Shown: piece by piece, positions 1 through 64,000 of the stretch
How positions within the stretch are numbered: position 1 is the first letter of the stretch
Layout: every line of letters starts with the position of its first letter
Assembly (NCBI RefSeq): GCF_011045215.1
Contig: NZ_CP049202.1
Strand: one strand, 5' to 3'
Length of the DNA stretch: 64,000 bases
From: Escherichia coli
GTDB taxonomy: Bacteria > Pseudomonadota > Gammaproteobacteria > Enterobacterales > Enterobacteriaceae
Notes under the pieces: generated by a model
Database searches by the model: none
Told to the model about the DNA's origin: nothing
The model's input: the letters and a program-made list of their open reading frames with translations, nothing else
Translations under genes and position numbers: made by a program

Positions 1-423
1 GAAAAAATACGGCAGTGGCGACAACGGTACTCCCGGCCGATAGTTAATGACCTGTTTGCCTGGCTTGAAGAGCAGGAGCCGTGCTGTCCGCCCGACGGGC
101 CATTAAATAAGGCGATTAACTATATCCTGAACCGACGCGATGAACTGAGCTGCTTCTTGGGTGACGGAGCCGTGCCCCTGGACAACAATATCTGCGAGCG
201 AGCTATCCGCCCGGTGGTCATGGGGCGGAAAGCGTGGCTGTTCGCCGGATCACTGATGGCCGGAAACCGCGCGGCACAGATAATGAGTCTTCTGGAAACA
301 GCAAAACGTAATGGTCTGGAGCCACATGCTTGGCTGGCAGACGTCCTGACGCGTCTGCCGGAGTGGCCAGAGGAGCGACTGGCAGAGTTATTGCCTCTTG
401 AGGGATTTACCTTCACCGGGTGA
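1..423 (+). CDS. IS66-family transposase TnpC, C-terminal fragment (5' end lies outside window)
   Basis: Frame open from base 1; translation ends ...NNICERAIRPVVMGRKAWLFAGS...LPEWPEERLAELLPLEGFTFTG, the conserved C-terminus of IS66 TnpC; compare the two intact TnpC copies at 3058-4650 and 6210-7781. Confidence 0.8.
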   Translation, partial: EKIRQWRQRYSRPIVNDLFAWLEEQEPCCPPDGPLNKAINYILNRRDELSCFLGDGAVPLDNNICERAIRPVVMGRKAWLFAGSLMAGNRAAQIMSLLETAKRNGLEPHAWLADVLTRLPEWPEERLAELLPLEGFTFTG

Positions 424-1282
424 GTGATACCTGCCGTCAGGTGTTCGTGCATCGGGCCATAACCTGCAGTCGGGAGTTGAACACCTGACGACAGGAAATG
501 AGCCAGGCCAGCAACCACGCGGGCTGACAGAGAATCAGAACCTGAATCAGCCCGGAGTTATTCCCGTGTCAGTACTTCACGACCTGACGCAATTACCCGA
601 CTCAGTACTTCAGAGCCCACCGCCGGTACCTGCCCGGCGATCCCCCCTGTACAACCCCATCGTCAGACGGCGCTCATTCGTATGCGCTGCCAGTGACTCG
701 CCTGAAAAATGCGTCAATATGAGTTCGCCGGAACGATACGAGAAACACAAAAAAGCGGCGTCAGAAATCAACTTTAAGCTCGCGTTCCAGTTTATCGCGA
801 CAGAAATAATCCGGCGGGGACTATCCCGAAACGACTGGAGCATCTGCGGGGTGCTCTGGAAGCTGTGTTCATAACAAAACGCCCTCAACCATCAAGGTCG
901 AGGGCAGTTAAGATATCAAAAACCCGTTATCCGGTGAAACGCAGTACCACTCCGCTTAAGTGAACAGCATTACCCCAATGGAGGTTTTTATTGGATGAAT
1001 TAACTTGTATGACAAGGGGTACAGCAGTAGTAACATCCATTGATTTTATGCTCTGGCCAGCGGCTTTTTGCACTCAATACTGCACCATGACAGGATGAGT
1101 GATGGCCCAGAGGAATTTGGTTCTCTGACGCTGGCATGTAAGAGCAGCCATTGGTCGCATCATGTACTTCATGATCACCATTTAATTGTGGATTCTTGTT
1201 AATTATATAATTAGGCATTTACATATCCATTGTTAGCAATTGCAAATTAGACTGCTTATTTTCCTTTTAAAATAAATGGTTA

Positions 1283-1453
1283 TCAAGCGTGTTGGATTAA
1301 TTTCCAGGTTACGCCTTTTCCATTGTATGGAGGCATTATATTGCCTTTAGCAATCGGTGCTGTAGTTGAAGGGGTTCCGACCACTTTCCAAATCCCACTT
1401 TCAGGGCATTTTTGTCCGGTAGATGCAGTTGTTCCAATTGGTACTTTAGACAT
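1283..1453 (-). CDS. small hypothetical protein (56 aa) in AT-rich segment
   Basis: ATG at 1453 preceded by AGGA-type Shine-Dalgarno; no family recognised. Confidence 0.3.
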   Translation of the reverse strand: MSKVPIGTTASTGQKCPESGIWKVVGTPSTTAPIAKGNIMPPYNGKGVTWKLIQHA

Positions 1454-2104
1454 CCTGATTCCTCTTTTGTGTTTTATCCGTATTGTTTTTGTGTAGCAAT
1501 ACAAATGTCTATATTTAGGAATCTGTTTTCAAGAGAACGTTGAGGACATTTTTTACGGCAGTGATCGCTATCACACTTTTACTTAAAATTGGGACGACAA
1601 ACGATAGGCATACTGAGAAACTGAAATTTTTGTACGCATCGCTCGTTCAGCGATGGAGTCTCCCTGCGCTGCAATAACGCAATTGTACAATATTGTACGG
1701 TTGCCAAACGTGGCTCAGATACAATGTGCCGTCAGCCAGTCTTATGGTTATATGTTTGTAGTCTATCTTATAATCAGTTTTTGATGGTGTTCAGTGACGG
1801 AACCATCTGGAGCAGAATCCCCGTTTTTCAGAACGATTCAGTATTGTTCATGATAGCCAGAAAATGGTTTTCGAAACATAGATGAATCCAGAAGTTAGCT
1901 AAGCAGGTTCACTCGATGGTACAACCTGGAACACAAGCACACCTGTATTGCAGGCTTACAACCGCCAAGATATTGACACCACTTTTGTTGCTTGTGCAGT
2001 ATTGTTTTTCATGCTCTCCACCTGGTCCAGAATATCTTGAGGCCCGCCAAGACAACGGAACCGATGGTCACTTCTGTTTTCCTGGCGGTGTTAGCAGAGA
2101 CAAA

Positions 2105-2395
2105 TCAATAGACTGCGTGAATATCGATGGTTGCACCACATGCCTGAGCATATCTTGTCAAAGTTTTCATACTGGCTCCTAAAGGATTACTTTCCAGCCG
2201 GCTGATGGCTGACGGGCGTACCCCCATTCGTTCGGCCAGCGCTGACTTTGTTAACCCCGCTTTTTCTCTCATTTCGTACAACATTTCTACCATCTCCAGT
2301 TCTTTATCGGCATCTTCATAGCCTTTGACAGCTTCCGGAGTATTAAGCAGTTTTTGCTTTACCTGGCTGAACGGAACACCTTTTACTTTCATCAT
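2105..2395 (-). CDS. higA: HigA-like antitoxin, XRE-family helix-turn-helix
   Basis: 96 aa with C-terminal HTH (LTKSALAERMGVRPSAISRLE); 4-bp overlap with the upstream toxin gene. Confidence 0.7.
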   Translation of the reverse strand: MMKVKGVPFSQVKQKLLNTPEAVKGYEDADKELEMVEMLYEMREKAGLTKSALAERMGVRPSAISRLESNPLGASMKTLTRYAQACGATIDIHAVY

Positions 2396-2703
2396 TTCAT
2401 CTCCTTCAGGCGCATCCTGGCGATTTCAATAGCTTTTGTTGGTGTCTTTTGCGTCTTTTTCACAAATGCATGCAGCAGATAGATTTCATTACCCGTTGCA
2501 TAAGCGTACAGTGTCCTTGCGACATTTTTATCCCCGACTCTCAGTTCAAAAAGTCCTCCACCAATTACACGGCTGTGAGGCATTTTCATTTTATTGCCTT
2601 CCTGTTCCAGCCGTTCAATCAATCTGGCCATGCGACCACGTAGATTATCTGGTAATTCAATCAACTCATTCAGTGCGGCCGGGTGAGTAATCACATTAAA
2701 CAT
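2392..2703 (-). CDS. higB: HigB-like toxin (RelE/ParE superfamily), toxin-first operon
   Basis: Start at internal ATG 2703 with GGAGG Shine-Dalgarno; about 103 aa; toxin-upstream/antitoxin-downstream order typical of higBA. Confidence 0.65.
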   Translation of the reverse strand: MFNVITHPAALNELIELPDNLRGRMARLIERLEQEGNKMKMPHSRVIGGGLFELRVGDKNVARTLYAYATGNEIYLLHAFVKKTQKTPTKAIEIARMRLKEMK

Positions 2704-2800
2704 ATTATAGCCTCCGAAAGGATAAAATACATCAGAACAGGAAAATTGCACAAATATAAAATTTCACTGATAAGTGAAACACATGTTAAGTACAGTTTTG

Positions 2801-2913
2801 ATGCCGCGTCAGCGGCATGGAAGGCGGCACTCCGTTGTAGCATATGGCGCAGGAGTAAAACCGCCGAAGCCCGGCGTAAGCCGATACTGATTGATAGATT
2901 TCACCTTACCCAT
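2801..2913. repeat. conserved ~115-bp structured element, copy A (second copy at 34460-34582)
   Basis: 38-bp and about 57-bp blocks nearly identical to copy B, separated by an 18-bp variable segment; begins with hairpin TGCCGC-GTCA-GCGGCA. Confidence 0.6.
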
Positions 2914-3057
2914 CCCCGGCCCTTGTATGTAATAGGACTCGATGGCTAGCTACCATCATATGAAGCAGAGTGAGCTTGTCCCAGCCCTGAACAGTCAGAC
3001 TTTGATTAGCAGCAAAAGCCCTCTGCTGTAAGCGTCAACGGAGCACCGTATTGACGC

Positions 3058-4650
3058 TTATTTATTGGTGAGAACCACGTTCCATGGCAGGAGTTCGTCA
3101 ACACGGTTGGAGGGCCATTCCGGCAGTACGCTCAGAATATGGCGCAGATACGCTTCCGGATCGATACCGTTCAGACGGCAGGTGCCGATCAGCCCGTATA
3201 GCAGTGCACCACGCTCGCCGCCGTGATCGCTACCGAAGAACACGTAATTTTTCTTTCCAAGACAGACTGCACGAAGCGCTCTTTCCGCTGTGTTATTGTC
3301 CGTCTCCGCCAGTCCGTCATCACTGTAATAACAGAGGGCGTCCCACTGATTCAGTACATAGCTGAACGCTTCGCCCAGTCTGGATTTTTTCGACAGCGTG
3401 CCATTCTTCTCCACCATCCATTCATGCAGCGACGTCAGTAACGCTTTGCTTCGCTGCTGTCTGACTGCAAGACGCTCTGACTCTGGTAATCCCCGTATCT
3501 CATCCTCGATGGCGTACAGTTCACTGATTCGCTTCAGGGCTTCTTCTGCCGTCGCACTTTTGCTGCTGATGTATACATCGTGGATTTTTCTCCGGGCATG
3601 GGCCCAGCACGCAACTTCTGTCAGCGCACCACCTTCACGTTCTGCACTGAACAGCCTGTCATAACCTGTGAACGCATCCGCCTGCAGGATACCCCGGAAG
3701 GGGCGGAGGTGTTGCTCCGGGTGTTTCCCCTGCCGGTTCGGTGAGTACGCGAACCAGACCGCCGGAGGAGATGACGAACCCGCATTGCGATCATCCCGGA
3801 CATACGTCCAGATGCGCCCTGTTTTCGTCTTTTTCAGGCCCGGTGCCAGTACCTTTACCGGTGTGTCGTCAGTGTGAAGCTTGCGGGTATTCATCACATA
3901 ACGGTACAGGGCATCATTCAGCGGTGTCATTAACTGGCAGCACGCGTCAACCCAGTTGGAGAGTAATGCACGGCTCAGTTCGACACCCTGTCGGGCAAAG
4001 ATTTCACTCTGACGATACAGTGGCAGGTGTTCGCAGTATTTTCCCGTTAACACGCGGGCAAGTAATCCGGGGCCCGCGATACCACGCTCTATCGGGCGGG
4101 ACGGCGCCGGTGCTTCAACGATGCAGTCACATTTTATACAGGCTTTTTTTACCCGTTCTGTGCGGATCACTTTCAGGGCGCTGCTCACCAGTTCCAGTTG
4201 TTCTGCACTGACTTCCCCCAGATAATCCAGCTCACCGCCACACTCCGGGCAACAGCTTTCTTCAGACTCCAGACGCTGTATTTCACGGGGAAGGTGTGCC
4301 GGTAACGGACGACGATGGCGCGACTGTCGCAACTGGCGGGGAACCTGTGGATCGTCTTCCCGCCCACTGTAACGATCGCTGTCCTGTTCGCGTTGTTTCA
4401 GCAGGGCCTCAGCCTGTTCAACTTCACGACGCAGTTTTTCAGAACGGGTACCGAACAGCATCCGGCGCAGTTTTTCTATCTGAGCCCGCAGATGTTCTAT
4501 TTCCCGTTCATCTTCTTCGATCTTTTCTTCGGCACGTGCCAGTGCAGAGCGCAGGAAGGCCTCCGTCTCTTCAACCAGACTCAGTTGCTGGTCTTTCTGG
4601 CGGAGCTGGCTTTCCAGTTCTGCAATGCGAATGAGGTATTTCTGACTCAT
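3058..4650 (-). CDS. tnpC: IS66-family transposase TnpC
   Basis: 530 aa; leucine-zipper N-terminus, CxxC zinc motifs, KYxEHLPLYRQ motif, DDE region, C-terminal LPWN. Confidence 0.9.
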   Translation of the reverse strand: MSQKYLIRIAELESQLRQKDQQLSLVEETEAFLRSALARAEEKIEEDEREIEHLRAQIEKLRRMLFGTRSEKLRREVEQAEALLKQREQDSDRYSGREDDPQVPRQLRQSRHRRPLPAHLPREIQRLESEESCCPECGGELDYLGEVSAEQLELVSSALKVIRTERVKKACIKCDCIVEAPAPSRPIERGIAGPGLLARVLTGKYCEHLPLYRQSEIFARQGVELSRALLSNWVDACCQLMTPLNDALYRYVMNTRKLHTDDTPVKVLAPGLKKTKTGRIWTYVRDDRNAGSSSPPAVWFAYSPNRQGKHPEQHLRPFRGILQADAFTGYDRLFSAEREGGALTEVACWAHARRKIHDVYISSKSATAEEALKRISELYAIEDEIRGLPESERLAVRQQRSKALLTSLHEWMVEKNGTLSKKSRLGEAFSYVLNQWDALCYYSDDGLAETDNNTAERALRAVCLGKKNYVFFGSDHGGERGALLYGLIGTCRLNGIDPEAYLRHILSVLPEWPSNRVDELLPWNVVLTNK

Positions 4651-4680
4651 GGCCGTTTTTATAATGCGGTCAGGAGTTTT

Positions 4681-5031
4681 TTACAACATTGTCAGTGAGT
4701 TAAGGCGGGATGTTTTTGGCTGACGCCAGTCCAGCTTATCGAGGAGCATTGCCAGTTGCGAACGGGTAATGGATACCTTGCCGTCACGTACCGCAGGCCA
4801 GATAAACTGGCCTTCCTCCAGGCGTTTGGTGAACAGGCACAGACCATCAGCATCAGCCCAAAGAATTTTAACGGTGTCACCCCGTCGGCCACGGAAGATA
4901 AACAGGTGACCGGAGAAGGGATTAACATTTAACACATGCTGTACCTGTTCACCCAGCCCGTTGAAAGACTTACGCATATCGGTTATCCCGGCAACGAGCC
5001 AGATACGGGTACCGGATGGGAGTGAGATCAT
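4681..5031 (-). CDS. tnpB: IS66-family TnpB (Orf2)
   Basis: 116 aa, conserved IS66 Orf2 sequence (WLVAGITDMR...LFIFRGRRGD). Confidence 0.9.
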   Translation of the reverse strand: MISLPSGTRIWLVAGITDMRKSFNGLGEQVQHVLNVNPFSGHLFIFRGRRGDTVKILWADADGLCLFTKRLEEGQFIWPAVRDGKVSITRSQLAMLLDKLDWRQPKTSRLNSLTML

Positions 5032-5447
5032 CTTCCCCTCCCGGTCAGTTCACGAATCAATACAGTGAGCAGCTCTGGTGAAGGATTTTCCAGTGTCATG
5101 TTACCGTGACGGAACTCCACCTTGCAGGAGCTGGCACTGACAGTAGTCTGAGTGGATAAGGGCGGAGTAAGAGCAGCCATCGGTTCTTTCGGCTCATCAG
5201 GCGTTATCTCTACAGGTAATAATTCAAGGCCTGCGTCAGAAGTGGTTGTCACCGGAAGACGCCGTGATATACGCCCTTCGTTTTGCCAGAGTCTGAGCCA
5301 TTTGAAAATAACATTATCATTGACGCCATTTTCTCGTGCAATCTGAGCCACACAAGCACCGGGTTGTGATGCCAGTTCAACCATACGAAGTTTGAATTCA
5401 TTCGAATACTTTTTACGAGGTTCTTTTCGCCAGTCCTGTAATTCCAT
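5028..5447 (-). CDS. tnpA: IS66-family TnpA (Orf1), HTH protein
   Basis: 139 aa; 4-bp overlap with tnpB; motif GACVAQIARENGVNDN. Confidence 0.85.
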   Translation of the reverse strand: MELQDWRKEPRKKYSNEFKLRMVELASQPGACVAQIARENGVNDNVIFKWLRLWQNEGRISRRLPVTTTSDAGLELLPVEITPDEPKEPMAALTPPLSTQTTVSASSCKVEFRHGNMTLENPSPELLTVLIRELTGRGR

Positions 5448-5532
5448 ACTTAGATGTCCGTCTGTGTCAGATGGGCGTCTAAGTTACCAATTCTTGTCTA
5501 ATGGCTACATACGGCGGTCGGTTTACGCTTAC

Positions 5533-6179
5533 GTATTTTTTCCACAGGACGTTCACGGATGAACTTCTCAATGCGATAAAGACCCGCGATTTTTCTCAGC
5601 GCCATGGCTGCACGGGGCTCCCTGCTGGCCTTATACAGACTGGCGAAGCCGCGTCTTGCGTGGCTCCAGCAACAGGCGGATGTGATACCGGGGTGATTAT
5701 CCGCCAGAGATTTGTACACGCTGTATCCGTCACTCACCAGCGTGCCACCACGCCAGCCCTGCAGGCAGGCCTCAGGATATCTGAGGGCCCGTCCGGTCTG
5801 CGAGTCAAGACAGACGACCGGCGGGCCGCTTCTTTCTCCGCTGACGTAAGCCCACAGCCAGCCGGAGCAGGATTTACCGCCTTTCCGGGTATCAAGGAGC
5901 CTCAGGGACGTTTCATCTGCATGAATAACATCCCGTGTCAGAAGCTCGTGGCGTAACAATTTTGCCAGCGGGGCCAGTGCAGCGCCAGCAACACCGACCA
6001 TATCCGCCATTGTACTGACGGGGAGCTCCACACCCATTCGGGAGAAAATGTGCTGCTGGCGATACAGGGGCAGATGGTCGGTATATTTGCTGATGACAAC
6101 CTGTGCGATGACCGATGGCTCAACAGCACTTTTCGGAAGGATATGTGCCGGCATTTTTCCGCTGAACACTTTCTCACAG
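5533..6179 (-). pseudogene. IS66-family transposase TnpC fragment (central region) of a third, disrupted IS66-family element
   Basis: Translation ...[22 protein letters not shown]...ACCWSHARR... aligns to residues about 190-400 of TnpC; bounded by IS66 copy 2 target duplication on one side and the IS66 copy 1 terminus on the other. Confidence 0.7.
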
Positions 6180-6209
6180 GTAAGCGACTCGTCAGAACCG
6201 TATTGATAT

Positions 6210-7781
6210 TTACTGAGAGCTCAGATCAACTTTCCAGGGCAACAGATCGCGTACCCGGTTTGCCGGCCAGTCCTGGATATGTTCAATGACGTAACGCAGC
6301 CACTTTTCTGGCTCCACATTGTTCAGACGGCATGTGCCGATCAGCGAGTACAACACCGCCGCATGTTCACCACCGCTGTCGGAACCCGCGAACATCCAGT
6401 TTTTCCGGCCTACGGCCACTCCCCGTAAGGCGTTCTCTGCGATGTTGTTGTCGATTTCCACCCAGCCATTACTGCAGTACACGTTCAGTGCATCCCACTG
6501 TTTCAGCAGGTATGCGAACGCTTTTGCCGTATCTGAGTGACGCGACAGTGTTTTCATCTGTTGCTGTATCCAGTCATACAGTGACTGCATCAGTGGCGCG
6601 GCTCTGGCTTTTCTTGCCGCCAGACGCTGTTCTGCTGAACAGCCCCGGACCTCTGCCTCGATGGCATACAGTTCACCGATACGCTGCAGGGCTTCCGTGG
6701 TGATGTAGGTGGGCGCTCTTGCATGCACATCGTGGATTTTTCTCCGGGCATGAGCCATACACGCGGCTTCCGTTATTCTGCCGGATTCGTATAACGCCCG
6801 GTAACCACCGTAAGCATCGGCCTGAAGCACACCGCTGTAACCGGCCAGGTGATTTTGTGGATGGATACCTTTCCGGTCCGGACTGTACGCGAACCAGACC
6901 GCCGGGGGCATCTGTGAACCGGCGTTACGGTCATCACGGACGTAGACCCACAGCCGGGCTGTCCGGGTTTTACCGCTGCCCGGCTCCTGGACCGGGACGG
7001 GGATATCATCGGCATGGAATTTACCGGGCATCAGCACATACTGGCGCAGTACGTCATACAGCGGCTCCAGCAGTTCAGCAACAGCACCTGTCCAGCGCCC
7101 CAGTGTGGCACGGCTCAGCTCCACTCCCTGACGACGGTATATTTCTGACTGGCGGTATAACGGCAGATGGTCTGCATATTTCCCGGTGACAACATGGGCC
7201 AGAAGCCCCGCTCCGGCATAACTGCGTGCAATGGGTTTTGAAGGTACTGGTGCCTGCACGATATGGTCGCACCGGCAACAGGCCTGTTTCGGACGTTGTG
7301 TTTCGATAACCTTAAAGGCGCTGCTGATAAGCTCCAGTTGCTCTGACACATCACATCCCAGAGAACTGAGTTCACCACCACAGGCAGGACAGCATTCCTC
7401 TTCCGGCCGGATAACCCGGGTTTCACGGGGAAGTGAGGCCGGTAACGGTTTACGGGCTGAAGACTGGCGCAGGGCGGATGGCAGTACCGGGTCATATTGC
7501 TCACCCAGCGTTTCCGCCATTTCTTCCTGAAGTGCGCTGATTCGCTCCTGTGCTTCCTGTATCTGCCGTTCGGTTTTTGCACGAAGTTTTTCTGAGCTTT
7601 TACCGAACTGCATACGTTGCAGTTTCGCAACCAGCGCCTTCAGCCGGTTGATTTCGGAAGCATAAGCCGCCACCCGCTGTGAGAGCAGGCGGTTGTATTC
7701 AGCCATCTGGCGGATGGTGTCCTGTTGCGTCTGCAACAGTGCCCGCAGGCGGGCGTTCTCATGAGCAAGTGAGGTGTCCAT
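6210..7781 (-). CDS. tnpC: IS66-family transposase TnpC
   Basis: 523 aa, colinear with the copy 1 TnpC ([12 protein letters not shown]-terminal LPWK). Confidence 0.9.
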
Positions 7782-7800
7782 ATCCTCACTTTACAACGGG

Positions 7801-8148
7801 TTATATGCGGATTCCAGCGCGTTCCGTTCGTTTCGGGTGCTTCCAGTTGATACCTTCAAGAAGCATGGATAACTGAGCCGGAGTAAGGTGCACCTTGCCG
7901 TCACGGGTGACTGGCCAGACGAAGCGGCCCCGCTCCAGGCGTTTGGTGAAGAGGCACAGTCCGTCACTGTCAGCCCACAACACTTTTATCTGGTCACCCC
8001 GGCGTCCGCGGAAGATGAACAGGTGTCCGGAGAACGGGGCATCCTTCAGGACGTTCTGAACTTTTGATGCCAGGCCGTTAAAGCCATTTCGCATATCGGT
8101 GATACCTGCAACCAGCCAGATACGCGAACCTGCAGGGAGAGATATCAT
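7801..8148 (-). CDS. tnpB: IS66-family TnpB (Orf2)
   Basis: 115 aa, WLVAGITDMR...LFIFRGRRGD. Confidence 0.9.
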   Translation of the reverse strand: MISLPAGSRIWLVAGITDMRNGFNGLASKVQNVLKDAPFSGHLFIFRGRRGDQIKVLWADSDGLCLFTKRLERGRFVWPVTRDGKVHLTPAQLSMLLEGINWKHPKRTERAGIRI

Positions 8149-8825
8149 CAGTGGCTGCTCCCTTTTATTTCGCGGATAAGTGTCTGTAATAACGCCGGCG
8201 TCAGTTTACCTTTAAGCCTGAGAGTTCCGGCCGGCAGAACCAGCTCACAACACAGACTGTCGGACGGTGTATTTATCTGCTCTGGTTCCTGTGCGGGGGC
8301 CGGGATTTTATTATCCGGCTCCGGCGTTAACGTCACGGGAAGCAGTGCCGGCATATTTTTTCCGGAAGGCAGCAGGCCACCTTTCCGGTATTGATGGCGC
8401 CAGTTGAAGAGCAGGTTATCGTTGATTCCGTTTTCCCGGGCGATCTGCGCCACACAGGCTCCGGGCTGCAGTGACTGCTCCACTAAGGCGATTTTAAACT
8501 CATAAGGGAAGTTGGGCCGCCGGGGACGTTTTTTTACCACGGGGGCTTCGGATATAACGGTGCTTTCAGGACGTACGACTGGTACCGTGGAAAATTGTCC
8601 GTAAAGGCAGGCATCAAGTTCCTGCTCCGACATGCCTGCGGGCAAAGGCCACGAAAGGCCAGCTCTCCGAAAGCGCACGAACATACTACAAACTGTTGAT
8701 TTTGGTACACCCAGGCGACGCCCGGCCACAACCCGGGGTAAATGTTCTTCAAAGTGAAGACGTAAAGCTTCAGTGATCCAGGTCCGGTGTTTCATACGAT
8801 AGTGTCCATTAAAAATGATGGACAT
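8148..8825 (-). CDS. tnpA: IS66-family TnpA (Orf1); true start probably internal
   Basis: C-terminal half matches IS66 Orf1 (GACVAQIARENGINDN); ORF-track N-terminal extension of about 80 aa is uncertain. Confidence 0.65.
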   Translation of the reverse strand: MSIIFNGHYRMKHRTWITEALRLHFEEHLPRVVAGRRLGVPKSTVCSMFVRFRRAGLSWPLPAGMSEQELDACLYGQFSTVPVVRPESTVISEAPVVKKRPRRPNFPYEFKIALVEQSLQPGACVAQIARENGINDNLLFNWRHQYRKGGLLPSGKNMPALLPVTLTPEPDNKIPAPAQEPEQINTPSDSLCCELVLPAGTLRLKGKLTPALLQTLIREIKGSSH

Positions 8826-8878
8826 TATTTTTGTAGAGCCGGAGGAAACAGACCAGACGGTTTAAATGAGCCGGTTAC

Positions 8879-9332
8879 TCTCACAGCAGGGACAGCTGTA
8901 CTGCGGACGGACATAGCGGTGGACCACAACCTGTGCGGGGATATATTCCATTTTCCCGCTGACTTCATCGCGAATGAAGTGCAGGGGGGCATCACAGTCA
9001 GGACAACGTTCCTCAGCTGGCGGGATAACCTTTTCAGCACGGGGAAGATGTGAAGGCAAGGGCTTACGAACAGGACGTGTTGTTGTTTTTTCTTCGTCCC
9101 CGGTCTGAGGAAGCAGTTTGTCCAGATACGCCGAGATTTCTGCGATATCCGCGTCAACATCCTCTTCGAACAGGGAACACTGCATCCCGGCCAGCGATTC
9201 GCATTTTTTACCAAAACGCTGCTGGCGTGCGAGCTTCATCTGCTCTATATGAACGCATCCCGTTTGCAAGGCTTTCGTAGTTTTGACATTGACGGTAGGT
9301 TGCAGCTCTATATCCGGCCTTGTTGCAGCCAT
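8879..9332 (-). pseudogene. IS66-family transposase TnpC N-terminal fragment (same disrupted element as 5533-6179)
   Basis: ...KLARQQRFGKKCESL...KPLPSHLPR...CPDCDAPL...YSCPCC matches the TnpC N-terminal region; interrupted by IS66 copy 2. Confidence 0.7.
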
Positions 9333-9517
9333 GAAGCTGCGGGCCCCTATGTAATACGCTGACTCGCGCCTTATTCTCCCAGCGAGCTTTAATCTCCAGA
9401 GCAGATTCAGGTTTAGCGAGTCCCGGTCTTACCTGTCGTTGTCATCACTACGGCTGCCCACGCAACCTTTCAGCATTCACCCTTTTGTAAAGAGTTTATG
9501 TTTATCGGTATCAGCGA

Positions 9518-10504
9518 TTAATAAGGCCTGATACTGACATGATTTTTGTCGTATTTACGTCCGTGAGCGGCTATTGCCCACACCGTTCGCGCCAGCTTGT
9601 TTGCCATTGCGACGATTGCCACGCTGGCCGGACGACGTTTTTTCAGTTCGGTTATCCACGGCCCAGGTTCTTTGGTCAGTAATGCTGCCGCCCTTGCACC
9701 ATGAATAAACAGGGTTCGCAGATATTTATCACCACGTTTGCTTATTCCCAGCAGGCGGATTTTTCCTCCTGAGCCTGTCTGTCTGGGCACCAGACCAACA
9801 TAAGCCGCGAACTCTCGCCCTGATTTAAACACTGATGCTTTCCCCATGATGGCCAACGCTGCCGTTGCAATAAGTGGACCAACGCCAGGAATATCCAGCA
9901 ACCGTCTACAGGTTTCATTCTGTCTCGCCACACTGGTAAGCTGTTTTTCTATATCATCTATCAGTGAGTCCAGTTCATTCAGCCTGTTGTACTGATTTTC
10001 CAGCACTGTAATGAGATACAGTGGCAGTCTCTCTTTCATCCGCTCCAGTGCTTCAGGGAACTCCCGTTCCATCGCTGCCCGACCTTTGTGGATGGTTTCA
10101 CCAAACTCCAGTAACGTCCCGTGCAGGGCATTAATTTGCGCGGTCCGGAACTTCACCAGTTGTCTGCGGGAACGGTGCAGAACCAGTATTGACTGTTGTT
10201 CTTCTGTTTTGACGGCGATTTCTTTACCTGGCTGCTGTACCGCCATCCAGATAGCTCGCGCATCCATCACGTCATTCTTATTGCCCATGACGAATGCTTT
10301 AACGAAGCGAGCCTGCAACAACCGGACTTTGTGTCCCTGCTTTGTTAATTCACGCGCCCAGTGCCGGGAGCCTCCACAAGCTTCCATGCCAATCAGGCAG
10401 GGTTCGCGGTTACTGAAATACGCCAGAAAATCCTGACGACGAACCTGCTTATCCACCACTTCCCCTGTGTGCTCATTGATGAAGTGAACCTGAATGACAT
10501 GTTT
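9518..10504 (-). pseudogene. IS110-family transposase, 3' part (codons about 13-340), separated from its 5' end by IS21 insertion
   Basis: ...LIGMEACGGSRHWARE... and C-terminal motifs of IS110/IS1111-type transposases; the ORF-track N-terminal 18 codons derive from the IS21 terminus. Confidence 0.75.
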
Positions 10505-10605
10505 TGTCAGCGCCAGTGATATAAGACGGTAATTCACCATTTGGATTGTCCGCTCCACCCAACATGTTGTTTCCTTAAGGTTCTCACACCAGAAAGGACA
10601 TCAAC

Positions 10606-12575
<1,970 letters not shown>

Positions 12576-12639
12576 CGAAAGTATCTTAGCGGGCATGAAA
12601 ATGGCAAATAACGGTCAAACATCGTGGCGTTGACAGTTT

Positions 12640-33031: not shown

Positions 33032-33769
33032 TTAAGAAACTCTGCTTCTTTGATAAAGCTGGCTGATTATACTTACAACAGCTATACTTTTAGTTTTCTC
33101 CAAAAACTCTTCAGGCACAAATTTTTCTGAACTAAGTTCATTTTGGAGTAATGTAACAATCCTTGCTGTTTTATCTGCATATTTTTGCCATTCATTTTTT
33201 AATTCCTTAACACTCTCCTTACGCAATTCAATATCTGCATTAAGTTCGTTAACTGTCATTTTCAAAATTGATATGCTTCTCTCCAGTTGCTCATACTCAG
33301 ATTTAAGCAAAGCAGTATTAAGTTTTTCACGTTTTGCTATCTCTTCCTGCATCACCAGTTTTGTATCCTGGACAGATTGAGCTAACTTCTCAGCATTTAT
33401 CGCTTCCACTTTTTTATCTGCCGTTTCCTTCTGCATCTCATATTCAGCTATCAATGACTTTTTAAATCCTTCACGCTCCTTTGCTTCTAAATATCGTTTT
33501 GTCCATGCAATCCCATAATTTAAATATGGTGATATGACGGACAGAAAAATGCCTACTGTGACAGGAGCTACTAAATACAACCAATAGAACTTTTCAGCAC
33601 TTGTGATTTGCTCTATACGGGTAGTCACTGATGATTTACTCATAAACAGGATAGCCAGGTTTTGCCAGTTAAAGCCACACCATGAAAGGGTTATGTATCC
33701 CCATAATGGCTTTTTCAGACGCTCCTTAACAACGTCGTTTACAGAATCTGTGATTGACTCATTATTCAT
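33032..33769 (-). CDS. hypothetical membrane protein: two N-terminal transmembrane helices plus long coiled-coil
   Basis: ATG 33769 with GGGGGA Shine-Dalgarno; hydrophobic segments near residues 22-45 and 60-82; E/K/L-rich heptad region; about 33 percent GC. Confidence 0.6.
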   Translation of the reverse strand: MNNESITDSVNDVVKERLKKPLWGYITLSWCGFNWQNLAILFMSKSSVTTRIEQITSAEKFYWLYLVAPVTVGIFLSVISPYLNYGIAWTKRYLEAKEREGFKKSLIAEYEMQKETADKKVEAINAEKLAQSVQDTKLVMQEEIAKREKLNTALLKSEYEQLERSISILKMTVNELNADIELRKESVKELKNEWQKYADKTARIVTLLQNELSSEKFVPEEFLEKTKSIAVVSIISQLYQRSRVS

Positions 33770-33846
33770 TTAGAAATCCCCCTTTAACTTTGTCTCTATC
33801 ACTTACAGGAAAAGAGCCGTCGGAAAGAAAACTGCTGATTGAGATA

Positions 33847-34140
33847 TTATTTCATTCGCTCACTGGCAATATTATAAACGTTACACCGCTCTCGTTTCCC
33901 TACAGCAATCACCCATATAACAATTTCTTCATCAATGACCTTATAAATAAGCCTAAACCCAGATGCTCTCAGTTTTATTTTAAAACATCCAGCTAGATCA
34001 CCATGAAGCCTGGCAGCACCAGTGTAAGGATTATGCTGTAGTTTTCTGAGTTTCTTTTTAAACTGGTCACGTATTGTCTTGTCCAGCTTATTCCACTCTT
34101 TAAGGGCCCTTTCGTCAAAGTCGATATTAAAGGTCATCAA
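33847..34140 (-). CDS. relE: RelE-family toxin
   Basis: 97 aa; ...FDERALKEWNKLDKTIRDQFKKKL...CFKIKLRASGFRLIYKVIDEEIVIWVIAVGKRER close to E. coli RelE as recalled. Confidence 0.8.
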   Translation of the reverse strand: MMTFNIDFDERALKEWNKLDKTIRDQFKKKLRKLQHNPYTGAARLHGDLAGCFKIKLRASGFRLIYKVIDEEIVIWVIAVGKRERCNVYNIASERMK

Positions 34141-34381
34141 TATTCACCCTGATGCGTCTGGCAGGATTTTTCAGTCGTTCTCTGACAATATTCAGAATAT
34201 CTTCGTCCTCATCATTATCACTGACAACAACAGACACTTCATTGAAAGGGAGTTTTTCATTTTCAGCGACATAACGGAGAAAAAGGCGGAGAGCTTCTGA
34301 AGGTGAAAGATTGAGCTTTTCGAAGACCTGCCAGGCATTTTTCTTCAGTTCTTCATCGACACGAATTTGAACAGTACTCAT
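34127..34381 (-). CDS. relB: RelB-family antitoxin
   Basis: Start ATG 34381 with GGAG Shine-Dalgarno; MSTVQIRVDEELKKNAWQVFEKLNLSPSEALRLFL...; overlaps relE start. Confidence 0.75.
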   Translation of the reverse strand: MSTVQIRVDEELKKNAWQVFEKLNLSPSEALRLFLRYVAENEKLPFNEVSVVVSDNDEDEDILNIVRERLKNPARRIRVNIDDL

Positions 34382-34459
34382 GATAATACTCCGGTAATAA
34401 AGTATGCAGGCAGTATATACGTGAACAGATGTAATGACAAATGTATTGACATGTGACCT

Positions 34460-34582
34460 ATGCCGCGTCAGCGGCATGGAAGGCGGCACTCCGTTGTTTC
34501 ATGTGATACTGGTGTAAAACCGCCGAAGCCCGGCGTAAGCCGGTACTGATTGACAGATTTCACCTTACCCATCCCCAGCCCT
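34460..34582. repeat. conserved ~115-bp structured element, copy B (copy A at 2801-2913)
   Basis: See copy A; lies 79 bp upstream of the relB start. Confidence 0.6.
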
Positions 34583-34779
34583 GCCAGACTATACCCGCTT
34601 TCAGCTATGAGAGAGCTTCTGTGCGCGGTCGGAGTGGTCCCGACGAGGGTTTACCCGAAGTCGGGGCGTATCTCCGCGTTAGCGGGCCGTCAGGGCCGCT
34701 TACGAGCGTGTACACGATACGTCCAGCCAGAAGACTGACAGCGATGATGATGTAGTTACAACATTCATAATTAAAAGCG

Positions 34780-35258
34780 ACTCTGTTCCGGCCCTTTGGG
34801 CCGGGGCGGGGCCGCTTTTCAGTTATGAGGGATGGGCACGGTGTTTCAGAACTGTGTCTGTCGGGGCCCGCCGCTTGCGGTGGGAGGTGCTTTTAAATTC
34901 TGAGCGGCGCGGCTTTGGCCGCTGCAAGCGAAGGCCTTTTTGTATTTGTTCATAGACGTTTCAGAGATAAAGACTTTCCCTGCGGTGGAACAACGCAGGG
35001 GATTAAATGAAGGGGGTAAGACTATATTGCAGGTTTGCTGTTTCAGGTTTGCAGCTTCTTAAAGTTCTTTGTTTGCGGATTTATGTGGATAACTGAAACG
35101 ACGTGGCCACGTTCTGACGACCGGTGAGAGATTTTATGGCCGTGTATGGACGGATGTGGGGATTTCAGGTGGTTACGGGGGATTTCTGGCCGGACAGAAC
35201 CTGCGCCAAAAGCCCCGAAGGGGCTGGCGATGATTCAGTGCTGAAGGAATGGTGTTGT
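34780..35258 (-). other. oriR: IncFII-type vegetative origin region (oriR-like), immediately downstream of repA
   Basis: Position downstream of repA as in R100/R1; GC-rich dyads and DnaA box present. Confidence 0.45.
35084..35092 (-). promoter_or_regulatory. DnaA box (TTATCCACA on minus strand)
   Basis: Exact consensus 9-mer, 167 bp downstream of the repA stop. Confidence 0.5.
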
Positions 35259-36281
35259 CTAGTGCGGTGGCGGGGCAGCCAGCGTCAGTTCAAGCTGACG
35301 CAACTCCCTGATGGCCAGTCGCTTCAGATGGTCATCGGAACAAAAATAGGCTTCATCCGGCGGCAGACGCTTCCTGAGATACTCTGCCATCTCATGAATC
35401 TGCTGGTCGGCAGGCAGTTTCTTCAGGCGATTAGCACGCTTACAGGCTGCAGCTTTCGCCCGACGGTGTTTCAGCGCATCCTGGCTGCGCTGCAGATACC
35501 AGCGTTTTCTGGCCGCATGTACGGAGATATCTTCATCCTCACGCAGTACACCTTCCCGGATGAGCTGCTGGCGGATTTCACTTTCACGCAGCCGCTTCTG
35601 CTGCTGTTCGTGAAGTTTAACCATATCGACGCCCAGCATCTGCCACCCTGCCGGTGTTATCCAGACATAGCGCGGCAGACGCTGGCGGGTTTCACGGTCC
35701 CACATCGTTTCTTCCGACACACCCAGCACACCAAAACGTACCTGTTCGGTCAGCAGACGGGAAAGCCGGGAGACCGTCACTTCCAGTTCCGGAATAACCT
35801 TCCCCTTGCTGTCTTTCGGGCTGATTTCTCTGGCCAGACGGGAAACACTCATGCCTACGGTATGTGTGCCCGCATCACTGAAGCTGACCAGAACCGGCCA
35901 GATGGCATCGAGGAGGCGTTGTTTTTCCGGACGGAAAGCATATTTGCGACCGGCGAACGTCCGTTTCTGCACGTAAAAAGGATGCAGAGACATGTGCATG
36001 CGCAGGCTCTGTTCGCCAGTCACCGGGTCCTTTTTCACCAGGCGGTGATAAGCGTGCCCAAGCTGCCCGCTCAGCGCCTTATAGCGCGCAGGACGATACC
36101 AGGTCGGATTTTCGCATTTGGGTTTAGTGGAGTGCTCACCACGACGACGCTTTGTGCGCTTCCTTTCCGGTTCAACCAGGAAAGTGGTCGCCCTTCCCGC
36201 TTCATAATCTTCCCAGAAACGGATTTGCTCTTCGGGAGGCAACTGAGCCCAGTGGCCTGGACGGGTATTTTTAATCACCAT
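35259..36281 (-). CDS. repA: replication initiator RepA (IncFII RepA superfamily), about 340 aa
   Basis: ATG 36281; internal blocks align with R100 RepA1 ([13 protein letters not shown] / [25 protein letters not shown] / ITRATRALTFLSE); basic C-terminus; oriR and DnaA box downstream. Confidence 0.7.
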
Positions 36282-36804
36282 ACCCACTCCGTAAGACAGC
36301 CAGACGTGCTTCAGTCAGCGCCAACGGAAATATCCCTAAAAACTCAAAAAAACGAGGCGTCAGCGTTATTGTGCAGCGCTTATTGTAAAAATCTGATGAC
36401 GGGGAACAGACTATAAACCCAAAATCTTCTTCCAGTGATTTAATTGCTCTGACAGCTCGCTCAATGGCTAAATGACCATGAGCATTTTTTCTGGCTAATC
36501 CGCAATCAAGTGCAAGTTCGGTTATAGAACGATGCACTTGATTTGAAACAGGATCGTAGTAGAAGCACATGCCTTGCAACAGTGCATCAATAGCTCTGCG
36601 ACGAAGAACGGAAGGCTTGCGTTTACGTTTACCATTAGCGCGCGCGCACGCAGAAGCTATATCGAATGCAAATGTTTCGGTAAACCCCACCGCTTTGCCC
36701 ATTAGCTTCTCACAGAACGGCAGCGTCCTGGCACCTTCACGGGGTGTGAATACCGGATTAGGGTTCTTTACCTGACGGTAATACGTTTGTTGAAGATCAG
36801 TCAC
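36271..36804 (-). CDS. RepA1 N-terminal-domain homologue (about 177 aa), truncated; status (pseudogene versus coupled leader ORF) unresolved
   Basis: [42 protein letters not shown]...[20 protein letters not shown]... closely matches the R100 RepA1 N-terminus as recalled; stop TAA overlaps the repA ATG (ATGGTGATTAA). Confidence 0.5.
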
Positions 36805-36853
36805 ACCATCCTGCACTTACAATGCACAGAAGGAGTGAGCACAGAAAGAAGTC

Positions 36854-36882
36854 TTGAACTTTTCCGGGCATATAACTATACT
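36854..36882 (+). promoter_or_regulatory. sigma70 promoter for copA antisense RNA (-35 TTGAAC, 17-bp spacer, -10 TATACT)
   Basis: Near-consensus hexamers at 36854-36859 and 36877-36882, facing opposite to repA. Confidence 0.5.
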
Positions 36883-36888
36883 CCCCGC

Positions 36889-36981
36889 ATAGCTGAATTG
36901 TTGGCTATACGGTTTTTAGATGGCCCCGGTAATCTTTCTAGCTCGCCAAAGTTAAAGAAGATTATCGGGGTTTTCACTTTT
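36889..36981 (+). ncRNA. copA: CopA-like antisense RNA (replication copy-number control)
   Basis: About 92 nt between the promoter and a U-tract; 13-bp stem CCCCGGUAAUCUU/AAGAUUAUCGGGG with a loop containing CGCCAAA; position between repA2 and repA1 as in IncFII. Confidence 0.55.
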
Positions 36982-37104
36982 CTGGCCCCTGTAAATCCAC
37001 ATCAGAACCAGTTCCCTGCCACCTTATGGTGTGGCCAGCCATAAAATTCCTTAAACGATCAGCAATCTATCACTCACGCCTGAGATAAGCAATAATGTGA
37101 ATAT

Positions 37105-37362
37105 TCACGAAATCGCTCTGCGTTTCAGCTCTGATTCAATCAGTTTTTCAAGCATCTGCGCCTGGGTAATACCTTCCTCATCCGCCAGTTCACTCAGCCT
37201 GTCTTTTAACCGGGCCTGGATAACCGCATGAAAAGCCTTATGAGTGTTGCTTCTGCGAGCCAGAGAAGCTCTTTGTCTCTCTCTGGCCGGAACAGGGTTA
37301 CCTTTCCGGTATGCACGCTTAGTGCCTGATGAGGAAGTCACTGCATTTTCTGTCTGCGGCAT
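37105..37362 (-). CDS. repA2: RepA2/CopB transcriptional repressor of repA
   Basis: 85 aa; [11 protein letters not shown]...[19 protein letters not shown] parallels R100 RepA2; position upstream of copA and repA1. Confidence 0.8.
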
Positions 37363-37432
37363 CTCGCCTCCTCAATACTCAAACAGGGATCGTTTCGCAG
37401 AGGATACTACAGTTTTTTTTAATCAGCGACTT

Positions 37433-37563
37433 GAAAGTTGTGACGATGACATGTGTTGGCGCACAAATCATGTCTGATTACGACCGTTTAATGTGATTTT
37501 GATAATGAAATGACTGAAAAGCAGGAAATGCCTTAACCTGTGTGCCCCCGGGCGGGGCTGGCG
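37433..37563. repeat. about 130-bp direct repeat, copy 1 (repA2 upstream region)
   Basis: About 90 percent identical to 38553-38676; the two copies bracket the GNAT/RHH toxin-antitoxin module. Confidence 0.7.
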
Positions 37564-37669
37564 GCATCAGAGATATGGAAGATAACCTGAGAGGTTATCA
37601 ATTAAAACTTATTAGTGCCCAAGTGTTACATATCATAAAGAAATGATGCCGCAATAAAATTGCTCAGTC

Positions 37670-38152
37670 TCAGACTTTATAAAATAAGGTGTCAGGTGCC
37701 ACAACTGACTGGACAAAACCAAAACGCTCATAAAACGCTCTGGCGTCATCATCAATTGCATGCACCATAACCGCCTTAACGCCAACCTGTTCAGCCACAT
37801 TTACAACCCGGTGAATAGCATCACTCAGCAGCCATTTACCGAAACCATGCCCCTGGGTACAAACATCAACAGCCAGACGCCCTAACAGAACAACAGGAAC
37901 AGGATTAGGCATGTTATGCCGCAAACTGCGCCCAAGCTCGGCATGTGTGACGGAACCCGTAGCTAATGAGTAGAACCCCACAACACGTAAAGTCCCCTCC
38001 AGGCAAATAACGAACGTGCGGGAAGCATTGAGCATCTGGTTTTTCATAGCCCGACCACGTAACCAGTTACTTAGCACCTCATTTCCACAGTCAAATGGCT
38101 GAAGTATATGCTCATCCGTCAGCAATGCCGGCGCGGTGACATTTATTTCCAT
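37670..38152 (-). CDS. GNAT-family acetyltransferase toxin (TacT/KacT/AtaT-like)
   Basis: 160 aa GNAT fold motifs (...LGRLAVDVCTQGHGFGKWLL...); overlaps the upstream RHH antitoxin gene by 10 bp. Confidence 0.75.
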   Translation of the reverse strand: MEINVTAPALLTDEHILQPFDCGNEVLSNWLRGRAMKNQMLNASRTFVICLEGTLRVVGFYSLATGSVTHAELGRSLRHNMPNPVPVVLLGRLAVDVCTQGHGFGKWLLSDAIHRVVNVAEQVGVKAVMVHAIDDDARAFYERFGFVQSVVAPDTLFYKV

Positions 38153-38433
38153 TCAGGCTTTACCGCCATCAGACGTTCACGCCCTTCTGCATTCTGCACA
38201 GGAGCTTCCAGTTGCGTAATAAACGAATCATAACGTTCGTTATCCAGCACAAATAAGCGTTGATCCAGGATAATGTTTTTAGCTTCCTGGTAAGCCAGTT
38301 CAATGATGAAATCAGTACGGTTCTTATTGACCAGGCTCGCAGCATAATCAATAACGGCTCGTTCCTCATCAGTTGCCCGGATGTTAATCTGGTTTTCTCG
38401 CGGTGTTTTACGGACGCTTGCAGCTGTAGACAT
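38143..38433 (-). CDS. DUF1778-type RHH antitoxin (TacA/KacA-like)
   Basis: ATG 38433 with GAGG Shine-Dalgarno; about 96 aa; ...INIRATDEERAVIDYAASL... Confidence 0.7.
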   Translation of the reverse strand: MSTAASVRKTPRENQINIRATDEERAVIDYAASLVNKNRTDFIIELAYQEAKNIILDQRLFVLDNERYDSFITQLEAPVQNAEGRERLMAVKPEWK

Positions 38434-38552
38434 AAAAACCTCAATTGGTAACAATTTGCTATACAATTAATGTTATCGCAAATGGTAACAAAACGCTATA
38501 CAAAATCACTTACGGGAAAAGTGATCACTGATAAAAACAATGACAGAGGCCT

Positions 38553-38676
38553 GAAAATTGTGACGATGATATATGCTGGCGCACAAATCATGTCTGATTA
38601 CGACCGTTTAATGTGATTTCGATAATGAAATAACTGAAAAGCAGGAAATGCCTTAACCTGTGTGCCGGCCCCGGGC
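38553..38676. repeat. about 130-bp direct repeat, copy 2 (upstream of the toxin-antitoxin module)
   Basis: See 37433-37563. Confidence 0.7.
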
Positions 38677-38765
38677 GGGACCGGCTGTTTCCGGCATGTC
38701 GGGTGTCTGCCCCTGAAATACCTCACACTTCCGGAAAGCGGGGACTTCCGTCTCCGCCCGGCAGC

Positions 38766-38915
38766 TTACTTCCGTGCTTCGTAGGCCAGAGTTATCTGCA
38801 CCACTGTATTTCTCCTGTGAATATTCAGCTCACACAACCGTTCCCTGAATATCAGTGAAAAACACAACAACGTGGCGCACACAGCGAGCAACCCTATAAG
38901 GGCATATTTCGTCAT
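38766..38915 (-). CDS. srnB: Hok/Gef/SrnB-family type I toxin (49 aa)
   Basis: MTKYALIGLLAVCATLLCFSLIFRERLCELNIHRRNTVVQITLAYEARK: one transmembrane helix plus conserved LCEL; GAGAGG Shine-Dalgarno; in-frame upstream extension from 38972 resembles a mok/srnB-prime reading frame. Confidence 0.75.
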   Translation of the reverse strand: MTKYALIGLLAVCATLLCFSLIFRERLCELNIHRRNTVVQITLAYEARK

Positions 38916-39260
38916 AAACTTTGACCTCTCTGCAAGGAAGAGGCTACAATCAGTAGTGTTAAGGTACTTCATGCAGACCTCACGAGTTAATGGATTAACG
39001 AGTGGGGTCTTCGCATTTCTGGTACCTGCGTCTTGCCTGAACCAGAAAGGCTCAGACACCCGCAGCGATAATACCACATTCCCGTTTGCCGGCCATGTAC
39101 CTGCATTTTCCGGTTATTATTATAAAAACGCCGGGGACGGGGAAAATTTGCTTTTTCCCGTTTCCGGGGTTGGACAACTGAGCAACGCGAAGGCGTCAGT
39201 TATTTCTGTTTATTACATTCTTCTGTATATTTTCTTTTTACAATTCGACACTGCCTTATC

Positions 39261-39470
39261 TCACCTGACATATGCCCAGACCTCTTTGGGAACTCTGTCA
39301 TATAACCTGTTCATCGTTAATTCAGCAAGACGGTGGTCTGCTGCTGAATTGAAGGCCTCACGCTCACTGTCCGGTAAATCATAGGTGTTCTTACAGATAA
39401 TCTTTTCCAGTGTATTCACCGATGAACACCGCCGTAACTGATATAACCATTCCTGTTTTGTTTTCGCCAT
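39261..39470 (-). CDS. hypothetical protein (69 aa)
   Basis: ORF between the hok-like gene and finO; no family recognised. Confidence 0.3.
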   Translation of the reverse strand: MAKTKQEWLYQLRRCSSVNTLEKIICKNTYDLPDSEREAFNSAADHRLAELTMNRLYDRVPKEVWAYVR

Positions 39471-40009
39471 ATTTATTTCCAGTCAGCATGATAATTATAT
39501 GTATTAAAATTCAACGATACAGTCTTTCATTTAATGACTACACCGCTGTCTTTCGCTACAGTTCCCCCTGCAGCGCCGCTGGCAATGCTCTGCTCTTTGC
39601 AGGGCAGACTGTTGCCACTCTGCCCGGGAAGCCATCTGTGCGGCCCGACGCCACGCTCCGGCAGCCTCTCTCCATCGCCCCCTGACCTCCAGTCTGACCG
39701 CCTGACTCCCGGCTTGCTGATAATTCTGGCTCTGCGCATTTCGTGAACTTCGTCTGAGTCCATTCATTTTTCCTGTCCCCTTTTACCTTTCCCGATACCA
39801 GCGGAATTCAGGATAAACGTTACTTTCTGATTATTTTTTATCTCTTTGTGTCAAAAGTCATTTCGGATATCCAGGATAATACCCCTCATTTAACTTAAGA
39901 ATAAACATGTGTTACTATATCGCTGCGTAACTTTGTTTGAAGTTCATAATAAAAAATCAGGGGTGAACAGGATTTCCTCCATCACGCGATGGAGGATTTT
40001 TTTACTGCT

Positions 40010-40570
40010 CTATTTTTCTTCAAGTACAGCCCTGAGCTCTGCTTTTATCCGGTTCTGGCAACGGATTTTCTCCAGACGCGCTGCCGCATACGCTTCCTCC
40101 TCCTGAGAAATATGCTCCGTCACATACCCTTCCGTGTCATACCGGCAGGCACCGGCTTTCATCGCGCCAAGATAGCTTTCTGAACGGGTGATGGCCTTCA
40201 GCGCCCTGCGCAGTTTTTTATGCGAGAGCGGGATATTCCGCTGCGCCACGTCTTCCAGTAACACGTCCCGGATACCGCAGGCCAGAAGCCGGGGTGTGTC
40301 ACCGTCAAATAATCCCGGCCACCAGGGCTTCAGGGTGTTCACAGCCTCATCCAGTGTGGGCAGGTTCAGATAAATGGACAGCGCCTGTCTGGCCTGCGCT
40401 TTTTTTGCCGCCAGCTCTGCTTCCCGGGCCGCTTTCTCGGCCAGTTTCTGCTTTTTCACCTTCCATTTTGGTGGCGTGGTGACATTGATGATGGTTTTCC
40501 GGCTGCGGACAGGCGTCTCTCCTTCTGTTTTCCGCTTCAGTGTCAGTACCGGTCGTTTCTGCTCTGTCAT
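40010..40570 (-). CDS. finO: fertility inhibition protein FinO (RNA chaperone)
   Basis: Start at internal ATG 40570: [25 protein letters not shown]...; 186 aa; position after traX. Confidence 0.85.
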
Positions 40571-40624
40571 GCTGTGTTCTGCCTCTGACGAATCATCCTG
40601 TTGCGGCCAAAGATACCACACCCT

Positions 40625-41371
40625 TTACAGCGCCAGAACGCCCAGTACAACCAGATGACCAGCGTAGAATACCGGGAAAAAATCCCCGGGCCAGAAACGG
40701 GGTAATGATTTCCCTGCACAGGACACCAGACCAACGGTCAGTACCGTCATCACAAGGCCGGCTACAGCCGCCGCATCACTGGCAGCAAGGTTCAGTGCCG
40801 GAATAACAACCAGCAGACATGCGACCAGCGCCAAGCGTTCCGCCCTGTCTTCCGCCCGGTACAATCGGTGACTGACCGCCAGCATCAGCAGCCCGGTAAT
40901 ACCGTAACTGGTGCCGGACAAAAGCAACCACACTGCCAGCAGCAACATGATTCCCACGGAACGCCACCCACTGCGTATTTCACACCATGTCAGCACCTGT
41001 GCCGCAACTGCAAAGGCAAACAGGATATTCCCCTCATACCAGGGAAAGCCGGCCAGATAATATGCGAACTGGGCAATCACCGCCCATCCCCACAGCCGGT
41101 TAATGGTCACCTGCCGGATATGCGCATGACGGGACAGATTCAGCCCCCACACCAGGGCAAAAAGCGGAAAGGCTCCTCGACCGGCCAGAAACATCCACGT
41201 CTTATCCAGATGCAGAATGCGGTTTGCATGGTCCAGAACCATCAGCACCAGTGCCACCGTTTTGATGATATCCCGCTGTCCGGGTGACCAGACCAGCAAC
41301 GACTGCAACCAGGTATCGGTCCGGGCAGCCAGTGAATCATTACGTGTTGTGTTCGTGTTATCCGTTGTCAT
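40625..41371 (-). CDS. traX: TraX, F-pilin N-acetylase
   Basis: 248 aa polytopic membrane protein directly downstream of traI. Confidence 0.85.
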   Translation of the reverse strand: MTTDNTNTTRNDSLAARTDTWLQSLLVWSPGQRDIIKTVALVLMVLDHANRILHLDKTWMFLAGRGAFPLFALVWGLNLSRHAHIRQVTINRLWGWAVIAQFAYYLAGFPWYEGNILFAFAVAAQVLTWCEIRSGWRSVGIMLLLAVWLLLSGTSYGITGLLMLAVSHRLYRAEDRAERLALVACLLVVIPALNLAASDAAAVAGLVMTVLTVGLVSCAGKSLPRFWPGDFFPVFYAGHLVVLGVLAL

Positions 41372-41390
41372 CAGCGTTTATCTTCCTGTG

Positions 41391-44300
41391 TCAGTCTCCG
41401 CCCAGGGTTTTCTCTTTCTGCAGGTCACGAACCATATCCCGCTCCATCTGCTGCAGTCGCTCCTGCAGCAGATTTTCCCGGGCAACCTCCCGGACCGCTT
41501 CCCGCACCCGTTGTGGTTCACGCAGTACACTCTCCGGCAGCGCGGCTTCCCGTTCAGTTATGGCAGCCCGGTCACGCTCCTGCCCGGCAATCTCCCTGAC
41601 AGCCTGCTCTGTTTTGCCATCCGGCAGGTCAGGTTTGTTCTCTGCCATTTTACGGACAATTTCATCTGCGCGACGTTCCGTTTCACGGCGGATGGCCTCT
41701 TCAGCCTGCCGCTGTGCCAGTACCTCTGCCGTGACCGGTTCGCCATTTCCGGCCCCCGGCTGGACGCTGTTGTCCGGAATATCTCCCCACACGCGACCAC
41801 CGGTGATGGCACCGGGATTCCACGGGCGACCTTCACCGGCAATTCTCACCACCACACCGCTGTCAGGATTATCACGAGCAATCCGGACGCCATCCTGCAT
41901 GTTATCAGCCAGCAGACTCTCTCCGTTACGGCTGCCCTGCAGGGCCACGAACTGCGCATCTCCGCTGCCTTTCACCCGGCCTTCACCGCTGAATCCCCGC
42001 AGCCCGTTTCCGTCATCCGTAGTCAGTGGGTTCAGCCAGATACCGGCGGACTTGCCGTTACGGTCAAAAGCCGGCAGTGCCACATACGGCTGCGGATATT
42101 TGCGCCCCGGTGCAATAAACCGTGCAGGACTGTCTCCCCCGGCAAGTCCCGCCTGACGGAGAACGGCACGCCCTGCCGCCACGTCCCGCAGTTCCCGTGC
42201 CGTACTGAACAGTCGCTCTGCATTCATGACCTCCCGGTCAGCTTTCGGCTCCAGCACATCGTGGGCAGTCCCTTTCTGTACGGCATTGTTGATGGCATCC
42301 GTCCAGCCCTGACGGTCATCAGTGTACACCTGCACATGCTGCTTCATACGCGACAGGGCAACGTAGGCTGACTCAAAGCCGGCCATCTGTTTCCGGCCAC
42401 CTTCCGTGCCTTCAAGCGCGATGGCAAAGGTTTCACTCGCCCCCTGTGCACCGTGGGCAGTGATGGCATAGGCCAGGTCAATATGTTGTTCTGCCTGCTC
42501 CTGACCGGGGCGAATCACCCGGGTCTGCAGTCCGTCAGAAAGCGTGACACTGTCACCGGAAACCGCCGTCACCGTCCAGACGCTGTTGGCCACATAGCCG
42601 CGCTCCCGGTCACTCTTCGTGAAGCGCATCCGGTCACCGGTCCCCACCCGGATGGTGTCCGGGGTGTACAGTGTGACACCTTCAGCCACCGCCTCCCGGG
42701 GCGAAATCAGCCGCGTGTTACCTTCCGCATCCTGCAGGGTTATCAGCCCGTCACCCTTACTGATACCGGCAATCCGGTGATACACATTATCCACCAGGAC
42801 AAGTGCGTCCCGATGTGTCTCCCAGGTGGAGAGACGACGCAACTCCCCGTCGCGTATATTCGCTGTGTTCAGGACAGGCACCATGACCTGCTCTTTTCCC
42901 AGCTCACCGGCCTTTTCCCGTGCATCATGAATCATGCTGTTCAGTACGCGCCGGTCCTCATTCAGATGCGTGACAATCAGCGTCTGCTCCCGTGCTTCCG
43001 GCGTCCTGCCGGTATAATCGCGGACAATGGCTTCATACAGTGTCATGGGAATATCCGGAAAAGCCTCACCTTTCAGCATCGCCTTCTGCTGCGCTTCTGC
43101 CAGTTTCGCTTCCTGGCTGTGACTGAACTCCGTCACGGAGTGCTCCGGTACCCATGCGCCCTCCTGACGTGGCACCTGAGACGGTTTCACACTCTCAAGC
43201 CCGGACAGTGCCCTTTCCACATCCCGGTTAATCAGGCTGTATACCGCCTCCCGCAGCTCCGGCGTCTGACGCACAATCTCCTTCATGATGGCCACATCGG
43301 CAGCACTGCGCGTCTGCTGGAGACGGAAAGGCTGACCGGGCGCGATGGCCTGCAGCTGGTCCGTGTCACCACTGGCCACGGCACGACCACCACCGGCCGC
43401 AATCAGGGCGTATGCCCGTGCCATGTCGGTATTGCCCACCATTGAGCTCTCATCGAGCAGGAACAGCGTGTTGCTGAAATCCGGCGTTTCTCCGCTGCGC
43501 TGCTGCAGCTGCGTGTCATGCAGAAAGGACGCCAGTGTCTGTGCATCCACGCCAGCGCTGCGCATCTCCCCGACCGCACGGTGCGTGGGCCCCAGCCCCA
43601 CGACACGGGGACGCTCACTCTCCGGCAGCATGTTCACGGCTGACATCACCGCCCGGAACTGTGTGGTCTTACCCACACCGGCATAACCCTGCACCACCGT
43701 GAAGCGGTCAGAGGTTTCCAGTATCATGCGGGTGGCGGCACGTTGCCCCGACGTCAGTTTCTCCATAAGTTCGCCAGGTACTCTCTCCATCAGCGGCGTG
43801 ACAGCCTCCTTACCTTCGAGAATATGGCGAATAATGCTTTTTTCAGCCTCATATGACGCACGGGAAACCAGCAGGTCTGTGCCATAACCTTTTGCCACAT
43901 CCACATGCAGTAAATCACCGCGTTTTATCTGTGCATCGATTTCCCGCCCCAGGTCAGCAAAACTGGTTCCTTCTGCAGCAAACGACTTTGCCTCTGTCAG
44001 CAGGTCCACATGGCTGAAGGCCAGGTTTTTACTTTCCACCACCGGAAGGGCCAGATGAATGGCCTGCTGTGCCGGCGTGTGAAGTGCGGACTTCTGATGA
44101 CTGATAGCGGTTTCCAGCGATGTCTCACCGGCCCGCGCCTTTATCTGCTCAGAAACCACCGTAAAGGAGGGATGGCGGGCAAGTTTTTCCGCAGTACGGG
44201 TTTCATCCAGTGAGGAATACAGCCGGACATCACGACCGCTGCGGGCCAGACCGTTCAGGGTGGCGTTGTCCATTGCCATCTGTGTGACGGAGGCAAAAAC

Positions 44301-46661
44301 CTTCGCACTGTCGCTGACGGAATGCCCGGGCGTTTCCACCCAGCCGTTCTCCAGCTTCAGTGCCGTGAACGGTGAATCAGCCACAGGCAGGGTGGCCGGT
44401 TCAGCCCGCCCCGGCACAACAACCGTCATCGCATCTTCACTGACGGATGCCACCTGCAGGCGGTCACCGCCGGAGACGCGGAGTCCGGGGATTTGTCCCG
44501 TCACCCTCAGACGCTCGCCGTCTGCCACCGGCATTTTTTCCGGCCGGAACAGCGACCAGCTGCTGTCCAGAGAAGAAATACGCACCACCTGCGTTTCACC
44601 CTGCGCATCCCGCAGGGTCAGGCTGTGACTCTGCGCCGTCACCCGGTCTATCACATAGCGGTCATGACTGCGTGTCTCCGGGTTCCACTGCTCCATCACC
44701 ATCCCCGGGCGGTACATATCCCGCAGATAACGGCTCCGGCTGTCCAGCCAGACCGGTGACAGGGCGGTCATGGTTACTTCCGGGTGTCCGAGCACGCCCT
44801 GTGTTTTCAGCTCACTGCGAATGGCCTGTGTCAGTATGGCCTGTTCCCGTACCCCGCTGACCTGTGCCACGCTCTCTTCTCCGGCTTTCACGCTGGCCGC
44901 AAAATCTCCTGCCAGCCGGGCATAGCGGACATTACGGTCCGGTTCACTGATGATGGTGGCCGGTCGCTGTTCTCCCCCCAGCCAGCGATATGTGTTCACC
45001 CCGGCATCCTTCATGGCCATCAGCGCACTGCCTGTACCGGTTCGCTGCCCGCTGTCGGTTATCAGGACCTGTACGTTATGACGTGCGGCACCGTCCAGCA
45101 GGGTTAACGTCTCTTTCAGGGAGAGTTTTTCGCCCTGGTCAACGATAACAGTACTGCCCGGCGTGAAGGCCATGCCTTCCAGCAACTGACGACGTCCGGT
45201 TATCAGCTCACCGGACAGCCGTTCATCCTGCTTCAGGTTCATCTGCGAGCGACGGTCAGCAGCGATAATCTGCACTTCCCGCCCCTGCTCCCGGGCCATC
45301 ATGACCAGTTCAGCCACCCGCTCACGCTGCCCGGCTGCACCGCCCTGCCCGGACACAATGGCCAGCGACGGACGGTCCTGTGCCAGAACACTGACCGCAT
45401 CGCTGTAACCAGCCGTCCGGGGGACACTTTTCTCCGGATGTACGGTCACCCGGTTCTGTTTCATGATGTCACGACTGAGTGCCCGGACGGACAGCTCATC
45501 GAGCACATGAATTCCTGATGTGAACAGCCCCTTCTCACGGTCGAGGGGGATGAGTTGCTCACGACTGATGGCCTCATCGATACCGGCGCGTGCCCGTTCA
45601 ATCACACCATTTTCCGGCGGCAGTATACCGACCGTTCTGGCCAGCACGTCCGTATACGTGAACTGCACTTTTCGTTCACTTAATCCGGCAATGGCCTGTG
45701 TCACCGCCTGCTGCACATCCGGCCCCTCCAGTGAAACAGCCCCGGGCGCCTGCGTGCGGGTCTCTGCCCGTTGCTCCGCCGCGTCACGATACGCCCGGAT
45801 ATCGAACCCGGTTTCCTTCAGTGTCTGCATCCACTCGGTCATTTTGATTTCAGGATCGACGTGCTGTTTGGATTTTCGCGTATCCAGTGCTGCCACATCC
45901 CGGGATTTCAGCGAGGCGTCTTCCCCGACGGCCTCCCTGATAGCCTGCGAACGACTGGAAAAGGCCTCCACCGGTACGCCCGGCATCTCCCACATCCCGT
46001 GCTTACCGACCACTTCGGTTTCATAGCCCAGCGCCTCAACCTGCTCTTTCAGCTTTTCCCGGTAGAGTCTGCCAAAGGCAATCTGATTAGCGTACACATT
46101 CTCAATGAACCCTGTTTTTCCCACTTTGTCACTGCTCAGTGTCTTCCACTCGCCGTTATGCTGTGTAACATTGGCCACCACCGCATGCGTGTGTAACTGT
46201 GGTTCCTGATCGCGACTGGTGTCGTGATTAAAAAGCGCCATCACCAGATTACCGGTCAGCACCGTTTCTGACTGTCCGTCCGTCATAACCCGTGTGGAGG
46301 CCAGCGCCTCCACCTGACGGACAGCAAAATCCACGGCCTGGTTATGTGCATCAATAAGACGTTTATCACCGCCTAACATGGCCATCACGGAGACACTTTT
46401 GGGGGCGGAGAAGGTCAGGTCGTAGCCGGGACGATGCTTATTACTGCCATCCTGCATGCGGCTTAAATCCGCTCCGTCCGGCAGCCTGCCCTCCAGAAGA
46501 CGGGTAAAAACATCCTTATCGACACTGCCCTGCAGCCCCAGCTGTTCAGCCCCCCTGCCGGCCCAGCGTTCTCCCATGCTGCCCAGCACATAGTAATTAT
46601 CCTTGTCGGTATAATAGTTACCGGCACTTCCGGCCGATCTGACCTGCGCGATACTCATCAT
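41391..46661 (-). CDS. traI: TraI relaxase-helicase
   Basis: 1756 aa; N-terminal relaxase domain, two helicase Walker A motifs (GYAGVGKT), F-type length. Confidence 0.95.
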   Translation of the reverse strand: MMSIAQVRSAGSAGNYYTDKDNYYVLGSMGERWAGRGAEQLGLQGSVDKDVFTRLLEGRLPDGADLSRMQDGSNKHRPGYDLTFSAPKSVSVMAMLGGDKRLIDAHNQAVDFAVRQVEALASTRVMTDGQSETVLTGNLVMALFNHDTSRDQEPQLHTHAVVANVTQHNGEWKTLSSDKVGKTGFIENVYANQIAFGRLYREKLKEQVEALGYETEVVGKHGMWEMPGVPVEAFSSRSQAIREAVGEDASLKSRDVAALDTRKSKQHVDPEIKMTEWMQTLKETGFDIRAYRDAAEQRAETRTQAPGAVSLEGPDVQQAVTQAIAGLSERKVQFTYTDVLARTVGILPPENGVIERARAGIDEAISREQLIPLDREKGLFTSGIHVLDELSVRALSRDIMKQNRVTVHPEKSVPRTAGYSDAVSVLAQDRPSLAIVSGQGGAAGQRERVAELVMMAREQGREVQIIAADRRSQMNLKQDERLSGELITGRRQLLEGMAFTPGSTVIVDQGEKLSLKETLTLLDGAARHNVQVLITDSGQRTGTGSALMAMKDAGVNTYRWLGGEQRPATIISEPDRNVRYARLAGDFAASVKAGEESVAQVSGVREQAILTQAIRSELKTQGVLGHPEVTMTALSPVWLDSRSRYLRDMYRPGMVMEQWNPETRSHDRYVIDRVTAQSHSLTLRDAQGETQVVRISSLDSSWSLFRPEKMPVADGERLRVTGQIPGLRVSGGDRLQVASVSEDAMTVVVPGRAEPATLPVADSPFTALKLENGWVETPGHSVSDSAKVFASVTQMAMDNATLNGLARSGRDVRLYSSLDETRTAEKLARHPSFTVVSEQIKARAGETSLETAISHQKSALHTPAQQAIHLALPVVESKNLAFSHVDLLTEAKSFAAEGTSFADLGREIDAQIKRGDLLHVDVAKGYGTDLLVSRASYEAEKSIIRHILEGKEAVTPLMERVPGELMEKLTSGQRAATRMILETSDRFTVVQGYAGVGKTTQFRAVMSAVNMLPESERPRVVGLGPTHRAVGEMRSAGVDAQTLASFLHDTQLQQRSGETPDFSNTLFLLDESSMVGNTDMARAYALIAAGGGRAVASGDTDQLQAIAPGQPFRLQQTRSAADVAIMKEIVRQTPELREAVYSLINRDVERALSGLESVKPSQVPRQEGAWVPEHSVTEFSHSQEAKLAEAQQKAMLKGEAFPDIPMTLYEAIVRDYTGRTPEAREQTLIVTHLNEDRRVLNSMIHDAREKAGELGKEQVMVPVLNTANIRDGELRRLSTWETHRDALVLVDNVYHRIAGISKGDGLITLQDAEGNTRLISPREAVAEGVTLYTPDTIRVGTGDRMRFTKSDRERGYVANSVWTVTAVSGDSVTLSDGLQTRVIRPGQEQAEQHIDLAYAITAHGAQGASETFAIALEGTEGGRKQMAGFESAYVALSRMKQHVQVYTDDRQGWTDAINNAVQKGTAHDVLEPKADREVMNAERLFSTARELRDVAAGRAVLRQAGLAGGDSPARFIAPGRKYPQPYVALPAFDRNGKSAGIWLNPLTTDDGNGLRGFSGEGRVKGSGDAQFVALQGSRNGESLLADNMQDGVRIARDNPDSGVVVRIAGEGRPWNPGAITGGRVWGDIPDNSVQPGAGNGEPVTAEVLAQRQAEEAIRRETERRADEIVRKMAENKPDLPDGKTEQAVREIAGQERDRAAITEREAALPESVLREPQRVREAVREVARENLLQERLQQMERDMVRDLQKEKTLGGD

Positions 46662-48814
46662 CAGAAATCATCTCCCGGCTCAACATCCTCCCCGCGCTCC
46701 CGGTGCACATTAATGTTCACCTCTTCACGACGCTGCATCTGCTGCTGGATGTCCGGATGATTTTCCTGTTGCCATGCCTCATAAGCGGCCATATCCACTA
46801 CTTCACCGGATTCACTGATCCCGGGTGGCAGTTGCTGTTCCATCTCTTCTTCCGGTTTCATTTTCAGCTCCTGCTCGATCCCCCCTGCCGGAACATTCAC
46901 ACCTGCATCTGACTTCTTATCATTGATGACAGAAGACACTGGCTGTTGTGGCTGTTCAGCCTGAACCACGTCTTCTCCGGAAACAACCTCCGGGACATCC
47001 GGTTCGAAGAGGCTGGCCATCTGGCGACCTTCTGCTTCTCTTGCGGCAAGCACGGCACTCAGGCGATTCTCCATTTCCGGATTGATTTCACGCGGAATAA
47101 ACTCCGGAGCAACCTTCGGACGTTCCTGATATTTCAGTGAGAGTTTTACTGCCGGATACGGTCCGGGCAGGGTGACATAACAGGTCAGATCCGGCAGAGA
47201 CTGAATGTCGGAATAACTGACCAGCGTCTGGCGCTCCATATCCTTACCGGTCGATACCCCGTCACGCACGGGATCAGCACCGTAGGAATACTGCTCGCTG
47301 GCTTTCAGGTGCTCTTTCTCACCAATTTCACCGGCAGCGAACTCTGCAATCTTATGGCTGGGAGAACGGAAAAAGGCACGGGTGTTCATGACGTCAAACA
47401 GCGTGGCAGCCGCTTTCTCACCGTAGATATCTTCCAGCTGGGCATAGGACTGGATACCAAATACATAGCAGCCACCAAACTTACGGGCTTCCGGCAGGAT
47501 CTCCACCAGGTCCGGCAGTTTGTGTAACGTGGGTAACTCATCACAGAAAAACCACACACGACGGCTACGGTTTTCTCCCATTGCCAGCAGACCACGAATG
47601 GCAATGGACAGCCACATGGAGATCACCGGCTTCAGGGAGGCATGGGTGTCGGCGTTCGACGAGATAAACAGCCAGCCGTTTTTCTGATCTTCCCGGACAC
47701 CACGCATCCAGTCACGGATGGTGAAGGGCTCACCGTTATGCTCAATCCCCTGCAGGTAACGGATGGCTTTCACGTAGTTGGTCAGCACAGCACGGATGGA
47801 AATCGCCGTTTTCTCGATTTTCTCTTCCACCAGGTTGGCCGCCGGTGAATTACGCAGGAAGGTACGCAGTTTTTCGATTTTGATGGAAAGCAGTGTGTCC
47901 ACCAGTTTGCTGTAACTGCGGTTGGGGTCATTACGCATCAGGTACGCCGCTTCCGCAAAAATGGTACGTCCTGAACCCTGCCAGAACGGGTCCTCTTTTG
48001 TGCCCATCGGGATCAGCGTGTTCGCGGTATTATCAAAATCCGGCTGTGTCAGGCACTCCTTCCACAAATCCCAGGCGGCACAGCGGGCATCCAGCGGATT
48101 CAGGATTTTATCGATGGAGGGATCATAGTAACTTTTAACAAATTCCCCTGAACGGTCATAAATCACCACCATATCTCCACGCTGACGGGCGTAGTTGGCC
48201 AGACGACGGATAACTTCCGACTTACCGGCCCCGACCGTGCCGTGCAGACAGAAGTTCTGGATTTCGGAATCCCGGATAATCGGCAGGTCGCCAATCCGTA
48301 TATCGGAGTCCTTGCCGTCTTTTTTCAGCATCCGGGCAACGTCTTTCGGGTTCTCCGTCAGCTGACGACCACCTGTGACTTCATTTTCGCTCTGTTGTTT
48401 ACCCTGACGCCCCAGAATCCAGGAGACAACAAAGAAGGTAATCAGGCAAATAACCAGTGCCACAACTGTGGCCAGAACGAATGCGGACCATAGCTGCTCT
48501 CCGCACCAGATCATATATTTATCATGCAGTACCTGAGCAGCATTCATCCGGAAGGTTTTGCCGTAATACTGGATCTCATATACCGGCTGGGACCTGATTA
48601 AATCCCGCATGCCTTCCAGCGTGGTACACCACCAGTAAATACAGCCGTTCACAAACGTCTGCCAGCTTATTTTTACCCATAAAACCAGACCAACGAGTAT
48701 CCAGAAAAAAATAAACAGGCAGTAAAGCATGATATTGGCGATCTGGCTGAACATGCGGATACGCATGGACGCAATCTGACCGCCCTGGGTCATATCCTTT
48801 GCGTTAAAACTCAT
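46661..48814 (-). CDS. traD: TraD type IV coupling protein
   Basis: 717 aa; N-terminal transmembrane helices, Walker A GTVGAGKS, Gln/Pro-rich C-terminal tail. Confidence 0.95.
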
Positions 48815-48864
48815 GATGAAACTCCGGGAAAATCTGGAACAGAGCAGAAAAGGATGATGTGGGA

Positions 48865-49602
48865 TTAATTCACAGAAACAGACCAGGTGTACCCTGTATG
48901 CCGGTGGTGATAACCGCCTGCAGTCCTGCCGGAAGAGACCTTCTTTGTAACAATGTCAGTCAGGCGCAATACTTCAGACCAGTCACTCCCATGCGGAAAC
49001 TGGATCTGAATAAAAAGGCGTACCCGTTCACGATGATCCAGAACTGTGTCCGGTTCATAAAGCAGACCACTATCAGGAGAAACACGGGACGTTTTATTGA
49101 TGAGTTCGTATTTATCGGCATGAGACAGTGATGAAAGCGCCCAGGTAATATTTTCGCCCTGATGACCATCAATACGACTGTTCCCCGGCGTCCAGGCAAT
49201 TTCCTGCGCATTCGCCACGATGATCTGTCTCGATACTTCTGCCAGCTTTTTTGAAGTACAGAATACCGGTGCCAGCACACACAGGGACAAAAAATTGCAG
49301 CTGACCGCTTCCGGTTTAACCGGACTGCTCCCGGATTTTTCAGGAAAAGATATTTTTGTCAGTATTTCAGTTAATTCCTTATGCCTGAGAGAGTTAATAA
49401 AGTGCATGACAAGCATCATGAGAAACAATATAACAATAAGCCCTCCGATAACCACTAAAAGGTCAGTATCAATATTATTGTTGTACAGATAGTCTTTAGT
49501 GGTCGCTGTATTATCCTGTATCACCGGGGGGTATTCAGTTACAGGCTTCTCAGTAAATTGATTATTCTCACCAACATATTCAGCGATATTGTCTGATGTC
49601 AT
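48865..49602 (-). CDS. hypothetical membrane-anchored protein inserted between traT and traD
   Basis: ATG 49602 with GGAG Shine-Dalgarno; 245 aa; single transmembrane helix ([21 protein letters not shown]) then a roughly 170-aa domain; no family recognised. Confidence 0.5.
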
Positions 49603-49804
49603 AATGACTTTCTCCGGAAGCTTCCGGCTTCGCCGGCAACACTTCACGGTCGCACAAAGAATTTGCACAACCGCTCAGTGTTTTCATATTTATTTCGGAA
49701 ACGCCGGGGAGAAATAAAATTTATTTTATTTCTTTCCGGGGTTGGACAACGAGCAAAGCGAGGCGTCAGTCAGGAGGCCGGTCAGACCAGCCTCCTGAAG
49801 ATAA

Positions 49805-50536
49805 TCAGAGAATATTTGCGATTGATTTGGCCAGCTGGTCTTCGAGAACAGGCTTCGCCTCTTCAAATTTCAGGTTAACCTTGTTCGCACTGGAGACCAC
49901 ACGGGTCTGGTATTTATGCTGGTTACCTGTTTCAGTACTGGTCTGAATTTTCGCACCTGATGTGCCCTGACGCAGGGCGGCAACATTATCCGTTGTCACC
50001 GTTGCCTTAGTACGCTCTGCAATCTGCACATCCGTGATCATGGTATAGTTCACATCTTCCACCATCGCATCTGCAGCCATACCCACCAGACCGGCAGCAA
50101 GGCCCACACCGAGTGTGGCACCGGCAGAACTGGAATTATATCCGGTGATACCGGCACCTAACGCTGCACCAACTGCTGCGCCTTCATAACCACGGTTCAG
50201 CCATCCCTGAGACTCCCGCAGATCCATCTTATCGGCCTTCAGCACATTCGCCTGAATCCAGTAGTAGGCTTTATCCGGAGAAGTCACCACCTGATATCCT
50301 TTTGCTTTCACAGCATCAGCAATTTTGCCCTGCAGCCCACTCATGTCTTTATCAGACGTGTTTTTGATCTGCAGAAATACCGTGCGTTCGCTGGCGGGTT
50401 CAAGCCAGATGGTCTCACTCATCTGAGTCTTCACCTCAAGGTTACGCTTCTTGATTGCTGTGCTCATCGCACCACACCCTGAAAGGGCCAGAGTGGAACT
50501 GACCAGTGCAACCATCATTAGTTTTTTTGTTTTCAT
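49805..50536 (-). CDS. traT: TraT surface-exclusion outer-membrane lipoprotein
   Basis: 243 aa; lipobox LALSGC; colinear with F TraT. Confidence 0.9.
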
Positions 50537-50549
50537 CCAAAATATCCTT

Positions 50550-51059
50550 TTAACTAACAGATTCTTTTTTGAACAGACCTATTACTGAGACTATTGCAGA
50601 GAGATTATAACGATTTATATCTATAGTATAAATAAAGGAAAAAATTACAAACAGAGTTATCGATAAAAAACCAAATAAGAACGTATGGGCGAAGGAAACT
50701 ATTGAAAAAACAATCACAAACAACAAGATATAAGTTTTGTTCTTATCATACATAAAAGATATAACTTTCGACTCATCTCTGAATTTTTTAGGGATAGCAA
50801 GATACAACATCATTCCATTAGTAATGGCAACAAAAAGGATAAACCCCATTACGCCACTAAAACATATATCAAATCCGGCATCTCGGATATCAACTTTATC
50901 TGCCAGCAAACGGAGAAATGTCGGCCATAATAAAATCCATAAAAATACATACCCCCCTGGCTTTATGACTTGTAATAATGGCGGAATATTAACACCCTCT
51001 ACAGAGAGTACATCCTTTAGTTTCTGTGTCTCCGTTTTTATATCATAGTGAGTAATCAT
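50550..51059 (-). CDS. traS: TraS entry-exclusion inner-membrane protein
   Basis: 169 aa, very hydrophobic, AT-rich; position between traG and traT. Confidence 0.6.
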
Positions 51060-53902
51060 AATGGTCCCTTCAGTTGATTCTTTTTCTCATCAATCATTTT
51101 TTTCACAGTCTCTTCTGATGGCTCAGGTATTATCTTTTGACTTTCTCGCTCTTCATTATATTTATTATTCTGAGATAATGCTTCTGTTTTATGGTGATTT
51201 TGTAGTTCAGAATACTGTTTTCTTACAATATTTTCCTCGCCTCGGATGCTGTTCTGAGTATCTCCGATATTACCTCGATATTCTGTGACCATATTATCAA
51301 CCTGATGTTTTACATCATCACGGATATTACTGTCCTGCGTTCTTTGATCAATAATGGCCTGATGCCCCTGATGGTCAGCAATAATATCCTGGCTGCCACC
51401 ACCCGAAGGTACGCTCTCCATTCCTTTACCAATATCGCCACGGGATTCACGCCAGGCATTATCAACACCAGGCTGTATCTGTTCCTGCACAAAAGACCAG
51501 GCCATCGCCCGACGGCGTTCTGCAATCTCCGGCGAACTGGTATTTGTCAGAATAGCTTCGGCATCCTGCGGTGCGTGTTTCATCACATACTGTGCAAACT
51601 GTTGCGACAAATCTTCACTCATCTGCCCACTCATGCTTTCAGTACGGGATGCCATTTCAGCATATTCATGGCTGCGGGTCATATTCGTCGTGTACTGGTC
51701 GTAACTCTGTTTCGCTGAGTTCAGGGCTGCAGACAGCTGGTCCACACGGGAATCGGCATTATTGTCAGTATGGCTGCCGGACTCACTGACTTTGCGACTG
51801 GTAAAGTAATCGCTGGCCTCTTTAAAGTCCTTACTGGCTTTAGCATCGATATCATGTCGAGCATCATGGGTAGCCCTGCTGCCACTACTTGCAGAATGTG
51901 AATCATCATCCGTTCGATCAAGACTTCCCTTAAATCCGCCTCTGACACCAACTCCACCACCAACCCCAAGAATTTTAGGTTTAATCCCCCATTCAGCATG
52001 AGCATCTGCATATCCGCCATACGAGAACTTAGAACCTGTTGATGCCAGTTCCTGAGTCGCCTGCTCATTACTGATATTATGCGCTTTCGCATAGCTTTCC
52101 ACTGCACTGCGCATACGGCTGGCCATCATGGAGTCCTGTGCGCTCATCGTGCTGTCAGCGCCACCGGTGACAGAATCACTGCTCCCCCGGTTAGAACCAA
52201 ACTGACTGAGCGTATTCCAGGCACTGGCAATACTGCTGCTGAACCCATGCAGGGCGCTTTCTGCTCTGTTCGATGCCTCCCGGGCCATTTCCTGTTGTGC
52301 CGCCGCAATCTGACGCGTTGCATTGATACCGACCGGTAAACGGGACATCGCTCCGCTTGCATCCATAACCATATTACCGTCACGGGTCTGTGTGGCGGTT
52401 GCGCCACTGCCGGTCTGGTACATCATCTGACCAAACGACGTGGTGCTGTTGGTGCTCCAGCTGAAGCCGTTCACGTTTTCCGTCTGCATGTTGCCGTAGG
52501 AGTAATTACCGTCAACCACACTGCCTGCTGCACTGGCCGTCGGACTGATAGATGAAGAGGCGAAGTGGCTGTACACACTGGAAAAACCTGCGCCAAGGCC
52601 TTTTACCATCATCCATGACAACGGGGGTATCATGACAGATATATATCCGGCAGTGGACGCCAGGTCGGAGTATTTCAGCTGTATCTGAGAGAGTTCAGAG
52701 AGCACGACCGGTGCACCATTCTGCTTTGCATAGAATGTCATGGCACTGTTCAGAATGGCATACAGCAACGGCCAGGTCTGGAACCACATCAGGGCAAACA
52801 CATAGCCCTTCAGTACAGACAGCGTTAACCTGTTGAAGACCGCCGCCAGTACCAGGAGCGGGAAGATACCAATGGTAATGCCCACCAGAATGGTCTGCAC
52901 CATCGGCAGGTTTCGCATCAGCACATGACCAATGGAGACATGTGCCAGACGCTGTTTCTCCATCGACGAGGTCGTGGCCAGACTGACCAGGCTGGCGGTA
53001 TCACCGTTACGGGCTGCATTACTGGTGATACCCTCTTTCAGGGCATTCATGGTGACGTTCTGGCGCATAATATGGCTGGCAGACTGGCTGGAGCCGTAGA
53101 AATAACTGTAACTGTCACTCACCAGTTGCCTGAATAACAGGTCCGGGTCCGGTCTGCCGCCAAATATCTGCTGGACATAATAATGCCAGGTCTTGCCTCC
53201 GGTATTCGTATCAAAATTCAGCTTATCCTTCAGTCCGACGGATGCGTCCTTACAGGACACAAACGGCTCTGAACTGTGCAGAAAACTGTAATTATTATTC
53301 GGCACCTGACGTAAAGGGCTGGGCTGAGAAAAGATTATGGTGTACGGGTCAGAGGAGGCCATCAGGTCTTCCAGCGTGTATTTGTGATTCAGGTAAATAT
53401 CACCCAGCACGCAGTTCTGGACGTAGTCCTGAAACAGATTGATGATTTCCGGATTCCGGGACAGAAAATCGGTGCTTTTCACAATCAGGTTCGCCCCGAA
53501 CAGCATGCCTGTCTTGCTGTAGGTGGCGCTGTCAGGCTGAGCGAACACCATCTCATAGCCGGCCACCATTGCATGCCCGATACGGGTCGTCAGTGAAAGT
53601 GGCATCGCCAGTCCGACCGGCACATTATCCACCCGATGGACTTTGACCAGGTCACTGTTATCAATAATCTGCACCGACGTGCGGACATTAACCAGCAGGC
53701 TGATAAGCACAAACACGGCCACCCAGCCCAGCAAATCCATCACGTTGTGCCGCTGTACCCATATCACGGCCACCGCGAGAACAGACAATGTGAGCGCAAT
53801 TTTTTCAATGGAATCCCACGTCCTGGTTCCCATAAAGGCGGCAATGGCGTTCAGGTTATTCCGCAACCATTCACCACCGGCAATCACATAAACTTCATTC
53901 AC
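51056..53902 (-). CDS. traG: TraG mating-pair stabilisation / pilus assembly protein
   Basis: 948 aa; MNEVYVIAGGEWLRN... N-terminus; F-type position and length. Confidence 0.9.
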   Translation of the reverse strand: MNEVYVIAGGEWLRNNLNAIAAFMGTRTWDSIEKIALTLSVLAVAVIWVQRHNVMDLLGWVAVFVLISLLVNVRTSVQIIDNSDLVKVHRVDNVPVGLAMPLSLTTRIGHAMVAGYEMVFAQPDSATYSKTGMLFGANLIVKSTDFLSRNPEIINLFQDYVQNCVLGDIYLNHKYTLEDLMASSDPYTIIFSQPSPLRQVPNNNYSFLHSSEPFVSCKDASVGLKDKLNFDTNTGGKTWHYYVQQIFGGRPDPDLLFRQLVSDSYSYFYGSSQSASHIMRQNVTMNALKEGITSNAARNGDTASLVSLATTSSMEKQRLAHVSIGHVLMRNLPMVQTILVGITIGIFPLLVLAAVFNRLTLSVLKGYVFALMWFQTWPLLYAILNSAMTFYAKQNGAPVVLSELSQIQLKYSDLASTAGYISVMIPPLSWMMVKGLGAGFSSVYSHFASSSISPTASAAGSVVDGNYSYGNMQTENVNGFSWSTNSTTSFGQMMYQTGSGATATQTRDGNMVMDASGAMSRLPVGINATRQIAAAQQEMAREASNRAESALHGFSSSIASAWNTLSQFGSNRGSSDSVTGGADSTMSAQDSMMASRMRSAVESYAKAHNISNEQATQELASTGSKFSYGGYADAHAEWGIKPKILGVGGGVGVRGGFKGSLDRTDDDSHSASSGSRATHDARHDIDAKASKDFKEASDYFTSRKVSESGSHTDNNADSRVDQLSAALNSAKQSYDQYTTNMTRSHEYAEMASRTESMSGQMSEDLSQQFAQYVMKHAPQDAEAILTNTSSPEIAERRRAMAWSFVQEQIQPGVDNAWRESRGDIGKGMESVPSGGGSQDIIADHQGHQAIIDQRTQDSNIRDDVKHQVDNMVTEYRGNIGDTQNSIRGEENIVRKQYSELQNHHKTEALSQNNKYNEERESQKIIPEPSEETVKKMIDEKKNQLKGPL

Positions 53903-55275
53903 AGCGTGCTCCCTCCGAAGTGATAGTTGTTCTGGTAACGACTGAGCATGCGGGCGGAAAGCTGCTGACGCATATAGCTCATCTGACGATCGACAACCAG
54001 CAGCGCATCCTGCTGTACCTGCACCTGTGACTGAAACGCCGCAATCTGCCGGGTGGCATCATTCATGTTGTCGTTAATATGCTCGATAACCGCTTCGTCA
54101 TAATTTCCCGTGGCCACCATCGCCCGGGCCTGCTGTATCAGCTCCTGAATGTACTGCAGCAGGATGTCGTAACCGATATAGTCCGTCAGCTGGTAAATCA
54201 TGCTGTTGGAAACACCGAGCATCTGCGGGTCAACCAGGTATTTGAAGACGGGGATGGTGGTACTGGAAATAAAGCCTTTTTCCTTGTCATCCAGAGGTGT
54301 GTCACTGACCGCCTTGTTCTGAATGCTGGCCAGAAGTTTAGTAATCTGAGACTTCAGTGCATTATCCCGGCTGATGGTCACCGGTGTGTCAGCCACCACT
54401 TTCAGGCATTTATCAGAATCGTTGCAGTGATAAATTTTTGCTGTGCCGCCTTCCATCATGGCCCGGATAATTGAGCGGTCAGTGGTTCTGGCCGACAGCG
54501 GTGTGATTTCGCCGTTGGGACCAAACACCAGTGAGCCGGTCAGCGTCATCACAAACTCTTTCAGCTCTTTGTTGCCGTCAAACATTCTGTTTTTGGAAAG
54601 CGCATTCCACATGATGTTGATGTTTTTGGTCACCCGCTCCTTATCCTTGTCGCCGGCTTTATCCCTGACGCTGTCAGATTTCCCGCCAACGGTACATCCC
54701 TGCCGGGAAGCCGCCCAGTCAGCAAAAATATTGCTCTCACCGGCAATGTCCTGACAGACTTTCTGCTGGGACACCTGCGTCCGGGGGAAAAGCCCGCCGA
54801 TAATCCCCTGTGCAGCCTGGCAGGAACTGAGGTTCATACTGTTAATGTCGCTTGCCATTTTCTGCAGGAAGTCTTTTGCAGTTTTGATTTCCGGCACCGT
54901 TGTCTGCAGGGCAAGGTCAAAAAAGTAACCGGCAGCATTGCTCATAATCTGCTTAACAAAACGCTGCAACTGCTCACCATTGATGTAACTGAACGAACCG
55001 AGATAGGCGTCAATGCCGCCACATCCGGCATTGATATCCGGCAGCGTCATGGAAATCAGCTGAACATTTTTGACCTGAGTACGGGCATACAGGGAGCCAC
55101 CGTAAGCATAGCCGGCGGCCTGCCCCTGCCAGACGCCCGGCTGTGTGGTATTGGAAGCAAACCCCAGCTTGTTAAAGAACTGATTCATGTCGCTGTTCAC
55201 ATCCGCTGACGCTGCGGGTGTGACCGTCAGTAAAGCGGCACAAAGAACCAGAAGAGGTTTAATGCGTGGCATCAT
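53899..55275 (-). CDS. traH: TraH pilus assembly protein
   Basis: 458 aa with signal peptide; position upstream of traG. Confidence 0.9.
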   Translation of the reverse strand: MMPRIKPLLVLCAALLTVTPAASADVNSDMNQFFNKLGFASNTTQPGVWQGQAAGYAYGGSLYARTQVKNVQLISMTLPDINAGCGGIDAYLGSFSYINGEQLQRFVKQIMSNAAGYFFDLALQTTVPEIKTAKDFLQKMASDINSMNLSSCQAAQGIIGGLFPRTQVSQQKVCQDIAGESNIFADWAASRQGCTVGGKSDSVRDKAGDKDKERVTKNINIMWNALSKNRMFDGNKELKEFVMTLTGSLVFGPNGEITPLSARTTDRSIIRAMMEGGTAKIYHCNDSDKCLKVVADTPVTISRDNALKSQITKLLASIQNKAVSDTPLDDKEKGFISSTTIPVFKYLVDPQMLGVSNSMIYQLTDYIGYDILLQYIQELIQQARAMVATGNYDEAVIEHINDNMNDATRQIAAFQSQVQVQQDALLVVDRQMSYMRQQLSARMLSRYQNNYHFGGSTL

Positions 55276-55684
55276 TCTCGCCCTCCCTTAATTTGTTCTC
55301 CCGGCGCATACGGCGTTTCAGCAGGAATATCCGGACACCCCCGAATATTATTTCGCACAACGGCAACAGAGAAGCCGCAGCAAGAAAACCAGCTGCAAGC
55401 GCATATAACATAATCGGAATGACATACATCAGGATGTTCCACATATAACGAAAATTATTTAATTCCGGGTCAGCTTTCCACGAATCAATACCGGCACTGA
55501 AAAAATCATGCATAACGTTCCTTACAATCAATCCGGCAACAAAGAAAACCACAAAAAGCCAGAAATATTTTTTTGCATTATCACAGCTGCGCTCAATACC
55601 CCGCTTAATTTTTCTGATTTTGAATTCCTGATTCTTTTTGTTTTCTTTCATTATAAGTTTCCTCTGATATTTCTGATAATTCAT
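55259..55684 (-). CDS. trbF: TrbF (start codon uncertain)
   Basis: Small membrane protein at the F trbF position. Confidence 0.55.
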   Translation of the reverse strand: MNYQKYQRKLIMKENKKNQEFKIRKIKRGIERSCDNAKKYFWLFVVFFVAGLIVRNVMHDFFSAGIDSWKADPELNNFRYMWNILMYVIPIMLYALAAGFLAAASLLPLCEIIFGGVRIFLLKRRMRRENKLREGENDATH

Positions 55685-55901
55685 TCAGACCGGTCATGCG
55701 GCTGTAATATATTTCAGACACCGAAATCCATCCCACAATTGCCCCCACAAAAAACACAACAGAAACAGAAAAGGTAAGACACAGCGAAACGACAATTTCT
55801 ACAGGGCTGGCGGGATAAAAAAGCCCCTGACGGATAAAGGGGATATTCAGGCTGACGATTATTCCTGTCGCGATGCCGGATATTCCGGCAATGAGTAACA
55901 T
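55605..55901 (-). CDS. trbJ: TrbJ (start codon uncertain)
   Basis: About 98-aa membrane protein between trbB and trbF, assigned by synteny. Confidence 0.45.
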   Translation of the reverse strand: MLLIAGISGIATGIIVSLNIPFIRQGLFYPASPVEIVVSLCLTFSVSVVFFVGAIVGWISVSEIYYSRMTGLNELSEISEETYNERKQKESGIQNQKN

Positions 55902-55908
55902 CACCTGC

Positions 55909-56454
55909 TTATTTCGCACCTTTTTTCCCTCCGTACATCTGCAGAACGGTATCCATCCGCGCCATAAAACCAGCGGCATCCGTTGCCCCCTGTAAAAGCG
56001 GTAATGCCTCAAGCGTGTTGACGTTGACCAGGAAGGTGGTCGGTGTGGCCACCGGGATATTCGGGAAGAAGGTCTGCATTACGTCAGGTGGTGCCGGTAA
56101 TGCCTCCGGAAAAGCCGAATCCCCCTGACCATCCAGGGTGTAGGGAAAAACGGAAAAACCGTACTGTTGTGCCAGCTGTTTCAGCACCGGGTCAAACTGG
56201 TGACAGTAAGGGCAATGTCCCTGCATAAACAGCACCACCTTCCAGTCGGCCAGGTTAACCTGCCTGCCGTTGCTGAGGCGGAACCAGCGGGGAGCCGTTT
56301 TTTCTGTTCTGGCTGACGTACCTGCTGCTGGTTGTGCTGGCTGCGCGGCCATACCCTGCGGATTCCAGAGTCGTTCAATTTCATCCCGGGTGGAGGCCCG
56401 CACACCTGTGGCCATTATCAACAGAATGACCGGCAGTAATTTAGTGAGAGACAT
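55909..56454 (-). CDS. trbB: TrbB periplasmic thioredoxin-like disulfide isomerase
   Basis: 181 aa, signal peptide, CPYC active-site motif. Confidence 0.8.
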   Translation of the reverse strand: MSLTKLLPVILLIMATGVRASTRDEIERLWNPQGMAAQPAQPAAGTSARTEKTAPRWFRLSNGRQVNLADWKVVLFMQGHCPYCHQFDPVLKQLAQQYGFSVFPYTLDGQGDSAFPEALPAPPDVMQTFFPNIPVATPTTFLVNVNTLEALPLLQGATDAAGFMARMDTVLQMYGGKKGAK

Positions 56455-56725
56455 GTCCGCCCTCCTGCTGCCCTTCCATCATGGCCTGTTGCCTGGCTTC
56501 CAGTGCCTCACGCTCTTCCCGGCTGACACGTGCAATCCATGCATCCAGCACCTGGTATGCGCCGAACAACACAAGGATGGCCGCAATCAACTCCGCCAGA
56601 AAAAAAGCCATCCAGGGTTTGCTGTAAACAAGACGGGCGACGATATGAAACCAGACACCCAGGGAAAATACCCACATTCCCGTAATATCAAGCCGGGGTA
56701 AAGAGAATCTGCGTTTACCTATCAT
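56441..56725 (-). CDS. traQ: TraQ pilin chaperone
   Basis: 94 aa membrane protein at the F traQ position. Confidence 0.7.
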   Translation of the reverse strand: MIGKRRFSLPRLDITGMWVFSLGVWFHIVARLVYSKPWMAFFLAELIAAILVLFGAYQVLDAWIARVSREEREALEARQQAMMEGQQEGGHVSH

Positions 56726-56805
56726 GTTAAACTCCGGTTATTATTTACATGAGAGTATTTATGTCTGTAATATTCGCGTTTGTGTGATATTAATCAGAGG
56801 TACAA

Positions 56806-57120
56806 ATGGAAAAGCGATCTTTTAAAGAAAAACTGGAAATAATCAGAAACATAATAAGAGAGTCGTTACTGGGAAATGCGGCAATTATTGCGCTGATATA
56901 TGCAGCATCACATTCATTACCGGTCAATGCCTTCCCTGACTATCTTGTAATAAGTTTATTAAGTATCGCAGCAGGCATCGTTGTATTATGGTTATTTTCA
57001 ATTATCTATATTTATTTTTGTGAGCTATTCAGAAGCCACTGGATTGCGGTATGGTTTATCATATGGTCTTCAGTAATCAACCTCATTATTTTGTATGGTT
57101 TTTATGACCGTTTTATATGA
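56806..57120 (+). CDS. artA: ArtA, antisense-strand membrane protein inside the tra operon
   Basis: 104 aa hydrophobic ORF on the opposite strand between traQ and trbA, as in F. Confidence 0.55.
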   Translation: MEKRSFKEKLEIIRNIIRESLLGNAAIIALIYAASHSLPVNAFPDYLVISLLSIAAGIVVLWLFSIIYIYFCELFRSHWIAVWFIIWSSVINLIILYGFYDRFI

Positions 57121-57121
57121 C

Positions 57122-57469
57122 TTAGCCTGTCATAAGCCCCCTTATAAAAAACCACATCACTCCGGACCATACCGATGACAACATAATACAGATAAATATT
57201 CTTCTGAACCTGTCGAAGCTCGTAACGTCCGGTAATGCGGCCGCAACTATTGAAACAACCATTGCTGCGCCCTGATTCATAATTGCACCACACAGAAACC
57301 AGAGACTGGCGGTAAGCACATATAAACACGCAATATTAATAACAAGGAAAACCAGTGAGCTCAGGAGAAACATTTTCCTGTCATTACGCTCAGAAAAGAA
57401 ATAACCGGCAATAATGACAAATATTAACAGAACAACACCTGTAAACATTTTCAAATAATCTTCACTCAT
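57122..57469 (-). CDS. trbA: TrbA
   Basis: 115 aa membrane protein at the F trbA position. Confidence 0.6.
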   Translation of the reverse strand: MSEDYLKMFTGVVLLIFVIIAGYFFSERNDRKMFLLSSLVFLVINIACLYVLTASLWFLCGAIMNQGAAMVVSIVAAALPDVTSFDRFRRIFICIMLSSVWSGVMWFFIRGLMTG

Positions 57470-57484
57470 AAATCAAATCCGCGA

Positions 57485-58228
57485 TTAAAAATTGGGTTTA
57501 AAATCTTCAGAAACGTTCAGGAACTGTTTTGCCAGGTCGTCCTGCGAAATAAAGCCGTATGATAACGGGCGAACACTGCCCTGTTTCGGGTCAACCAGCA
57601 TCATGGCCGGGAAATATTTCACGCCGAGGCGCTGCGCCTGCCCCTGGTCAGTCCGGGAATCCGGCAACAGCGGATTAATCACGCCATCCACGGAAACGGG
57701 AATAACACTCAGACCATACGTATCCCGGAAGCCATTAATGACCTGCGCCAGCTGCCCGTCGATAGGGTCCTGACCCCGGTAAAAAAACATGATGCCGTAA
57801 TGCTCTGCCAGTCTGGCAATAGCCTGTCGCTGCTGCGCCTGGTCTGCCGCCAGCTGGTTCCGGACCGTGCCGTTGTAATGGCTGTACTGCAGGTTATAGT
57901 CCAGTTCGGGATGCGCCAGCATGGCCTTTCTGGCGCTCATGGTGAAAAGCCCGGCCTGCTGAGTCCAGTAATTCTGCAGCCGGAAATATTTCACAAAATT
58001 ATCCACGCCGGGATACAGAATGGCTTCGTACAGCGCCCGCTTTGTTGCCGTCTGCAGCGCGGCCAGTTTCTGCATAATATCCGGCTCCTGACGGGGGGCT
58101 GCAGGTACAGGTTTATTTTCTTTTTCCTTTGGACTTATTTTCTCGTTATACCACTGCCAGCCTGCATCTTTCCCTGACGCCGGAAAAATAAAGCAGCAGA
58201 GTAACAGTGGCAGTAATGCTTTATTCAT
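57485..58228 (-). CDS. traF: TraF pilus assembly protein (thioredoxin-like fold)
   Basis: Start at internal ATG giving 247 aa with signal peptide (MNKALLPLLLCCFIFPASG). Confidence 0.85.
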   Translation of the reverse strand: MNKALLPLLLCCFIFPASGKDAGWQWYNEKISPKEKENKPVPAAPRQEPDIMQKLAALQTATKRALYEAILYPGVDNFVKYFRLQNYWTQQAGLFTMSARKAMLAHPELDYNLQYSHYNGTVRNQLAADQAQQRQAIARLAEHYGIMFFYRGQDPIDGQLAQVINGFRDTYGLSVIPVSVDGVINPLLPDSRTDQGQAQRLGVKYFPAMMLVDPKQGSVRPLSYGFISQDDLAKQFLNVSEDFKPNF

Positions 58229-58481
58229 CTTCATTCCTTTCATCATTTTTTCTTTCATCAGCTTTCTGCAGGCCAGTCAGGGCAGAAAAACAAAAATACA
58301 GAATAAACAGGAGCACACCGGAGTAAAGGATAACGAAAGCAGCGGCAAGCATCCCGTCTGCCGTGGTTTCTTTTACCGTATCCCACGACCAGATAATTAC
58401 CGGGGAAATGACAATCGCTGTAATCAAAAGCCGGATAAGAAAATCAATAAAACGGTTCGACGTGAATATGACTTTCATCAT
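58221..58481 (-). CDS. trbE: TrbE
   Basis: 86 aa membrane protein between traN and traF. Confidence 0.6.
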   Translation of the reverse strand: MMKVIFTSNRFIDFLIRLLITAIVISPVIIWSWDTVKETTADGMLAAAFVILYSGVLLFILYFCFSALTGLQKADERKNDERNEDE

Positions 58482-58504
58482 TTTCCCCGGTTATTTTCCA
58501 TACC

Positions 58505-60379
58505 TTACAGTCCTGCCTGTTTCAGCTGGTCAGCAATCTGCTCTTTCACTTTCTGCGTCAGAACACCACTGTCCGGGATTTTCTGGTTATTCATCAGGTC
58601 TTCGTAGAAGTTAGTGAAATCCAGTCTGTCGAACTGAATTTTCTGCAGCTCATCAACCGTAATCCCCCGACAGTCAGGATGCTTCGCACTGCCAAAACTG
58701 ATACGCAACTGACCGTTGCGCCCCTGCTGCTGGACTATCTGCGCCAGCTTCGAATCAAACTGACAGTAGCTGCGTTTTTTCTCCAGACAGACGCCCAGCA
58801 CTTTCTTCGAACAGAACTCCCCGACGCTGACGGTCAGTTTGTTTGATTTTTCTTTAGCCAGGGCTTTTTCATCACTGCTGCATTTGGCCAGCCCGATATC
58901 CTGTCCCCAGCCGCTGTCCTTACAGCAGTTGCTGTATCCGGCTGCTGCCTTCTTACAAAATTTCGCCTGACCGGTGAAAGCACGGACATCCACCCCGTTC
59001 AGCGCCGCAATATCCTTACCTGCAGCGGCCAGTGCCGCCAGCTGAGAAACAGCTTCGGCAAAATCATTACTCTGCCCGCTCTGAGCCTTATCGCATTCGC
59101 CATCGAGACAGAAGACGTCTCCCCCACAGAGCATCACTTTCCCGGATGTTTTTGACTCACAGGAGTACGTGGCATATTCATGCAGACAGGCACCTTCTTC
59201 GGAGTAAAAGGCGCACTGGTGTGACACCAGGGTACAGGCTGGATTGTCGGTGTAGGTCTGACAGGTTCCCTTGTCTGCTGACTGTGTGACATACGTGTCC
59301 CGGTATGCCCAGCAGCTCTGGTACATGCTGTATGACTGACCGTCTTTCACCAGCGTCCTGTTCCCGCCAGCCTCCGTACATTCTGTTTTTGTCAGTTTCC
59401 CCAGCTCCTTGCTGAACGGGCAGCTTTCAGACCAGACAACATACGGGGTGTACGAGGCTTTTTTTACCCTGACAACCAGACGCAGCTTCATTGCCGTATG
59501 ACGTTTGAATTTTGTATTCCCGACCCGGACGGGGTGAGATGACGTAAAAGCCACACCGGCAGTCAGTGTTTTCTGTACTGGTGTAAATGAGGCATCTGCT
59601 GAGTATTTGGCATTCCAGCTCAGTGGGGTTCCCAGTACTGTAATTGTCATAGGTACACTCTTCTGCAGGTAAGTACGACTCCAGCTGTAATGCGCATCGA
59701 CAATTTCACCGGTAACGGGAGAGGTAATGGAGACAACATACTGACCATTCACTTCACGTGCAGGTAGCTGACTCATTTCATACTCCAGCGTCCGGGTTTC
59801 CCATGTGGTACTCCCCTGCAGCTCCATACGGGCAGTTCGTGTGCAGTACTGCTCCACCTGTAAATCCCTCTCACAGGTATAATTCGTGTATTCACTCCGG
59901 CTAATCTCCTGCGCACTGCACTGCTGCCCGGTGTTTCCCACAATGCTGTCAGCCCGGTTCACCACATCCCTGTCGGTCTGGATAAACGGTGCATCCGGTG
60001 AAAGAATGTCTTTCGGCTTGTTCATGAATGACTCTGTGATGGTTTTTCCGGTTTCACCGGTCGCCCATTCCGTGGTGCCGTCATTTTTCAGGCCGCCATC
60101 CCCGCCGGCAGTCACGCCACCGTAATATTTTGTCTCGTCCGGATTCGCGTTATAGCCGGGGATACTCTCCTGTGGCTTAAAGCCCTGAATACTGCTGCTT
60201 CCCTGTCCTTTGATCTGGTGAGCAAAATCAGAGCCGGCCCGGTAATCACTGTTGCTGTCAGCAAACACAGAAAAGCTCAGGAAAAAAACAATTGCACAAA
60301 GATTGCACGGCTTTACGGAATAATTAAAATTCAGAGATCTGAAAAAGGTATTTATCTTTTCTTTCATAACCTGAACCAT
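58505..60379 (-). CDS. traN: TraN outer-membrane mating-pair stabilisation protein
   Basis: 624 aa, signal peptide, Cys-rich C-terminal half. Confidence 0.85.
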   Translation of the reverse strand: MVQVMKEKINTFFRSLNFNYSVKPCNLCAIVFFLSFSVFADSNSDYRAGSDFAHQIKGQGSSSIQGFKPQESIPGYNANPDETKYYGGVTAGGDGGLKNDGTTEWATGETGKTITESFMNKPKDILSPDAPFIQTDRDVVNRADSIVGNTGQQCSAQEISRSEYTNYTCERDLQVEQYCTRTARMELQGSTTWETRTLEYEMSQLPAREVNGQYVVSITSPVTGEIVDAHYSWSRTYLQKSVPMTITVLGTPLSWNAKYSADASFTPVQKTLTAGVAFTSSHPVRVGNTKFKRHTAMKLRLVVRVKKASYTPYVVWSESCPFSKELGKLTKTECTEAGGNRTLVKDGQSYSMYQSCWAYRDTYVTQSADKGTCQTYTDNPACTLVSHQCAFYSEEGACLHEYATYSCESKTSGKVMLCGGDVFCLDGECDKAQSGQSNDFAEAVSQLAALAAAGKDIAALNGVDVRAFTGQAKFCKKAAAGYSNCCKDSGWGQDIGLAKCSSDEKALAKEKSNKLTVSVGEFCSKKVLGVCLEKKRSYCQFDSKLAQIVQQQGRNGQLRISFGSAKHPDCRGITVDELQKIQFDRLDFTNFYEDLMNNQKIPDSGVLTQKVKEQIADQLKQAGL

Positions 60380-60395
60380 ACTGGAGAATGAAGTG

Positions 60396-60614
60396 ATGTC
60401 ATCTCAACTTCAGAACTGTGTTGATTGTGGTAAAGCATTAAGTCGAACAGCCACAACGTGCGGGAATTGCAGCTCAACGGACCCTTTTGGAAAAAAACGG
60501 CGCAGTGATCGCTTTTACCAGTGGTTTGTAGGGCTGTTTATTACGGCTATTATTATTGCTGGCGGATTATGGTACATGGGGCTTCTTGACGTACCGGGAT
60601 TACTACTCAGATAA
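60396..60614 (+). CDS. hypothetical zinc-ribbon membrane protein on the strand opposite to the tra operon
   Basis: ATG 60396 with GGAG Shine-Dalgarno; CVDCGK...CGNC zinc-ribbon pair then one transmembrane helix. Confidence 0.4.
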   Translation: MSSQLQNCVDCGKALSRTATTCGNCSSTDPFGKKRRSDRFYQWFVGLFITAIIIAGGLWYMGLLDVPGLLLR

Positions 60615-60983
60615 CGACTTCAGTAACGATATCAGTGTTCTGAAATCGGCACATAACGAGTGACGACAATACCGGTTATACCAGTAATGAGGGGTGTCGG
60701 GCTGAAGCCTGAAACAGAGCTGAAACTCACTGTTAAAAGCCCCCTTCACCGACCATCCCCATGCCAGACGTGGTATTGCTGATTCAGCATCCTGCCGCAG
60801 TCGCTGCTCAAGAAGGGCAGCCATTTTTACCGGACAGGCAAAGGCAATATAAGGAGGCAGCTTTGTAACAGGGAAACCATGTCCCTGACAGGAAGCATAT
60901 GTGCGGAAGCCGTGAATGTTCATCGCGGCCACCAGGGCACGGATCTCCGGATCAATCTGATAATACCCGGCAGGTAAAGTCAT
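60603..60983 (-). CDS. hypothetical protein between trbC and traN
   Basis: 126 aa ORF with overlapping stop/start couplings to trbC and traN; no family recognised. Confidence 0.4.
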   Translation of the reverse strand: MTLPAGYYQIDPEIRALVAAMNIHGFRTYASCQGHGFPVTKLPPYIAFACPVKMAALLEQRLRQDAESAIPRLAWGWSVKGAFNSEFQLCFRLQPDTPHYWYNRYCRHSLCADFRTLISLLKSLSE

Positions 60984-61618
60984 TTTTGTTTATCTCCCGG
61001 GTTATTCAGCAACGCCCGAGCCACCTGCCGGCAGTCCCCCGTGGCGGCCACTTTCTCCAGCGCCTGGCCGACCCGCAGGTTCCCCCGGATAATGTCGTAT
61101 CCCTGACTGCAGAACACCACCAGTGCCGGTACACTGCGAATGCCGTACTGTGAAAACAGCGTCGGGTCGATCTGAACACCATCAGTCGCGCCGTCTTTCA
61201 CCAGGGACAGCACGGCTTCAGCGGTGGTCTTCAGGTCATTGTTCACCATGCCCCGCAGTGTGGCGGGTATACCGTAGTGCCGGGTTTCGCCCAGCATCCG
61301 TTTCAGCCCCTCTTCGGGAATGGAAAACGACACAAAATACAGGGCACCCTGCCGGGGTTTCCCGTCCTGCGAAGCCTGCTGTTTACGAACCAGCTCATCC
61401 AGAAAATGGTTATCTGAACGCTGAAGGGGGTTTTCCAGCACCAGTTTCTCCGCCCAGGCCTTCAGCTGATGGTCAGGTTTTTCACGCAGTTGTCTGCTTA
61501 AATTTTCCTGCTGCTTCAGGAACTGGCGGTTTTCAGGAGTGTTCACATTTTCTGAGGCATGAACAGTGATATGCATCCCTGCAGTCAGGGCAAAAAGCGC
61601 AAATATTTTCCAGTTCAT
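60980..61618 (-). CDS. trbC: TrbC periplasmic pilus assembly protein
   Basis: Start at internal ATG giving 212 aa with signal peptide (MNWKIFALFALTAGMHITVHA). Confidence 0.85.
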   Translation of the reverse strand: MNWKIFALFALTAGMHITVHASENVNTPENRQFLKQQENLSRQLREKPDHQLKAWAEKLVLENPLQRSDNHFLDELVRKQQASQDGKPRQGALYFVSFSIPEEGLKRMLGETRHYGIPATLRGMVNNDLKTTAEAVLSLVKDGATDGVQIDPTLFSQYGIRSVPALVVFCSQGYDIIRGNLRVGQALEKVAATGDCRQVARALLNNPGDKQK

Positions 61619-61645
61619 GATATATCCTGATGGCATTATTACAAT

Positions 61646-64000: not shown

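Follow-up and report, generated by a model that had tools for sequence, protein, structure and literature searches.

Small proteins are systematically under-annotated. No function has been assigned to the YjzC-like proteins (PF14168) or to 'protein L', an 80-aa protein of small enterobacterial plasmids (phrog_15514). PHROG 4298 has no assigned function either, and therefore membership in it explains no mechanism. CapH/CapP-type switches induce immune operons on DNA damage (bioRxiv 10.1101/2022.04.27.489752), and the same preprint (Lau et al., citing Burroughs and Aravind 2020) describes small DUF2188/DUF3892 operons as also being induced by such switches. The DUF2188 and DUF3892 families are themselves uncharacterised. 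TaeI, a T6SS immunity protein of Acinetobacter baumannii, binds directly to the Ntox15 DNase TafE and so neutralises it (PMC9973263).

The present analysis concerns two small genes in a window of 64,000 nucleotides, the whole stretch of Escherichia coli DNA analysed (NZ_CP049202.1). They encode proteins of 56 and 72 residues, belonging to uncharacterised families that are carried by small plasmids, prophages and genomic islands. Taken as a whole, the explanation that we favour is somewhat probable: both are genuine genes, carried as cargo and not as parts of the neighbouring higBA locus, the 56-aa product being an inducible binding module and the 72-aa product a zinc-stabilised binder.

Organization of the locus

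The features of the locus are as follows.

157-423: C-terminal fragment of an IS66 transposase
880..906, minus strand: terminator-like hairpin, 11-bp stem and T run, 94 nt past the 72-aa stop
900-976: IS4-family end fragment
977..2026: low-GC cargo segment of about 1.05 kb, with both small genes and about 520 nt without a detectable gene
1000..1218, minus strand: 72-aa CDS, ATG start, 6 Cys and 7 His, PHROG 4298 member
1219..1282, minus strand: 64-nt spacer between the two CDSs
1283..1453, minus strand: 56-aa CDS, MSKVPIGTTASTGQKCPESGIWKVVGTPSTTAPIAKGNIMPPYNGKGVTWKLIQHA, stand-alone 'CPESGxW' domain
1454..1470, minus strand: Shine-Dalgarno region, AAGAGGAATCAGG, immediately 5' of the ATG at 1453
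2105-2395, minus strand: higA (HTH_3)
2392-2703, minus strand: higB (Gp49-like, PF05973)

The left edge of the cargo segment is the end of the IS4 match at 976 and the right edge is the onset, at 2027, of homology to 329 higBA plasmids; 977..2026 is missing from the other higBA plasmids. The GC content is 0.355-0.445 over 1001-1700 (200-nt windows), compared with 0.55-0.60 over 1-700 and about 0.53 past 2900, and the 35-45% GC around both ORFs bears out a preliminary description of the region as AT-rich. The same description placed it between an IS66 end and higBA. IS fragments do lie on one side and higBA on the other, but it is the IS4 fragment, adjoined by the hairpin at 880..906, and not an IS66 end that abuts the segment. 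Both genes are cargo on a low-GC segment of about 1 kb between IS fragments in an E. coli IncF plasmid. The tra genes lie about 40 kb away; the locus is outside the leading region, on the replicon side of the plasmid, which is rich in IS elements. The gap of about 650 nt at 1454-2110, compared by blastx with all neighbour proteins and by blastn with all loci, revealed no gene remnants, the sole detection being the conserved leader. Rfam covariance models gave 0 matches at E <= 1 over 800-2900, and therefore no known riboswitch or sRNA is present there.

Coding evidence

The ORF list gives the frame 1283..1504(-) as 73 aa from a TTG; translation from an ATG within it, at 1453, gives the 56-aa protein. 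Its ribosome-binding site, judged good in the preliminary description, is indeed a strong Shine-Dalgarno sequence, within which AAGAGGAA is invariant across 8 enterobacterial plasmid copies. The 72-aa Cys/His-rich frame is likewise present as described; its Shine-Dalgarno sequence is weak here (GGA) and reads AAGGAG or TAGGGG in homologues. Nucleotide differences at the three codon positions number 5/4/30 in the 56-aa frame between the window and Serratia and 3/3/17 in another comparison, and 15/12/36 in the 72-aa frame between the window and Vibrio. Substitutions against distant homologues thus fall mostly at the third codon position in both frames, in agreement with the proposal that the small proteins are real. 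Homologues of the 56-aa protein form 1,096 clusters at 90% identity, and those of the 72-aa protein 29 clusters by single sequence and 4,909 by profile, so that both frames, for which conservation across related plasmids had been suggested as the check, are kept far beyond such plasmids. The exact 56-aa sequence is found in 61 NCBI contigs and the 72-aa protein in 53, in each case as 'hypothetical protein [Escherichia coli]', and gene callers call both ORFs on a near-identical public contig. By these sequence comparisons, both ORFs are genuine protein-coding genes, each conserved independently of the other, and purifying selection on the 56-aa protein is very strong across phyla.

Annotation has nevertheless missed both families, as the preliminary description anticipated for small proteins near TA loci. 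On the Leclercia plasmid NZ_CP087285, PGAP has annotated the opposite strand, as a 94-aa ORF, over the 56-aa gene. Several small plasmids of Klebsiella and Salmonella have this gene without an annotation, and about 600 large plasmids of Klebsiella contain a remnant of it that is truncated at the 5' end and likewise unannotated. In several Javan prophages, the annotation lacks the 72-aa homologue. The proximity to a TA locus is accidental, since 329 PLSDB plasmids have the same higBA without either small gene. Neither gene is a component of higBA, and the adjacency, true in the window, is not conserved elsewhere.

The 56-residue domain family

The 56-aa product represents, in stand-alone form, a small beta domain that has not been described before. 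Family members from Proteobacteria, Bacteroidota, Planctomycetota and Verrucomicrobiota share about 75-90% identity and the motif G-x-x-C-P-E-S-G-x-W ... M-P-P ... W, in which Cys16, Trp22 and Trp50 are invariant across divergent members. The protein is basic (pI 9.9) and predicted to be all-beta, the AF2 model having four strands and a pLDDT of 88. No Pfam or NCBIfam model represents the family, NCBIfam giving a sub-threshold TaeI match only, and the defence HMMs of PADLOC-DB 2.0 gave 0 families at E <= 1 for either protein. A motif search of the literature and the supplements of a human-microbiome small-protein survey contained no occurrence of the family, and searches for YjzC were uninformative.

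The domain also occurs as a C-terminal module, fused to TIR_2 (3 representatives), to Response_reg, to Sel1 repeats, with two copies of the domain, and to a CopG/BrnA-like RHH domain adjoining a weak BrnT-like match. Another fusion joins it to a 1,308-aa GlxA-like protein. The contigs with the TIR and RHH fusions were too short for their gene context to be informative. Tandem paralogues are present in Desulfovibrio and in a Bacteroidales MAG. The gene is near-core in the Serratia chromosome, stands alone on tiny ColE1-type plasmids and is essentially the sole cargo of a 2.7-kb plasmid. It appears in 0 INPHARED records and in 7 of 2.9 million IMG/VR contigs. A microcin or RiPP has been rejected, because a leader is lacking, as are genes for export or modification, and because the fusions are intracellular.

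Predicted regulation of the 56-aa gene

Three elements lie upstream of the 56-aa gene.

1480..1502, minus strand: inverted repeat GTATTG-N11-CAATAC, in the 5' leader or overlapping a promoter
1504..1532, minus strand: candidate sigma-70 promoter, -35 TTGAAA (1532..1527), 17-nt spacer, weak -10 GACATT (1509..1504)
1560..1575, no strand assigned: CRP-like box TGTGATAGCGATCACT, TGTGA-N6-TCACA with 1 mismatch

The inverted repeat is largely kept in plasmid copies, the TTGAAA block is invariant in 8 of them, and the half-sites of the CRP-like box are kept in 7 other plasmid copies. The 64 kb contain just one further match of the same kind. The centre of the box lies 35.5 nt upstream of the -35 hexamer, at about -71.5. 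The enterobacterial plasmid copies share a conserved candidate promoter with a CRP-like box. The element at 1504..1532 may be the sigma-70 promoter, a consensus scan giving TAGACA-18-AACAAT at 1511..1482 as an alternative match, and CRP may bind the predicted box at this position. Across phyla, the 5' region is not conserved and only the ORF is kept, and a conserved leader RNA has therefore been rejected outside enterobacterial plasmids.

In a neighbourhood survey of 85 loci with 56-aa homologues, an XRE regulator and a Peptidase_M78 protein, divergent or fused, lie upstream of the gene in 16, and a TPR-HATPase_c kinase with a REC protein in 13, the 56-aa gene being the first gene downstream of these regulators. 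The sole PDB sequence match of the M78 protein is CapP (7T5T), and the linked XRE protein matches CapH (7T5U), DdrO and ImmR. The window has no M78 peptidase, and its sole XRE protein is HigA, 650 nt upstream of the 56-aa gene.

The 72-residue family

The 72-aa family has five invariant residues (H19, C43, C62, C65, C69); conservation is 90% or more at C25 and H70, and H16 is mostly kept. This pattern suggests that H16/H19/C25/C43/C62/C65/C69/H70 form one or two putative zinc sites. The AF2 model has a beta-beta-beta-alpha-beta arrangement (pLDDT 86.6). Similarity to the N-terminal zinc domain of Ada (PF02805, PDB 1EYF) in sequence or fold is not above noise. Phage homologues of the 72-aa protein are encoded by Streptococcus Javan prophages, by Staphylococcus phage 187, by Erysipelothrix phage SE-1 and by the Vibrio inovirus vB_VipaK. 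The Streptococcus prophage copies lie in switch regions, most of the 74 IMG/VR loci are flanked by lysis and packaging genes, and prophages and small plasmids carry the family in accessory ('moron') slots. The 72-aa protein is probably a zinc-binding accessory ('moron') gene product of prophages and plasmids. In one genome, a candidate DUF3892-like gene, identified by eye, lies directly 5' of a 72-aa homologue.

Possible functions

We infer that both products may be inducible, stress- or conflict-associated small binding proteins. The 56-aa protein would be an inducible, cytoplasmic, non-enzymatic binding module, expressed in response to DNA damage, infection or starvation signals. Its target would be a highly conserved cellular macromolecule, most likely a nucleic acid or a nucleic-acid-handling complex, and by binding it the protein would modulate either growth or defence. 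In the same stress or conflict setting, the 72-aa protein would act as a binder stabilised by zinc. A more specific version, in which the 56-aa protein is a new stand-alone sensor or effector domain of bacterial conflict and stress systems, a minimal module of one gene switched on by DNA damage (CapH/CapP-like), a two-component system or cAMP-CRP, binding a universally conserved target in the cell to give dormancy or protection and frequently partnered by the PHROG 4298 zinc protein, is tentative and, in all its parts together, unlikely.

Other explanations are less probable still. A doubtful alternative takes the 56-aa protein for an orphan member of the immunity or antitoxin-like proteins, blocking a toxin such as an Ntox15-type DNase from neighbouring bacteria. 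It is suggested by weak local similarity to the C-terminal part of TaeI (NF041834), with an E of 0.021 in the case of the window protein and of 2e-4 and 1.4e-3 in longer relatives with Sel1 repeats, by the 'Sel1' label that UniRef gives to some Serratia copies, by the one relative fused to a BrnA-type RHH antitoxin and by the tandem paralogues. However, every TaeI score is far under the 450-bit cut-off, the conserved neighbours include no toxin gene, immunity proteins usually diverge rapidly, contrary to the high identity of this family across phyla, and the TIR and receiver fusions are left unexplained. A slightly lower probability attaches to the possibility that both are anti-defence or establishment proteins which inhibit a conserved host restriction or immune component on behalf of a mobile element. 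Both are small, lack enzymatic motifs and occur on tiny plasmids, prophages and an inovirus, and a conserved host target could account for the strong conservation. Against this, the locus is remote from the tra genes and outside the leading region, and the 56-aa family is nearly missing from viruses, is close to a core gene of the Serratia chromosome, lies under regulators of host type, CapH/CapP-like or two-component, and is fused to TIR, a defence-side domain.

It is highly improbable that the ORFs make up an obligate module of two genes, whether as a toxin-antitoxin pair or as third and fourth components of higBA, and the distribution of the two genes largely refutes this. They lie on the same strand close to higBA, and the spacer contains no terminator-like hairpin, whereas a promoter-like match (TTGATA-17-GAAAAT, 1286..1258) is present in the spacer region; therefore, the genes may be transcribed together or separately. 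Members of the two families are direct same-strand neighbours in 6 of the 85 loci, with either gene first; these are from Bacteroidales, Flavobacteriia and this plasmid. Five 72-aa loci lack the 56-aa gene, but the survey of 85 loci thus shows that the two do co-occur. However, the order in Bacteroidales is the reverse of that in the window, each gene is mostly found without the other, and both occur alone on ColE1-type plasmids of 2.7-6.8 kb. Moreover, the Leclercia plasmid homology stops exactly at the 56-aa stop codon, and higBA is carried by the 329 plasmids that lack both genes. The least probable explanation, chance frames in AT-rich non-coding DNA or a real gene on the plus strand, where the Leclercia plasmid has its annotation, can point to that PGAP call and to the weak Shine-Dalgarno sequence of the 72-aa ORF. 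It is refuted by the comparative data: the third-position bias belongs to the minus frames, the plus-strand frame antisense to the 56-aa gene has stops in Serratia, Sphingobacterium and Akkermansia, and full-length homologues number thousands.

The 56-aa family is an attractive experimental target, being near-invariant across phyla, without a Pfam or NCBIfam model or a paper that the literature searches could find, essentially alone as cargo on a 2.7-kb plasmid, fused to TIR and receiver domains and linked to the type of DNA-damage switch that governs CBASS and further immune operons. If it is an effector or sensor, it would be a new and very compact building block of bacterial stress or immune systems and would account for the cargo of some cryptic plasmids; if the sensor/effector version is true in full, tiny ColE1 plasmids would carry the smallest known inducible defence or tolerance cargo. 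If it is merely a stress-induced housekeeping protein, annotation is still corrected and two new domain families are defined.

Comparison with known systems

The preliminary description held that no assignment was possible. At the family level, however, PHROG 4298 can be named for the 72-aa protein and the YjzC/'protein L' group as sister group of the 56-aa family. YjzC-like proteins and 'protein L' resemble the 56-aa protein in size (55-80 aa), in the order of their motif (G-x-x-C...G-[IV]-[WY]-K ... I-A-x-G-x-x-x-P-P ... W-x-L) and in being without an assigned function. A comparison by hhalign of the 56-aa family against Leclercia 'protein L', whose gene is the direct neighbour of the 56-aa gene on that plasmid, gives a probability of 78% and an E of 1.7e-5 over 50 aligned columns with 32% identity. 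Against the YjzC-like HMM, the 56-aa protein scores 13.7 bits (E 0.08), under the 25-bit gathering threshold, and 5 of 23 diverse relatives give sub-threshold matches (best E 0.002). Unlike 'protein L', which has a C-x-x-C knuckle and a His cluster, the 56-aa family has Cys16 only and is far more conserved; the four metal ligands of two Cys/His knuckles are not found in it. Because Cys16 alone is conserved and the C-x-x-C knuckle positions are Val/Thr, the domain is predicted to be a distant, zinc-less relative of these zinc-ribbon-like proteins.

In the 16 loci with an XRE/M78 pair, the 56-aa homologues are also like the DUF2188/DUF3892 proteins in being short and in standing at the immune-operon position, divergent from an XRE repressor and an IrrE-type peptidase. 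They differ in that no sequence relationship has been detected and that the window copy has no such regulator. The weak similarity to TaeI covers profile positions of about 192-271 for the domain and, for the window protein, a local 14.3-bit match at positions 235-268 only; the scores run from 14 to 21 bits against a cut-off of 450. Relatives with Sel1 repeats and two domain copies resemble TaeI, whereas the window protein has 56 residues, no Sel1 repeats and no adjacent effector gene. The 72-aa protein matches PHROG 4298 from end to end, with residues 1-71 aligned to positions 1-69 of the 70-position profile phrog_4298 (E 4.1e-24, 85.6 bits), and the copy in the window is a plasmid-borne member of this family.

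Genomic Setting and Coding Status of the Two ORFs

Both small ORFs lie on the minus strand, between insertion sequence remnants and the higBA pair:

157-423: C-terminal fragment of an IS66 transposase, left flank
900-976: 77-nt end fragment of an IS4-family element, left flank
1000..1218, minus strand: 72-aa ORF with 6 Cys and 7 His (ORF list)
1283..1453, minus strand: 56-aa ORF with an ATG start and AAGAGGAATCAGG just before the ATG (ORF list)
2105-2395: higA (HTH_3), right flank
2392-2703: higB (Gp49-like), right flank

These ORF coordinates and the Cys/His-rich character of the 72-aa product agree with the preliminary description, as does the low-GC setting (0.355-0.445 across 1001-1700 versus 0.55-0.60 to the left of the segment). 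More IS66 copies lie beyond higB, and the remainder of the window contains genes of IncF-type tra size. The GC-rich stretch (55-60%) at 520-900, between the IS66 and IS4 fragments, has overlapping ORFs of 102 aa (plus strand) and 92 aa (minus strand); its public gene call is a 77-aa product without a Pfam match, and it is probably IS-derived debris. Beside the IS4 fragment is a strong terminator-like hairpin (880-906, minus strand; 11-bp stem with 7 GC pairs, T run); it may be the transcription terminator of the two small genes or a piece of the IS remnant. About 520 nt of low-GC DNA (1504-2026) separates the 56-aa promoter region from the point where higBA homology begins, and neither a conserved ORF, an Rfam match nor similarity to the neighbours of homologues was found in it.

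NCBI holds the exact 56-aa and 72-aa proteins on 61 and 53 contigs, respectively, as "hypothetical protein [Escherichia coli]". Differences between the 56-aa ORF and its homologues fall mostly at third codon positions (3/3/17 at the three positions for a Leclercia plasmid, 5/4/30 for Serratia, 9/10/26 for Sphingobacterium and 7/10/33 for Akkermansia), and the counts for the 72-aa ORF are 15/12/36 (Vibrio) and 19/16/46 (Pseudomonas syringae). The window and the Leclercia plasmid (NZ_CP087285) are homologous from exactly the 56-aa stop codon to about 110 nt upstream of the start. On that plasmid PGAP calls a 94-aa ORF at 1218-1502 on the plus strand, opposite the 56-aa gene at 1286-1456 on the minus strand. 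In Serratia, Sphingobacterium and Akkermansia, stop codons interrupt this plus-strand frame, so the strand given in the deposited annotation is wrong. Homologues form 1,096 clusters at 90% identity for the 56-aa protein (single-sequence search), and 29 clusters by single-sequence search and 4,909 by profile search for the 72-aa protein. Both ORFs are therefore genuine genes: the earlier suspicion of two real small proteins is confirmed and extended by the third-position bias, by these clusters and by the retention of both reading frames across distant taxa.

Distribution and Conservation of the 56-aa Family

Homologues of the 56-aa protein, 75-92% identical among the matches listed, come from Serratia, Klebsiella, Yersinia, Desulfovibrio, Akkermansia, Bacteroides, Sphingobacterium, Lutibacter and others, and all clusters from the single-sequence search are nameless and lack Pfam domains. 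Scanning 100,044 species genomes by pattern gave 299 loci, distributed over Gamma-, Alpha-, Beta- and Deltaproteobacteria, Bacteroidota, Planctomycetota, Verrucomicrobiota and one spirochaete. The spirochaete locus, a 1,040-bp contig of a Bullifex porci assembly, has a 56-aa leader nearly identical to that of a 5.36-kb Klebsiella plasmid and is likely to be a small enterobacterial-type plasmid or contamination. The family is nearly missing from viruses (no INPHARED record, 7 IMG/VR contigs). A 40-sequence alignment has eighteen invariant positions, among them G13, C16-P-E-S-G20, W22, P41-P42, W50 and the C-terminal Ala, and C16, W22 and W50 stay invariant in far more divergent members. Since synonymous sites are near saturation between phyla, this similarity results from selection and not from recent transfer of identical DNA. 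Tandem diverged paralogues (40-60% identity) lie a few hundred nt from the conserved copy in two loci, L046 and L048 (Desulfovibrio), and in a Bacteroidales MAG (L106).

A profile search of 1.8 billion representatives yielded 364 relatives of the 56-aa domain; of the best 150, about 10 are longer proteins carrying the domain at their C-terminus. The fusion partners are a TIR_2/ThsB-like TIR domain (three representatives), a receiver domain, a CopG/BrnA-type RHH domain beside a weak BrnT-like ORF, Sel1 repeats followed by two copies of the domain, and a 1,308-aa GlxA-like protein, establishing that the domain is reused in a modular fashion. On the 5.2-kb Leclercia plasmid, the 56-aa gene adjoins that of the 80-aa "protein L" (phrog_15514; 1841-2083, minus strand), which has a C-x-x-C knuckle and a His cluster. 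Protein L is a distant homologue of the 56-aa protein (hhalign probability 78%), and the two genes are a diverged paralogue pair.

Plasmid Copies and the Upstream Region

By tblastn, the 56-aa protein occurs on 673 PLSDB plasmids and is full-length on 58; the full-length copies listed are mostly on ColE1-type plasmids of 2.7-6.8 kb. Carriers include Yersinia p29807 (2,682 bp, three annotated genes), E. coli colicin N plasmids, and plasmids of Citrobacter, Klebsiella, Salmonella and Leclercia. An unannotated, 5'-truncated copy (residues 15-56) is present on some 600 large Klebsiella plasmids; it is fixed in K. pneumoniae plasmids of 160-430 kb (e.g., NZ_CP079726, 87481-87606, 83% identity) and is presumably a pseudogene remnant. 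The K. pneumoniae plasmid pKp202_5 (5.36 kb; 1075-2847) has an unannotated 56-aa gene that closely follows the gene for a 138-aa HTH protein, and this pair is divergent from an NYN-domain nuclease gene.

In enterobacterial plasmids, the copies share 79% identity over the 150 nt before the gene. TTGAAA and the SD are invariant there, and a TGTGA-N6-TCAC box is present. Allowing up to one mismatch, 64 kb holds just two matches to this box, one of them the window copy at 1560-1575. The window copy is centred 35.5 nt upstream of TTGAAA, at about -71.5, which we take to be a class I CRP position from textbook CRP promoter geometry.

Chromosomal Context and Regulators

Individual look-ups found the 56-aa gene solitary in unrelated settings: on the Serratia chromosome, next to IS1595 in Akkermansia, and in a small-gene island with AbiE in Sphingobacterium. 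When all ORFs within 3 kb were clustered at 85 loci with our own scripts, with Pfam as a check, three recurrent neighbourhood patterns emerged. In 13 Flavobacteriia loci, a TPR-HATPase_c kinase gene is followed by a gene for a 221-aa receiver protein and then, in most cases 100-165 nt downstream, by the 56-aa gene and co-directional small genes (DUF4236, YidD-like, TerB-like and unknowns). At L038, L043, L045, L051, L061 and other Flavobacteriia loci (ca. 3.2-9.4 kb), the array after the TPR-histidine kinase and receiver genes begins with the 56-aa gene and continues with a 75-aa unknown, YidD-like, DUF4236, TerB-like and a 421-aa coiled-coil membrane protein; this array of unrelated co-directional genes is a putative "small-gene regulon".

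In 16 loci, the neighbours are an XRE HTH protein and a Peptidase_M78 protein of about 290 aa. In 12 of the 16 (Acinetobacter, Rhodobacterales, Thalassospira and Nitrosomonas), these regulator genes and the 56-aa gene diverge, 108-181 nt apart; in three Planctomycetota loci, the XRE and M78 parts are fused and co-directional; and in one Bacteroidales MAG, the M78 gene is about 1.9 kb upstream. CapP (7T5T, E 8e-10) is the only PDB sequence match of the M78 protein, and the XRE protein matches CapH (7T5U), DdrO, ImmR and SinR. The intergenic regions contain TTGAC-type promoters facing the 56-aa gene and a conserved TTCGAT...TATACGAA element. DNA damage leads CapH/CapP switches to release divergent immune operons from repression, along with small DUF2188/DUF3892 operons (bioRxiv 10.1101/2022.04.27.489752). 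The linkage of the 56-aa gene to inducible regulators is established. The window itself has no regulator of either type, and the CRP-like box is the sole regulatory clue there.

The 72-aa Family

All homologues of the 72-aa protein are about 72 aa long, nameless and without Pfam domains, and phrog_4298 gives an end-to-end match (E 4e-24). Five residues (H19, C43, C62, C65 and C69) show no variation; C25 and H70 reach 90% conservation or more, and H16 is retained in most members. An AF2 model (pLDDT 86.6) has a beta-beta-beta-alpha-beta arrangement, for which no fold match was found. An Ada-like identity failed when tested.

Phage homologues occur in Streptococcus Javan prophages, Staphylococcus phage 187, Erysipelothrix phage SE-1 and the Vibrio inovirus vB_VipaK. 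The Javan copies, often unannotated, lie in the integrase/repressor switch region on the lysogeny strand, and the 74 IMG/VR loci are mostly between lysis genes and HNH/terminase. A 79-aa protein (MLTVKVMSPGGGEEIHCG...) encoded about 40 nt downstream in 27 of 81 prophage loci (e.g., 4229-4468 of locus L154) is a second recurrent partner. In a Vibrio island, the homologue adjoins a HEF_HK/Response_reg_2 system; in V. alginolyticus CP042449 (1-4531), HATPase_c_3, HEF_HK (PF19191) and Response_reg_2 (PF19192) are followed by the homologue and then by a resolvase and IS110, a setting that looks like a conflict system. Other island copies lie next to ParE (in a different genome) or to an integrase (in Pseudomonas). 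Fifteen plasmids carry the gene, including a 6.65-kb ColE1-type Citrobacter plasmid. The 72-aa protein is probably a zinc-stabilised binder encoded by an accessory gene of prophages and plasmids.

Pairing of the Two Genes and Relation to higBA

In the third neighbourhood pattern (6 of 85 loci), a 72-aa homologue is the immediate same-strand neighbour of the 56-aa gene; it precedes that gene in four Bacteroidales loci and follows it in Aureibaculum and the window. Most loci carry just one of the two genes. Since both families are rare, their adjacency is far above chance, establishing the pairing as recurrent. The higBA DNA (2027-2800) occurs at 93-94% identity on 329 PLSDB plasmids, none of which has the small genes, and no gene remnants are detectable at 1454-2026. 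Small plasmids with either gene often also have some toxin-antitoxin pair (YafO, RelE/ParE or HigA); such co-occurrence reflects shared cargo regions and not a functional unit.

Possible Function and Significance

The 56-aa protein would act as an inducible cytoplasmic binding module. The basic pI, the invariant Trp, the zinc-ribbon ancestry, the receiver, RHH and TIR partners and the ssDNA-triggered switch point weakly to a nucleic acid or a nucleic-acid-handling complex as its target. The main rival explanation is that the protein is immunity-like and acts as a protein inhibitor. The domain has weak local similarity to the C-terminus of TaeI, a T6SS immunity protein (PMC9973263) against the Ntox15 DNase, a resemblance that may serve as a lead only.

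Two large undescribed families are thus exposed. They are unannotated, widely spread small-protein families and not a new system, and one of them is exceptionally conserved and tied by its context to stress and immune switches.

Follow-up and report, generated by a model that had tools for sequence, protein, structure and literature searches.

The 125-nt element that occurs twice in the window, the 64,000-nt stretch of Escherichia coli DNA analysed here, is in all likelihood the G site of IncFII-family (IncFII / I-complex) replicons, a single-strand initiation sequence (ssi) of the G4 type at which priming depends on primase. We place the probability of this reading at roughly 0.88, on the basis of the position, orientation and features of the element and of published descriptions of such sites. 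The initial annotation of this DNA rightly noticed the element but wrongly attributed it: it is an already known component of the replicon, and it represents no new biology.

Ungapped comparison of the two copies (2801-2925 against 34460-34584) gives 112 identities in 125 positions, both on the + strand, a similarity far above chance which confirms the second copy reported at 34460 by the initial annotation. The two near-identical blocks described there are likewise found, with block 1 (positions 1-38) agreeing at all 38 positions and block 2 (positions 57-122) at 63 of 66. The 18-bp core that separates them (positions 39-56), however, does not differ completely, as had been stated, but is of equal length in the two copies and agrees at 10 of its 18 positions. 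Similarly, copy A does not end at 2913, but rather about 10 nt further on, at approximately 2923-2925. Beyond the two copies, identity is at background level (19 of 60 nt on the left, 21 of 60 nt on the right), and their homology therefore ends abruptly on both sides. A search of the window with a covariance model of the element returned these two copies only, copy B with 158.5 bits and copy A with 153.8 bits. Megablast located the 125-nt element at 5530 places, distributed over at least 5000 plasmid records that come for the most part from Escherichia, Klebsiella, Shigella and Salmonella. The earlier view that the element is functional, structured and conserved rather than a relic of duplication is upheld. 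Its parts, and the features that surround both copies, are listed in Table 1.

Table 1. Positions of the two copies of the element, their parts and neighbouring features in the window
Feature	Position	Strand	Remarks
Copy A	2801-2925	+	Orphan G-site candidate; same orientation as copy B
Copy B	34460-34584	+	Replicon-linked G-site candidate
5' hairpin, ATGCCGC-GTCA-GCGGCAT	Copy B 34460-34477; copy A 2801-2818	+	7 bp
Middle stem-loop	Copy B 34482-34524; copy A 2823-2865	+	Base stem GGCGG/CCGCC
Variable core	Copy B 34498-34515; copy A 2839-2856	+	Inside the middle stem-loop
Start-proximal hairpin, CCGGC-GTAA-GCCGG	Copy B 34530-34543; copy A 2871-2884	+	Apex GCGTAAGC
CTG	Copy B 34546-34548; copy A 2887-2889	+	Putative primer start triplet
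3' tail, ATTGACAGATTTCACCTTACCCATCCCCAGCCC	Copy B 34549-34581; copy A 2890-2922	+	Pyrimidine-rich, about 33 nt
Toxin-first TA operon	2105-2703	-	Toxin 2392-2703, HTH antitoxin 2105-2395; distal neighbour of copy A
IS110-family left-end remnant	2926-3028	+	103 bp; right boundary of copy A
IS66-family element	3029 to at least 5031	-	End GTAAGCGTCAACGG at 3029; truncates the IS110 remnant
IS66 genes	Transposase 3058-4650; TnpB 4681-5031	-	NCBIfam IS66 transposase and IS66 TnpB
relBE operon	33847-34381	-	relB 34127-34381, relE 33847-34140; distal neighbour of copy B
Predicted relBE promoter	34440->34412	-	TTGTCA-17-TATACT, 10/12 matches; outside copy B
Ter-like site, AATTATGAATGTTGTAACTACAT	34750-34772	-	Between oriR and copy B; core GTTGTAAC at 34755-34762
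DnaA box, TTATCCACA	35084-35092	-	Marks oriR
repA, IncFII-family initiator	35259-36287	-	ORF; tblastn finds 4517 plasmid records
CopA-like antisense RNA	36889-36979	+	Rfam RF00042, 97.5 bits; belongs to the replicon of copy B

The window is a segment of an F-type conjugative plasmid, as shown by Rfam matches to the traG antisense RNA, sok and CopA and by ORFs of tra size on the - strand. Read leftward, it carries in order CopA, repA, the DnaA box, the Ter-like site, copy B, the predicted relBE promoter, relB and relE. RepA is 94-95% identical to RepZ-type proteins by tblastn, and the true start of its gene probably lies near 36254, the closest tblastn match (99.1%) beginning at residue 12 of the ORF. 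The same DnaA box has been reported downstream of repA1 in IncFII replicons, and stbDE, an operon of the relBE type, follows repA4 in an IncFII plasmid (PMC2762410). In addition, ter sites have been reported in the repA4 region of IncFII plasmids, and in another plasmid of this group the repA4 region is needed for stable maintenance, with tir-pemIK coming next (PMC4398462).

Copy B ends 674 bp beyond the repA stop codon, on the strand opposite to repA, and its CTG lies 536 bp from the DnaA box of oriR. When positions 32500-37500 of the window were compared with the best-matching plasmids, homology to the replicon began at 34455-34459 (query positions 1956-1960), which is the left edge of copy B, and from this edge it continued through repA and copB. 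The conserved basic replicon therefore has its outer limit in the element, and the variable cargo past it begins with the TA cassette. Within this arrangement, copy B is the putative working priming site of the IncFII-family replicon of the window.

The closest characterized counterpart lies in R100, at positions 90394-90518 of the record, to which copy B is identical at 119 of 125 positions. This segment is located 724 bp past repA1 and before tir-pemIK, is the only match of the model in 44 kb of R100 (record positions 50000-94281), and is taken here to be the published G site(R100). Masai and Arai (J Biol Chem, 1989) reportedly showed that primase suffices to prime the leading strand of R1, and that it does so at a G site located some 400 bp beyond oriR, and Bernander et al. 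(EMBO J, 1992) are said to have mapped the leading-strand start in vivo. A catalogue of the ssi signals in F, R6K, R100 and ColE2 is attributed to Nomura et al. (Gene, 1991). Tanaka et al. (Plasmid, 1991) reportedly found the ssi signal of ColIb-P9 close to its origin, and Jiang et al. (J Bacteriol, 1993) are reported to have assigned the start of the leading strand to a place shortly ahead of pemIK, by the 3' end of repA4. G site(R100) is further said to consist of two conserved, essential domains, each bound independently by primase, and a dispensable middle domain (a finding attributed to Tanaka et al., J Bacteriol, 1994), and reportedly, again from Tanaka et al., its resemblance to the phage sites is slight and confined to the surroundings of the primer start. 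The two near-identical blocks fit this two-domain pattern, as does the diverged core between them, which in distant members is replaced and altered in length. Every measured feature agrees with these descriptions of G sites, and it is on this agreement that the identification is founded.

For the analysis of secondary structure, a covariance model was built from seven close copies, and the alignment of its 17 matches was used to assess pairing. Pairing extends to 95% of the cells in this alignment, and both sides have changed in 10 of the 22 pairs; these counts are biased toward the model structure, to which the alignment was fitted. None of 500 shuffles came up to these figures, and sliding the 3' partners lowered pairing to 28-48%. 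The 5' hairpin is 100% paired in the 17 members, and three of its seven pairs are changed on both sides; Citrobacter, for instance, carries the compensatory form ATGCGCC/GGCGCAT. The base stem of the middle stem-loop is also 100% paired, with four of five pairs changed on both sides (ACAGG/CCTGT in Yersinia, GGCGCC/GGCGCC in Klebsiella). The inner part of this stem is 74% paired, and its interior varies in sequence and length. The structure and covariation analysis, which had been proposed earlier as a check, therefore reveals two hairpins that keep their pairing through compensatory changes. The stem of the third, start-proximal hairpin is invariant across the family, and in copy A its last pair is C.A. 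A competing, terminator-like hairpin on the - strand, CGCCG..CGGCG, was considered and rejected, since its pairs do not covary and three of the five are broken in Yersinia, where the base stem is rescued.

Folding of the DNA predicts the same three hairpins, with modest z-scores of -1.3 and -1.9 on the + strand, and the z-scores of both strands do not single out either one. The pyrimidine-rich 3' tail is conserved as far as the Klebsiella and Citrobacter copies, and it is a putative contact for primase or SSB.

Mini-hairpins of exceptional stability arise in DNA from the sequences GCGNNAGC and GCGNAGC; the primase primer site carries GCGAAAGC in G4 and GCGTTAGC in St-1 and alpha3, and its mini-hairpin does not bind SSB (reviewed by Kimoto & Hirao 2026, PMC13037366). 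In the present family, one of these two motifs is found at the apex of the start-proximal hairpin in all but one of the 17 members, despite a change in loop length. The variants at this position are GCGTAAGC, which is the form in copies A and B, GCGTCAGC, GCGTAGC, GCGCAGC and GCGAAGC. The apex of the 5' hairpin fits one or the other motif in 12 of the 17, and the background frequency of the mini-hairpin motif is 68 per 128 kb of window strands. In both copies, a CTG follows the start-proximal hairpin at a distance of 2 nt on its 3' side. Across the family, such a triplet lies within 2-10 nt of the hairpin in 11 of 17 members and is absent from the homologous place in six, and replicon-proximal copies without a CTG exist.

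A comparable arrangement is found in G4, where hairpin I has the apex GCGAAAGC and the CTG at which the annotated primer (3970-3997) begins lies 3 nt beyond this hairpin. A BLAST search of copy B against 50,697 phage records yielded chance-level short matches, none of them to G4-like phages or microvirus, and the covariance model found no match in the G4 oric at E <= 1. With filters turned off, the third hairpin of the model matches hairpin I of G4 (3975-3986, viral strand, 12 nt, 4.9 bits), yet with E = 1.6 this is far from significant. The element thus appears, from its sequence, to be a functional analogue of the G4 origin and not a homologous member. In common with the complementary-strand origin of G4 (and also of St-1, alpha3 and phiK), it would present approximately three hairpins on SSB-coated single-stranded DNA, a GCGNNAGC apex close to the start, a CTG 2-3 nt to the 3' side, and a primer that is read back into the hairpin. 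In contrast, there is no homology beyond the hairpin apex and TACTG, the sizes of the hairpins differ, and G4 folds more strongly, with a z-score of -5.1 as compared to -1.3 to -1.9.

Established knowledge of R1/R100 and of G4 suggests how the element would act. RepA would open oriR and DnaB would unwind the DNA downstream of it, and on the + strand, now single and coated with SSB, the GC-rich hairpins of the element would stay folded. DnaG primase would bind the folded element directly and would begin its RNA primer opposite the central T of the triplet just 3' of the start-proximal hairpin, which is T34547 in copy B. The near-identical blocks would then be the parts that primase needs, whereas the core, as the interior of the middle stem-loop, would be free to drift. 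The folded strand is opposite to the coding strand of repA, and is the template for synthesis leading away from this gene; a primer that begins at the CTG and proceeds in the 5' direction of this template is extended away from oriR and repA. Pol III would extend it as the leading strand, leftward in the window and co-directionally with the TA genes. Unidirectional replication of R1/R100 proceeds in that same direction, away from repA.

Comparison with the G site of R1/R100 shows agreement in sequence (91-95% identity to R100), in distance from repA (674 bp versus 724 bp in R100) and in strand. The neighbours are also the same, namely the DnaA box of oriR, a Ter-like site and a TA operon beyond, as are the two conserved blocks around a variable middle, which are reported for G site(R100) too. 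The six positions at which copy B departs from R100 lie mostly in the core; furthermore, copy B is directly followed by relBE and not by tir-pemIK, and copy A is detached from any replicon. For the ssi of I-complex plasmids, reported close to the origin of ColIb-P9, the correspondence is that the element lies 714-721 bp past repA/repZ in IncI-gamma/K1, IncK2/Z and IncI2 plasmids; the transfer genes of the window, in contrast, are F-type. RSF1010 ssiA/ssiB and the Frpo-type ssi are likewise signals in plasmid DNA at which a folded single strand initiates synthesis, but neither is related to the element in sequence. The RSF1010 signals are read by the plasmid's own RepB' primase and not directly by DnaG (PMC13037366), while Frpo-type signals, also not read directly by DnaG, are promoters that express leading-region genes from single-stranded DNA (bioRxiv 10.1101/2022.07.06.498992).

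The genomic context of the element was examined at 22 other loci, comprising the surroundings of IncFII-family repA genes (sampled by tblastn from 99% down to 27% identity), eight loci that were picked solely because they resemble the element, as well as R100, pVir68 and four early matches. At 18 of the 22, the element is located 539-898 bp past the stop codon of an IncFII-family repA, and always on the opposite strand. These replicon-linked loci belong to IncFII, IncFIC, IncK2/Z, IncI-gamma/K1 and IncI2 plasmids and to plasmids of Klebsiella, Enterobacter, Citrobacter, Pantoea and Yersinia, and the element is kept with RepA proteins of as little as 33% identity. The distal neighbour is a TA operon in eight loci, with several differently annotated types among them, and tir followed by pemIK in four. 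At the other 10 it consists of unrelated genes or IS with no annotated TA, in PLSDB gene tables that are incomplete, and these include every sampled plasmid from Klebsiella, Enterobacter, Citrobacter, Pantoea and Yersinia. The recurrence of the element beside TA modules or an IncF oriR, which had been put forward for verification by BLASTN, is thus borne out for IncFII-family repA (18 of 22) but only in part for TA genes, which adjoin in 12 of 22 (four of these via tir) and are not annotated in the rest. TA cassettes are common distal neighbours in plasmids of the E. coli group, and they are absent in distant replicons that keep the element. Most likely, the element belongs to the replicon and the TA genes are merely frequent neighbours.

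Copies detached from a replicon account for three of the eight loci in the unbiased sample chosen by similarity, and for four when locus L004 is added; all four keep a TA neighbour, as copy A does. The first 50 kb of the F plasmid contain no copy of the element, and IncL/M replicons yielded no convincing copy, but rather weak matches of 8-11 bits together with a GCGTAGC-CTG hairpin downstream of repA. Tandem copies were observed at locus L015 and, around an IS, at L004/L005. A query for the corresponding empty site, made by joining copy c1 to c2 without the IS110, matched with both halves to one and the same G site.

Copy A is identical to the R100 segment at 114 of 125 positions and to the copy of an IncK2/Z plasmid at 119. 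No replicon lies beside it, and IS elements occupy the place where one would be expected. The IS110-family remnant at its right boundary aligns closely with the sequence that comes after the G site in plasmid loci L004/L005 and runs on into the gene of an IS110-family transposase. Beyond the IS66-family element there are further genes of the IS66, IS110 and IS21 families. One of these, the IS110-family gene at 9518-10558, was considered as kin of the remnant and dismissed as unrelated, given that it is only 23% identical to the L005 transposase (186 residues aligned). An IncFII-family repA lies 726 bp from the element in pVir68, where the same higBA-like operon is also present, an arrangement that shows the state of copy A before the loss of its replicon. 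Insertion of an IS110-family element and then of an IS66-family element would have separated copy A from any replicon, and copy A would have stayed together with its higBA-like neighbour throughout the rearrangement. No plasmid in PLSDB covers at least 80% of window positions 2700-3060, and the combination seen in the window is hence a mosaic. Copy A resembles copy B in kind, and appears to be an orphan, a putative G site left behind by IS-mediated rearrangement.

The operons that adjoin the two copies are of different families. The toxin at 2392-2703 is Gp49/HigB-like (Pfam PF05973, 3e-27), and the antitoxin at 2105-2395 has matches to HTH antitoxin-type families that all fall under the curated cut-offs of these families; the homologues of this operon in pVir68 are annotated as a RelE/ParE toxin and an HTH regulator. 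The relBE genes match the NCBIfam families RelB/DinJ (2e-35) and RelE/StbE (3e-9). The ATG of relB, at 34381, is 78 bp from copy B, and the probable ATG of the higB-like gene, at 2703, is 97 bp from copy A, in line with the spacing of 80-100 bp given in the initial annotation.

This spacing, together with the TA neighbours at 12 of the 22 loci, raises the question as to whether the element could be an operator or promoter module shared by the adjoining TA operons, as was initially proposed. Such a role is very improbable. The predicted relBE promoter and a palindrome upstream of the higB-like gene, TTTCACTTATCAGTGAAA, both lie in TA-specific DNA outside the element, and neither copy contains a sigma-70-like site. 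A single operator for the various kinds of TA found beside the element (Phd/YefM-ParE, RHH-RelE, yacAB, pemIK, higBA-like and, in the window, relBE) is implausible, and 10 of the 22 loci retain the element with no TA annotated beside it. The suggestion that the element is a small RNA, or that it acts in cis as an RNA structure (for instance as a terminator, or as an insulator separating the replicon from the TA genes), draws on the covarying helices, yet covariation fits RNA and single-stranded DNA alike. There is also a weak terminator-like hairpin, CGCCGGGCTTCGGCG followed by GTTTTA on the - strand, but this is the structure rejected above in favour of a competing stem that compensatory changes preserve, and its T-run is just 4 nt long. 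As neither copy is covered by an Rfam match, either at the gathering score or at E <= 10, and no promoter-like site drives the element, an RNA function is scarcely credible.

More can be said for a recombination joint that exchanges TA cassettes, possibly alongside priming. Homology breaks exactly at the left edge of the element in many plasmids, with varied TA cassettes beyond; tandem copies occur at L015 and L004/L005; and both the mosaic makeup of the window and the TA neighbours kept by all four sampled orphans are consistent with exchange. However, no dedicated recombinase is linked to the element and nothing shows site-specific breakage, while an abrupt edge would also be expected from selection on a functional replicon boundary beside variable accessory DNA. 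Since 125 bp at 90-95% identity is enough for ordinary homologous exchange, recombination is unsupported as the function of the element, and we regard a dedicated joint as improbable. It remains to consider an IS or MITE terminus, suggested by the IS sequences that copy A abuts, or a short protein-coding gene, several RefSeq records annotating a 'hypothetical protein' of 46-62 aa across the element. Yet the IS110-family sequence begins only after the element, copy B, R100 and pVir68 have no IS on either side, and there are no terminal inverted repeats matching an IS end. Furthermore, the lengths of the members (121, 123, 124 and 125 nt) are not multiples of three apart and the core is swapped wholesale, so that no reading frame is conserved. 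Either explanation is almost certainly wrong. The initial annotation had itself allowed that the element might prove to be part of an IS terminus or of the repA4 sequence; the latter is essentially the case, and the former is not, though the right boundary of copy A is an IS junction.

If the element is a G site, as appears likely, two linked possibilities arise, one for the orphan copies and one for the 3' tail. Both copies are antisense to the tra genes, which by the textbook polarity of F transfer places them on the transferred strand, and orphans may serve to prime the complementary strand on this strand after conjugation. The conserved 3' tail may be a natural target of IS110-family elements, which are guided by bridge RNA. 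Two unrelated IS110-family members were found inserted 12 nt apart in the G-site tail. A combined proposal, in which the outer edge of the G site is a preferred joint for TA swaps, orphan units of TA plus G site survive because they retain some function, and the tail is an IS110-family target, is unlikely to hold.

The element is present in at least 5000 plasmids of the Enterobacterales, where it is either unannotated or hidden under a spurious 'hypothetical protein'. The varied TA cassettes seem to share an upstream element because they occupy the first position past the replicon, as parD/pem does in R1/R100. Where the element is recognized, it shows at which point the IncFII/I-complex basic replicon ends on its outer side and in which direction replication proceeds, and orphan copies flag the sites at which a replicon has been lost or displaced.

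Across the G site, the 125-base putative primase priming signal found past repA/oriR of IncFII-family replicons, the RefSeq/PGAP annotation of many plasmids places 'hypothetical proteins' of 46-62 aa, examples of which are included in the table. These were considered as genes, but the lengths of family members differ by numbers of bases that are not multiples of three, which argues against the G-site ORFs being genes.

Features at and around G sites in the window and in plasmid loci used for comparison (L handles, each with its own coordinates)
Feature	Locus	Coordinates	Strand	Remark
'Hypothetical protein' across G site	L001	2988-3155
'Hypothetical protein' across G site	L019	2509-2649
'Hypothetical protein' across G site	L024	2484-2651
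'Hypothetical protein' across G site	L026	2463-2651
Tandem G sites	L004	4001-4123 + 5309-5429
Tandem G sites	L005	4001-4125 + 5311-5431
Tandem G sites	L015	4183-4306 + 4322-4445
IS110-family insertion at G-site tail	window	2926-3028
IS110-family insertion at G-site tail	L004/L005	4126-~5310
IS110-family insertion at G-site tail	L025	~2612-4100
IS110-family transposase ORF	L005	4329-5339		TGA 5337-5339
Weak G-site model match	L013	1390-1450	- relative to repA	8-11 bits
Weak G-site model match	L014	3630-3790	- relative to repA	8-11 bits
Perfect palindrome TTTCACTTATCAGTGAAA	window	2730-2775	-	between copy A and higB-like start codon
IS pile-up	window	3029-12575		right of copy A
IS66-family element	window	3058-5031
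Second IS66-family set	window	5498-8825		one transposase gene truncated
Unrelated IS110-family gene	window	9518-10558
IS21-family gene	window	10606-11778
ORF next after IS21-family gene	window	11775-12575
Ter-like sequence AATTATGAATGTTGTAACTACAT	window	34750-34772	-	between oriR and copy B
RepA	window	35259-36287

Within the G site, two unrelated IS110-family elements whose transposases share 27% identity lie in the pyrimidine-rich 3' tail, with insertion points 12 nt from each other. The junction ...CCCCRGCCCT/TGTATG is common to the window, L004 and L005, while the second, ...CACCTTACCC/CCGTTAC, occurs in a Shigella dysenteriae plasmid that likewise has a higBA-like operon on the opposite side. 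The tail may be a preferred IS110-family target. In L005, the transposase ORF extends 29 nt into the adjoining G-site copy. Either the ORF reads through into the target, or the true end of the IS is to the right of where homology would place it.

In some plasmids the G site is present as a tandem pair, spaced by 15 nt in L015 and with an IS110-family element between the copies in L004 and L005. In the latter two loci, ACGTATTG replaces ACTGATTG in the copy across the IS from the TA operon, which therefore lacks the CTG; the copy adjoining the TA operon keeps it. The CTG-less copy of L005 is the repA-proximal one.

No clear G-site copy was found in the IncL/M replicons (L013, L014), and the weak matches to the G-site model lie ~230-390 bp past repA. 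The same region contains a CCGCGTAGCGG mini-hairpin followed 2 nt on by CTG, which together may constitute a distant functional counterpart of the G site.

Copy A, the orphan G site of the window, is bordered on its right by a pile-up of IS elements. The palindrome on its other side falls outside the repeated element and is likely the antitoxin operator.

Near copy B, the replicon-linked G site, the Ter-like sequence contains the GTTGTAAC core, with the conserved G present at position 6. Identity of the window RepA to RepZ-type initiators of IncI-gamma/K1-like plasmids is 94-95%; its match in one 74-kb E. coli plasmid is 99% identical. As F-type transfer genes are present in the window despite this RepZ-like RepA, the plasmid looks like a replicon/transfer mosaic.

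Follow-up and report, generated by a model that had tools for sequence, protein, structure and literature searches.

Two IS66-family elements lie next to each other on the DNA analyzed here, and only one of them is bracketed by a perfect 8-bp repeat, TCTCACAG. Does this repeat record a simple and perhaps recent transposition, and if so, of which element and into what target? We addressed the question in a window of 64,000 nucleotides, which is an IncF-type conjugative plasmid with the following landmarks:

about 39-64 kb: tra region
36889-36979: CopA
38905-39061: sok
53077-53162: AS-traG

The bracketed element is composed as follows:

6180-8878, genes on the minus strand: ISCro1 (IS66 family), complete, 2,699 bp; 99.85% identity over bases 1-2699 to RefSeq-annotated copies
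6180-6201, plus strand: terminal inverted repeat at the tnpC-distal end, GTAAGCGACTCGTCAGAACCGT; identical in 12/12 other copies
8857-8878, minus strand: terminal inverted repeat at the tnpA-proximal end, reverse complement GTAACCGGCTCATTTAAACCGT
8148-8825, minus strand: tnpA, 225 aa; HTH_Tnp_1 (PF01527) at residues 102-159
7801-8148, minus strand: tnpB (IS66 Orf2-like), 115 aa; PF05717, E = 2.6e-39
6210-7781, minus strand: tnpC, a 523-aa DDE transposase; PF03050, E = 7.5e-103

The termini were set independently: megablast matches to full-length copies in unrelated contexts end exactly at query bases 1 and 2699. The outer ends of the element, GTAAGCGACTCG… and …GAGCCGGTTAC, recur unchanged in 12 independent full-length copies from replicons of other genomes (L002-L009, L011, L013, L014/L016 and L017), all of which start with GTAAGCGACTCGTCA and finish with AAATGAGCCGGTTAC. 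Its 22-nt terminal inverted repeat is imperfect, with 16 of 22 bases paired, and the end motifs, GTAAGCG on the left and GTAACCG on the right, differ by one mismatch. As the first-pass annotation had proposed, the 8-bp repeat sits directly outside these motifs; the aligned inverted repeats are flush with the duplication rather than elsewhere, and both copies of TCTCACAG abut the termini at 6180 and 8878.

All three genes lie on one strand in the order tnpA-tnpB-tnpC. The tnpA stop overlaps the tnpB ATG by a single nucleotide (TGATG), tnpC begins 19 nt 3' of tnpB, and the three reading frames are full length with no frameshifts. TnpA shares its full sequence with WP_001339397.1, the protein encoded in L003. 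TnpC consists of leucine-zipper, zinc-finger, DDE and C-terminal modules (PF13007, PF13005, PF03050 and PF13817, each above the Pfam curated cut-offs). A DDE TnpC, accessory tnpA and tnpB, imperfect repeats of the GTAAGCG type and an 8-bp duplication together place the element in the IS66 family, the assignment made at first reading. A simple scan picked up no sigma-70-like promoter on the minus strand within the element, and neither the promoter/terminator scan nor the Rfam scan returned anything informative on it.

By ISfinder convention, copies sharing at least 95% nucleotide identity belong to the same IS species. Here the near-identity is indirect, coming from 99.85% identity to copies named 'ISCro1 family' by PGAP and from the published length. 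Judged by its sequence, then, the element is ISCro1, a name that rests on RefSeq/PGAP annotation plus that length. ISCro1 is common: of 5,426 complete E. coli genomes searched by megablast, 1,492 contain copies that span at least 80% of its length, and complete E. coli genomes have roughly 14,000 ISCro1 places. Many of the matches are in one piece (query 1-2699, 99.9% identity), with TnpA and TnpB annotated alongside an 'IS66-like element ISCro1 family transposase'.

The earlier description of the element as intact appears sound structurally, to judge from its open reading frames and its duplication. A structurally complete copy might still be functionally dead, a fossil rather than a recently active IS, and the argument for this comes from substitutions. 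Eight RefSeq copies (L002-L009), compared base by base, share one and the same master sequence. Against this otherwise invariant master the window copy carries four private substitutions, at IS positions 832, 840, 871 and 1860. They include TnpB D37A and TnpC V255F, the latter next to the invariant H256/D258, just before the H256-x-D258 motif, and only one public protein record (QIF16425.1 / WP_164476294.1) has exactly this TnpC. However, the three frames remain open throughout, and phenylalanine at position 255 is hydrophobic like the V, L or I found there in relatives. Column 37 of the TnpB alignment is variable, and alanine occupies it in the host element, as we call the third IS66-family element, different from both ISCro1 and its neighbor (copy 1, 3028-5532), whose tnpC ISCro1 entered. 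Moreover, at least 10 contigs carry the TnpB A37 allele, with the duplications intact at several different sites, so that the allele is compatible with transposition; these contigs are other plasmids and served as further examples of duplications. We consider a dead copy unlikely, while granting it some weight, and favor a structurally intact ISCro1 that arrived by transposition.

The repeat and the target on either side of ISCro1 have these features:

6172-6179, no strand: left duplication copy, TCTCACAG; a single occurrence in the uninterrupted target (L001 4640-4647)
8879-8886, no strand: right duplication copy, TCTCACAG
5533-6179, minus strand: target part 1, the DDE-domain portion of the host IS66-family tnpC (PF03050, protein 7), cut off at 5533 by copy 1
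8887-9244, minus strand: target part 2, the leucine-zipper and zinc-finger portion of the same host tnpC (protein 8 domains)
about 13796 to 5533, minus strand: host IS66-family element, now a nest of insertions, delimited by homology breakpoints

The repeat was found at exactly the positions first reported. TCTCACAG is not rare in the window (5 occurrences on both strands, 1.78 expected), so the evidence lies in its position and not in its count; by calculation, two fixed positions would agree at all 8 bases by chance with a probability of about 4^-8, or 1.5e-5.

The first-pass annotation had called for comparison with the empty site in related sequences, and two replicons supply it. In the chromosome of E. 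coli 52F4 (L001) the target is uninterrupted, with a single TCTCACAG and flank identities of 99.2-99.6%. Window positions 5532-6179 align to 4000-4647 and positions 8879-10506 to 4640-6267, and the two alignments overlap by exactly 8 bp, which are TCTCACAG in its one occurrence there. On plasmid B of E. coli C5 (L010) the host element is complete, with tnpA, tnpB and tnpC all uninterrupted and again a single TCTCACAG; this plasmid is syntenic with the window, sharing 10.3 kb of adjacent backbone at 99.85% identity. The left part of the target, 5533-6179, is 99.2% identical both to L001 4000-4647 and to L010 25077-24430. When the IS and one repeat are taken out in silico, the host tnpC becomes a single open frame, …YSCPCCEKVFSGKMPAHILPKS…, which is the same as in the undisturbed TnpC annotated for E. 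coli 52F4. As a query, the reconstructed 1,261-bp empty site is covered in one piece by five genomes (best identity 99.1%), and many further records span its bases 1-1007, which include the junction at base 647.

That the repeat is coincidental, the element having come by homologous recombination or within a larger segment, could draw on the five occurrences of TCTCACAG in the window and on an IS-rich recombination hotspot in which adjacent copy 1 has mismatched flanks, but this reading is effectively refuted by the empty-site comparison, in which the flanks are contiguous in both replicons around exactly one TCTCACAG, and it also has against it the small chance of a positional match, the in-frame restoration of the host tnpC and the like behavior of 11 of the 12 other ISCro1 copies. 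The ends, three full-length genes, the 8-bp duplication, the uninterrupted target and the restored host frame were all found, and the insertion is simple, in agreement with the first reading. Overall, a single simple transposition almost certainly placed a structurally intact ISCro1 in the tnpC of an unrelated IS66-family element carried by this IncF-type E. coli plasmid.

From what is known of the family, the DDE transposase TnpC, which requires TnpA and TnpB as accessory proteins, would cut the target TCTCACAG with an 8-bp stagger. The IS ends would then be joined to the staggered cuts, and gap repair would leave the direct repeat. The related IS679 reportedly needs all three proteins, TnpA, TnpB and TnpC, according to Han et al. 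2001.

The same signature recurs at other ISCro1 sites. Perfect 8-bp direct repeats flank 11 of the 12 other copies, and every one has a different sequence: CTCCCTGT, ACATAAAA, CCTCAAAA, GATCTTTC, ATTCAACC and CTACAGCC in the first six, and GGCGAAAA, AAATAAAT, TTTCCAGG, AGACGATA and AATTGCTG in the remaining five. The exception is L009, the flanks of which are mismatched. Two of the 13 independent sites examined, the window and L013, lie in an IS66-family tnpC, and at a third, L002, the flanking annotations are of truncated transposase remnants, one an integrase-core pseudogene and the other an IS3-family pseudogene. Such sites could hint that ISCro1 favors the transposase genes of other IS, especially IS66-family tnpC, but we consider this improbable. 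If it did, the bias would reflect IS-on-IS targeting or competition, and not mere survival of insertions in dispensable DNA.

How recent is the insertion? Neither the 72,556 PLSDB plasmids nor the 5,426 complete E. coli genomes include a record that covers at least 80% of a 241-bp probe for the junction. Some matches reached 11-28 bp into the flank; the one inspected (H106, which is L013) is a chance similarity, its target being TTTCCAGG in the tnpC of ISEc8. The junction is thus unique in the collections searched, yet the copy has four private substitutions relative to the master. The suggestion that the insertion was probably recent therefore holds only in a relative sense.

The neighboring copy 1 has GTAAGCG at both ends and, as noted at first reading, no duplication, its flanks being CCTCTGCT and GTATTTTT. 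The first-pass annotation had numbered the two elements as copies 1 and 2. They do share family, gene order and GTAAGCG ends, but they are different IS species: nucleotide identity is 63-75% and extends over partial stretches only, TnpC and TnpB are 52% and 65% identical, respectively, and TnpA has 139 aa in copy 1 compared to 225 aa in the ISCro1 copy. Copy 1 shares 93.6% identity with an element labeled 'ISEc23 family' by PGAP, and on this comparison it is an ISEc23-like IS66-family element distinct from ISCro1. In pISV_IncFII_NDM-5, a relative is flanked by an 8-bp duplication, CACCTGAA.

On its right, copy 1 borders the host tnpC and on its left unrelated DNA, which places it at a rearrangement junction. 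This junction is the product of either an adjacent deletion or recombination between two copies; mismatched IS66 flanks in Agrobacterium have been read the same way (PMC6778807). The left junction is not common to the related plasmids L011 and L012. Inversion of the DNA between two copy-1-type IS is unsupported, as window bases 1-2 (GA) continue host-like sequence and not an IS end. Window 1-611 may be either part of a separate host-like IS or the host element's displaced 3' end.

Two further insertions belong to the nest:

about 9245-12805: IS110-family element within the host element; present in L001, absent from L010
10505-12635: IS21-type element (istA, istB), 2,131 bp, inside the IS110-family element; 4-bp duplication GTTT

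The host IS66-family element is the first arrival. Its extent is given from homology breakpoints, and we found no convincing terminal repeats for it. Since L001 has the IS110-family insertion without ISCro1, the ISCro1 insertion came later than the IS110 insertion or independently of it. Having both flanks still matching, this ISCro1 copy has undergone no later recombination or deletion, and its intact duplication marks it as untouched by such events, unlike copy 1. The simple insertion helps to establish the sequence of events within this IncF plasmid's IS 'graveyard'. It presumably inactivated an already decaying host IS, and no consequence for plasmid genes is apparent. ISCro1 copies are known to serve as substrates when plasmids fuse or undergo deletion (PMC12115866), which makes the intact copy a potential driver of future plasmid rearrangement.

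Beyond correct annotation, the finding matters little: one more simple insertion is documented. ISCro1 was first named in Citrobacter rodentium ICC168 and is widespread on plasmids and chromosomes of E. coli, Shigella and Salmonella. The duplication of IS679 is likewise said to be 8 bp long (Han et al. 2001 being the reported source). In three-gene organization, GTAAGCG-type terminal repeats and 8-bp duplication, IS679 and IS66 resemble the window element, but both are different IS species from ISCro1. IS66 itself makes an 8-bp duplication (PMC6778807), and IS679 is set apart by the C. rodentium inventory, which lists IS679 and ISCro1 as separate entries and in which ISCro1 is the most expanded IS of strain ICC168 (PMC3072379). 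The closest known system is ISCro1 itself, for which an insertion of 2,699 bp with an 8-bp duplication has been published (PMC12115866). The window element agrees with ISCro1 in length, termini, tnpA/tnpB/tnpC order and duplication size, and differs from the common form in its four substitutions, with TnpC V255F and TnpB D37A, and in an insertion site not found in the other records searched. It is an ordinary insertion of a catalogued IS, fully explained and of a kind already known.

The IS66-family element whose tnpC ISCro1 entered, here called the host element, is the third distinct member of that family in the window, and its tnpC carries further insertions:

5533-13796, minus strand, host element, the target of ISCro1
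9245-12805, IS110-family element inside host tnpC (labelled 'RNA-guided transposase' by PGAP)
10505-12635, IS21-type element of 2,131 bp within the IS110-family element
10606-11778, istA of the IS21-type element
11775-12575, istB of the IS21-type element

The IS21-type element breaks the IS110-family transposase gene close to its 5' end and is flanked by a 4-bp duplication, GTTT; the IS110-family insertion has no duplication. In all, the window's host element is interrupted by three other IS elements and cut off by copy 1, the ISEc23-like IS66-family element at 3028-5532. On E. coli C5 plasmid B (L010, approximately 23083-25676), the host element is whole and without interruption, but its tnpC is frameshifted. 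The PGAP annotation gives no species name for the host element, and our search for its terminal inverted repeats returned none that was convincing.

Copy 1 retains intact tnpA, tnpB and tnpC, and its two flanks differ (CCTCTGCT versus GTATTTTT). Because host tnpC lies to its right and unrelated DNA to its left, the junctions imply that the site is the product of a deletion or of IS-IS recombination. The partner junction was looked for and not found; the related plasmids L011 and L012 lack the left junction of copy 1.

Host-like sequence also occurs at the window start:

1-611, orientation opposite to the host element, 3' portion of another IS66-family tnpC that resembles the host's

This segment is ~92% identical to L010 and to the E. 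coli 52F4 locus (L001). Its first bases, GAAAAAATAC, are those of 5533-5542 in inverted form, and the host position matching the window start falls no more than 10 bp from where copy 1 adjoins the host. Since bases 1-2 continue the host-like sequence and do not form an IS end, the segment is probably a separate element, and its match to the copy 1 junction probably a coincidence of the window edge.

ISCro1 copies in two other replicons have been rearranged after insertion. A full-length copy beside a prophage holin gene (L009, NZ_CP027331.1 1555392-1558210) has differing flanks, GCTTGGCG versus GGATAACG. In L018 (AP027900.1) the flanks likewise differ, and both end motifs are present just 2,373 bp apart, so the copy has probably suffered an internal deletion. 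On an ETEC plasmid, beside an AIDA-I gene, ISCro1 lies in tnpC of an ISEc8-family element with the duplication TTTCCAGG (L013, NZ_CP122834.1 65633-68331). After the window, this is a second instance of ISCro1 within another IS66-family transposase gene.

Other plasmid features in the window are as follows:

2392-2751, minus strand, Gp49-like protein (PF05973)
2105-2395, minus strand, HTH_3 protein, overlapping the Gp49-like gene
36889-36979, CopA-like antisense RNA
38905-39061, sok antitoxin RNA
53077-53162, AS-traG

The first two are probably a HigB/HigA-type toxin-antitoxin pair (2105-2751, minus strand). The three RNAs are as expected for a plasmid whose replicon is of IncFII type and which carries hok/sok together with an F-type tra operon.

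Follow-up and report, generated by a model that had tools for sequence, protein, structure and literature searches.

A large, widespread protein family with no Pfam, NCBIfam, or PADLOC model and no PDB analogue was encountered through an AT-rich gene (33032-33769, minus strand) in a 64,000-nucleotide stretch of Escherichia coli DNA (contig NZ_CP049202.1; the whole stretch is hereafter the window). The gene is real, intact, and constrained, and its relatives are carried by temperate phages, prophage remnants, phage-plasmids, and plasmids. Judged by that context, the encoded protein is a candidate anti-phage exclusion or abortive-infection protein, a tentative reading whose chances we place just short of even.

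A constrained gene in a trimmed plasmid cassette

The gene and the features that surround it are as follows.

33032..33769, minus strand: CDS, 245 aa, ATG start; from an unnamed family of mobile-element cargo proteins with a membrane anchor and a coiled coil
33777..33784, minus strand: strong Shine-Dalgarno sequence AAGGGGGA, 7 nt from the ATG (direct sequence reading)
32656..32909, plus strand: 3′ remnant of a Tn3-family transposase gene (ORF 32656-32877), then a terminal repeat (ORF translation, repeat alignment)
32992..33029, no strand assigned: Tn3-family terminal inverted repeat, outer end GGGGTTCTGCGCC on the minus strand at 33029
33794..33846, minus strand: 53-nt junction from the end of homology to relatives (33793) to the relE stop codon (homology limits)
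33847..34381, minus strand: relE (33847-34137) and relB (34127-34381), a toxin-antitoxin pair directly upstream (identity to annotated genes)
34412..34440: promoter-like site upstream of relB (10/12 matches)

The initial annotation had described a well-supported gene of 245 amino acids with a strong Shine-Dalgarno sequence, and each of these points held. The minus strand immediately 5′ of the start reads AGTTAAAGGGGGATTTCTAA-ATG, and the Shine-Dalgarno sequence lies inside the 24 upstream nt over which homology to chromosomal relatives persists. Arithmetic from base composition gives a 245-codon open frame a chance probability of ~2e-8 per start, with ~0.003 such frames expected in the whole window. 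The dN/dS of the gene is 0.24 against an E. coli chromosomal relative and 0.25 against a Citrobacter relative, and the ORF at 33032-33769 is therefore a protein-coding gene under purifying selection. The GC content, previously put at about 33%, had to be corrected to 35.9%, compared with 49.5% for the window.

The placement of the gene between a Tn3 remnant and relBE was likewise borne out, with ORF 32656-32877 and two Tn3-type termini on one side and relE/relB on the other. The terminal repeat that follows the transposase remnant has its outer end at 32909, and the outer end at 33029 falls two bases past the stop codon of the gene. Positions 32910-33030 match Tn3-annotated DNA from other plasmids at 100% identity, and PF01526 was found on the equivalent transposase ORF of a sibling contig (L006), where the relBE equivalents give Pfam RelB and ParE_toxin matches. 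In the window, relE and relB share 93-94% identity with IncF plasmid genes annotated as RelE/ParE and RelB/DinJ. The gene reached the plasmid as a trimmed cassette: a Tn3-family end removed the small serine-recombinase gene that, in relatives, runs convergently and overlaps the stop codon by 4 bp. A serine recombinase encoded in the window (190 aa, 30625-31197) was considered as this usual partner and rejected, being only 32% identical to it; it is part of an ISKra4-family element whose ends are 29-nt inverted repeats. More broadly, the surroundings are pieced together from IS2, IS110, the ISKra4-family element, and Tn3 fragments, and the gene is located between Tn3 debris and relBE/repA, outside the tra region.

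On the upstream side, the gene stands 77 nt behind relE on the same strand and retains 24 nt of native sequence, ribosome-binding site included. A promoter and terminator scan of the junction at 33794-33846 found no consensus of either kind; transcription thus probably reaches the gene by read-through from the relBE promoter. Neither the junctions nor the long spacer of the chromosomal element gave a credible Rfam match.

Predicted architecture and topology

A membrane anchor followed by an extended E/K/L-rich coiled coil had been proposed from the sequence, with structure prediction suggested as a check. The AlphaFold2 model of the 245-residue protein (pLDDT 92.1) displays an N-terminal membrane hairpin, a single unbroken helix at residues 61-213, and a short C-terminal helix, divided here into the following parts.

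33707..33769, minus strand: residues 1-21, N-terminal cytoplasmic amphipathic helix (AlphaFold2 helix 3-19)
33641..33706, minus strand: residues 22-43, first hydrophobic, aromatic-rich segment, LWGYITLSWCGFNWQNLAILFM (AlphaFold2 helices 21-33 and 35-43)
33590..33640, minus strand: residues 44-60, short loop with helix 48-56, predicted periplasmic (AlphaFold2)
33521..33589, minus strand: residues 61-83, transmembrane helix 2, which runs on into the stalk (Kyte-Doolittle, AlphaFold2 helix 61-213)
33131..33520, minus strand: residues 84-213, cytoplasmic alpha-helical stalk (AlphaFold2, pLDDT 94-98)
33140..33328, minus strand: residues 148-210, dimer-type coiled-coil segment (canonical heptads)
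33038..33115, minus strand: residues 219-244, C-terminal helix, or tip (AlphaFold2, pLDDT 70-77)

Conservation and topology were scored on an 82-sequence alignment of relatives, in which R17, W35, and P69 are invariant and P21, N34, and P81 are retained in at least 90% of sequences. The family is most conserved across residues 22-43, at 2.56 bits per column versus 1.0-1.3 for the stalk and tip. This segment, kinked at N34/W35 in the model, probably forms the first arm of the membrane hairpin and carries an FNW motif. Its spanning of the membrane is the less certain half of the "double-pass" description given at the outset. Segment 61-79 is a clear transmembrane helix (Kyte-Doolittle 1.98), but segment 25-43 is weakly hydrophobic (0.88), with many aromatics, and includes N34, Q36, and N37. 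Within transmembrane helix 2, G73 and P81-Y82 are conserved alongside P69, and the V48/R51/I52 motif of the intervening loop varies little or not at all among closer relatives.

The last 20 residues of the N-terminal region carry a mean of 3.35 Lys and Arg, and loop 44-60 holds fewer positive charges than either flank. Taken together, the Lys and Arg of the N-terminal region and of the flank after transmembrane helix 2 outnumber those of the loop in 82/82 relatives; this charge distribution supports a hairpin with both termini in the cytoplasm.

The long E/K/L-rich helix was confirmed (E 20, K 18, and L 15 of the 124 residues at 90-213), and the stalk would extend ~19 nm (130 residues × 0.15 nm). 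The "long coiled-coil" was confirmed as a long helix but not as a coiled coil throughout. Clean heptads occur only at ~148-210, with β-branched residues at a and Leu at d (a = Y159, I166, V173, I180, V187; d = L155, L162, L169, L176, L190), and the remainder of the stalk is an amphipathic helix with a period of 3.6. The heptad pattern suggests a dimer rather than a tetramer or pentamer. Conservation is low along the stalk (1.1-1.3 bits) and lowest in the tip (0.97 bits), the most variable part of the family. The C-termini of relatives differ and run longer, with total lengths of 200-390 aa, and some distant members end in winged-helix-like sequence.

Extent of the family

The label "orphan" proved apt for this locality and wrong for the family. 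The DNA of the gene matched none of 72,556 plasmid records, and ~83%-identical copies were found in 7 of 5,426 complete E. coli genomes, but the family comprises 590 homologous clusters at 50% identity, 68 of them with E ≤ 1e-10. A 99%-identical protein in the same relBE arrangement occurs on two other contigs, and a related E. coli copy (L002) is broken by a frameshift. Tandem paralogues are present at Citrobacter loci L008-L011 and at the viral locus L035. A scan of species-representative genomes, run with a narrow search pattern, retrieved 3 loci, and the gene is absent from most related phages and plasmids.

The protein had also been judged unlike any housekeeping plasmid function, a view with which the searches agree: Pfam, NCBIfam, PADLOC, PDB, and Foldseek against PDB and BFVD yielded no match beyond coiled-coil noise. 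Pfam returned only such noise for the query and 82 relatives, with no enzymatic or toxin domain, and NCBIfam gave nothing above cut-off for the query. In PADLOC-DB v2, the query produced coiled-coil hits at E ≥ 0.001. The best of these, PDC-M21B (E = 0.0011), is confined to coiled-coil residues 135-224, and the others are SMC-like coiled coils; seven relatives gave the same coiled-coil-only pattern. A sequence profile search of PDB retrieved coiled coils only, and Foldseek found no significant match in PDB or BFVD and solely "uncharacterized" family members in AFDB50. Homology to a characterised structural protein was thus found in none of the Pfam, NCBIfam, PDB sequence, and Foldseek (PDB, BFVD) searches. 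Two PHROGs did match, phrog_4780 (2e-14) and phrog_13369 (1e-12), both of unknown function. The N-terminal module, used alone as a query for domain fusions, retrieved fragments only, and a literature search by accession number and key terms located no paper on the family.

Cargo positions, divergence, and neighbors

Relatives of the gene occupy "moron" (cargo) positions of temperate phages, which are expressed in the lysogen. Of 34 viral loci, 23 have the gene on the strand opposite to both of its neighbors. Epsilon15-like phages hold it in a fixed antisense slot between terminase and portal, and in the lambdoid phage KO-TP1 the homologue is antisense in the nin region. Other relatives adjoin integrases at prophage ends, sit in lambdoid early regions near CI, N, RecT, and RusA, or, in a phage-plasmid, stand behind HigBA in an antisense HigB-HigA-HTH islet within the tail genes. 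Most members are solitary, including those of the epsilon15-like slot, the prophage ends, and an E. coli chromosomal islet (L001).

The epsilon15-like slot also allows rates of change to be compared at one locus. Median identity there is 77% for portal and 80% for terminase versus 33.5% for the family protein, which itself divides into a first 100 residues at 54.5% and a remainder at 22.7%. The cytoplasmic stalk and tip therefore diverge much faster than the flanking phage genes, and the membrane module is conserved.

Several independent loci place relatives next to known defense genes, and this neighbor evidence derives from ~8 of 37 non-redundant contexts. In L058-L060, a RAZR/PD-T7-4-like DUF4145 gene ends 1-11 nt before the homologue starts; RAZR, a validated abortive-infection RNase, acts without a second gene (PMC13017515). 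At L019 and L064 the same-strand upstream gene is AbiTii, 83-89 nt away; L020 has a full-length PD-Lambda-4_A gene at a distance of 300 nt downstream; and at L035 the two family paralogues flank a methyl-directed restriction enzyme gene. Two SIR2_2 proteins occur among 118 neighbors, and on a contig where the 99%-identical allele has the same relBE surroundings, Abi_2 and DpnII/MboI-domain genes stand ~5-6 kb from it. The gene has no adjoining defense gene in the window other than relBE. Two candidate associations were discarded. Upstream of the Citrobacter homologue, a 286-aa protein proved to be another paralogue of the family rather than a HEPN partner, its HEPN_Swt1 hint (E = 0.22) being noise, and the phage-plasmid homologue, considered as the C-terminal part of PD-Lambda-2_B, gave no PADLOC match.

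Proposed function and rival explanations

A resemblance to single-gene abortive-infection or exclusion proteins had been suggested from architecture. The context supports it in part, through the moron slots, the defense neighbors, and the fast divergence, but the gene belongs to no named abortive-infection or exclusion family, and the query shares no homology with validated defense proteins in PADLOC. In the proposed mechanism, the resident element would express the protein and thereby exclude superinfecting phages by means of a sensor-effector of the abortive-infection type. The variable cytoplasmic stalk and tip would recognize a phage product, the signal would travel along the coiled coil to the conserved membrane module, and this module would perturb the inner membrane so that infection stops. 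The general view of the transmembrane components of known systems is that they are suicide effectors (PMC9122126). A more specific version, which we hold to be doubtful, is that the family constitutes a self-contained, single-gene anti-phage system missing from every current domain and defense database. It would act as a dimeric inner-membrane protein whose hypervariable stalk and tip sense and whose R17/N34-W35/P69 module executes, housed in dedicated cargo slots across Gammaproteobacteria and Bacteroidota. Several points count against exclusion or abortive infection. Prophage cargo slots hold non-defense genes too; the first hydrophobic segment is marginal, and the hairpin topology is itself a prediction; a dimer would contribute only four membrane helices, a poor pore unless higher oligomers form; the defense neighbors come from ~8 of 37 contexts, and relBE apart the window has none; and the native promoter is lost, so that the gene may go unexpressed on the plasmid.

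The proposed cytoplasmic sensor has to be weighed against superinfection exclusion at entry, in which the membrane module and periplasmic loop would stop incoming phage genomes at the inner membrane by occupying or altering a host component or ejection conduit that the phages use. P22 SieA and T4 Imm block injection at this membrane, and the inner-membrane location, the conserved, predicted periplasmic V48/R51/I52 loop, and the sharing of lysogen-expressed cargo positions with classical exclusion genes are all in keeping with such a block. We nonetheless find it improbable and favor a cytoplasmic sensor, because the variable, specificity-like part is cytoplasmic. A phage-specific block predicts the opposite of a fast-evolving cytoplasmic part and a conserved periplasmic and membrane part; it also leaves the 19 nm stalk without an obvious role, and there is no similarity to SieA. 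Distinctly improbable, in our estimate, is that the protein serves as the membrane partner of an upstream HEPN-type protein (RAZR-like DUF4145 or AbiTii), the plasmid copy then being partnerless and either inactive or repurposed. The close spacing of DUF4145 genes in L058-L060 and of same-strand AbiTii genes at two loci speaks for a partnership, as does the HEPN-TM system of phage-inducible islands to which two articles refer (PMC12948488, PMC11087260). Yet the majority of members stand alone, and RAZR functions as a single gene. The partners found upstream are unrelated in type, a sign of cargo genes lying next to one another more than of an obligate system.

Of low probability, too, is a non-defense role for the element, whether as a membrane tether or scaffold for DNA or for a phage or plasmid protein, or as a modulator of cell division or lysis timing. 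The anchor-stalk-tip design would suit a tether, AFDB labels one structural relative a winged-helix DNA-binding protein, similar C-terminal ends occur in some distant members, and Pfam finds an enzymatic or toxin domain nowhere in the family. Against this, the gene runs antisense to late and early operons rather than forming part of them, is missing from most related phages and plasmids, evolves much faster than structural genes, and keeps out of lysis cassettes (the holin, endolysin, and spanin of KO-TP1 are located elsewhere). That the plasmid copy is a silent passenger, a promoter-less leftover of Tn3/IS rearrangements with no meaningful expression and awaiting decay, strikes us as highly improbable. 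The short native upstream remnant, the lack of a promoter consensus between relE and the gene, the mosaic of insertion-sequence and Tn3 fragments, and the frameshifted L002 copy would all accord with it, but the ORF is intact with a strong ribosome-binding site, no terminator separates it from relE on the same strand, and the arrangement recurs with the 99%-identical protein on two other contigs.

If the exclusion or abortive-infection reading is right, an unrecognised yet common family of exclusion proteins resides on prophages, phage-plasmids, and conjugative plasmids of Enterobacteria, and a one-protein design, with the sensor on a stalk and the effector in the membrane, joins the defense repertoire. 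The family would help explain differences in phage host range among strains with epsilon15-like prophages or such plasmids. It would also provide a tractable specificity system, since the natural alleles found at a single phage locus have the membrane module in common but different tips. The locus further illustrates that a resistance or virulence-type IncF plasmid can acquire phage-derived cargo behind a toxin-antitoxin promoter. Should the functional reading fail, the gene is one more conserved hypothetical cargo gene.

Comparison with known systems

Two classes of coiled-coil or exclusion protein were considered and set aside. A phage i-spanin (Rz-like) crosses the membrane once at its N-terminus, has its coiled coil in the periplasm, and is encoded in a lysis cassette together with holin, endolysin, and o-spanin; the family gave no spanin PHROG match, its charges place the coiled coil in the cytoplasm, and KO-TP1 has its own Rz-like spanin in a lysis cassette 4 kb from the homologue. 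For the conjugative exclusion proteins TraS, TraT, and Eex, there was no Pfam or NCBIfam match, the gene is not in the tra region, and most relatives are in phages. Channels with a cytoplasmic coiled-coil stalk (pore-only NavAb, MthK type, CorA type) share the order of helix, short helix, helix, and coiled coil, and 9 of 24 weak Foldseek PDB matches are such pore domains, all insignificant (E ≥ 2.2, probability ≤ 0.2). However, the loop, at 17 residues, leaves no room for the selectivity filter of a tetrameric 2TM/P-loop cation channel, and the heptads suggest a dimer.

Among defense systems, two-transmembrane-helix effectors (RexB; CBASS, retron, and Thoeris-type) resemble the family in their small membrane module as presumed executor and in their carriage by mobile elements. 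They differ in relying on a separate sensor protein or nucleotide signal, whereas sensor and effector are here proposed to share one chain. RexB has four transmembrane helices and a RexA partner. An hhalign comparison with lambda RexB aligned 2 columns at a probability of 0.3%, and for Rex there was no PADLOC match and no RexA-like neighbor in the window. The HEPN-TM system of phage-inducible chromosomal islands (Fillol-Salom et al. 2022, as cited in PMC12948488 and PMC11087260) can be compared by gene context alone: HEPN-type genes (DUF4145/RAZR-like or AbiTii) directly precede some relatives, but the window holds no HEPN partner, with relE/relB upstream and the Tn3 end downstream.

Closer in kind is SieA of P22, the inner-membrane product of a prophage cargo gene, which excludes superinfecting phages by acting on injection (PMC10883804). 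The family protein is likewise a predicted inner-membrane protein from a prophage cargo gene. SieA is 162-164 aa long, is predicted to have three transmembrane segments, and carries a conserved FxRYPxEAxxFNK motif toward its C-terminus (PMC10883804). That motif does not occur in the 245-aa sequence studied here, which has two hydrophobic segments, one clear and the other marginal, as well as a 150-residue helix, whereas SieA has no coiled coil.

The family also resembles SieB of lambda and P22 (PF14163), an abortive exclusion protein, in design and not in membership. No PF14163 match was found in the query or in 82 relatives, an hhalign comparison of the family profile with lambda SieB gave a probability of 2%, and SieB is a protein of 183 aa with a globular C-terminal part in place of the 150-residue helix. 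In the lambda sequence, SieB nevertheless shows two N-terminal hydrophobic segments, a basic stretch, and a cytoplasmic C-terminal part, and the lambda coordinates make it a small single gene opposite in strand to the surrounding phage operon. The family shares this design, being carried by temperate phages and antisense both in those 23 viral loci and in KO-TP1.

A Constrained Gene in a Widespread Family

The 245-aa ORF is a real gene on which purifying selection acts.

33032-33769, - strand: CDS, ATG start, 245 aa (ORF call)

The - strand upstream of the start reads AGTTAAAGGGGGATTTCTAA-ATG, with a strong Shine-Dalgarno sequence 7 nt ahead of the ATG, bearing out the location, length, and ribosome-binding site given in the initial annotation. 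The gene is AT-rich as described there, although its GC content is 35.9% and not about 33%, below both the window (49.5%) and the adjoining IS and Tn3 DNA (47.8%). At this composition, stop codons are expected about every 14 codons; arithmetic from composition puts the chance of a 245-codon open frame at ~2e-8 and the expected number in the window at ~0.003. Comparison with a relative on the E. coli chromosome (83% nucleotide and 77% protein identity) gives a dN/dS ratio of 0.24; with a Citrobacter relative, the ratio is 0.25.

The gene belongs to a widespread, uncharacterized family of mobile-element cargo proteins. Exhaustive phmmer searching of 1.84 billion cluster representatives retrieved 590 clusters at E ≤ 1e-3, of which 68 reach E ≤ 1e-10; their proteins span about 200-390 aa. 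The family is unnamed, but the label "orphan" has to be dropped. Five PHROG families, all of unknown function, were matched (best E 2e-14). AFDB50 yielded 37 structural relatives, mostly from Enterobacterales, plus Vibrio, Shewanella, Idiomarina, and several Bacteroidota; all are labeled "Uncharacterized protein" except two (one "predicted membrane protein", one winged-helix). Pfam, NCBIfam, and PADLOC searches with the gene product returned nothing past coiled-coil noise, a PDB sequence-profile search returned only coiled coils, and Foldseek found no significant match in PDB or BFVD; homology to a characterized structural protein, which the initial annotation named as a refutation, emerged from none of these searches. 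A recognizable enzymatic or toxin domain is present in 0 of 82 relatives.

Protein Architecture and Evolutionary Tempo

Structure prediction, proposed as a check in the initial annotation, was performed with AlphaFold2 using 82 relatives as input (mean pLDDT 92.1) and returned both N-terminal helices and one long helix:

residues 3-19: helix
residues 21-33 and 35-43: helices forming a single segment, with a kink at N34/W35
residues 48-56: helix
residues 61-213: one unbroken helix
residues 219-244: helix

Residues 61-79 are clearly a transmembrane helix (Kyte-Doolittle 1.98). Residues 25-43, the other half of the two-helix anchor suggested earlier, are weakly hydrophobic (0.88), rich in Trp, Tyr, and Phe, and include N34, Q36, and N37; the charges fit a membrane hairpin, which is therefore likely in the window protein. 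Averaged over the 82 relatives, K+R counts drop from 3.35 across the final 20 residues of the N-terminal region to 2.24 within the 16-residue loop and rise again to 3.27 directly after the second helix; the summed K+R of both flanks exceeds that of the loop in 82/82. By the positive-inside rule, this distribution puts the N- and C-terminal ends on the cytoplasmic side and the short loop on the periplasmic side.

The stalk (residues 84-213) is E/K/L-rich, carries no net charge, and spans ~19 nm (0.15 nm per residue). An extended coiled-coil had been described; the helix and composition hold, but a clean heptad register is limited to residues 148-210, with I166, V173, I180, and V187 at position a and L155, L162, L169, L176, and L190 at d. 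Beta-branched residues at a with Leu at d are typical of parallel dimers. Elsewhere, the stalk helix is amphipathic with a period of 3.6.

Most of the conservation falls in the membrane module (the N-terminal helix and hairpin, residues ~1-83). In the 82-relative alignment, R17, W35, and P69 never vary, and P21, N34, and P81 occur in at least 90% of relatives; the information per column is 2.56 bits in the first hydrophobic segment, 1.1-1.3 in the stalk, and 0.97 in the C-terminal tip helix. Divergence was compared within the terminase-portal slot of epsilon15-like phages.

Median identity in the epsilon15-like slot (12 loci, 66 pairs)
portal: 77%
terminase: 80%
family protein, whole: 33.5%
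family protein, first 100 residues: 54.5%
family protein, remainder after residue 100: 22.7%

Family-protein lengths in this slot range from 201 to 358 aa. In six E. coli chromosomes, the DNA match is confined to the gene half encoding the N-terminal part, and tandem paralogues in the Citrobacter loci L008-L011 (6813-7673 and 8001-8738; 286 and 245 aa) and in locus L035 (5950-6849 and 8341-9093) differ in their C-terminal parts. A gene in conflict with other phages would be expected to look like this, with a conserved module coupled to a fast-diversifying one while the locus stays fixed.

Genomic Settings of Relatives

Relatives are mobile-element cargo, located antisense or at element ends. 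In Klebsiella phage BUCT711 (Uetakevirus) and Escherichia phage EC.W1-9, the homologue is a lone opposite-strand gene between large terminase and portal (GenBank), while in the lambdoid phage KO-TP1 it lies antisense between replication genes and ninB. In the 34 IMG/VR loci that include both flanks, the gene is antisense to both neighbors in 23 (15 of these in the identical terminase-portal slot), antisense to the upstream neighbor only in 3, and co-oriented with both in 8. Further members adjoin tyrosine integrases, and a Pantoea plasmid carries one antisense between ArdA/methylase and umuDC. L056, a non-mobilizable 94-kb E. coli plasmid with phage tail genes, holds an antisense HigB-HigA-HTH-homologue islet inside those genes, with the homologue last. 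A Pfam survey of 118 neighbors at 17 further loci found families characteristic of the immunity and early regions of temperate phages, among them integrase, resolvase, CI/S24 repressors, RecT, RusA, and N, along with AbiTii and SIR2_2 (two each).

On the E. coli chromosome, a 4.6-kb islet between tonB and yciI has two serine recombinase genes, one large and one small, with a 1.1-kb ORF-free spacer between them; the homologue converges with the small one and overlaps it by 4 bp. Bigger forms of the islet, in E. coli and Citrobacter, also carry tape-measure and Dit-like tail genes. In L012/L013 (E. coli, yciI-tonB) and L008-L011 (Citrobacter), the integrative element is ~11 kb, with the large serine recombinase at the E. 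coli boundary. The examined stretch of this element contained no capsid, terminase, or replication genes, and it may be a decayed prophage or satellite-like element; L001 is a 4.6-kb reduced version. The AT-rich stretch of 1.1-1.3 kb without an ORF of at least 50 aa (L001 10251-11413; L008 9307-10536; L012 9355-10707) keeps its position in both E. coli and Citrobacter, with the small serine recombinase on one side and the remainder of the element on the other. An Rfam scan of it gave nothing credible; it could hold regulatory sites, an att/recombination substrate, or a novel RNA. In E. coli J31 (L002 11988-12725), the chromosomal homologue is broken into two ORFs that carry the annotations "Atg14 domain-containing protein" and "hypothetical protein", showing that family copies do decay; the Atg14 label is a coiled-coil artefact.

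History of the Locus in the Window Plasmid

The window derives from an IncF-type conjugative plasmid (traI, traX, finO, repA) that also bears fimbrial genes of Pef-like type and several IS elements. At 19231-22353 it encodes a fimbrial usher of PefC/AfrB type (808 aa, over the NCBIfam cutoff) and a PefA-like major subunit; copies of IS2 and IS110 come next, together with an AraC-family regulator (27396-28241). Next to the gene, one side is formed by Tn3-family ends and the other by relE/relB, as initially placed.

29804-32666: ISKra4-family element, 29-nt inverted repeats, 93% complementary
32872-32909: terminal repeat of Tn3-family transposase remnant, outer end at 32909
32992-33029: terminal repeat of a second Tn3-family element (121-bp end fragment), outer end GGGGTTCTGCGCC at 33029

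The ISKra4-family element is inserted in the Tn3-family transposase remnant ending at 32877 and has three ORFs, whose products are a 202-aa PRiA4_ORF3-like protein, a 190-aa resolvase-like serine recombinase, and a 467-aa transposase. Both Tn3-family repeats have the same orientation, lie 120 bp apart, and share the outer end GGGGTTCT(A/G)CGCC; they represent nested or successive insertions, with one end of each located. Homology to the chromosomal module runs from 33030, in the stop-codon region, to 33793: the stop codon is kept, and the recombinase gene that overlaps it in relatives is replaced by the Tn3 end. Native upstream DNA amounts to 24 nt, including the ribosome-binding site, followed by 53 nt to the relE stop. 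Scanning the relE-gene interval revealed neither a sigma-70-like site nor a terminator, and the sole nearby - strand promoter-like site is upstream of relB; the gene is therefore probably transcribed by read-through from the relBE promoter, judging from these sequence features. A same-strand RelE/ParE-superfamily toxin-antitoxin pair directly precedes the family gene on two unrelated replicons (window relBE, 33847-34381; L056 higBA, 3611-4323), which may be coincidence or may mean that the family gene borrows an autoregulated promoter.

The gene's DNA was found in 0 of 72,556 PLSDB plasmids; the flanking relBE is common there (93-94% identity). A 99%-identical protein occurs on two contigs only. 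One, L006, has a relB-relE context like that of the window, with Abi_2 and DpnII/MboI-domain genes ~5-6 kb away. These genes (6387-8241; Abi_2 being an AbiD/F-type HEPN) stand where the window has its ISKra4-family element, so the accessory region of the two plasmids differs by rearrangement.

Function and Comparison with Known Systems

Known defense genes accompany family members at independent loci, in about 8 of 37 non-redundant contexts, well over the level for random genes, as a neighbor tally and not a formal genome-wide score. In L058-L060, a zinc-ribbon and DUF4145 protein matching PD-T7-4 (E about 1e-13) ends 1-11 nt ahead of the homologue start; PD-T7-4 is the same as RAZR, a HEPN RNase validated as an abortive-infection protein (PMC13017515), and DUF4145 is a HEPN family (PMC3710099). 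AbiTii lies 83-89 nt upstream on the same strand in L019 and L064, preceded in L064 by a large serine recombinase. The AbiTii-domain proteins themselves (L019 869-1840, L064 2945-3841) have a Gly/Ala-rich hydrophobic C-terminal tail (…GKAFTGALKVAGAAAPAVLTNAIC…), a sequence feature which suggests that they are likewise membrane-associated. Other neighbors are a full-length PD-Lambda-4_A (score 2020), convergent and 300 nt downstream in L020; a methyl-directed restriction enzyme-like gene (1e-25) flanked by the two paralogues of L035; a DrmD-like protein (2e-11) in L036; and the HTH gene upstream of the L056 homologue, which matches the PD-Lambda-2_B N-terminus (2e-43).

The suggestion of an abortive-infection or exclusion-like protein is partly supported by the cargo positions, these neighbors, and the conserved/variable split, but finds no homology to known exclusion families; with small corrections, the initial observation is confirmed. 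The family makes a good candidate for a novel type of exclusion protein anchored in the membrane. An anti-phage function of the window protein itself we hold tentatively, at slightly under an even chance, and the specific sensor-stalk-membrane mechanism is considerably more doubtful. Under that mechanism, the protein would exclude phages by recognizing them once they have entered the cell, as the cytoplasmic location of the variable part suggests, and the conserved membrane module would be the output. Sensor and effector would thus share a single chain, with logic as in abortive-infection membrane effectors (general view cited in PMC9122126).

Four rivals were weighed against this reading. The family could serve as an accessory partner of HEPN proteins, consistent with the RAZR-like neighbors; beside the window gene there is no HEPN partner. 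A tether or scaffold serving the element's own needs would suit the anchor-and-stalk layout; the antisense placement of relatives and their fast divergence count against it. In the window plasmid specifically, the gene could be a silent passenger behind relBE; its intact open frame, its strong ribosome-binding site, and the lack of a terminator after relE count against this. A SieA-like block of phage entry would also employ a membrane protein; none of the features that define SieA is seen in the window protein (PMC10883804).

Tests for a match to RexB, spanins, conjugative exclusion proteins, and P-loop channels likewise came out negative. No homology to SieB was detectable (query and 82 relatives against Pfam; hhalign against lambda SieB). 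In layout and genomic setting, the closest analogue is nevertheless the SieB protein of lambda and P22: like the window protein, it combines two hydrophobic segments at the N-terminus with a C-terminal part in the cytoplasm, and its gene lies antisense within the leftward early operon.

Follow-up and report, generated by a model that had tools for sequence, protein, structure and literature searches.

Why should a short stretch of DNA stand between a toxin-antitoxin operon and the origin of an IncFII-type replicon, and why does it recur elsewhere in the same Escherichia coli plasmid? A preliminary description of this locus, within a window of 64,000 nucleotides (the whole stretch of DNA analyzed here), had taken it for the second copy of an element of about 115 bp that may mark where the basic replicon meets its stability module. 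Our analysis places it in a feature that is already known, as the distal end of the IncFII repA4 region. We further propose this element, with a probability that we put at about three in four, as the primase-dependent G site at which leading-strand synthesis would start; the match to the mapped site rests on published distances.

Results

Two copies of a 123-nt sequence

A repeat search of the window revealed a two-copy direct repeat of 123 nt, at 2801-2923 (copy A) and 34460-34582 (copy B), both on the + strand; the length first given was slightly short. The copies are identical at 112 of 123 positions (91%) without a gap, and the pair reaches an E value of 2.7e-45 in a local BLASTN search inside the window, so that the resemblance is not a short chance match. 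When the copies were aligned together with 100 nt of flanking sequence, the similarity ended abruptly on both sides. Eight of the 11 differences fall at element positions 38-57, and the remainder of the element is nearly identical.

As had been described, copy B lies between the relB promoter region and the IncFII origin. On its left is the relBE toxin-antitoxin operon (33847..34381, - strand), identified by profile hits for relB (34127-34381; NF008412, 120.7 bits, cutoff 96) and relE (33847-34140; TIGR02385, above cutoff), with a predicted sigma-70-like promoter at 34440-34412, 20 nt from copy B. On its right follow a Ter-like site, the DnaA box of oriR (TTATCCACA, 35084..35092, - strand; found as a motif and also conserved in the R100 alignment), the gene for the IncFII replication initiator, repA1 (35259..36116, - strand; NF040977, 315.4 bits, cutoff 70), and CopA RNA (36889-36979). 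Further to the right, a second, unrelated 123-nt direct repeat (37424-37546 and 38544-38666; 93% identical, and about 135 nt long when aligned) encloses an insertion of ~1 kb that has the copB side of the replicon on one flank and hok/sok on the other, with sok at 38905-39061. This insert holds a GNAT-like open reading frame (ORF) (37670-38152, - strand) preceded by a 107-aa ORF (38143-38466, - strand), an order typical of TacA/TacT-type toxin-antitoxin pairs.

The outer end of a conserved replicon block

Copy B makes up the outer 123 bp of an unbroken stretch of ~400 bp, conserved from 34460 to ~34885 and known in R100 as the "repA4 region." From 34460 to ~34870 the window is ~96% identical to R100 and collinear with it, directly downstream of the R100 origin, and over its own 123 nt copy B is 95% identical and occupies the same place. 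Homology to R100, as to other IncFII replicons, begins at the foot of the hairpin that we call hairpin 1, to the nucleotide. Leftward of copy B, R100 is unrelated: it carries tir and pemI/pemK where the window has relBE, which bears out the earlier remark that a toxin-antitoxin locus sits at the equivalent position of R100. Rightward of the block, oriR and repA1 are diverged alleles relative to those of R100.

A 3.5-kb query around copy B matched at least 5,000 plasmids, with matches beginning at window positions 34455-34460. The 123-mer itself is present in at least 5,000 PLSDB plasmids and at 7,731 places in 4,017 of 5,426 complete E. coli genomes, with up to 10 places per genome; 7,655 of these places (99%) are on plasmids, and the other 76 are chromosomal, presumably in integrated F-like plasmids. 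In a BLAST-based profile of per-position conservation across 84 distinct loci, the alignable fraction jumps from 0.08 to 0.92 at 34460, stays at 0.8-1.0 to ~34834, and is then patchy (0.45-0.70) to ~34885. The oriR and repA1 sequences are alignable in only ~22% of the same loci, the other ~78% having diverged beyond the reach of BLASTN. A degenerate pattern, run on genome and metagenome collections to gather sequence variants, retrieved 142 copies with 94 distinct 123-mers among them; the pattern fixes 21 positions at 34541-34566, which inflates the conservation seen there. A scan of genome contigs contributed only 10 loci, and most of these were plasmid contigs assigned to unrelated metagenome-assembled genomes (MAGs) by binning; one metagenome hit (L126) was discarded as a chance match to the pattern.

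Might this conservation be that of a protein gene? R100 carries a repA4 ORF of 128 aa (45033-45419 in record L004), and "replication-associated protein RepA4" is a recent RefSeq/PGAP name for an ORF that overlaps the element, as expected if the element were conserved only as the 3' end of that gene. The overlap, however, covers only 23 of the 123 nt (locus L001), the ORF is frameshifted in L001, and in the window it is not intact, with no minus-strand ORF of at least 50 aa in the block; the DNA is still 96% identical. A second form of this explanation, in which the segment is a small mobile element (MITE), would account for two copies in one plasmid and for multiple places in single genomes, but there are no inverted ends or target-site duplications, 99% of the places are on plasmids beside IncFII repA, and truncation of a second replicon accounts for copy A (see below). 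Conservation as a gene end or as a MITE is, in our judgment, barely credible. Because the block is conserved in 80 to 100% of the 84 loci while the repA4 ORF is broken or frameshifted, the conserved unit is, on the evidence of its sequence, a cis-acting block of about 400 bp with the element as its distal end, and not a conserved gene.

The rest of the block (34583..34885), delimited by the conservation profile, includes a Ter-like site (TAGTTACAACAT, core at 34755-34762). Set against the repA4 region of NR1/R100, of which copy B corresponds to the distal end, the arrangement is alike in that the region also holds one or more Ter sites and is needed for stable inheritance; TraDIS on pEC958 showed that the repA4 region is required for stable maintenance of the R100-type replicon (PMC4398462). 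It is unlike in that the repA4 reading frame is not conserved in the window, where there is a single Ter core as opposed to the three GTTGTAAC cores of R100.

A sharp left junction with exchangeable toxin-antitoxin modules

The 200 bp to the left of 133 sampled copies fell into 31 unrelated clusters, and the 400 bp to the right formed one dominant cluster that comprised 102 of 121 copies. In about 27 of the 31 left contexts, divergence sets in within 0 to 3 nt of the foot of hairpin 1. Toxin-antitoxin modules adjoin at least 84 of the 133 copies (at least 63%), as left neighbors of several kinds: RelB-like/RelE (26 copies), tir with PemIK (19 copies), CopG/RelE-ParE as in pO157 (19 copies), Phd-YefM/RelE (10 copies), HigBA-like (5 copies), Doc (3 copies), and RelBE as in the window (2 copies). 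A further 11 copies lie beside a probable ParE-like pair. In one related replicon, hok stands flush against a partial element. This replicon (L010; NZ_CP122506.1, 2501-2653) has a 328-aa RepA and retains only the start-proximal half of the element (GCGTAAGCCGGTACTG onwards) with the block that follows; the hok/mok gene is fused directly to its left, and hairpins 1 and 2 are absent.

The simplest reason for so sharp a boundary is that the last essential cis-acting site of the replicon ends at hairpin 1. Different toxin-antitoxin modules would abut the hairpin because the DNA to its left lies outside the replicon and would be freely exchanged. The same observations might be taken to mean that the segment, or hairpin 1 by itself, is a recombination site or hotspot for the swapping of stability cassettes, and so a true junction element instead of a priming signal. 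The position of most left breakpoints at the hairpin foot and the frequency of toxin-antitoxin neighbors would fit this, as would the right end of the element, at nt 123/124, which is the apparent programmed target of an IS110-family element (see below). But no recombinase travels with the segment, no terminal inverted repeats or target duplications surround the 123 bp, and conservation continues rightward into the replicon in 102 of 121 copies; sharp edges are moreover expected wherever an essential cis-acting site meets dispensable DNA, and recombination at this point would also be compatible with G-site function. We therefore regard a dedicated recombination site as very improbable. The proposal that the element marks a junction holds, for this plasmid family as a whole, insofar as the left edge of copy B is a replicon boundary, with 31 kinds of left neighbor that are mostly toxin-antitoxin modules; it does not hold for a discrete element, the 123 bp being part of the longer block.

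Hairpins followed by TACTG

As single-stranded DNA, the + strand of the element folds into three hairpins followed by TACTG, with z-scores of -2.2 for copy B, -2.7 for R100, and -1.2 for copy A, which are modest values for copies B and A. Hairpin 1 (34460..34477, + strand; ATGCCGC-GTCA-GCGGCAT) has a 7-bp stem and a 4-nt loop, and the conserved block has its edge at the 5' foot of this hairpin. Among 90 distinct copies it occurs in 13 variants; nine are loop variants with the stem kept, one shows a double compensatory change (ATGTCGC..GCGACAT), and a symmetric loss of 1 bp in both arms (ATGCGC..GCGCAT) is found in 18 of the 90 copies.

Hairpin 2 (34482..34524, + strand), placed by the single-stranded fold and by its variants, combines an invariant outer stem (GGCGG/CCGCC) with a variable interior that contains the eight clustered differences between copies A and B. 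An inner stem was considered for this interior and rejected, as its pairings shift register between variants and show no covariation. Because five loci carry a natural 21-nt deletion that removes its 3' arm, hairpin 2 is probably dispensable. These loci (L020, L051, L068, L118, and L129) are metagenome or MAG contigs, and the 21 nt missing from their element variant lie between two CCGG repeats.

Hairpin 3 (34530..34543, + strand; CCGGC-GTAA-GCCGG) was predicted in the single-stranded folds of both copy B and R100 and ends two nucleotides 5' of a CTG. Its loop is GTAA, GTCA, or GCCA, and one compensatory stem variant (CCCGC..GCGGG) occurs among the 90 distinct copies. The CTG (34546..34548, + strand), which lies within TACTG, is the predicted primase initiation trinucleotide, judged by its likeness to the phage G4 origin and by its distance from the origin in R100; a highly conserved tail of 34 nt follows TACTG. 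Stems that are kept, loops that vary, and compensated changes in hairpins 1 and 3 suggest that selection acts on structure, with the covariation resting on few independent events, the sequence being so conserved.

Stable GC-rich hairpins, one with a GNRA-type loop, together with a relB -35 box 20 nt from hairpin 1, could instead point to an element that acts as RNA, which might separate the replicon from the toxin-antitoxin promoter as a transcription terminator or insulator, or might form the structured 3' end of repA-side transcripts. A terminator would require a T run, and none follows hairpin 1 or hairpin 3 on either strand; a terminator scan gave a single weak hit (5 bp, within hairpin 2), which is no more than shuffled sequences produce. 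The RNA fold z-scores of the element range from -0.6 to -1.7, and Rfam 15 contained no matching family for the element, at the gathering threshold or at E values up to 10, the only hit being 19-bit noise elsewhere in the block. The left neighbors, and hence any promoter, also vary between plasmids. To an RNA function we accordingly attach very little credence, and we continue to treat the element as one that would act as single-stranded DNA.

Copy A and the insertion sequences beside it

In copy A the CTG is retained (2887-2889), but the basal pair of hairpin 3 is replaced by a C/A mismatch (GCCGA). Beside it lie an ORF for a RelE/ParE-like toxin (2392-2706, - strand), which gave no NCBIfam hit and whose homologue is annotated as RelE/ParE family in public records, and one for an HTH antitoxin (2105-2395, - strand), recognized by hits to antitoxin-type HTH profiles; the toxin precedes the antitoxin (2105..2706, - strand), which is the higBA order. 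A stretch of 823 bp comprising toxin, antitoxin, and element (2101-2923) is 94% identical to pUTAK-5-1, in which the pair and the element continue into a complete replicon of repA4, oriR, and an IncFII-family repA. The homology to pUTAK-5-1 ends at 2923, and the rest of this second replicon is absent from the window. As far as its sequence tells, copy A (2801..2923, + strand) is thus the orphaned end of a second IncFII/FIC-type replicon with its own higBA-like module, wrecked by insertion sequences.

Directly after copy A comes a relic of 104 bp (2924..3027, + strand) that represents the left end of an IS110-family element and is 99% identical to a copy in metagenome contig L059. The full element in L059 is 1,475 bp long (11035-12509), and its transposase, of the DEDD type, matches the profile NF033542, "IS110 family RNA-guided transposase" (205.5 bits, cutoff 140). 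The junction in L059 (CCCAGCCCT followed by TGTATG) is identical to that in the window but joins another element variant with another toxin-antitoxin pair, so that the same left junction is seen with two different element variants. A CT core is present at both junctions in L059, and excision of the IS110 element with one copy of the core restores the canonical block. The junction was first found in L059 and then in plasmids, with the full insertion sequence as the query: a query made up of the IS110 element plus its flank was covered to at least 80% in 108 PLSDB plasmids. No PLSDB record joins the element to window positions 2924-3027 over at least 80% of a 428-nt query. As a continuation of the right flank of copy A, pISV_IncFII_NDM-5 (H66) was rejected, since it holds only the element and pieces of IS66.

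Within its noncoding left end, the IS110 element carries CCCAGCCCTG (2980-2989 in the relic), which equals the left target flank plus core in the sense orientation; this is an exact match of 10 nt, with ~0.004 expected by chance. Sixteen nucleotides after it, TTAGCAG (3006-3012) is the reverse complement of the core plus right flank. By analogy, this is the arrangement expected of the target loop of a bridge RNA, and the element looks as if it were programmed to hit the conserved IncF replication block. It resembles bridge-RNA-guided IS110 elements of the IS621 type in its transposase, in the CT core, and in the sense left-flank and antisense right-flank matches, a likeness judged from the sequences. 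A feature with no known counterpart in IS621-type elements is an internal, diverged copy of the element's own target region: inside the IS110 element of L059 (12221-12385) lies a diverged copy (80-86%) of the whole 123-bp element plus ~40 nt of the following block. It overlaps the last ~10 codons of the transposase gene and forms an uninterrupted pseudotarget with a changed CTG (GGTACGTATTGA).

In the window, the relic is interrupted by an IS66-family element (3028..4650, - strand) with its GTAAGCG end at 3028 and a transposase ORF at 3058-4650. The order of events would then be that an IS110-family element inserted site-specifically after nt 123 and that an IS66-family element subsequently hit this insertion sequence. 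The repeat is 123 bp long because the replicon boundary sets its left end and the IS110 insertion after nt 123 sets its right end. In the loci with the 21-nt deletion, homology to the repA4 block stops 9 nt past the element (between GCCAGACCA and GTGGGGGC), which makes this a second recurrent right-hand breakpoint near the IS110 target.

A candidate primase-dependent G site

A primase-dependent G site, a single-strand initiation signal of the G4 type, is known for the IncFII plasmids R1, R100, and pSY343, which belong to the same plasmid family as the replicon of the window. Replication of R1 and R100 is unidirectional and proceeds away from repA. The hairpins and CTG are on the + strand and repA1 is on the - strand; since replication would thus run leftwards, the + strand would be the leading-strand template. 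Miyazaki (in 1988), Masai and Arai (in 1989), and Bernander (in 1992) are said to have placed the leading-strand start, a G site used by primase alone, 380 to 400 bp downstream of oriR, and Jiang (in 1993) reportedly placed it in repA4 near its 3' end, with repA4 itself starting immediately after the origin. In R100 the complement of the CTG (CAG; 45431-45433 in L004) and the DnaA box are 586 bp apart; relative to the repA4 ORF, the CAG falls ~400 nt beyond the start (45033) and 13 nt beyond the stop (45419). In the window the CTG is 537 to 545 bp from the DnaA box. The predicted start thus lies 13 nt outside the R100 ORF, as against the reported location within repA4.

The G site of R100, R1, and pSY343 and the element are alike in plasmid family, in place, in the use of the leading-strand template, and in having hairpins followed by CTG. 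According to Tanaka (1994), the G site reportedly consists of two essential domains that flank a dispensable one, with conserved blocks A, B, and C, and the element likewise has two conserved parts around a variable, dispensable middle. We noted no sequence difference from the IncFII G site for copy B; copy A differs as an orphan unlinked to an origin and in the mismatch of hairpin 3.

The G4 origin of complementary-strand synthesis (oric) offers a second comparison. Used as a control (NC_001420), it showed three hairpins and then CTACTG, and the record annotates the start of the RNA primer at that CTG. Both sites have three hairpins on the template strand with (C)TACTG 2 to 3 nt later, and both carry a GNRA-type loop on the start-proximal hairpin (GAAA in G4 and GTAA in copy B). 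In contrast to G4, the stems of copy B are shorter and its fold is less extreme (z = -2.2 versus -4.7), and G4 uses its site to convert single-stranded phage DNA to the replicative form, whereas copy B would serve theta replication of a plasmid. A BLASTN search of window positions 34400-34800 against 50,697 phage records, with E values up to 10, gave short chance hits only and no similarity to G4 or another phage. The resemblance to G4 is one of architecture together with the pentamer TACTG.

Of the alternatives considered, the one that bears most directly on the G-site assignment is that another part of the repA4 block holds the G site, the 123 bp being a different kind of cis-acting replication site, for instance one for PriA-type primosome assembly or part of a fork-arrest region. 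Further strong and equally conserved hairpins at 34610-34700 would be candidates, R1 derivatives with two single-strand initiation (ssi) signals have been reported, and the match to the mapped G site depends on published distances. However, no other + strand hairpin of the block has a CTG after it, the hairpins at 34610-34700 are only 260 to 350 bp past the R100 origin compared with the reported 380 to 400 bp, and the G4-like series of three hairpins and then TACTG is found only in the 123-bp segment. We consider this alternative unlikely; the main residual doubt about the element as the G site is accordingly that the mapped site might be a neighboring part of the repA4 block.

F-like ssi sequences are separate loci with only block-wise similarity to the element. 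One paper places ssiA upstream of F oriV-2/repE, and by eye this region has a hairpin and then ACTACTG. In R100 (L004, ~4795-4942, - strand) and in F (L006, ~15385-15532, - strand), a paralogue collinear with the element is found just 3' of the SLT/orf169 gene, close to oriT and on the strand that is transferred. It shares an identical hairpin 1 followed by GGAAGGC, TCATATGA, GCCGAAGCCC with a compensated hairpin (CCCGC-AAA-GCGGG in R100), and CCTGCCAGACCAT, and its CTG candidate (GGTAACTG) is ~25 nt further from the hairpin. For the leading regions of F and R100, ssi signals have been reported, and this paralogue may be one of them. F itself has no full copy of the element, because its RepFIC replicon is truncated. 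In F (L005, 39266-39380), CATACGCCGGTACTGCTTCGTCAGATTGCAC (39349-39380) stands ~80 nt beyond a DnaA box (TTATCCACA, reverse strand) and is 81% identical over 32 nt to GCCGGTACTGATTGACAGATTTCAC from the start region of the element; a further priming site or origin near RepFIB may have left this stretch behind.

Discussion

The identity with R100, the extent of the block, the pattern of its left junctions, the conservation of the hairpins, and the insertion sequence junctions were all observed directly. On this basis, we propose that the element has its role at the birth of the leading strand. RepA and DnaA would open oriR, and a helicase would unwind the DNA leftwards, exposing the + strand. 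The exposed strand may then fold into the three hairpins, with the element acting as single-stranded DNA, and the host primase (DnaG) would recognize this signal directly and begin the leading-strand primer at the CTG at 34546-34548, with the start opposite T34547 and the primer running leftwards through hairpin 3. Recognition by primase and the exact start nucleotide are the parts of this scheme that we infer.

Both copies lie opposite the tra genes, as indicated by an antisense-to-traG RNA on the + strand, and the + strand is taken to be the transferred strand because of this orientation. We speculate that this position would allow each copy to serve as a priming site for the complementary strand in the conjugation recipient as well. 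A bolder and rather doubtful extension is that the 123-nt unit is a minimal, self-contained priming module delimited by two breakpoints that recur. Stability and toxin-antitoxin cassettes would be actively exchanged at the foot of hairpin 1, perhaps through template switching or strand invasion at the birthplace of the leading strand; nt 123/124 would be the programmed target of a bridge-RNA-guided IS110-family element that seeks out IncF replicons; and orphan copies would be kept for priming in the recipient.

For IncF plasmids more widely, this stretch is left unannotated or labeled "hypothetical protein" or "RepA4" in thousands of records, and the best label for it would be a cis-acting replication site at the replicon boundary. 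The near-universal presence of swappable toxin-antitoxin modules flush against that boundary may merit a specialist look, as may an IS110-family element with guide-like matches to a site in the conserved IncF replication block. The exact end of the block at hairpin 1 provides a landmark for delimiting IncFII replicons and for spotting the relics of lost replicons, such as copy A.

Follow-up and report, generated by a model that had tools for sequence, protein, structure and literature searches.

The replicon analyzed here, located on the minus strand of a 64,000-nt stretch of Escherichia coli contig NZ_CP049202.1 (hereafter, the window), is best read as an IncFII-superfamily replicon with two initiator-family genes in series, in which the short first gene would relay CopA/tap control to the second and would also encode a DNA-binding modulator; we give this reading a probability of roughly 60%. 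The gene pair is old and widespread, and both of its members are under purifying selection. Many of the resistance and virulence genes of the Enterobacteriaceae reside on IncF-like replicons, whose copy-number control is usually taught as settled, with CopB, CopA, tap, and one RepA as its parts. The presence of a second initiator-family gene inside this control chain, in about 500 plasmids including the EAEC 55989 plasmid and many from Klebsiella, and the fact that this gene is under selection, suggest an unexamined layer of control or incompatibility.

The order of elements on the minus strand was copB, CopA/CopT, tap, the short ORF, the long RepA, a DnaA box, and four AANCNGCAA repeats. The copB (repA2) gene at 37105..37362 (minus strand) encodes a replication regulatory protein of 85 amino acids, which scored 132 bits with NCBIfam PRK13702 (cut-off 87); in E. 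coli C5 plasmid A, the identical stretch is annotated as "replication regulatory protein RepA". The CopA RNA, which is antisense to the CopT leader of the rep transcript, was found on the plus strand at 36889..36979, where it spanned the full Rfam model RF00042 (1–92) with 97.5 bits against a gathering threshold of 60, and the sole sigma-70-like site in the region was located just upstream of it (36854–36882, plus strand). The 24-amino-acid leader peptide tap (36797..36871, minus strand) was recognized from its translation and is annotated as tap in C5 plasmid A; its 3′ end, stop codon included, shares 8 nt with the beginning of the short ORF, which starts at a GTG, within GTGACTGA. The short gene itself (36271..36804, minus strand) encodes 177 amino acids and is a winged-helix paralogue of the FII-type RepA1 without the C-terminal region. 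Position 36816, given as its start in a mechanical ORF listing, is an upstream in-frame GTG; related records annotate the tap-coupled GTG at 36804 as the start. By direct reading of the sequence, the stop codon of the short ORF overlaps the start codon of the long ORF, which lies in the +1 frame, within ATGGTGATTAA (36271..36281, minus strand). The long ORF (35259..36281, minus strand) encodes a RepA of 340 amino acids, assigned to the RepZ/RepFIC-type initiators by the NF040977 profile and by its identity to RepZ. It is followed on the same strand by a CIS-like spacer between initiator gene and origin (35093..35258), the DnaA box TTATCCACA (35084..35092), which lies at the same offset in nine related loci, and the four AANCNGCAA repeats (35027..35081, with starts at 35081, 35057, 35043, and 35035), presumed to be the initiator-binding sites of the origin; the spacer and the box were likewise read directly from the sequence.

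The copB gene, the CopA RNA, and the overlap of the tap stop with the next rep ORF are features of the R1/R100-type replicons of the IncFII superfamily, and all of them are present here. The single full-length RepA coupled to tap that characterizes R1/R100 was not found in the window, in which the full-length initiator is the second ORF. An I-complex pseudoknot at the start of the long gene was considered and rejected, because the window scored below the gathering thresholds for both PK-repZ (26 bits against 44) and PK-repBA (25.7 bits against 45). The GC content was 42–50% in the short ORF versus 54–60% in the long ORF. Judged by sequence comparison, the replicon is a hybrid in both composition and ancestry, with an FII-like control region and short ORF and a RepZ/FIC-like initiator and origin, which agrees with the first-pass annotation of this DNA, where a recombinant FIC/FII-type replicon had been suggested.

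The long ORF matched the NCBIfam profile NF040977 (RepA_IncFII_LM) end to end (1–266 of 266), with 316.5 bits against a cut-off of 70, and its protein was 91–95% identical at the amino acid level to proteins annotated as RepZ on IncI-typed plasmids. In the window, the DnaA box lies 167 nt past the stop codon of the long ORF, and a stop-to-box distance of 161–167 nt is kept in IncI loci, in loci in which tap is coupled directly to the long gene (single type), and in loci carrying both genes (dual type). The AANCNGCAA repeats are the sole cluster of this motif in the 64-kb window, where its background density is 0.25 per kb, and the IncI locus L017, like the single- and dual-type loci, showed the same layout of repeats. 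An I-complex origin is expected to have its DnaA box and AANCNGCAA repeats at a set distance downstream of the initiator gene, and this arrangement was found here; we take AANCNGCAA to be the IncB RepA binding motif and the repeats in the window to be IncB RepA sites. No dual-specific sequence feature was seen in the origin when dual- and single-type loci were compared. Because of the identity to RepZ and the spacer, DnaA box, and repeats shared with the IncI and single FIC-like loci, the long gene is the initiator that matches the downstream origin, and the predicted protein is a complete RepZ/FIC-type initiator. These results uphold the earlier view that this second ORF of about 340 amino acids is the real initiator, a RepA-family protein with an N-domain of its own, and that it is followed by an origin. 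Within the spacer, a GC-rich hairpin (AGCCCC-TTC-GGGGCT, 35225–35211) is followed by three T residues, the last base of its stem also being T; the terminator scan gave no score to this hairpin. A plus-strand ORF of 430 codons (35124–36416) runs opposite the long repA and partway into the short ORF; it is most likely a shadow ORF.

The short ORF matched positions 1–161 of 275 in TIGR03474 (incFII_RepA) and positions 6–171 of 275 in Pfam IncFII_repA, with a TIGR03474 score of 183.7 bits, below the equivalog cut-off of 446.9. Because it covers these profiles only partially, it is homologous to the N-terminal two-thirds of an IncFII RepA, in line with the earlier description of an ORF at 36271–36804, downstream of repA2 and copA, that resembles this part of RepA1. 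Its closest full-length relatives were the canonical FII RepA1 proteins (285 amino acids), with 52–60% identity over the N-domain. Conserved core residues of the family, among them the CGL motif, are kept in the short protein, and the C-terminal region is missing; structure prediction gave a confident model of a compact, stand-alone winged-helix domain, with a predicted recognition helix at residues 115–127. No sequence relatives of either the short or the long protein were found in the PDB, and fold searches yielded only generic winged-helix matches. The short and long proteins were 24% identical over 117 residues, each with its own copy of the N-domain, and are, by this comparison, distant paralogues.

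This relationship bears directly on the possibility that a sequencing or assembly indel, or a true frameshift, has split a single repA, which the first-pass annotation had entertained in the phrase "frameshifted initiator". An observation of the kind that an indel would predict does exist: P0011, a 300-amino-acid protein from a Logan contig, reads through from the short into the long gene and is the expected product of the loss of one G from the G7 run that precedes the stop codon in L004-type junctions (L004, 2900–2940). This read-through could be a sequencing error or slippage at the homopolymer. The junction in the window contains no homopolymer run, the two ORFs are paralogues and not two halves of one gene, and instead of the one continuous RepA in related plasmids that was named beforehand as decisive against a two-gene arrangement, two intact, separate ORFs were seen across hundreds of independent complete plasmids. 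A pseudogene or frameshifted repA, whose frames would together give one protein aligning along a single homologue, was thus not what was observed, and a split gene is vanishingly improbable.

Within ATGGTGATTAA, the TAA that ends the short ORF and the ATG that begins the long one overlap, as had been noted at the outset, and an overlap of 1 to 11 nt between the two genes was present in every locus examined, taking the forms GTGAGTAA, ATGAGTAA, ATGA, TAATG, and ATGGCTAA in other lineages. A GGAG Shine–Dalgarno sequence precedes the start of the long gene by 5 nt in the window, and a G-rich Shine–Dalgarno sequence was found before this start in the loci checked. In the minimum free energy fold, the Shine–Dalgarno sequence and AUG of the long gene fall within local hairpins, which were not significant relative to shuffled sequences (z = −0.49). 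An internal promoter for the long gene was also considered and discarded, there being no minus-strand sigma-70-like site within the short ORF. The conserved stop/start overlap fits coupling to an upstream ORF under CopA/tap control, and its conservation in every lineage examined is consistent with the earlier proposal that the initiator may be translated in this way; the case for translational coupling is purely one of geometry, and the long gene has a Shine–Dalgarno sequence of its own. In the proposed mechanism, the binding of CopA to CopT would block the translation of tap, and hence that of the short ORF. Ribosomes that reach the end of this ORF would open the structure around the Shine–Dalgarno sequence and AUG of the long gene and then reinitiate, such that the initiator would come under copy-number control by way of the short ORF. 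The short protein would probably outnumber the initiator and may act as a DNA-binding modulator of initiation or incompatibility, although the direction of any such effect is a guess.

The order of tap, a short gene (174–188 amino acids), and a long gene (327–341 amino acids) recurs, annotated or called, in many plasmids, including E. coli C5 plasmid A, 55989p, pE21845IncF, plasmids of E. albertii, two Salmonella plasmids, and Klebsiella plasmids such as pKp11-42, and also in Salmonella and Enterobacter-type contigs, and the pair of short and long genes is present in metagenome contigs too. A tblastn search with the Salmonella short protein matched 504 PLSDB plasmids, 443 of them from Klebsiella, and in 501 of the 504, at least 80% of the query was covered at one place. 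The layout is thus shared by about 500 plasmids and is not the unusual one-off for which it was initially taken. More distant short forms were recovered by a profile search of 1.8 billion representative proteins, and the two that were traced were each followed by a RepA of 338–339 amino acids. Both of these loci lie behind an IncB-type PK-repBA rather than CopA/tap, with a match of 94 bits in one locus and, in the other, a match that is cut by the contig end and reaches 37.9 bits, below the gathering threshold of 45. Among 5,426 complete E. coli genomes, the long repA was present in 1,162 and the short ORF in 21. As the short gene is missing from most E. coli replicons that have this initiator, with tap coupled directly to the long gene in the single-type loci, it is accessory and is not required by this type of initiator and origin. 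The Klebsiella dual type was considered as a possible equivalent of IncFII(K), and this was rejected, since pKPN4, a reference IncFIIK plasmid (PMC4541600), has a canonical repA of 285 amino acids straight after tap. A full-text literature search, whose reach did not extend to older subscription papers on RepFIC and IncB, found no description of the two-gene layout, which apparently is unstudied, even though the ORFs are already visible in databases, where pipelines mark both as RepA.

The dN/dS of the short ORF was 0.16–0.26, a range like that of the initiator, and the long ORF gave 0.06–0.18 across all measurable pairs of loci. In the unsaturated pairs, the short and long values were 0.17 and 0.13 between the window and L005, 0.19 and 0.18 between the window and L004, and 0.23 and 0.15 between L006 and L007. 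The short ORF is therefore under purifying selection, with values that would not be expected of a pure spacer or a decaying remnant. The length of the short family, its C-terminal end, and its core residues are also kept across about 40% identity. The label of a RepA1 "remnant", used in the first-pass annotation, does not suit a gene with these properties and a confident stand-alone fold, which moreover is paired with a long RepA across lineages whose short proteins are only 36–67% identical.

The same data weigh on the idea of a purely translational relay, in which the short ORF is an old recombination leftover that is kept open for the passage of ribosomes to the initiator start and encodes an inert protein. 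Single-type replicons, which outnumber the dual type about 50-fold in E. coli, function with the same initiator and origin and no short gene; the short proteins have diverged more between lineages (36–67% identity) than have their long partners (57–92%); and a degenerate version fused to the initiator exists (see below), all of which a mere relay would accommodate. Such a relay would constrain the open frame and not the amino acids, yet the dN/dS values are in the range of an essential initiator, the conservation extends to the length, C-terminal end, and core residues of the family, and the model is that of a confident compact domain. An inert product is therefore distinctly unlikely. Within the reading that we prefer, in which the short gene both relays control and encodes a modulator, the short protein is more likely to act as a brake or decoy than as an obligatory co-initiator, because the same initiator and origin work without it. 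A more specific form of decoy, directed against competitors, can be envisaged in which the short protein, with the DNA-binding specificity of FII-type RepA1 preserved, binds the oriR of co-resident FII plasmids, cannot initiate there, and so blocks them, providing an incompatibility independent of CopA. The close relationship of its N-domain to canonical FII RepA1, the retention of the family core residues, including CGL, in the absence of the C-terminal region, and its dispensability for its own type of replicon would suit this role. On the other hand, IncB-like control contexts and metagenomes, in which no FII competitors are evident, also contain the pair, and the dN/dS values indicate purifying selection and not the diversifying selection that an arms race might give, so we regard an anti-competitor function as highly unlikely.

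The window proved to be a mosaic. From position 37500 to about 36210, it was 100% identical to the dual-type C5 plasmid A, and from 36160 to 35261, its identity to the single-type C5 plasmid B was 94–100% in bins of 100 nt, reaching 100% in four of the nine, which places a recombination breakpoint at ~36160–36210, inside the long repA. Strain C5 carries both replicon forms, dual and single. Because the window is a mosaic of this kind, long alleles are exchangeable between the dual and single layouts. In a neighbor-joining tree rooted on the N-domains of the long proteins (40 bootstraps), all short proteins, including those from pseudoknot-controlled loci, formed one clade (24 of 40 replicates, 60%) that adjoined the canonical R100-like clade, the short and canonical proteins together being recovered in 34 of 40 replicates; the monophyly of the short proteins is favored by this tree. 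In some loci, the short and long genes are discordantly paired; L006, for example, combines an E. coli-like long gene with a Klebsiella-like short gene, which suggests recombination between modules. The simplest reading of this history would be that an FII-like RepA was truncated once, long ago, and placed in front of a RepZ-like initiator, and that the two genes then descended together, with exchange and with loss on repeated occasions. Two arguments concerning the origin of the single type were examined and set aside. Its derivation from the dual type by a deletion between two ATGGTG motifs would fuse tap in frame to the long gene, and the single-type loci differ from this. The similar first codons of the single-type long genes and the short genes were also rejected as evidence of a deletion, because the overlap with the tap stop limits what the first three codons (VTD, VTE, VAD, or VAE) can be, which makes them uninformative in this respect.

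At one locus, L015 (2501–3922), the two genes are represented by fused proteins of 469–473 amino acids (P0189 and P0190), in which a degenerate short-like N-segment is joined in frame to a long RepA. Neither copB nor tap is present at this locus, and the element in front of it is a PK-repBA pseudoknot (97 bits). Compared with the short family (HHalign probability 93%), the fused segment has lost the basic motif, has YDF in place of CGL, and lacks the wing and recognition part of the domain, which indicates that the short-like domain can decay. By Rosetta-stone logic, such in-frame fusions could also point to a two-component initiator, in which both proteins cooperate at the origin, for example in a heteromer or as neighboring DNA-binding modules, and the short protein is required in the dual type. 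This would agree with a pair that is always adjacent, old, and found behind two control systems (CopA/tap and PK-repBA), and a parallel exists in Buchnera pLeu, which likewise has two repA genes of the IncFII family (PMC3229713). However, the layout of the origin is identical in the dual and single types, the fused segment is devoid of the parts of the domain named above, and long alleles move between contexts, the body of the long gene in the window being 94–100% identical per 100-nt bin to a single-type allele. A required partnership is therefore unlikely. We consider it possible, at well below even odds, that the short protein is a functional part of a two-gene module ancestral to the RepZ/FIC branch, serving as an anti-initiator or as a co-factor at a fixed ratio to the initiator and so setting copy number or incompatibility. 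If this were true, the textbook single-gene IncI and FIC replicons would be derived forms that have lost the short gene.

The two-gene layout also affects annotation and typing. Pipelines label both genes "plasmid replication initiator RepA", and typing by rep-gene similarity can yield mixed calls (IncFIC, IncFII, and IncI-gamma/K1) for one replicon. Indeed, MOB-suite assigned one replicon to both IncFIC or IncFII and IncI-gamma/K1 in L001, L002, L003, and L006, the likely cause being an FII-like control region combined with a RepZ-like initiator. In the PLSDB records H190–H196, of which NZ_CP079783.1 is an example, the final base of the record is also the end of the short ORF, which suggests that these records are numbered from the long repA; only tap is listed under the match, the short gene having been split or missed in annotation.

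Several features were noted in the surroundings of the replicon. A direct repeat of 123 nt (93% identical; 37424–37546 and 38544–38666) flanks a cassette encoding a GNAT toxin and a DUF1778 antitoxin (37670–38466, minus strand), just upstream of copB. In pSA53IncF and C5 plasmid B, there is no cassette at this spot and hok adjoins copB, and the cassette therefore looks to have been inserted or duplicated between the repeats. Addiction-type modules flank the replicon at 33847–34489 and 38766–39077 (minus strand), and were recognized from their translations and the annotation of related loci as a RelE/ParE-like toxin with a ribbon-helix-helix antitoxin and a Hok-like peptide. The region from 3058 to 32635 is an IS-rich accessory region with transposase genes of the IS66 (two), IS110 (two), IS21 (one), and ISKra4 (one) families. 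It also contains a fimbrial usher of the PefC/AfrB type (19231–21657, minus strand), a gene for an iron-type alcohol/L-threonine dehydrogenase (14373–15551), and two ORFs of 281 amino acids, of which the only one scanned (27396–28241) matched regulators of the AraC/RobA family.

Compared with R1/R100 (IncFII, RepFIIA), in which the order is copB, copA/CopT, tap, repA1, and oriR, the window shares copB, CopA, tap, the tap-stop overlap, and a downstream DnaA box, and the short ORF sits exactly at the position of repA1. Unlike in R1/R100, the tap-coupled ORF stops after the N-terminal winged-helix two-thirds, a second gene from another subfamily supplies the working initiator, and the repeats in the origin differ from the R1 type. 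With the I-complex replicons (IncI1, IncB/O, IncK, and IncZ), which consist of a repY/repB leader, a pseudoknot, RepZ/RepA, CIS, and ori, the window has in common the long protein, the distance from stop codon to DnaA box, and the AANCNGCAA repeats, and the PK-repBA pseudoknot of this complex also precedes the more distant pairs of short and long genes. In contrast, the control of the window is of the FII type and not by a pseudoknot, and the IncI locus examined has no short gene. The single replicons of the RepFIC type in F-like plasmids (e.g., pSA53IncF and E. coli C5 plasmid B) have the same copB–CopA–tap control and a long initiator gene with 89–100% nucleotide identity to that of the window, but in these, tap is coupled straight to the long gene (GTGGCTGA), the first nine codons differ, and there is no short gene.

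Shortened forms of an initiator that modulate replication are familiar from the pi isoforms of R6K and from TrfA-33/44 of RK2, which arise from one gene through internal starts. As in those systems, a shorter initiator-related protein would be present in the window alongside the full initiator, although here it is encoded by a separate, distantly related paralogous gene. Two paralogues of the initiator family within one IncFII-related replicon are also found in the pLeu plasmid of Buchnera aphidicola, whose two IncFII repA genes (repA1 and repA2) were called unusual and of unknown role (PMC3229713). The pLeu genes are located at separate places on the plasmid, each with its own putative promoter (PMC3229713), and so do not form a leader-coupled, overlapping pair like that in the window.

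Follow-up and report, generated by a model that had tools for sequence, protein, structure and literature searches.

A CopA-type antisense RNA gene with an intact control region ahead of a hybrid RepA pair in Escherichia coli

The window analysed here is a stretch of 64,000 nt of Escherichia coli DNA (contig NZ_CP049202.1 of assembly GCF_011045215.1) which carries a plasmid replication region on its minus strand. The gene copB (repA2; 37105-37362) was recognized by PF10723 (E = 3.8e-30) and NF010256 (132 bits) and encodes an auxiliary repressor that acts on transcription from the repA promoter. It is followed by tap (36797-36871), a leader peptide gene of 24 aa (PF08048, E = 7.9e-14; TIGR03475, 62.9 bits), by a reading frame of 177 codons with a GTG start, termed RepA' (36271-36804), and by a full-length RepA of 340 aa of the RepFIC/I-complex type (35259-36281), all in the same direction. 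The plus strand between copB and tap carries the gene of the antisense RNA CopA (36889-36979 by its RF00042 match, with a U-tract reaching 36981). Opposite to it on the minus strand (36889-36979) lies CopT, the target in the leader of the repA mRNA with the loop 5'-UUGGCG-3', in cis-antisense geometry. A preliminary description of this DNA had proposed such a gene between repA2 and repA1, as in IncFII copy-number control. Its placement between repA2/copB and tap/repA is borne out by the PF10723, PF08048 and TIGR03475 matches, and only the normal repA1 expected downstream of tap is not there.

In an Rfam 15 scan covering the entire window, a check already suggested in the preliminary description, the gene was matched end to end by RF00042 (CopA-like RNA) with 97.5 bits, above the gathering score of 60 (E = 2.8e-17). 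The match is untruncated (model positions 1-92 of 92) and gives an RNA of 91 nt. The promoter described earlier, with the -35 hexamer TTGAAC (36854-36859), a spacer of 17 bp and the -10 hexamer TATACT (36877-36882), is indeed present at 36854-36882 (plus strand) according to both a promoter scan and reading of the sequence. The transcription start was placed at A36889, 7 nt past the -10 hexamer. This was the sole sigma-70-like site reported on either strand between 36200 and 37700, and in the same interval no minus-strand site that could serve as a sigma-70-like promoter of the sense copB/repA mRNA exceeded the threshold of the scan. The promoter match of 9/12 is by itself within chance, as shuffled sequences yield 2.2 +/- 1.5 such sites per region; the gene stands beyond chance because of its Rfam score, the z-score of its fold and its conservation in thousands of plasmids.

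Folding of the RNA gave a minimum free energy (MFE) of -34 kcal/mol (z = -4.35), and 0 of 200 shuffled sequences folded as well. The MFE structure comprises stem-loop I (36889-36908), a single-stranded linker of 10 nt and stem-loop II (36919-36975), which doubles as the terminator hairpin (both on the plus strand). Stem-loop II is a long interrupted helix with 23 pairs, and the 13-bp stem reported before (CCCCGGUAAUCUU/AAGAUUAUCGGGG) is real and constitutes the perfectly paired core of that helix. The apical hexaloop CGCCAA (36944-36949) is complementary to the UUGGCG of CopT; both the loop motif CGCCAAA (36944-36950) and the U-tract of the preliminary description were found. Its statement that the stem-loop lies about 92 nt after the promoter was loose, since the stem-loop begins about 30 nt and ends about 87 nt past the start, and the figure fits the length of the RNA better. 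The 3' tail after the helix of stem-loop II reads UUUUCACUUUU (36971-36981). A terminator scan made no call at this hairpin because it counts at most 20 stem pairs and needs at least 5 T in the 8 bases after the stem, the tail there being UUUUCACU. The minus-strand fold of CopT mirrors that of CopA (z = -2.23).

Conservation was assessed in an alignment of the window with 14 homologues of 80-98% identity (15 sequences). The promoter hexamers are unchanged across the alignment except for one TTGAAT, the CGCCAAA loop and the complement of the tap Shine-Dalgarno (SD) sequence are invariant or nearly so, and the variable positions cluster within stem-loop I, within the linker and in stem-loop II towards its upper end. 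When laid on the MFE structure of the window, 91.3% of the alignment cells are paired, versus 38-53% after a shift of the 3' partners by 1-3 columns. Compensatory changes on both sides occur at 3 pairs, and the covariation score of 0.142 (0.096 in shuffled alignments) was reached by 0 of 500 shuffles. In stem-loop I, the pair of columns 40 and 51 changes from CG to AU in 4 sequences, and the loop-closing pair of stem-loop II switches between GC and CG among the homologues. The fold is thus stable as well as conserved with covariation, which is supportive of the family model, the sequences being too closely related to count as independent proof. By megablast, the CopA region is matched in more than 5000 PLSDB plasmids and in 837 of 5426 complete E. 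coli genomes.

The gene has its own promoter and an intrinsic terminator, is transcribed between copB and tap in antisense to the leader of the repA mRNA, and is a member of the CopA family by every testable criterion. The RNA as such is ordinary and already known from the textbook case of R1/IncFII copy-number control. Comparison with R1, made through the Rfam model and the copy on the Shigella plasmid pINV, showed the same two stem-loops, the CGCCAA loop, an own promoter of the constitutive type, the U-tract terminator and the same position between copB and tap, 2 nt from the SD sequence of tap. Unlike R1/IncFII CopA, the RNA of the window has a linker with an extra U, reading AGAU and not AGUG, and differs in the upper part of stem-loop II near the loop. 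In IncFII plasmids, differences in upper stem-loop II distinguish incompatibility alleles. The window copy and the pINV copy are 92.4% identical over 132 nt, and the pINV CopA is in turn reported to be 93% identical to R1 CopA (PMC12779154).

In R1 and pINV, CopA is constitutive and unstable, with a decay driven by PcnB and RNase E, and its concentration follows the plasmid copy number. A kissing contact between the CopA loop and the UUGGCG loop of CopT leads to a complex that blocks the translation of tap, to which the translation of repA is coupled, so that less initiator is made and the replication frequency falls; CopB represses the repA promoter in addition (PMC4344636; PMC12779154).

The window holds every sequence feature needed for a mechanism of this type. 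The 5' end of CopA and the corresponding end of CopT are 2 nt away from the SD sequence of tap, GGGGAG at 36886-36881, so a CopA-CopT duplex would abut the ribosome-binding site of tap, as in R1. CopA would accordingly pair with the fully complementary CopT leader of the mRNA carrying tap and repA, the complex would block tap, and the coupled translation of RepA' would fall, while CopB would provide additional transcriptional repression of the repA promoter. By analogy with R1 and pINV, the expression of CopA, its transcript ends, its instability, its inhibitory action and its role in copy number and incompatibility can be presumed for this locus. We are confident that this CopA-family antisense RNA is the main copy-number regulator of the IncFII-type module, probably governing the initiator through a translational relay.

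What lies downstream of tap departs from the known arrangements. RepA' corresponds to the N-terminal approximately 62% of an IncFII-family RepA: it was matched by PF02387 with 52 bits and by NF040977 over profile positions 1-166 of 266, and reached 183.8 bits against TIGR03474, where the cut-off is 446.9. The stop codon of tap overlaps the GTG start of RepA' inside GTGACTGA, and the stop codon of RepA' (TAA, 36273-36271) lies 8 nt inside the second repA. The 340-aa RepA encoded by the latter covers the full profile NF040977 (positions 1-266, 316 bits) and is the probable working initiator; a sequence search of the PDB with this protein gave no match.

For a canonical IncFII replicon, tap would have to be coupled to a full-length RepA1 of about 285 aa, whereas in the window it is coupled to the half-length, 177-codon RepA'. 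The RepFIC replicon of E. coli C5 plasmid B (NZ_CP010124.1, typed IncFIC) has the same copB-CopA-tap module, its CopA scoring 106 bits, and the same 340-aa RepA, with 98.3% DNA identity from position 36254 downwards only. Its tap is directly coupled to the 340-aa RepA by a GTGGCTGA overlap, whereas 534 nt of the RepA' reading frame separate the two genes in the window, and the 340-aa RepA also starts with 9 different codons (MVIKNTRPG in the window, VAERYISQR in plasmid B). The plasmids of the I-complex (IncI1/Igamma/B/O/K/Z) share a homologous initiator, the IncI-gamma/K1 repA being 94.6% identical at the DNA level, again only from 36254 downwards. They likewise combine an antisense RNA (Inc RNA or RNAI) with a leader ORF, repY, translationally coupled to the initiator, and the IncI-gamma/K1 record shows the same UUGGCG/CGCCAA loop hexamer. 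Unlike the window, that record carries the repZ pseudoknot PK-repZ (RF01087) with 194.5 bits; the Rfam 15 scan found no RF01087 anywhere in the window, where control is by the IncFII-type module, and there is no homology to the I-complex record upstream of codon 10. The second repA would therefore be without antisense control of its own, and its control by an I-complex Inc RNA and pseudoknot was rejected for the same two reasons. The locus is thus a hybrid of IncFII, RepFIC and I-complex replicons, a layout of which we found no description in the part of the literature covered by our search.

This layout is not confined to the window. RepA'-type sequences with at least 90% identity occur in exactly 30 records of PLSDB, and the repA'-repA junction is common to about 30 plasmids of PLSDB. 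Carriers include p55989 of the enteroaggregative E. coli (EAEC) strain 55989, several E. coli plasmids of 72-78 kb, E. albertii plasmids and pWY517IncF. One further candidate, pAA-EA11, was discarded as a hybrid, its replicon at that site being a different, non-hybrid FII copy, and served only as a divergent CopA homologue. CopA is intact in the other hybrids as well as in standard FII and FIC replicons (84-106 bits). The CopA alleles of the hybrids differ from each other in the alignment, which suggests that exchange of the control module took place independently of the junction.

Two observations concern the history of individual copies. In the window, CopA, tap and RepA' are identical to those of plasmid A of E. 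coli C5, unlike the second repA, which over 35259-36254 is nearer to plasmid B of the same strain (98.3% DNA identity) than to plasmid A (dS 0.19); this mixed affinity suggests a recombination within the initiator gene between co-resident or related plasmids. On pWY517IncF (NZ_CP076260.1), the interval from tap to the following gene (2766-3904) has no annotated copB CDS, an AS-pc02 RNA (RF02876, 152.5 bits) is found at 3825-4010 and CopA is retained with 83.8 bits; copB may have been lost or left unannotated in this lineage.

With moderate confidence, we infer that CopA governs the real initiator by a two-step translational relay, from tap to RepA' and from RepA' to RepA. In this relay, the overlap of the RepA' stop with the start of the second repA would provide a second coupling step with the geometry of the tap-stop/repA-start overlap. 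In six hybrids, the RepA' reading frame is intact and ends in LRSGYGD*, its TAA lying inside the ATGGTGATTAA of the second repA, and the sub-string GTGATTAA of this junction has the same geometry as the overlap of tap stop and repA start in FII (GTGACTGA) and in FIC. The relay is favoured because RepA' is intact with an invariant stop/start overlap and appears to be selected, because PK-repZ is absent, and because the SD sequences of RepA' and of the second repA lie inside predicted hairpins, although the stability of these hairpins is no better than that of shuffled sequences (z about -1.2). That the I-complex/FIC homology of the second repA begins only at codon 10 was also counted in its favour. 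If the relay is true, it would represent a natural case of replicon modularity, with the antisense module of one family wired to the initiator of another via a retained half-gene, and a testable case of translational coupling re-used after recombination. As a separate observation, the loop motif of CopT, UUGGCG, which is complementary to the CopA loop, occurs a second time at 36319-36324 (minus strand) within the 3' end of RepA', in a predicted hairpin that buries the SD sequence of the second repA. This could be a chance occurrence, as a 6-mer is short and the motif is also part of coding sequence (Pro-Leu-Ala).

Selection on the two genes was estimated by the Nei-Gojobori method among the hybrids. 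For RepA', dN/dS ranges from 0.04 to 0.31, with 0.18-0.20 for the deepest pairs (Sd 22-24, Nd 14-17), and the values for the second repA are similar (0.09-0.17). On these ratios, RepA' is to be regarded as under purifying selection. The copy of pWY517IncF has an in-frame deletion of two codons after which the reading frame stays open. The dN/dS values, the integrity of the reading frame and this in-frame deletion do not support RepA' as a decaying pseudogene. The notion that a full-length donor had passed on the low dN/dS was likewise set aside: the next-best full-length RepA in PLSDB is below 70% identity, so a donor for the substitutions in RepA' is not evident there, donors beyond PLSDB being possible.

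A more specific version of the relay, which we put forward tentatively as a possibility below even chance, places CopA at the head of three cistrons, with the IncFII module and RepA' fused to a RepFIC/I-complex initiator and RepA' serving both as leader and as selected protein. RepA' would have been joined in frame and given a tap-like 3' end, the initiator would have lost its own antisense control, and the protein RepA' would be, for example, a truncated initiator fragment modulating replication or incompatibility.

Every hybrid examined was also typed IncFIB, so the hybrid replicon may not be the driver of replication. CopA may be genuine and expressed while the hybrid replicon is auxiliary or vestigial; IncFIB would then drive the plasmid, and CopA would act mainly as an incompatibility determinant in trans against plasmids with the same CopT allele. 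The RefSeq label of RepA' as a pseudogene ('incomplete; missing C-terminus') is in line with this, and the F plasmid itself harbors a similar RepFIC remnant that is disrupted. A relic should gather frameshifts and stop codons, however, whereas all hybrids have an intact junction, an intact tap and an intact promoter and loop of CopA, the deletion in pWY517IncF preserves the reading frame, and both RepA' and the second repA show strong purifying selection. We therefore consider an auxiliary role of the hybrid replicon somewhat unlikely.

The relay from CopA to the 340-aa RepA would also fail if CopA controlled only tap and RepA', with the second repA escaping and RepA' being the regulated product, such as a modulating fragment. 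The second repA has an SD sequence of its own (GGAG, spacing of 5 nt) from which it could be translated independently of RepA'. Moreover, RepA' keeps the conserved N-terminal core of its family and is conserved in its amino acids and not just open, which a pure leader would not need. Such an initiator, however, would be without negative feedback and liable to runaway replication, no other control element having been found upstream; in addition, the invariant overlap of stop and start has the same geometry as the coupling of tap and repA, and the SD sequence is predicted to be paired, the latter being weak evidence. An independent second repA thus seems unlikely to us.

The preliminary description had flagged the CopA gene because such RNAs are often left unannotated, and this holds: none of 30 sampled RefSeq records of E. 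coli has an RNA feature at this site. The closest record, plasmid A of E. coli C5 (NZ_CP010123.1), is 100% identical over 36780-37100, 97.8% identical over 5.3 kb and 97% identical over 70% of a 15-kb query. Its RefSeq annotation lists tap, copB and two repA features, with RepA' marked as a pseudogene, and no RNA; the numbering leaves out the locus tags RS28410 and RS28435 precisely at the sites of CopA and Sok. At homologous CopA sites, CDSs named 'replication protein RepA' or 'hypothetical protein' occur in some RefSeq records, and CDSs named 'plasmid copy control protein CopA' or 'CopA/IncA' in some records that derive from GenBank; CDSs over CopA were present in three of the records compared. 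These names and the reading frames open on both strands (36787-37044, plus, 85 aa; 36876-36977, minus, 33 aa) might be taken to mean that the stretch encodes a small protein, a reading hardly credible and rejected here given that neither frame has a Pfam or NCBIfam match, that the variation among homologues tracks base-pairing (compensatory changes, 91% paired), that indels of 1-3 nt in the upper stem of the aligned homologues would shift any frame, and that the covariance model matches in full length. The CDSs annotated over CopA rather look like legacy mis-annotation of an RNA gene.

The value of the CopA finding therefore lies mostly in annotation, the main determinant of copy number and incompatibility in IncF-type plasmids being absent from RefSeq in the closest record and in all 30 sampled ones. 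The control region ahead of the odd RepA pair, to which the preliminary description had pointed, is intact, and this is needed to interpret the pair; only the hybrid context is perhaps worth experiments.

The neighbourhood of the replicon showed some further features. A cassette of a GNAT toxin and a TacA-like antitoxin (37670-38152 and 38143-38466, minus strand) lies between copB and hok/sok, which follows copB directly in the standard FII and FIC plasmids compared. It is flanked by a direct repeat of 123 nt (37424-37546 and 38544-38666, plus strand; 93% identical), and has the look of an insertion, with the region upstream of copB duplicated in the process. The Sok antitoxin RNA at 38905-39061 (minus strand; RF01794, 94.3 bits) adjoins the Hok/Gef ORF and, like CopA, has no RNA annotation in the closest RefSeq record. 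Finally, a full-length match to RF02874 ('Antisense to traG', 108.7 bits) is located at 53077-53162 (plus strand) in the F-type transfer region.

Follow-up and report, generated by a model that had tools for sequence, protein, structure and literature searches.

A GmvAT-type toxin-antitoxin cassette between two direct copies of the hok-repA2 spacer in an IncF plasmid of Escherichia coli

A self-contained toxin-antitoxin (TA) cassette of the GmvAT type was found in the spacer between hok/sok and repA2/copB of an IncF plasmid of Escherichia coli, where it is bracketed by two direct copies of that spacer. Very probably, the arrival of the cassette duplicated the spacer once, long ago, and was followed by decay of the inner halves of the two copies and by reassortment of the locus. 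The window (the whole stretch of 64,000 nucleotides analysed here, from contig NZ_CP049202.1) carries this arrangement in a region that is 99.8% identical to plasmid A of E. coli strain C5 (NZ_CP010123.1). The order on the minus strand is traI, traX, finO, an hha-family gene, hok, the hok-side spacer copy (R2), the DUF1778 antitoxin gene, the GNAT toxin gene, the repA2-side spacer copy (R1) and repA2/copB, followed by CopA (on the plus strand), tap and the rep genes (Table 1). A replicon control region of the IncFII type is thus present, with repA2 recognized by NF010256, CopA recognized by Rfam, and tap and RepA known from the annotation of C5 plasmid A. The identity of hok is given by NCBIfam Hok matches (under curated cutoffs), by the RefSeq annotation Hok/Gef and by the Rfam match to sok (94.3 bits). 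This locus has the Hok peptide, the sok region and the predicted tac/fbi pairing of a type I hok/sok system: in RNA folding, CGGGUGUCUG near the 5' end of the mRNA (~39053-39062) pairs with the fold-back element CAGACACCCG at 38700-38709 over 10 bp (z = -7.3).

Table 1. Features of the hok-TA-repA2 region, in window coordinates
Feature	Position	Strand	Remarks
hha-family gene	39261-39470	minus	
sok	38905-39061		Rfam, 94.3 bits
hok-family toxin, CDS and 3' trailer	38700-38915	minus	CDS 38766-38915; includes predicted fbi, 38700-38709
Repeat copy R2 (hok side)	38544-38685	.	homology to ancestral unit up to 38699, immediately 3' of hok fbi element
Cassette promoter/operator region (putative)	38442-38503	.	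two 25-nt direct repeats, 38442-38466 and 38479-38503
TA cassette, unique part (~981 bp)	37563-38543	minus	3' UTR with hairpin, toxin, antitoxin, operator and ~40 nt upstream up to junction J1 (38543/38544)
DUF1778/TacA-type (RHH) antitoxin, 96 aa	38143-38433	minus	GmvA orthologue, 98% identity
GNAT-fold acetyltransferase toxin, 160 aa	37670-38152	minus	GmvT orthologue, 96% aa identity to pINV copy
3' hairpin of cassette	37581-37599	minus	GATAACC-TCTCA-GGTTATC; just inside junction with R1
Repeat copy R1 (repA2 side)	37424-37562	.	weak homology on to ~37577
repA2 leader, candidate core promoter, 61 bp	37363-37423	minus	non-duplicated, nearly invariant; TAGTAT and GAGGAGG Shine-Dalgarno
repA2/copB, replication regulatory protein, 85 aa	37105-37362	minus	NF010256, E = 5e-39
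CopA antisense RNA	36889-36979	plus	Rfam, 97.5 bits

A repeat search of 36000-41000 recovered a direct-repeat family of two copies (37424-37546 and 38544-38666; an ungapped 123 nt at 93% identity, with a spacing of 1120 bp). By gapped BLAST the pair spans 37424-37562 (139 nt) and 38544-38685 (142 nt), with 90.1% identity over 142 columns (E = 1.4e-51), a similarity far above chance; no third copy was found when each copy was searched against the 64-kb window. The direct repeats of about 90% identity that a preliminary description of this DNA had placed around the TA genes are therefore real, and the spans proposed there (37433-37563 and 38553-38676) fall inside those found, short of them by about 9 nt at each end. 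In alignments with other plasmids the ancestral duplicated unit probably reached to about 37577 and 38699 (~155 nt), its final 15-35 nt being strongly diverged in the window plasmid. At the other end, the 61 bp that lie between R1 and the repA2 ATG are single and almost invariant across plasmids.

Neither copy matched an Rfam family; a permissive scan of 35000-40000 gave CopA and sok at their expected places, with all other matches below threshold. Two small open reading frames in the repeat were considered and rejected. Both, one on the plus strand (...GAQIMSDYDRLM) and one of 30 codons on the minus strand, have a start or an end in unrelated flanks; the ATG inside the repeat at which the latter opens is not conserved in other alleles, and all five differences between the copies in the small-ORF stretch are non-synonymous.

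The duplicated unit appears to be composite. It starts at 38699, the base right after fbi, and the element that comes first in it, a GC-rich hairpin (38664-38685, within R2), is predicted to be the terminal stem-loop of the hok mRNA. A plasmid in which a DUF2726 gene stands in place of hok (L019) keeps only the repA2-proximal ~76-89 nt of the unit, and this indicates a spacer made up of a hok 3' trailer of ~60-70 nt and a repA2 upstream segment of ~80 nt.

Evidence for duplication comes from sites without the cassette. Matches to the 2.3-kb region were obtained in at least 5,000 plasmids, and among the matches listed 53 cover 80% or more of it; in a typical match both flanks lie within a record span of ~1,177 bp, the site being shortened by ~1,120 bp. 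A synthetic query that mimics the excised form, made from the lineage of the TA-bearing plasmid L004, was covered (80% or more) in 1,295 plasmids, about 54 of them TA-positive, and hok, spacer and repA2 are therefore contiguous, with one spacer copy, in at least ~1,240 IncF plasmids. Base-by-base reading covered eleven TA-negative loci and ten TA-positive IncF sites, about 20 of several thousand in all. All 11 of the former have a single spacer copy that is continuous with both flanks, and all 10 of the latter have two; even L011, in which hok has been replaced by Tn3-family DNA, still has two. The comparison with TA-less IncF plasmids that had been proposed beforehand thus turned out as expected, a single copy occupying the site in every TA-less locus read. 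The suggestion that the TA was captured with duplication of a resident spacer gains its support from the same sites, where exactly one copy is joined to both flanks. One copy in the empty site and two direct copies in the occupied site is the pattern of a homology-mediated (Campbell-type) insertion.

Cassette DNA was detected in 354 PLSDB plasmids, including about 80 IncF plasmids of Escherichia (91-99.9% identity), 105 of Shigella (95%) and 160 of Salmonella (~73%), and the whole hok-TA-repA2 region was matched at 89-91% in Salmonella plasmids. Among 5,426 complete E. coli genomes, 44 possess the cassette, all on plasmids and none in a chromosomal place. The presence or absence of a discrete unit of ~1.1 kb at one site, and its spread over several species, might also be expected of a dedicated mobile element that carries the TA and whose ends or recombination sites are the repeats (as a target duplication, as MITE-like ends or as a Xer/dif-type module). 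We regard this as extremely improbable. A transposase or recombinase is found neither between the copies nor next to them, no inverted repeats were found by the search of 36000-41000, and the duplication is of about 140 nt rather than the 2-14 bp of a transposon or IS insertion. The repeats are direct and are nothing other than the resident spacer, joined in empty sites to both flanks without a break; they have no Rfam match, and no dif/cer-like core is recognizable by eye. The cassette is never chromosomal and was never seen at another intact site in the plasmid search. Candidate dif/cer-like Xer sites and IHF sites were also looked for by eye in the conserved blocks, and none was convincing.

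The cassette encodes an antitoxin and, downstream of it and in the same orientation, a toxin, the two genes overlapping by 10 nt (38143-38152). The antitoxin starts at the ATG at 38433, with a GAGG Shine-Dalgarno sequence 5 nt upstream, and RefSeq gives a protein of 100 aa from 38445. The toxin matches Pfam Acetyltransf_7/10/1 and, in the PDB, 9ilr_A (E = 7.7e-103), followed by chains of the TacT, ItaT, AtaT and KacT types; the antitoxin matches Pfam TacA1 (E = 4e-19) and the chains 9ilr_B and 7zg6, which are the partners in the toxin's PDB entries. A GNAT toxin with an overlapping, upstream DUF1778/TacA antitoxin is the organization of GNAT/RHH modules of the TacAT-GmvAT type, and the earlier assignment to this class is borne out by Pfam, by the PDB and by identity to GmvAT. 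Because the toxin and antitoxin are 96% and 98% identical, respectively, to those of the Shigella virulence plasmid pINV, the module is an orthologue of GmvAT, a functional pINV maintenance system that acts by post-segregational killing (PMC8923223). At 96-98% identity, the cassette would be expected to serve as an addiction module in the window plasmid too; its toxin would block translation by acetylating charged tRNA, and the module would stabilize the plasmid.

Both 25-nt repeats of the putative operator contain the motif pair TGTATAGC-N5-TGTTACCA, and they are located between R2 and the antitoxin start. This pair does not vary among the homologues from IncF plasmids, from pINV and from Salmonella plasmids of the pESI type. 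The pESI-type locus is ~73% identical overall, shows no similarity upstream of the first motif and is without any repeat copy, and since the motif is invariant in such a repeat-less homologue, the promoter/operator appears to belong to the cassette itself. At the other end of the cassette, the hairpin at 37581-37599 is weakly supported by covariation, namely by one compensatory pair (AU to GC) in another TA clade among non-independent sequences. This hairpin and that of hok presumably act as RNA 3' ends.

These observations bear on the idea that the repeats are regulatory DNA common to two operons, so that R2 would serve the TA as R1 serves repA2 and addiction would be tied to copy-number control. 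Such sharing of a promoter or operator, which the preliminary description had predicted, found no support: the TA has its own motif pair inside the cassette, this pair is invariant in the repeat-less Salmonella homologue of 73% identity, and the repA2-type half of R2 is decaying. Each copy does stand directly upstream of a co-oriented operon, the blocks GGCGCACAAATCA and GTTTAATGTGATTT are kept in all copies, and the repA2-proximal ~80 nt go with repA2 when the DUF2726 gene replaces hok; a precedent also exists in plasmid R1, where Kid cleaves copB mRNA (PMC4344636). The GmvAT module of pINV, however, is functional although only ~91-95 nt of R2 remain there, the repA2-type half of R2 is reduced to 80-82% identity in five plasmids, and a consensus scan detected no sigma-70-like site on the transcribed strand of either copy. 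Shared regulation is accordingly very unlikely in our judgement, and we prefer to regard R2 as a duplicated spacer upstream of a cassette with its own control region.

On the transcribed minus strand, the scan of 37000-39200 with promoter and terminator consensus sequences revealed nothing resembling a sigma-70 site in either copy, and sites were no more numerous than in shuffled sequence. Nor did the scan place PcopB, for which the accessible part of PMC5717011 gives no coordinates. The proposal that R1 doubles as the promoter region of repA2 holds in part. The repA2-proximal ~80 nt travel with repA2 even in the hok-less plasmid L019 and may provide upstream promoter context, but R1 ends 61 bp upstream of the gene, and the only plausible -10 sequence (TAGTAT) lies within those 61 bp, a candidate core promoter.

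Both junctions (38543/38544 and ~37577/37578) are homologous in all aligned TA-positive plasmids of E. coli, E. albertii and E. marmotae. As all 10 sites have two copies and the same junctions, the comparison points to one insertion with duplication of the spacer; the event would be old because the copies are now only 69-91% identical. Across plasmids the identity of R1 to R2 within one plasmid ranges from 69 to 91.5%, with the window pair (90.1%) near the upper end. Both window copies are nearer to the single-copy allele L015 (93.7% and 92.3%) than to each other, which requires either faster decay after duplication or later replacement of alleles.

The decay is uneven along the copies. In the window, the repA2-proximal ~81 nt of R1 are 97.5% identical to single-copy alleles, whereas its hok-type half is 81% identical and has a 3-nt deletion in the hairpin. 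When each half of each copy was compared with the best-matching single-copy allele in nine TA-positive plasmids (which are non-independent, representing only three types of R1 and two of R2), the outer, repA2-side half of R1 averaged 95.3% and its inner, hok-type half 75.8%, with the same direction in all nine. R2 gave a weaker mirror image (inner half 86.7%, outer half 92.0%; seven of the nine plasmids), its repA2-type half falling to 80-82% in five plasmids. Each copy thus seems to be conserved only beside its native neighbour and decayed where it faces the cassette. Relaxed constraint on the inner halves, refreshment of the outer halves by recombination with TA-less plasmids, or both, would fit this asymmetry; the decay of the repA2-type half of R2 argues against a role for it in the TA operon. 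The locus would be a natural example of a duplicated non-coding spacer in which each copy keeps the half that serves its neighbour gene, and the pattern of decay would delimit the hok part of the spacer (the 3' hairpin) from the repA2 part (the upstream ~80 nt).

Pairwise identities of the repA2, cassette and hok segments are incongruent, and this indicates reassortment. The cassette of L009 is 99.6% identical to that of L004, whereas its repA2 segment is 82.8% identical to L004 and 99.4% to L010. L011 shows the opposite combination, with a repA2 97.8% identical to that of L004 and a cassette from another clade (91.2%), and the cassette of L010 is itself recombinant. On the basis of these incongruities, crossover zones seem to lie in the outer part of R1, which is conserved, and in the invariant leader of repA2; this is typical of IncF mosaicism. 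For annotation and plasmid typing, the locus may be treated as a recombination junction that shuffles TA and replicon alleles. The arrangement is real, and it is ordinary IncF mosaicism of a well-documented and unsurprising kind, which leaves the current understanding of TA systems and of IncF replication unchanged.

Direct repeats could in principle also remove the cassette, and clean deletion of the TA by recombination between them, as had been predicted, is plausible. RecA-dependent recombination in E. coli requires a minimal efficient segment of roughly 25-30 bp and is strongly inhibited by mismatches. For the longest perfect block common to both copies, the window has 43 nt, three other plasmids have 37-44 nt and five have 11-19 nt. 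In view of the 43-nt block on the one hand and the inhibition by mismatches on the other, excision should be feasible yet infrequent in the window plasmid, and very rare in diverged lineages. Cells left with only deleted plasmids should, in addition, suffer activation of the toxin. No excision product was found, the best TA-less match being 93% identical to the window flanks and 93.6% to those of the L004 lineage; this is a test of low power, because a crossover in the common block joins the two well-kept outer halves and yields an ordinary-looking copy. The single copies in the best TA-less matches (L021 and L022) are ordinary alleles and not chimeras of R1 and R2.

The same crypticity could be invoked for the opposite history, in which the TA-bearing form is ancestral and TA-less plasmids are deletions by recombination between the copies: a crossover in a block as long as the 43 nt of the window would give a product indistinguishable from an ordinary single copy. 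We consider this history unlikely. For every TA site there are more than 20 TA-less ones, and the latter hold a diverse set of single-copy alleles (identity as low as 76% in one half), including some types unseen beside the cassette. Among TA-less plasmids, identity to the flanks of the window or of L004 reaches 93.6% at most, the copies of several lineages share perfect identity over only 11-13 nt, and selection should act against loss of an addiction module (PMC8923223). Deletion would, besides, still require a duplication event at the origin.

In the preferred reading, then, a GmvAT-type cassette would have entered the spacer between hok/sok and repA2/copB of an IncF plasmid, and its arrival would have duplicated the whole spacer of ~140-155 bp, from the base adjacent to fbi to 61 bp upstream of the repA2 start. 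In this way hok would have kept an intact 3' end (R2) and repA2 its native upstream region (R1). The cassette-facing halves have since decayed, the outer halves remaining like single-copy alleles through selection and/or gene flow, and homologous exchange in the conserved flanks has brought the cassette together with different alleles of repA2. Single-crossover integration of a circle with a homologous copy is a textbook source of an insert flanked by direct repeats. For the duplication we therefore prefer a Campbell-type route, in which a circle with the cassette and one spacer copy would have integrated by a single crossover; it presupposes an earlier illegitimate joining of the cassette to a spacer copy. 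The upstream junction shows a microhomology of 6/7 (CAGCGAC vs CAGAGAC). The locus resembles the product of such an integration in having an insert between direct repeats of a homologous segment and one copy in the empty site; it differs in that the copies, as a family, are now 69-91% identical and in that no circular donor is known, neither a donor context nor a circular form of the cassette having been seen in the plasmids compared.

A more far-reaching version would make the cassette a mobile addiction module driven by host recombination, which loops out with one spacer copy and re-enters the hok-repA2 spacer of any co-resident IncF plasmid by a single crossover. Read-through from an autoregulated TA operon across the weak R1 hairpin into repA2-repA might, in addition, couple addiction to copy number, as kis-kid does in plasmid R1. 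This is speculative and, on balance, rather unlikely; if true, it would account for the combination of the cassette with unrelated alleles of repA2 and also for the source of the Shigella gmvAT.

The Shigella copy appears in any case to be a fragment of the IncF arrangement trimmed by insertion sequences (IS). On pINV it is located between ipaH and ospC2, adjoining an IS91-family element, and this position fits the published location of gmvAT in a region bounded by IS1294 copies (PMC8923223). The upstream junction is kept, with ~91-95 nt of R2 followed by the end of the multi-copy, IS91-like ISSbo1, while downstream an end resembling the IS3 family (as assigned from its sequence) interrupts the module ~7-14 bp past the toxin stop. 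The remnant of R2 and the retained junction suggest that the pINV module was trimmed from the IncF form. The two modules share their proteins (96% for the toxin, 98% for the antitoxin), the operator and the upstream junction to a spacer copy, and the toxin is near-identical to that of structure 9ilr; however, the pINV module is bounded by IS and far from the replicon, whereas the window module is intact, with both spacer copies, and lies directly upstream of repA2. The Shigella virulence plasmid is maintained by three systems, of which GmvAT is one, and GmvAT thus gains a concrete evolutionary home: a replicon-adjacent cassette that occurs at low frequency in IncF plasmids of E. coli, where less than 1% of complete genomes have it, as well as of E. 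albertii, E. marmotae and Salmonella. In the accessible literature we found no report of a GmvAT-type cassette beside an IncF replicon in the spacer-flanked form, nor of its link to Shigella. The TA system itself is already known; the replicon-adjacent, spacer-flanked form and the derivation of Shigella gmvAT represent an incremental advance in comparative genomics.

Two other groups of systems invite comparison. Like the window cassette, kis-kid (parD) of plasmid R1 is a type II TA adjacent to a copB-copA-repA replicon of the IncFII type (PMC4344636, PMC5717011). Its toxin belongs to an RNase family, however, and its coupling to the replicon through cleavage of copB mRNA by Kid has been demonstrated (PMC4344636), whereas any such coupling of the window cassette would be speculative. 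TacAT, AtaRT, KacAT and ItaRT (PDB 7ak8, 5fvj, 7f36, 6ajn and 5zgn) share with it the overlapping genes in the order antitoxin then toxin, the GNAT fold and the TacA-type domain; these systems are mostly chromosomal, in contrast to the plasmid-borne cassette, and for the most part distant in sequence from the window proteins (E from 1e-44 down to 1e-17).

The spacer unit of hok and repA2, which flanks the toxin-antitoxin (TA) cassette in two direct copies (R1 and R2), is incomplete in E. coli pEC404/03-1 (positions 1329–1417 of its locus, L019) and similar plasmids, where it is cut down to the repA2-proximal part of about 76–89 nt. Upstream of repA2 in IncF plasmids of this type, a DUF2726 (yihA-type) gene stands in place of hok. 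Because the repA2-proximal part alone persists when hok is replaced, the spacer consists of two modules with separate allegiances. At its other end, the repeat unit begins at the base directly after 38700–38709 (minus strand), an element in the hok mRNA's 3' trailer for which a 10-bp pairing with the 5' end of the same mRNA (about 39053–39062) is predicted. This predicted pairing is like that of tac and fbi, and the hok region folds much more strongly than shuffled sequence (z = -7.3).

The gmvAT module of Shigella pINV shares its upstream junction with the IncF plasmids and retains about 91–95 nt of R2, beyond which lies the end of a multi-copy, IS91-like element, ISSbo1. On the downstream side, an IS3-family-like end cuts the module about 7–14 bp past the toxin stop. 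Judging from these sequences, the Shigella module appears to be a trimmed piece of the hok-TA-repA2 arrangement of IncF plasmids.

Coordinates of the Shigella module and of the Rep genes (window positions unless a locus is named)
Feature	Location	Strand	Basis
pINV gmvAT module	L003 (Shigella flexneri psflex002A) 2990–3985		sequence comparison
shorter ORF, 181 aa	36271–36816	minus	match to IncFII RepA models
complete Rep, 342 aa	35259–36287	minus	end-to-end NF040977 match

Within the cassette, RefSeq places the antitoxin start at 38445 (minus strand), 12 nt upstream of an ATG at 38433. The codon at 38445 is ATT (Ile) in the window plasmid, whereas it is ATG in pINV. The ATG at 38433 is preceded by GAGG at a distance of 5 nt and is the more likely start. 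In three comparison loci of one TA clade (L005, L010 and L011), 25 nt of the 3' UTR are missing from the stretch that separates the cassette hairpin from the toxin stop, and one stem pair of the hairpin is changed on both sides, from AU to GC.

The initiator region (35259–36816, minus strand) has an unusual, two-part layout. The annotations of E. coli C5 plasmid A and of E. albertii p1RM10705, typed by MOB-suite as IncFIC/IncFII plus IncI-gamma/K1, show this layout as well. The IncFII RepA match of the shorter ORF is confined to the N-terminal 160–170 residues or so, and this ORF overlaps the complete Rep gene by 17 nt. The region looks like a chimeric replicon, in which a second Rep gene would be driven by the IncFII control region.

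Between hha and finO, the plus strand at 39480–39658 matches the Rfam family AS-pc02 (antisense to pHK01_099) below threshold: the hit scores 32.5 bits (E = 2.5e-5), where the gathering score is 40.
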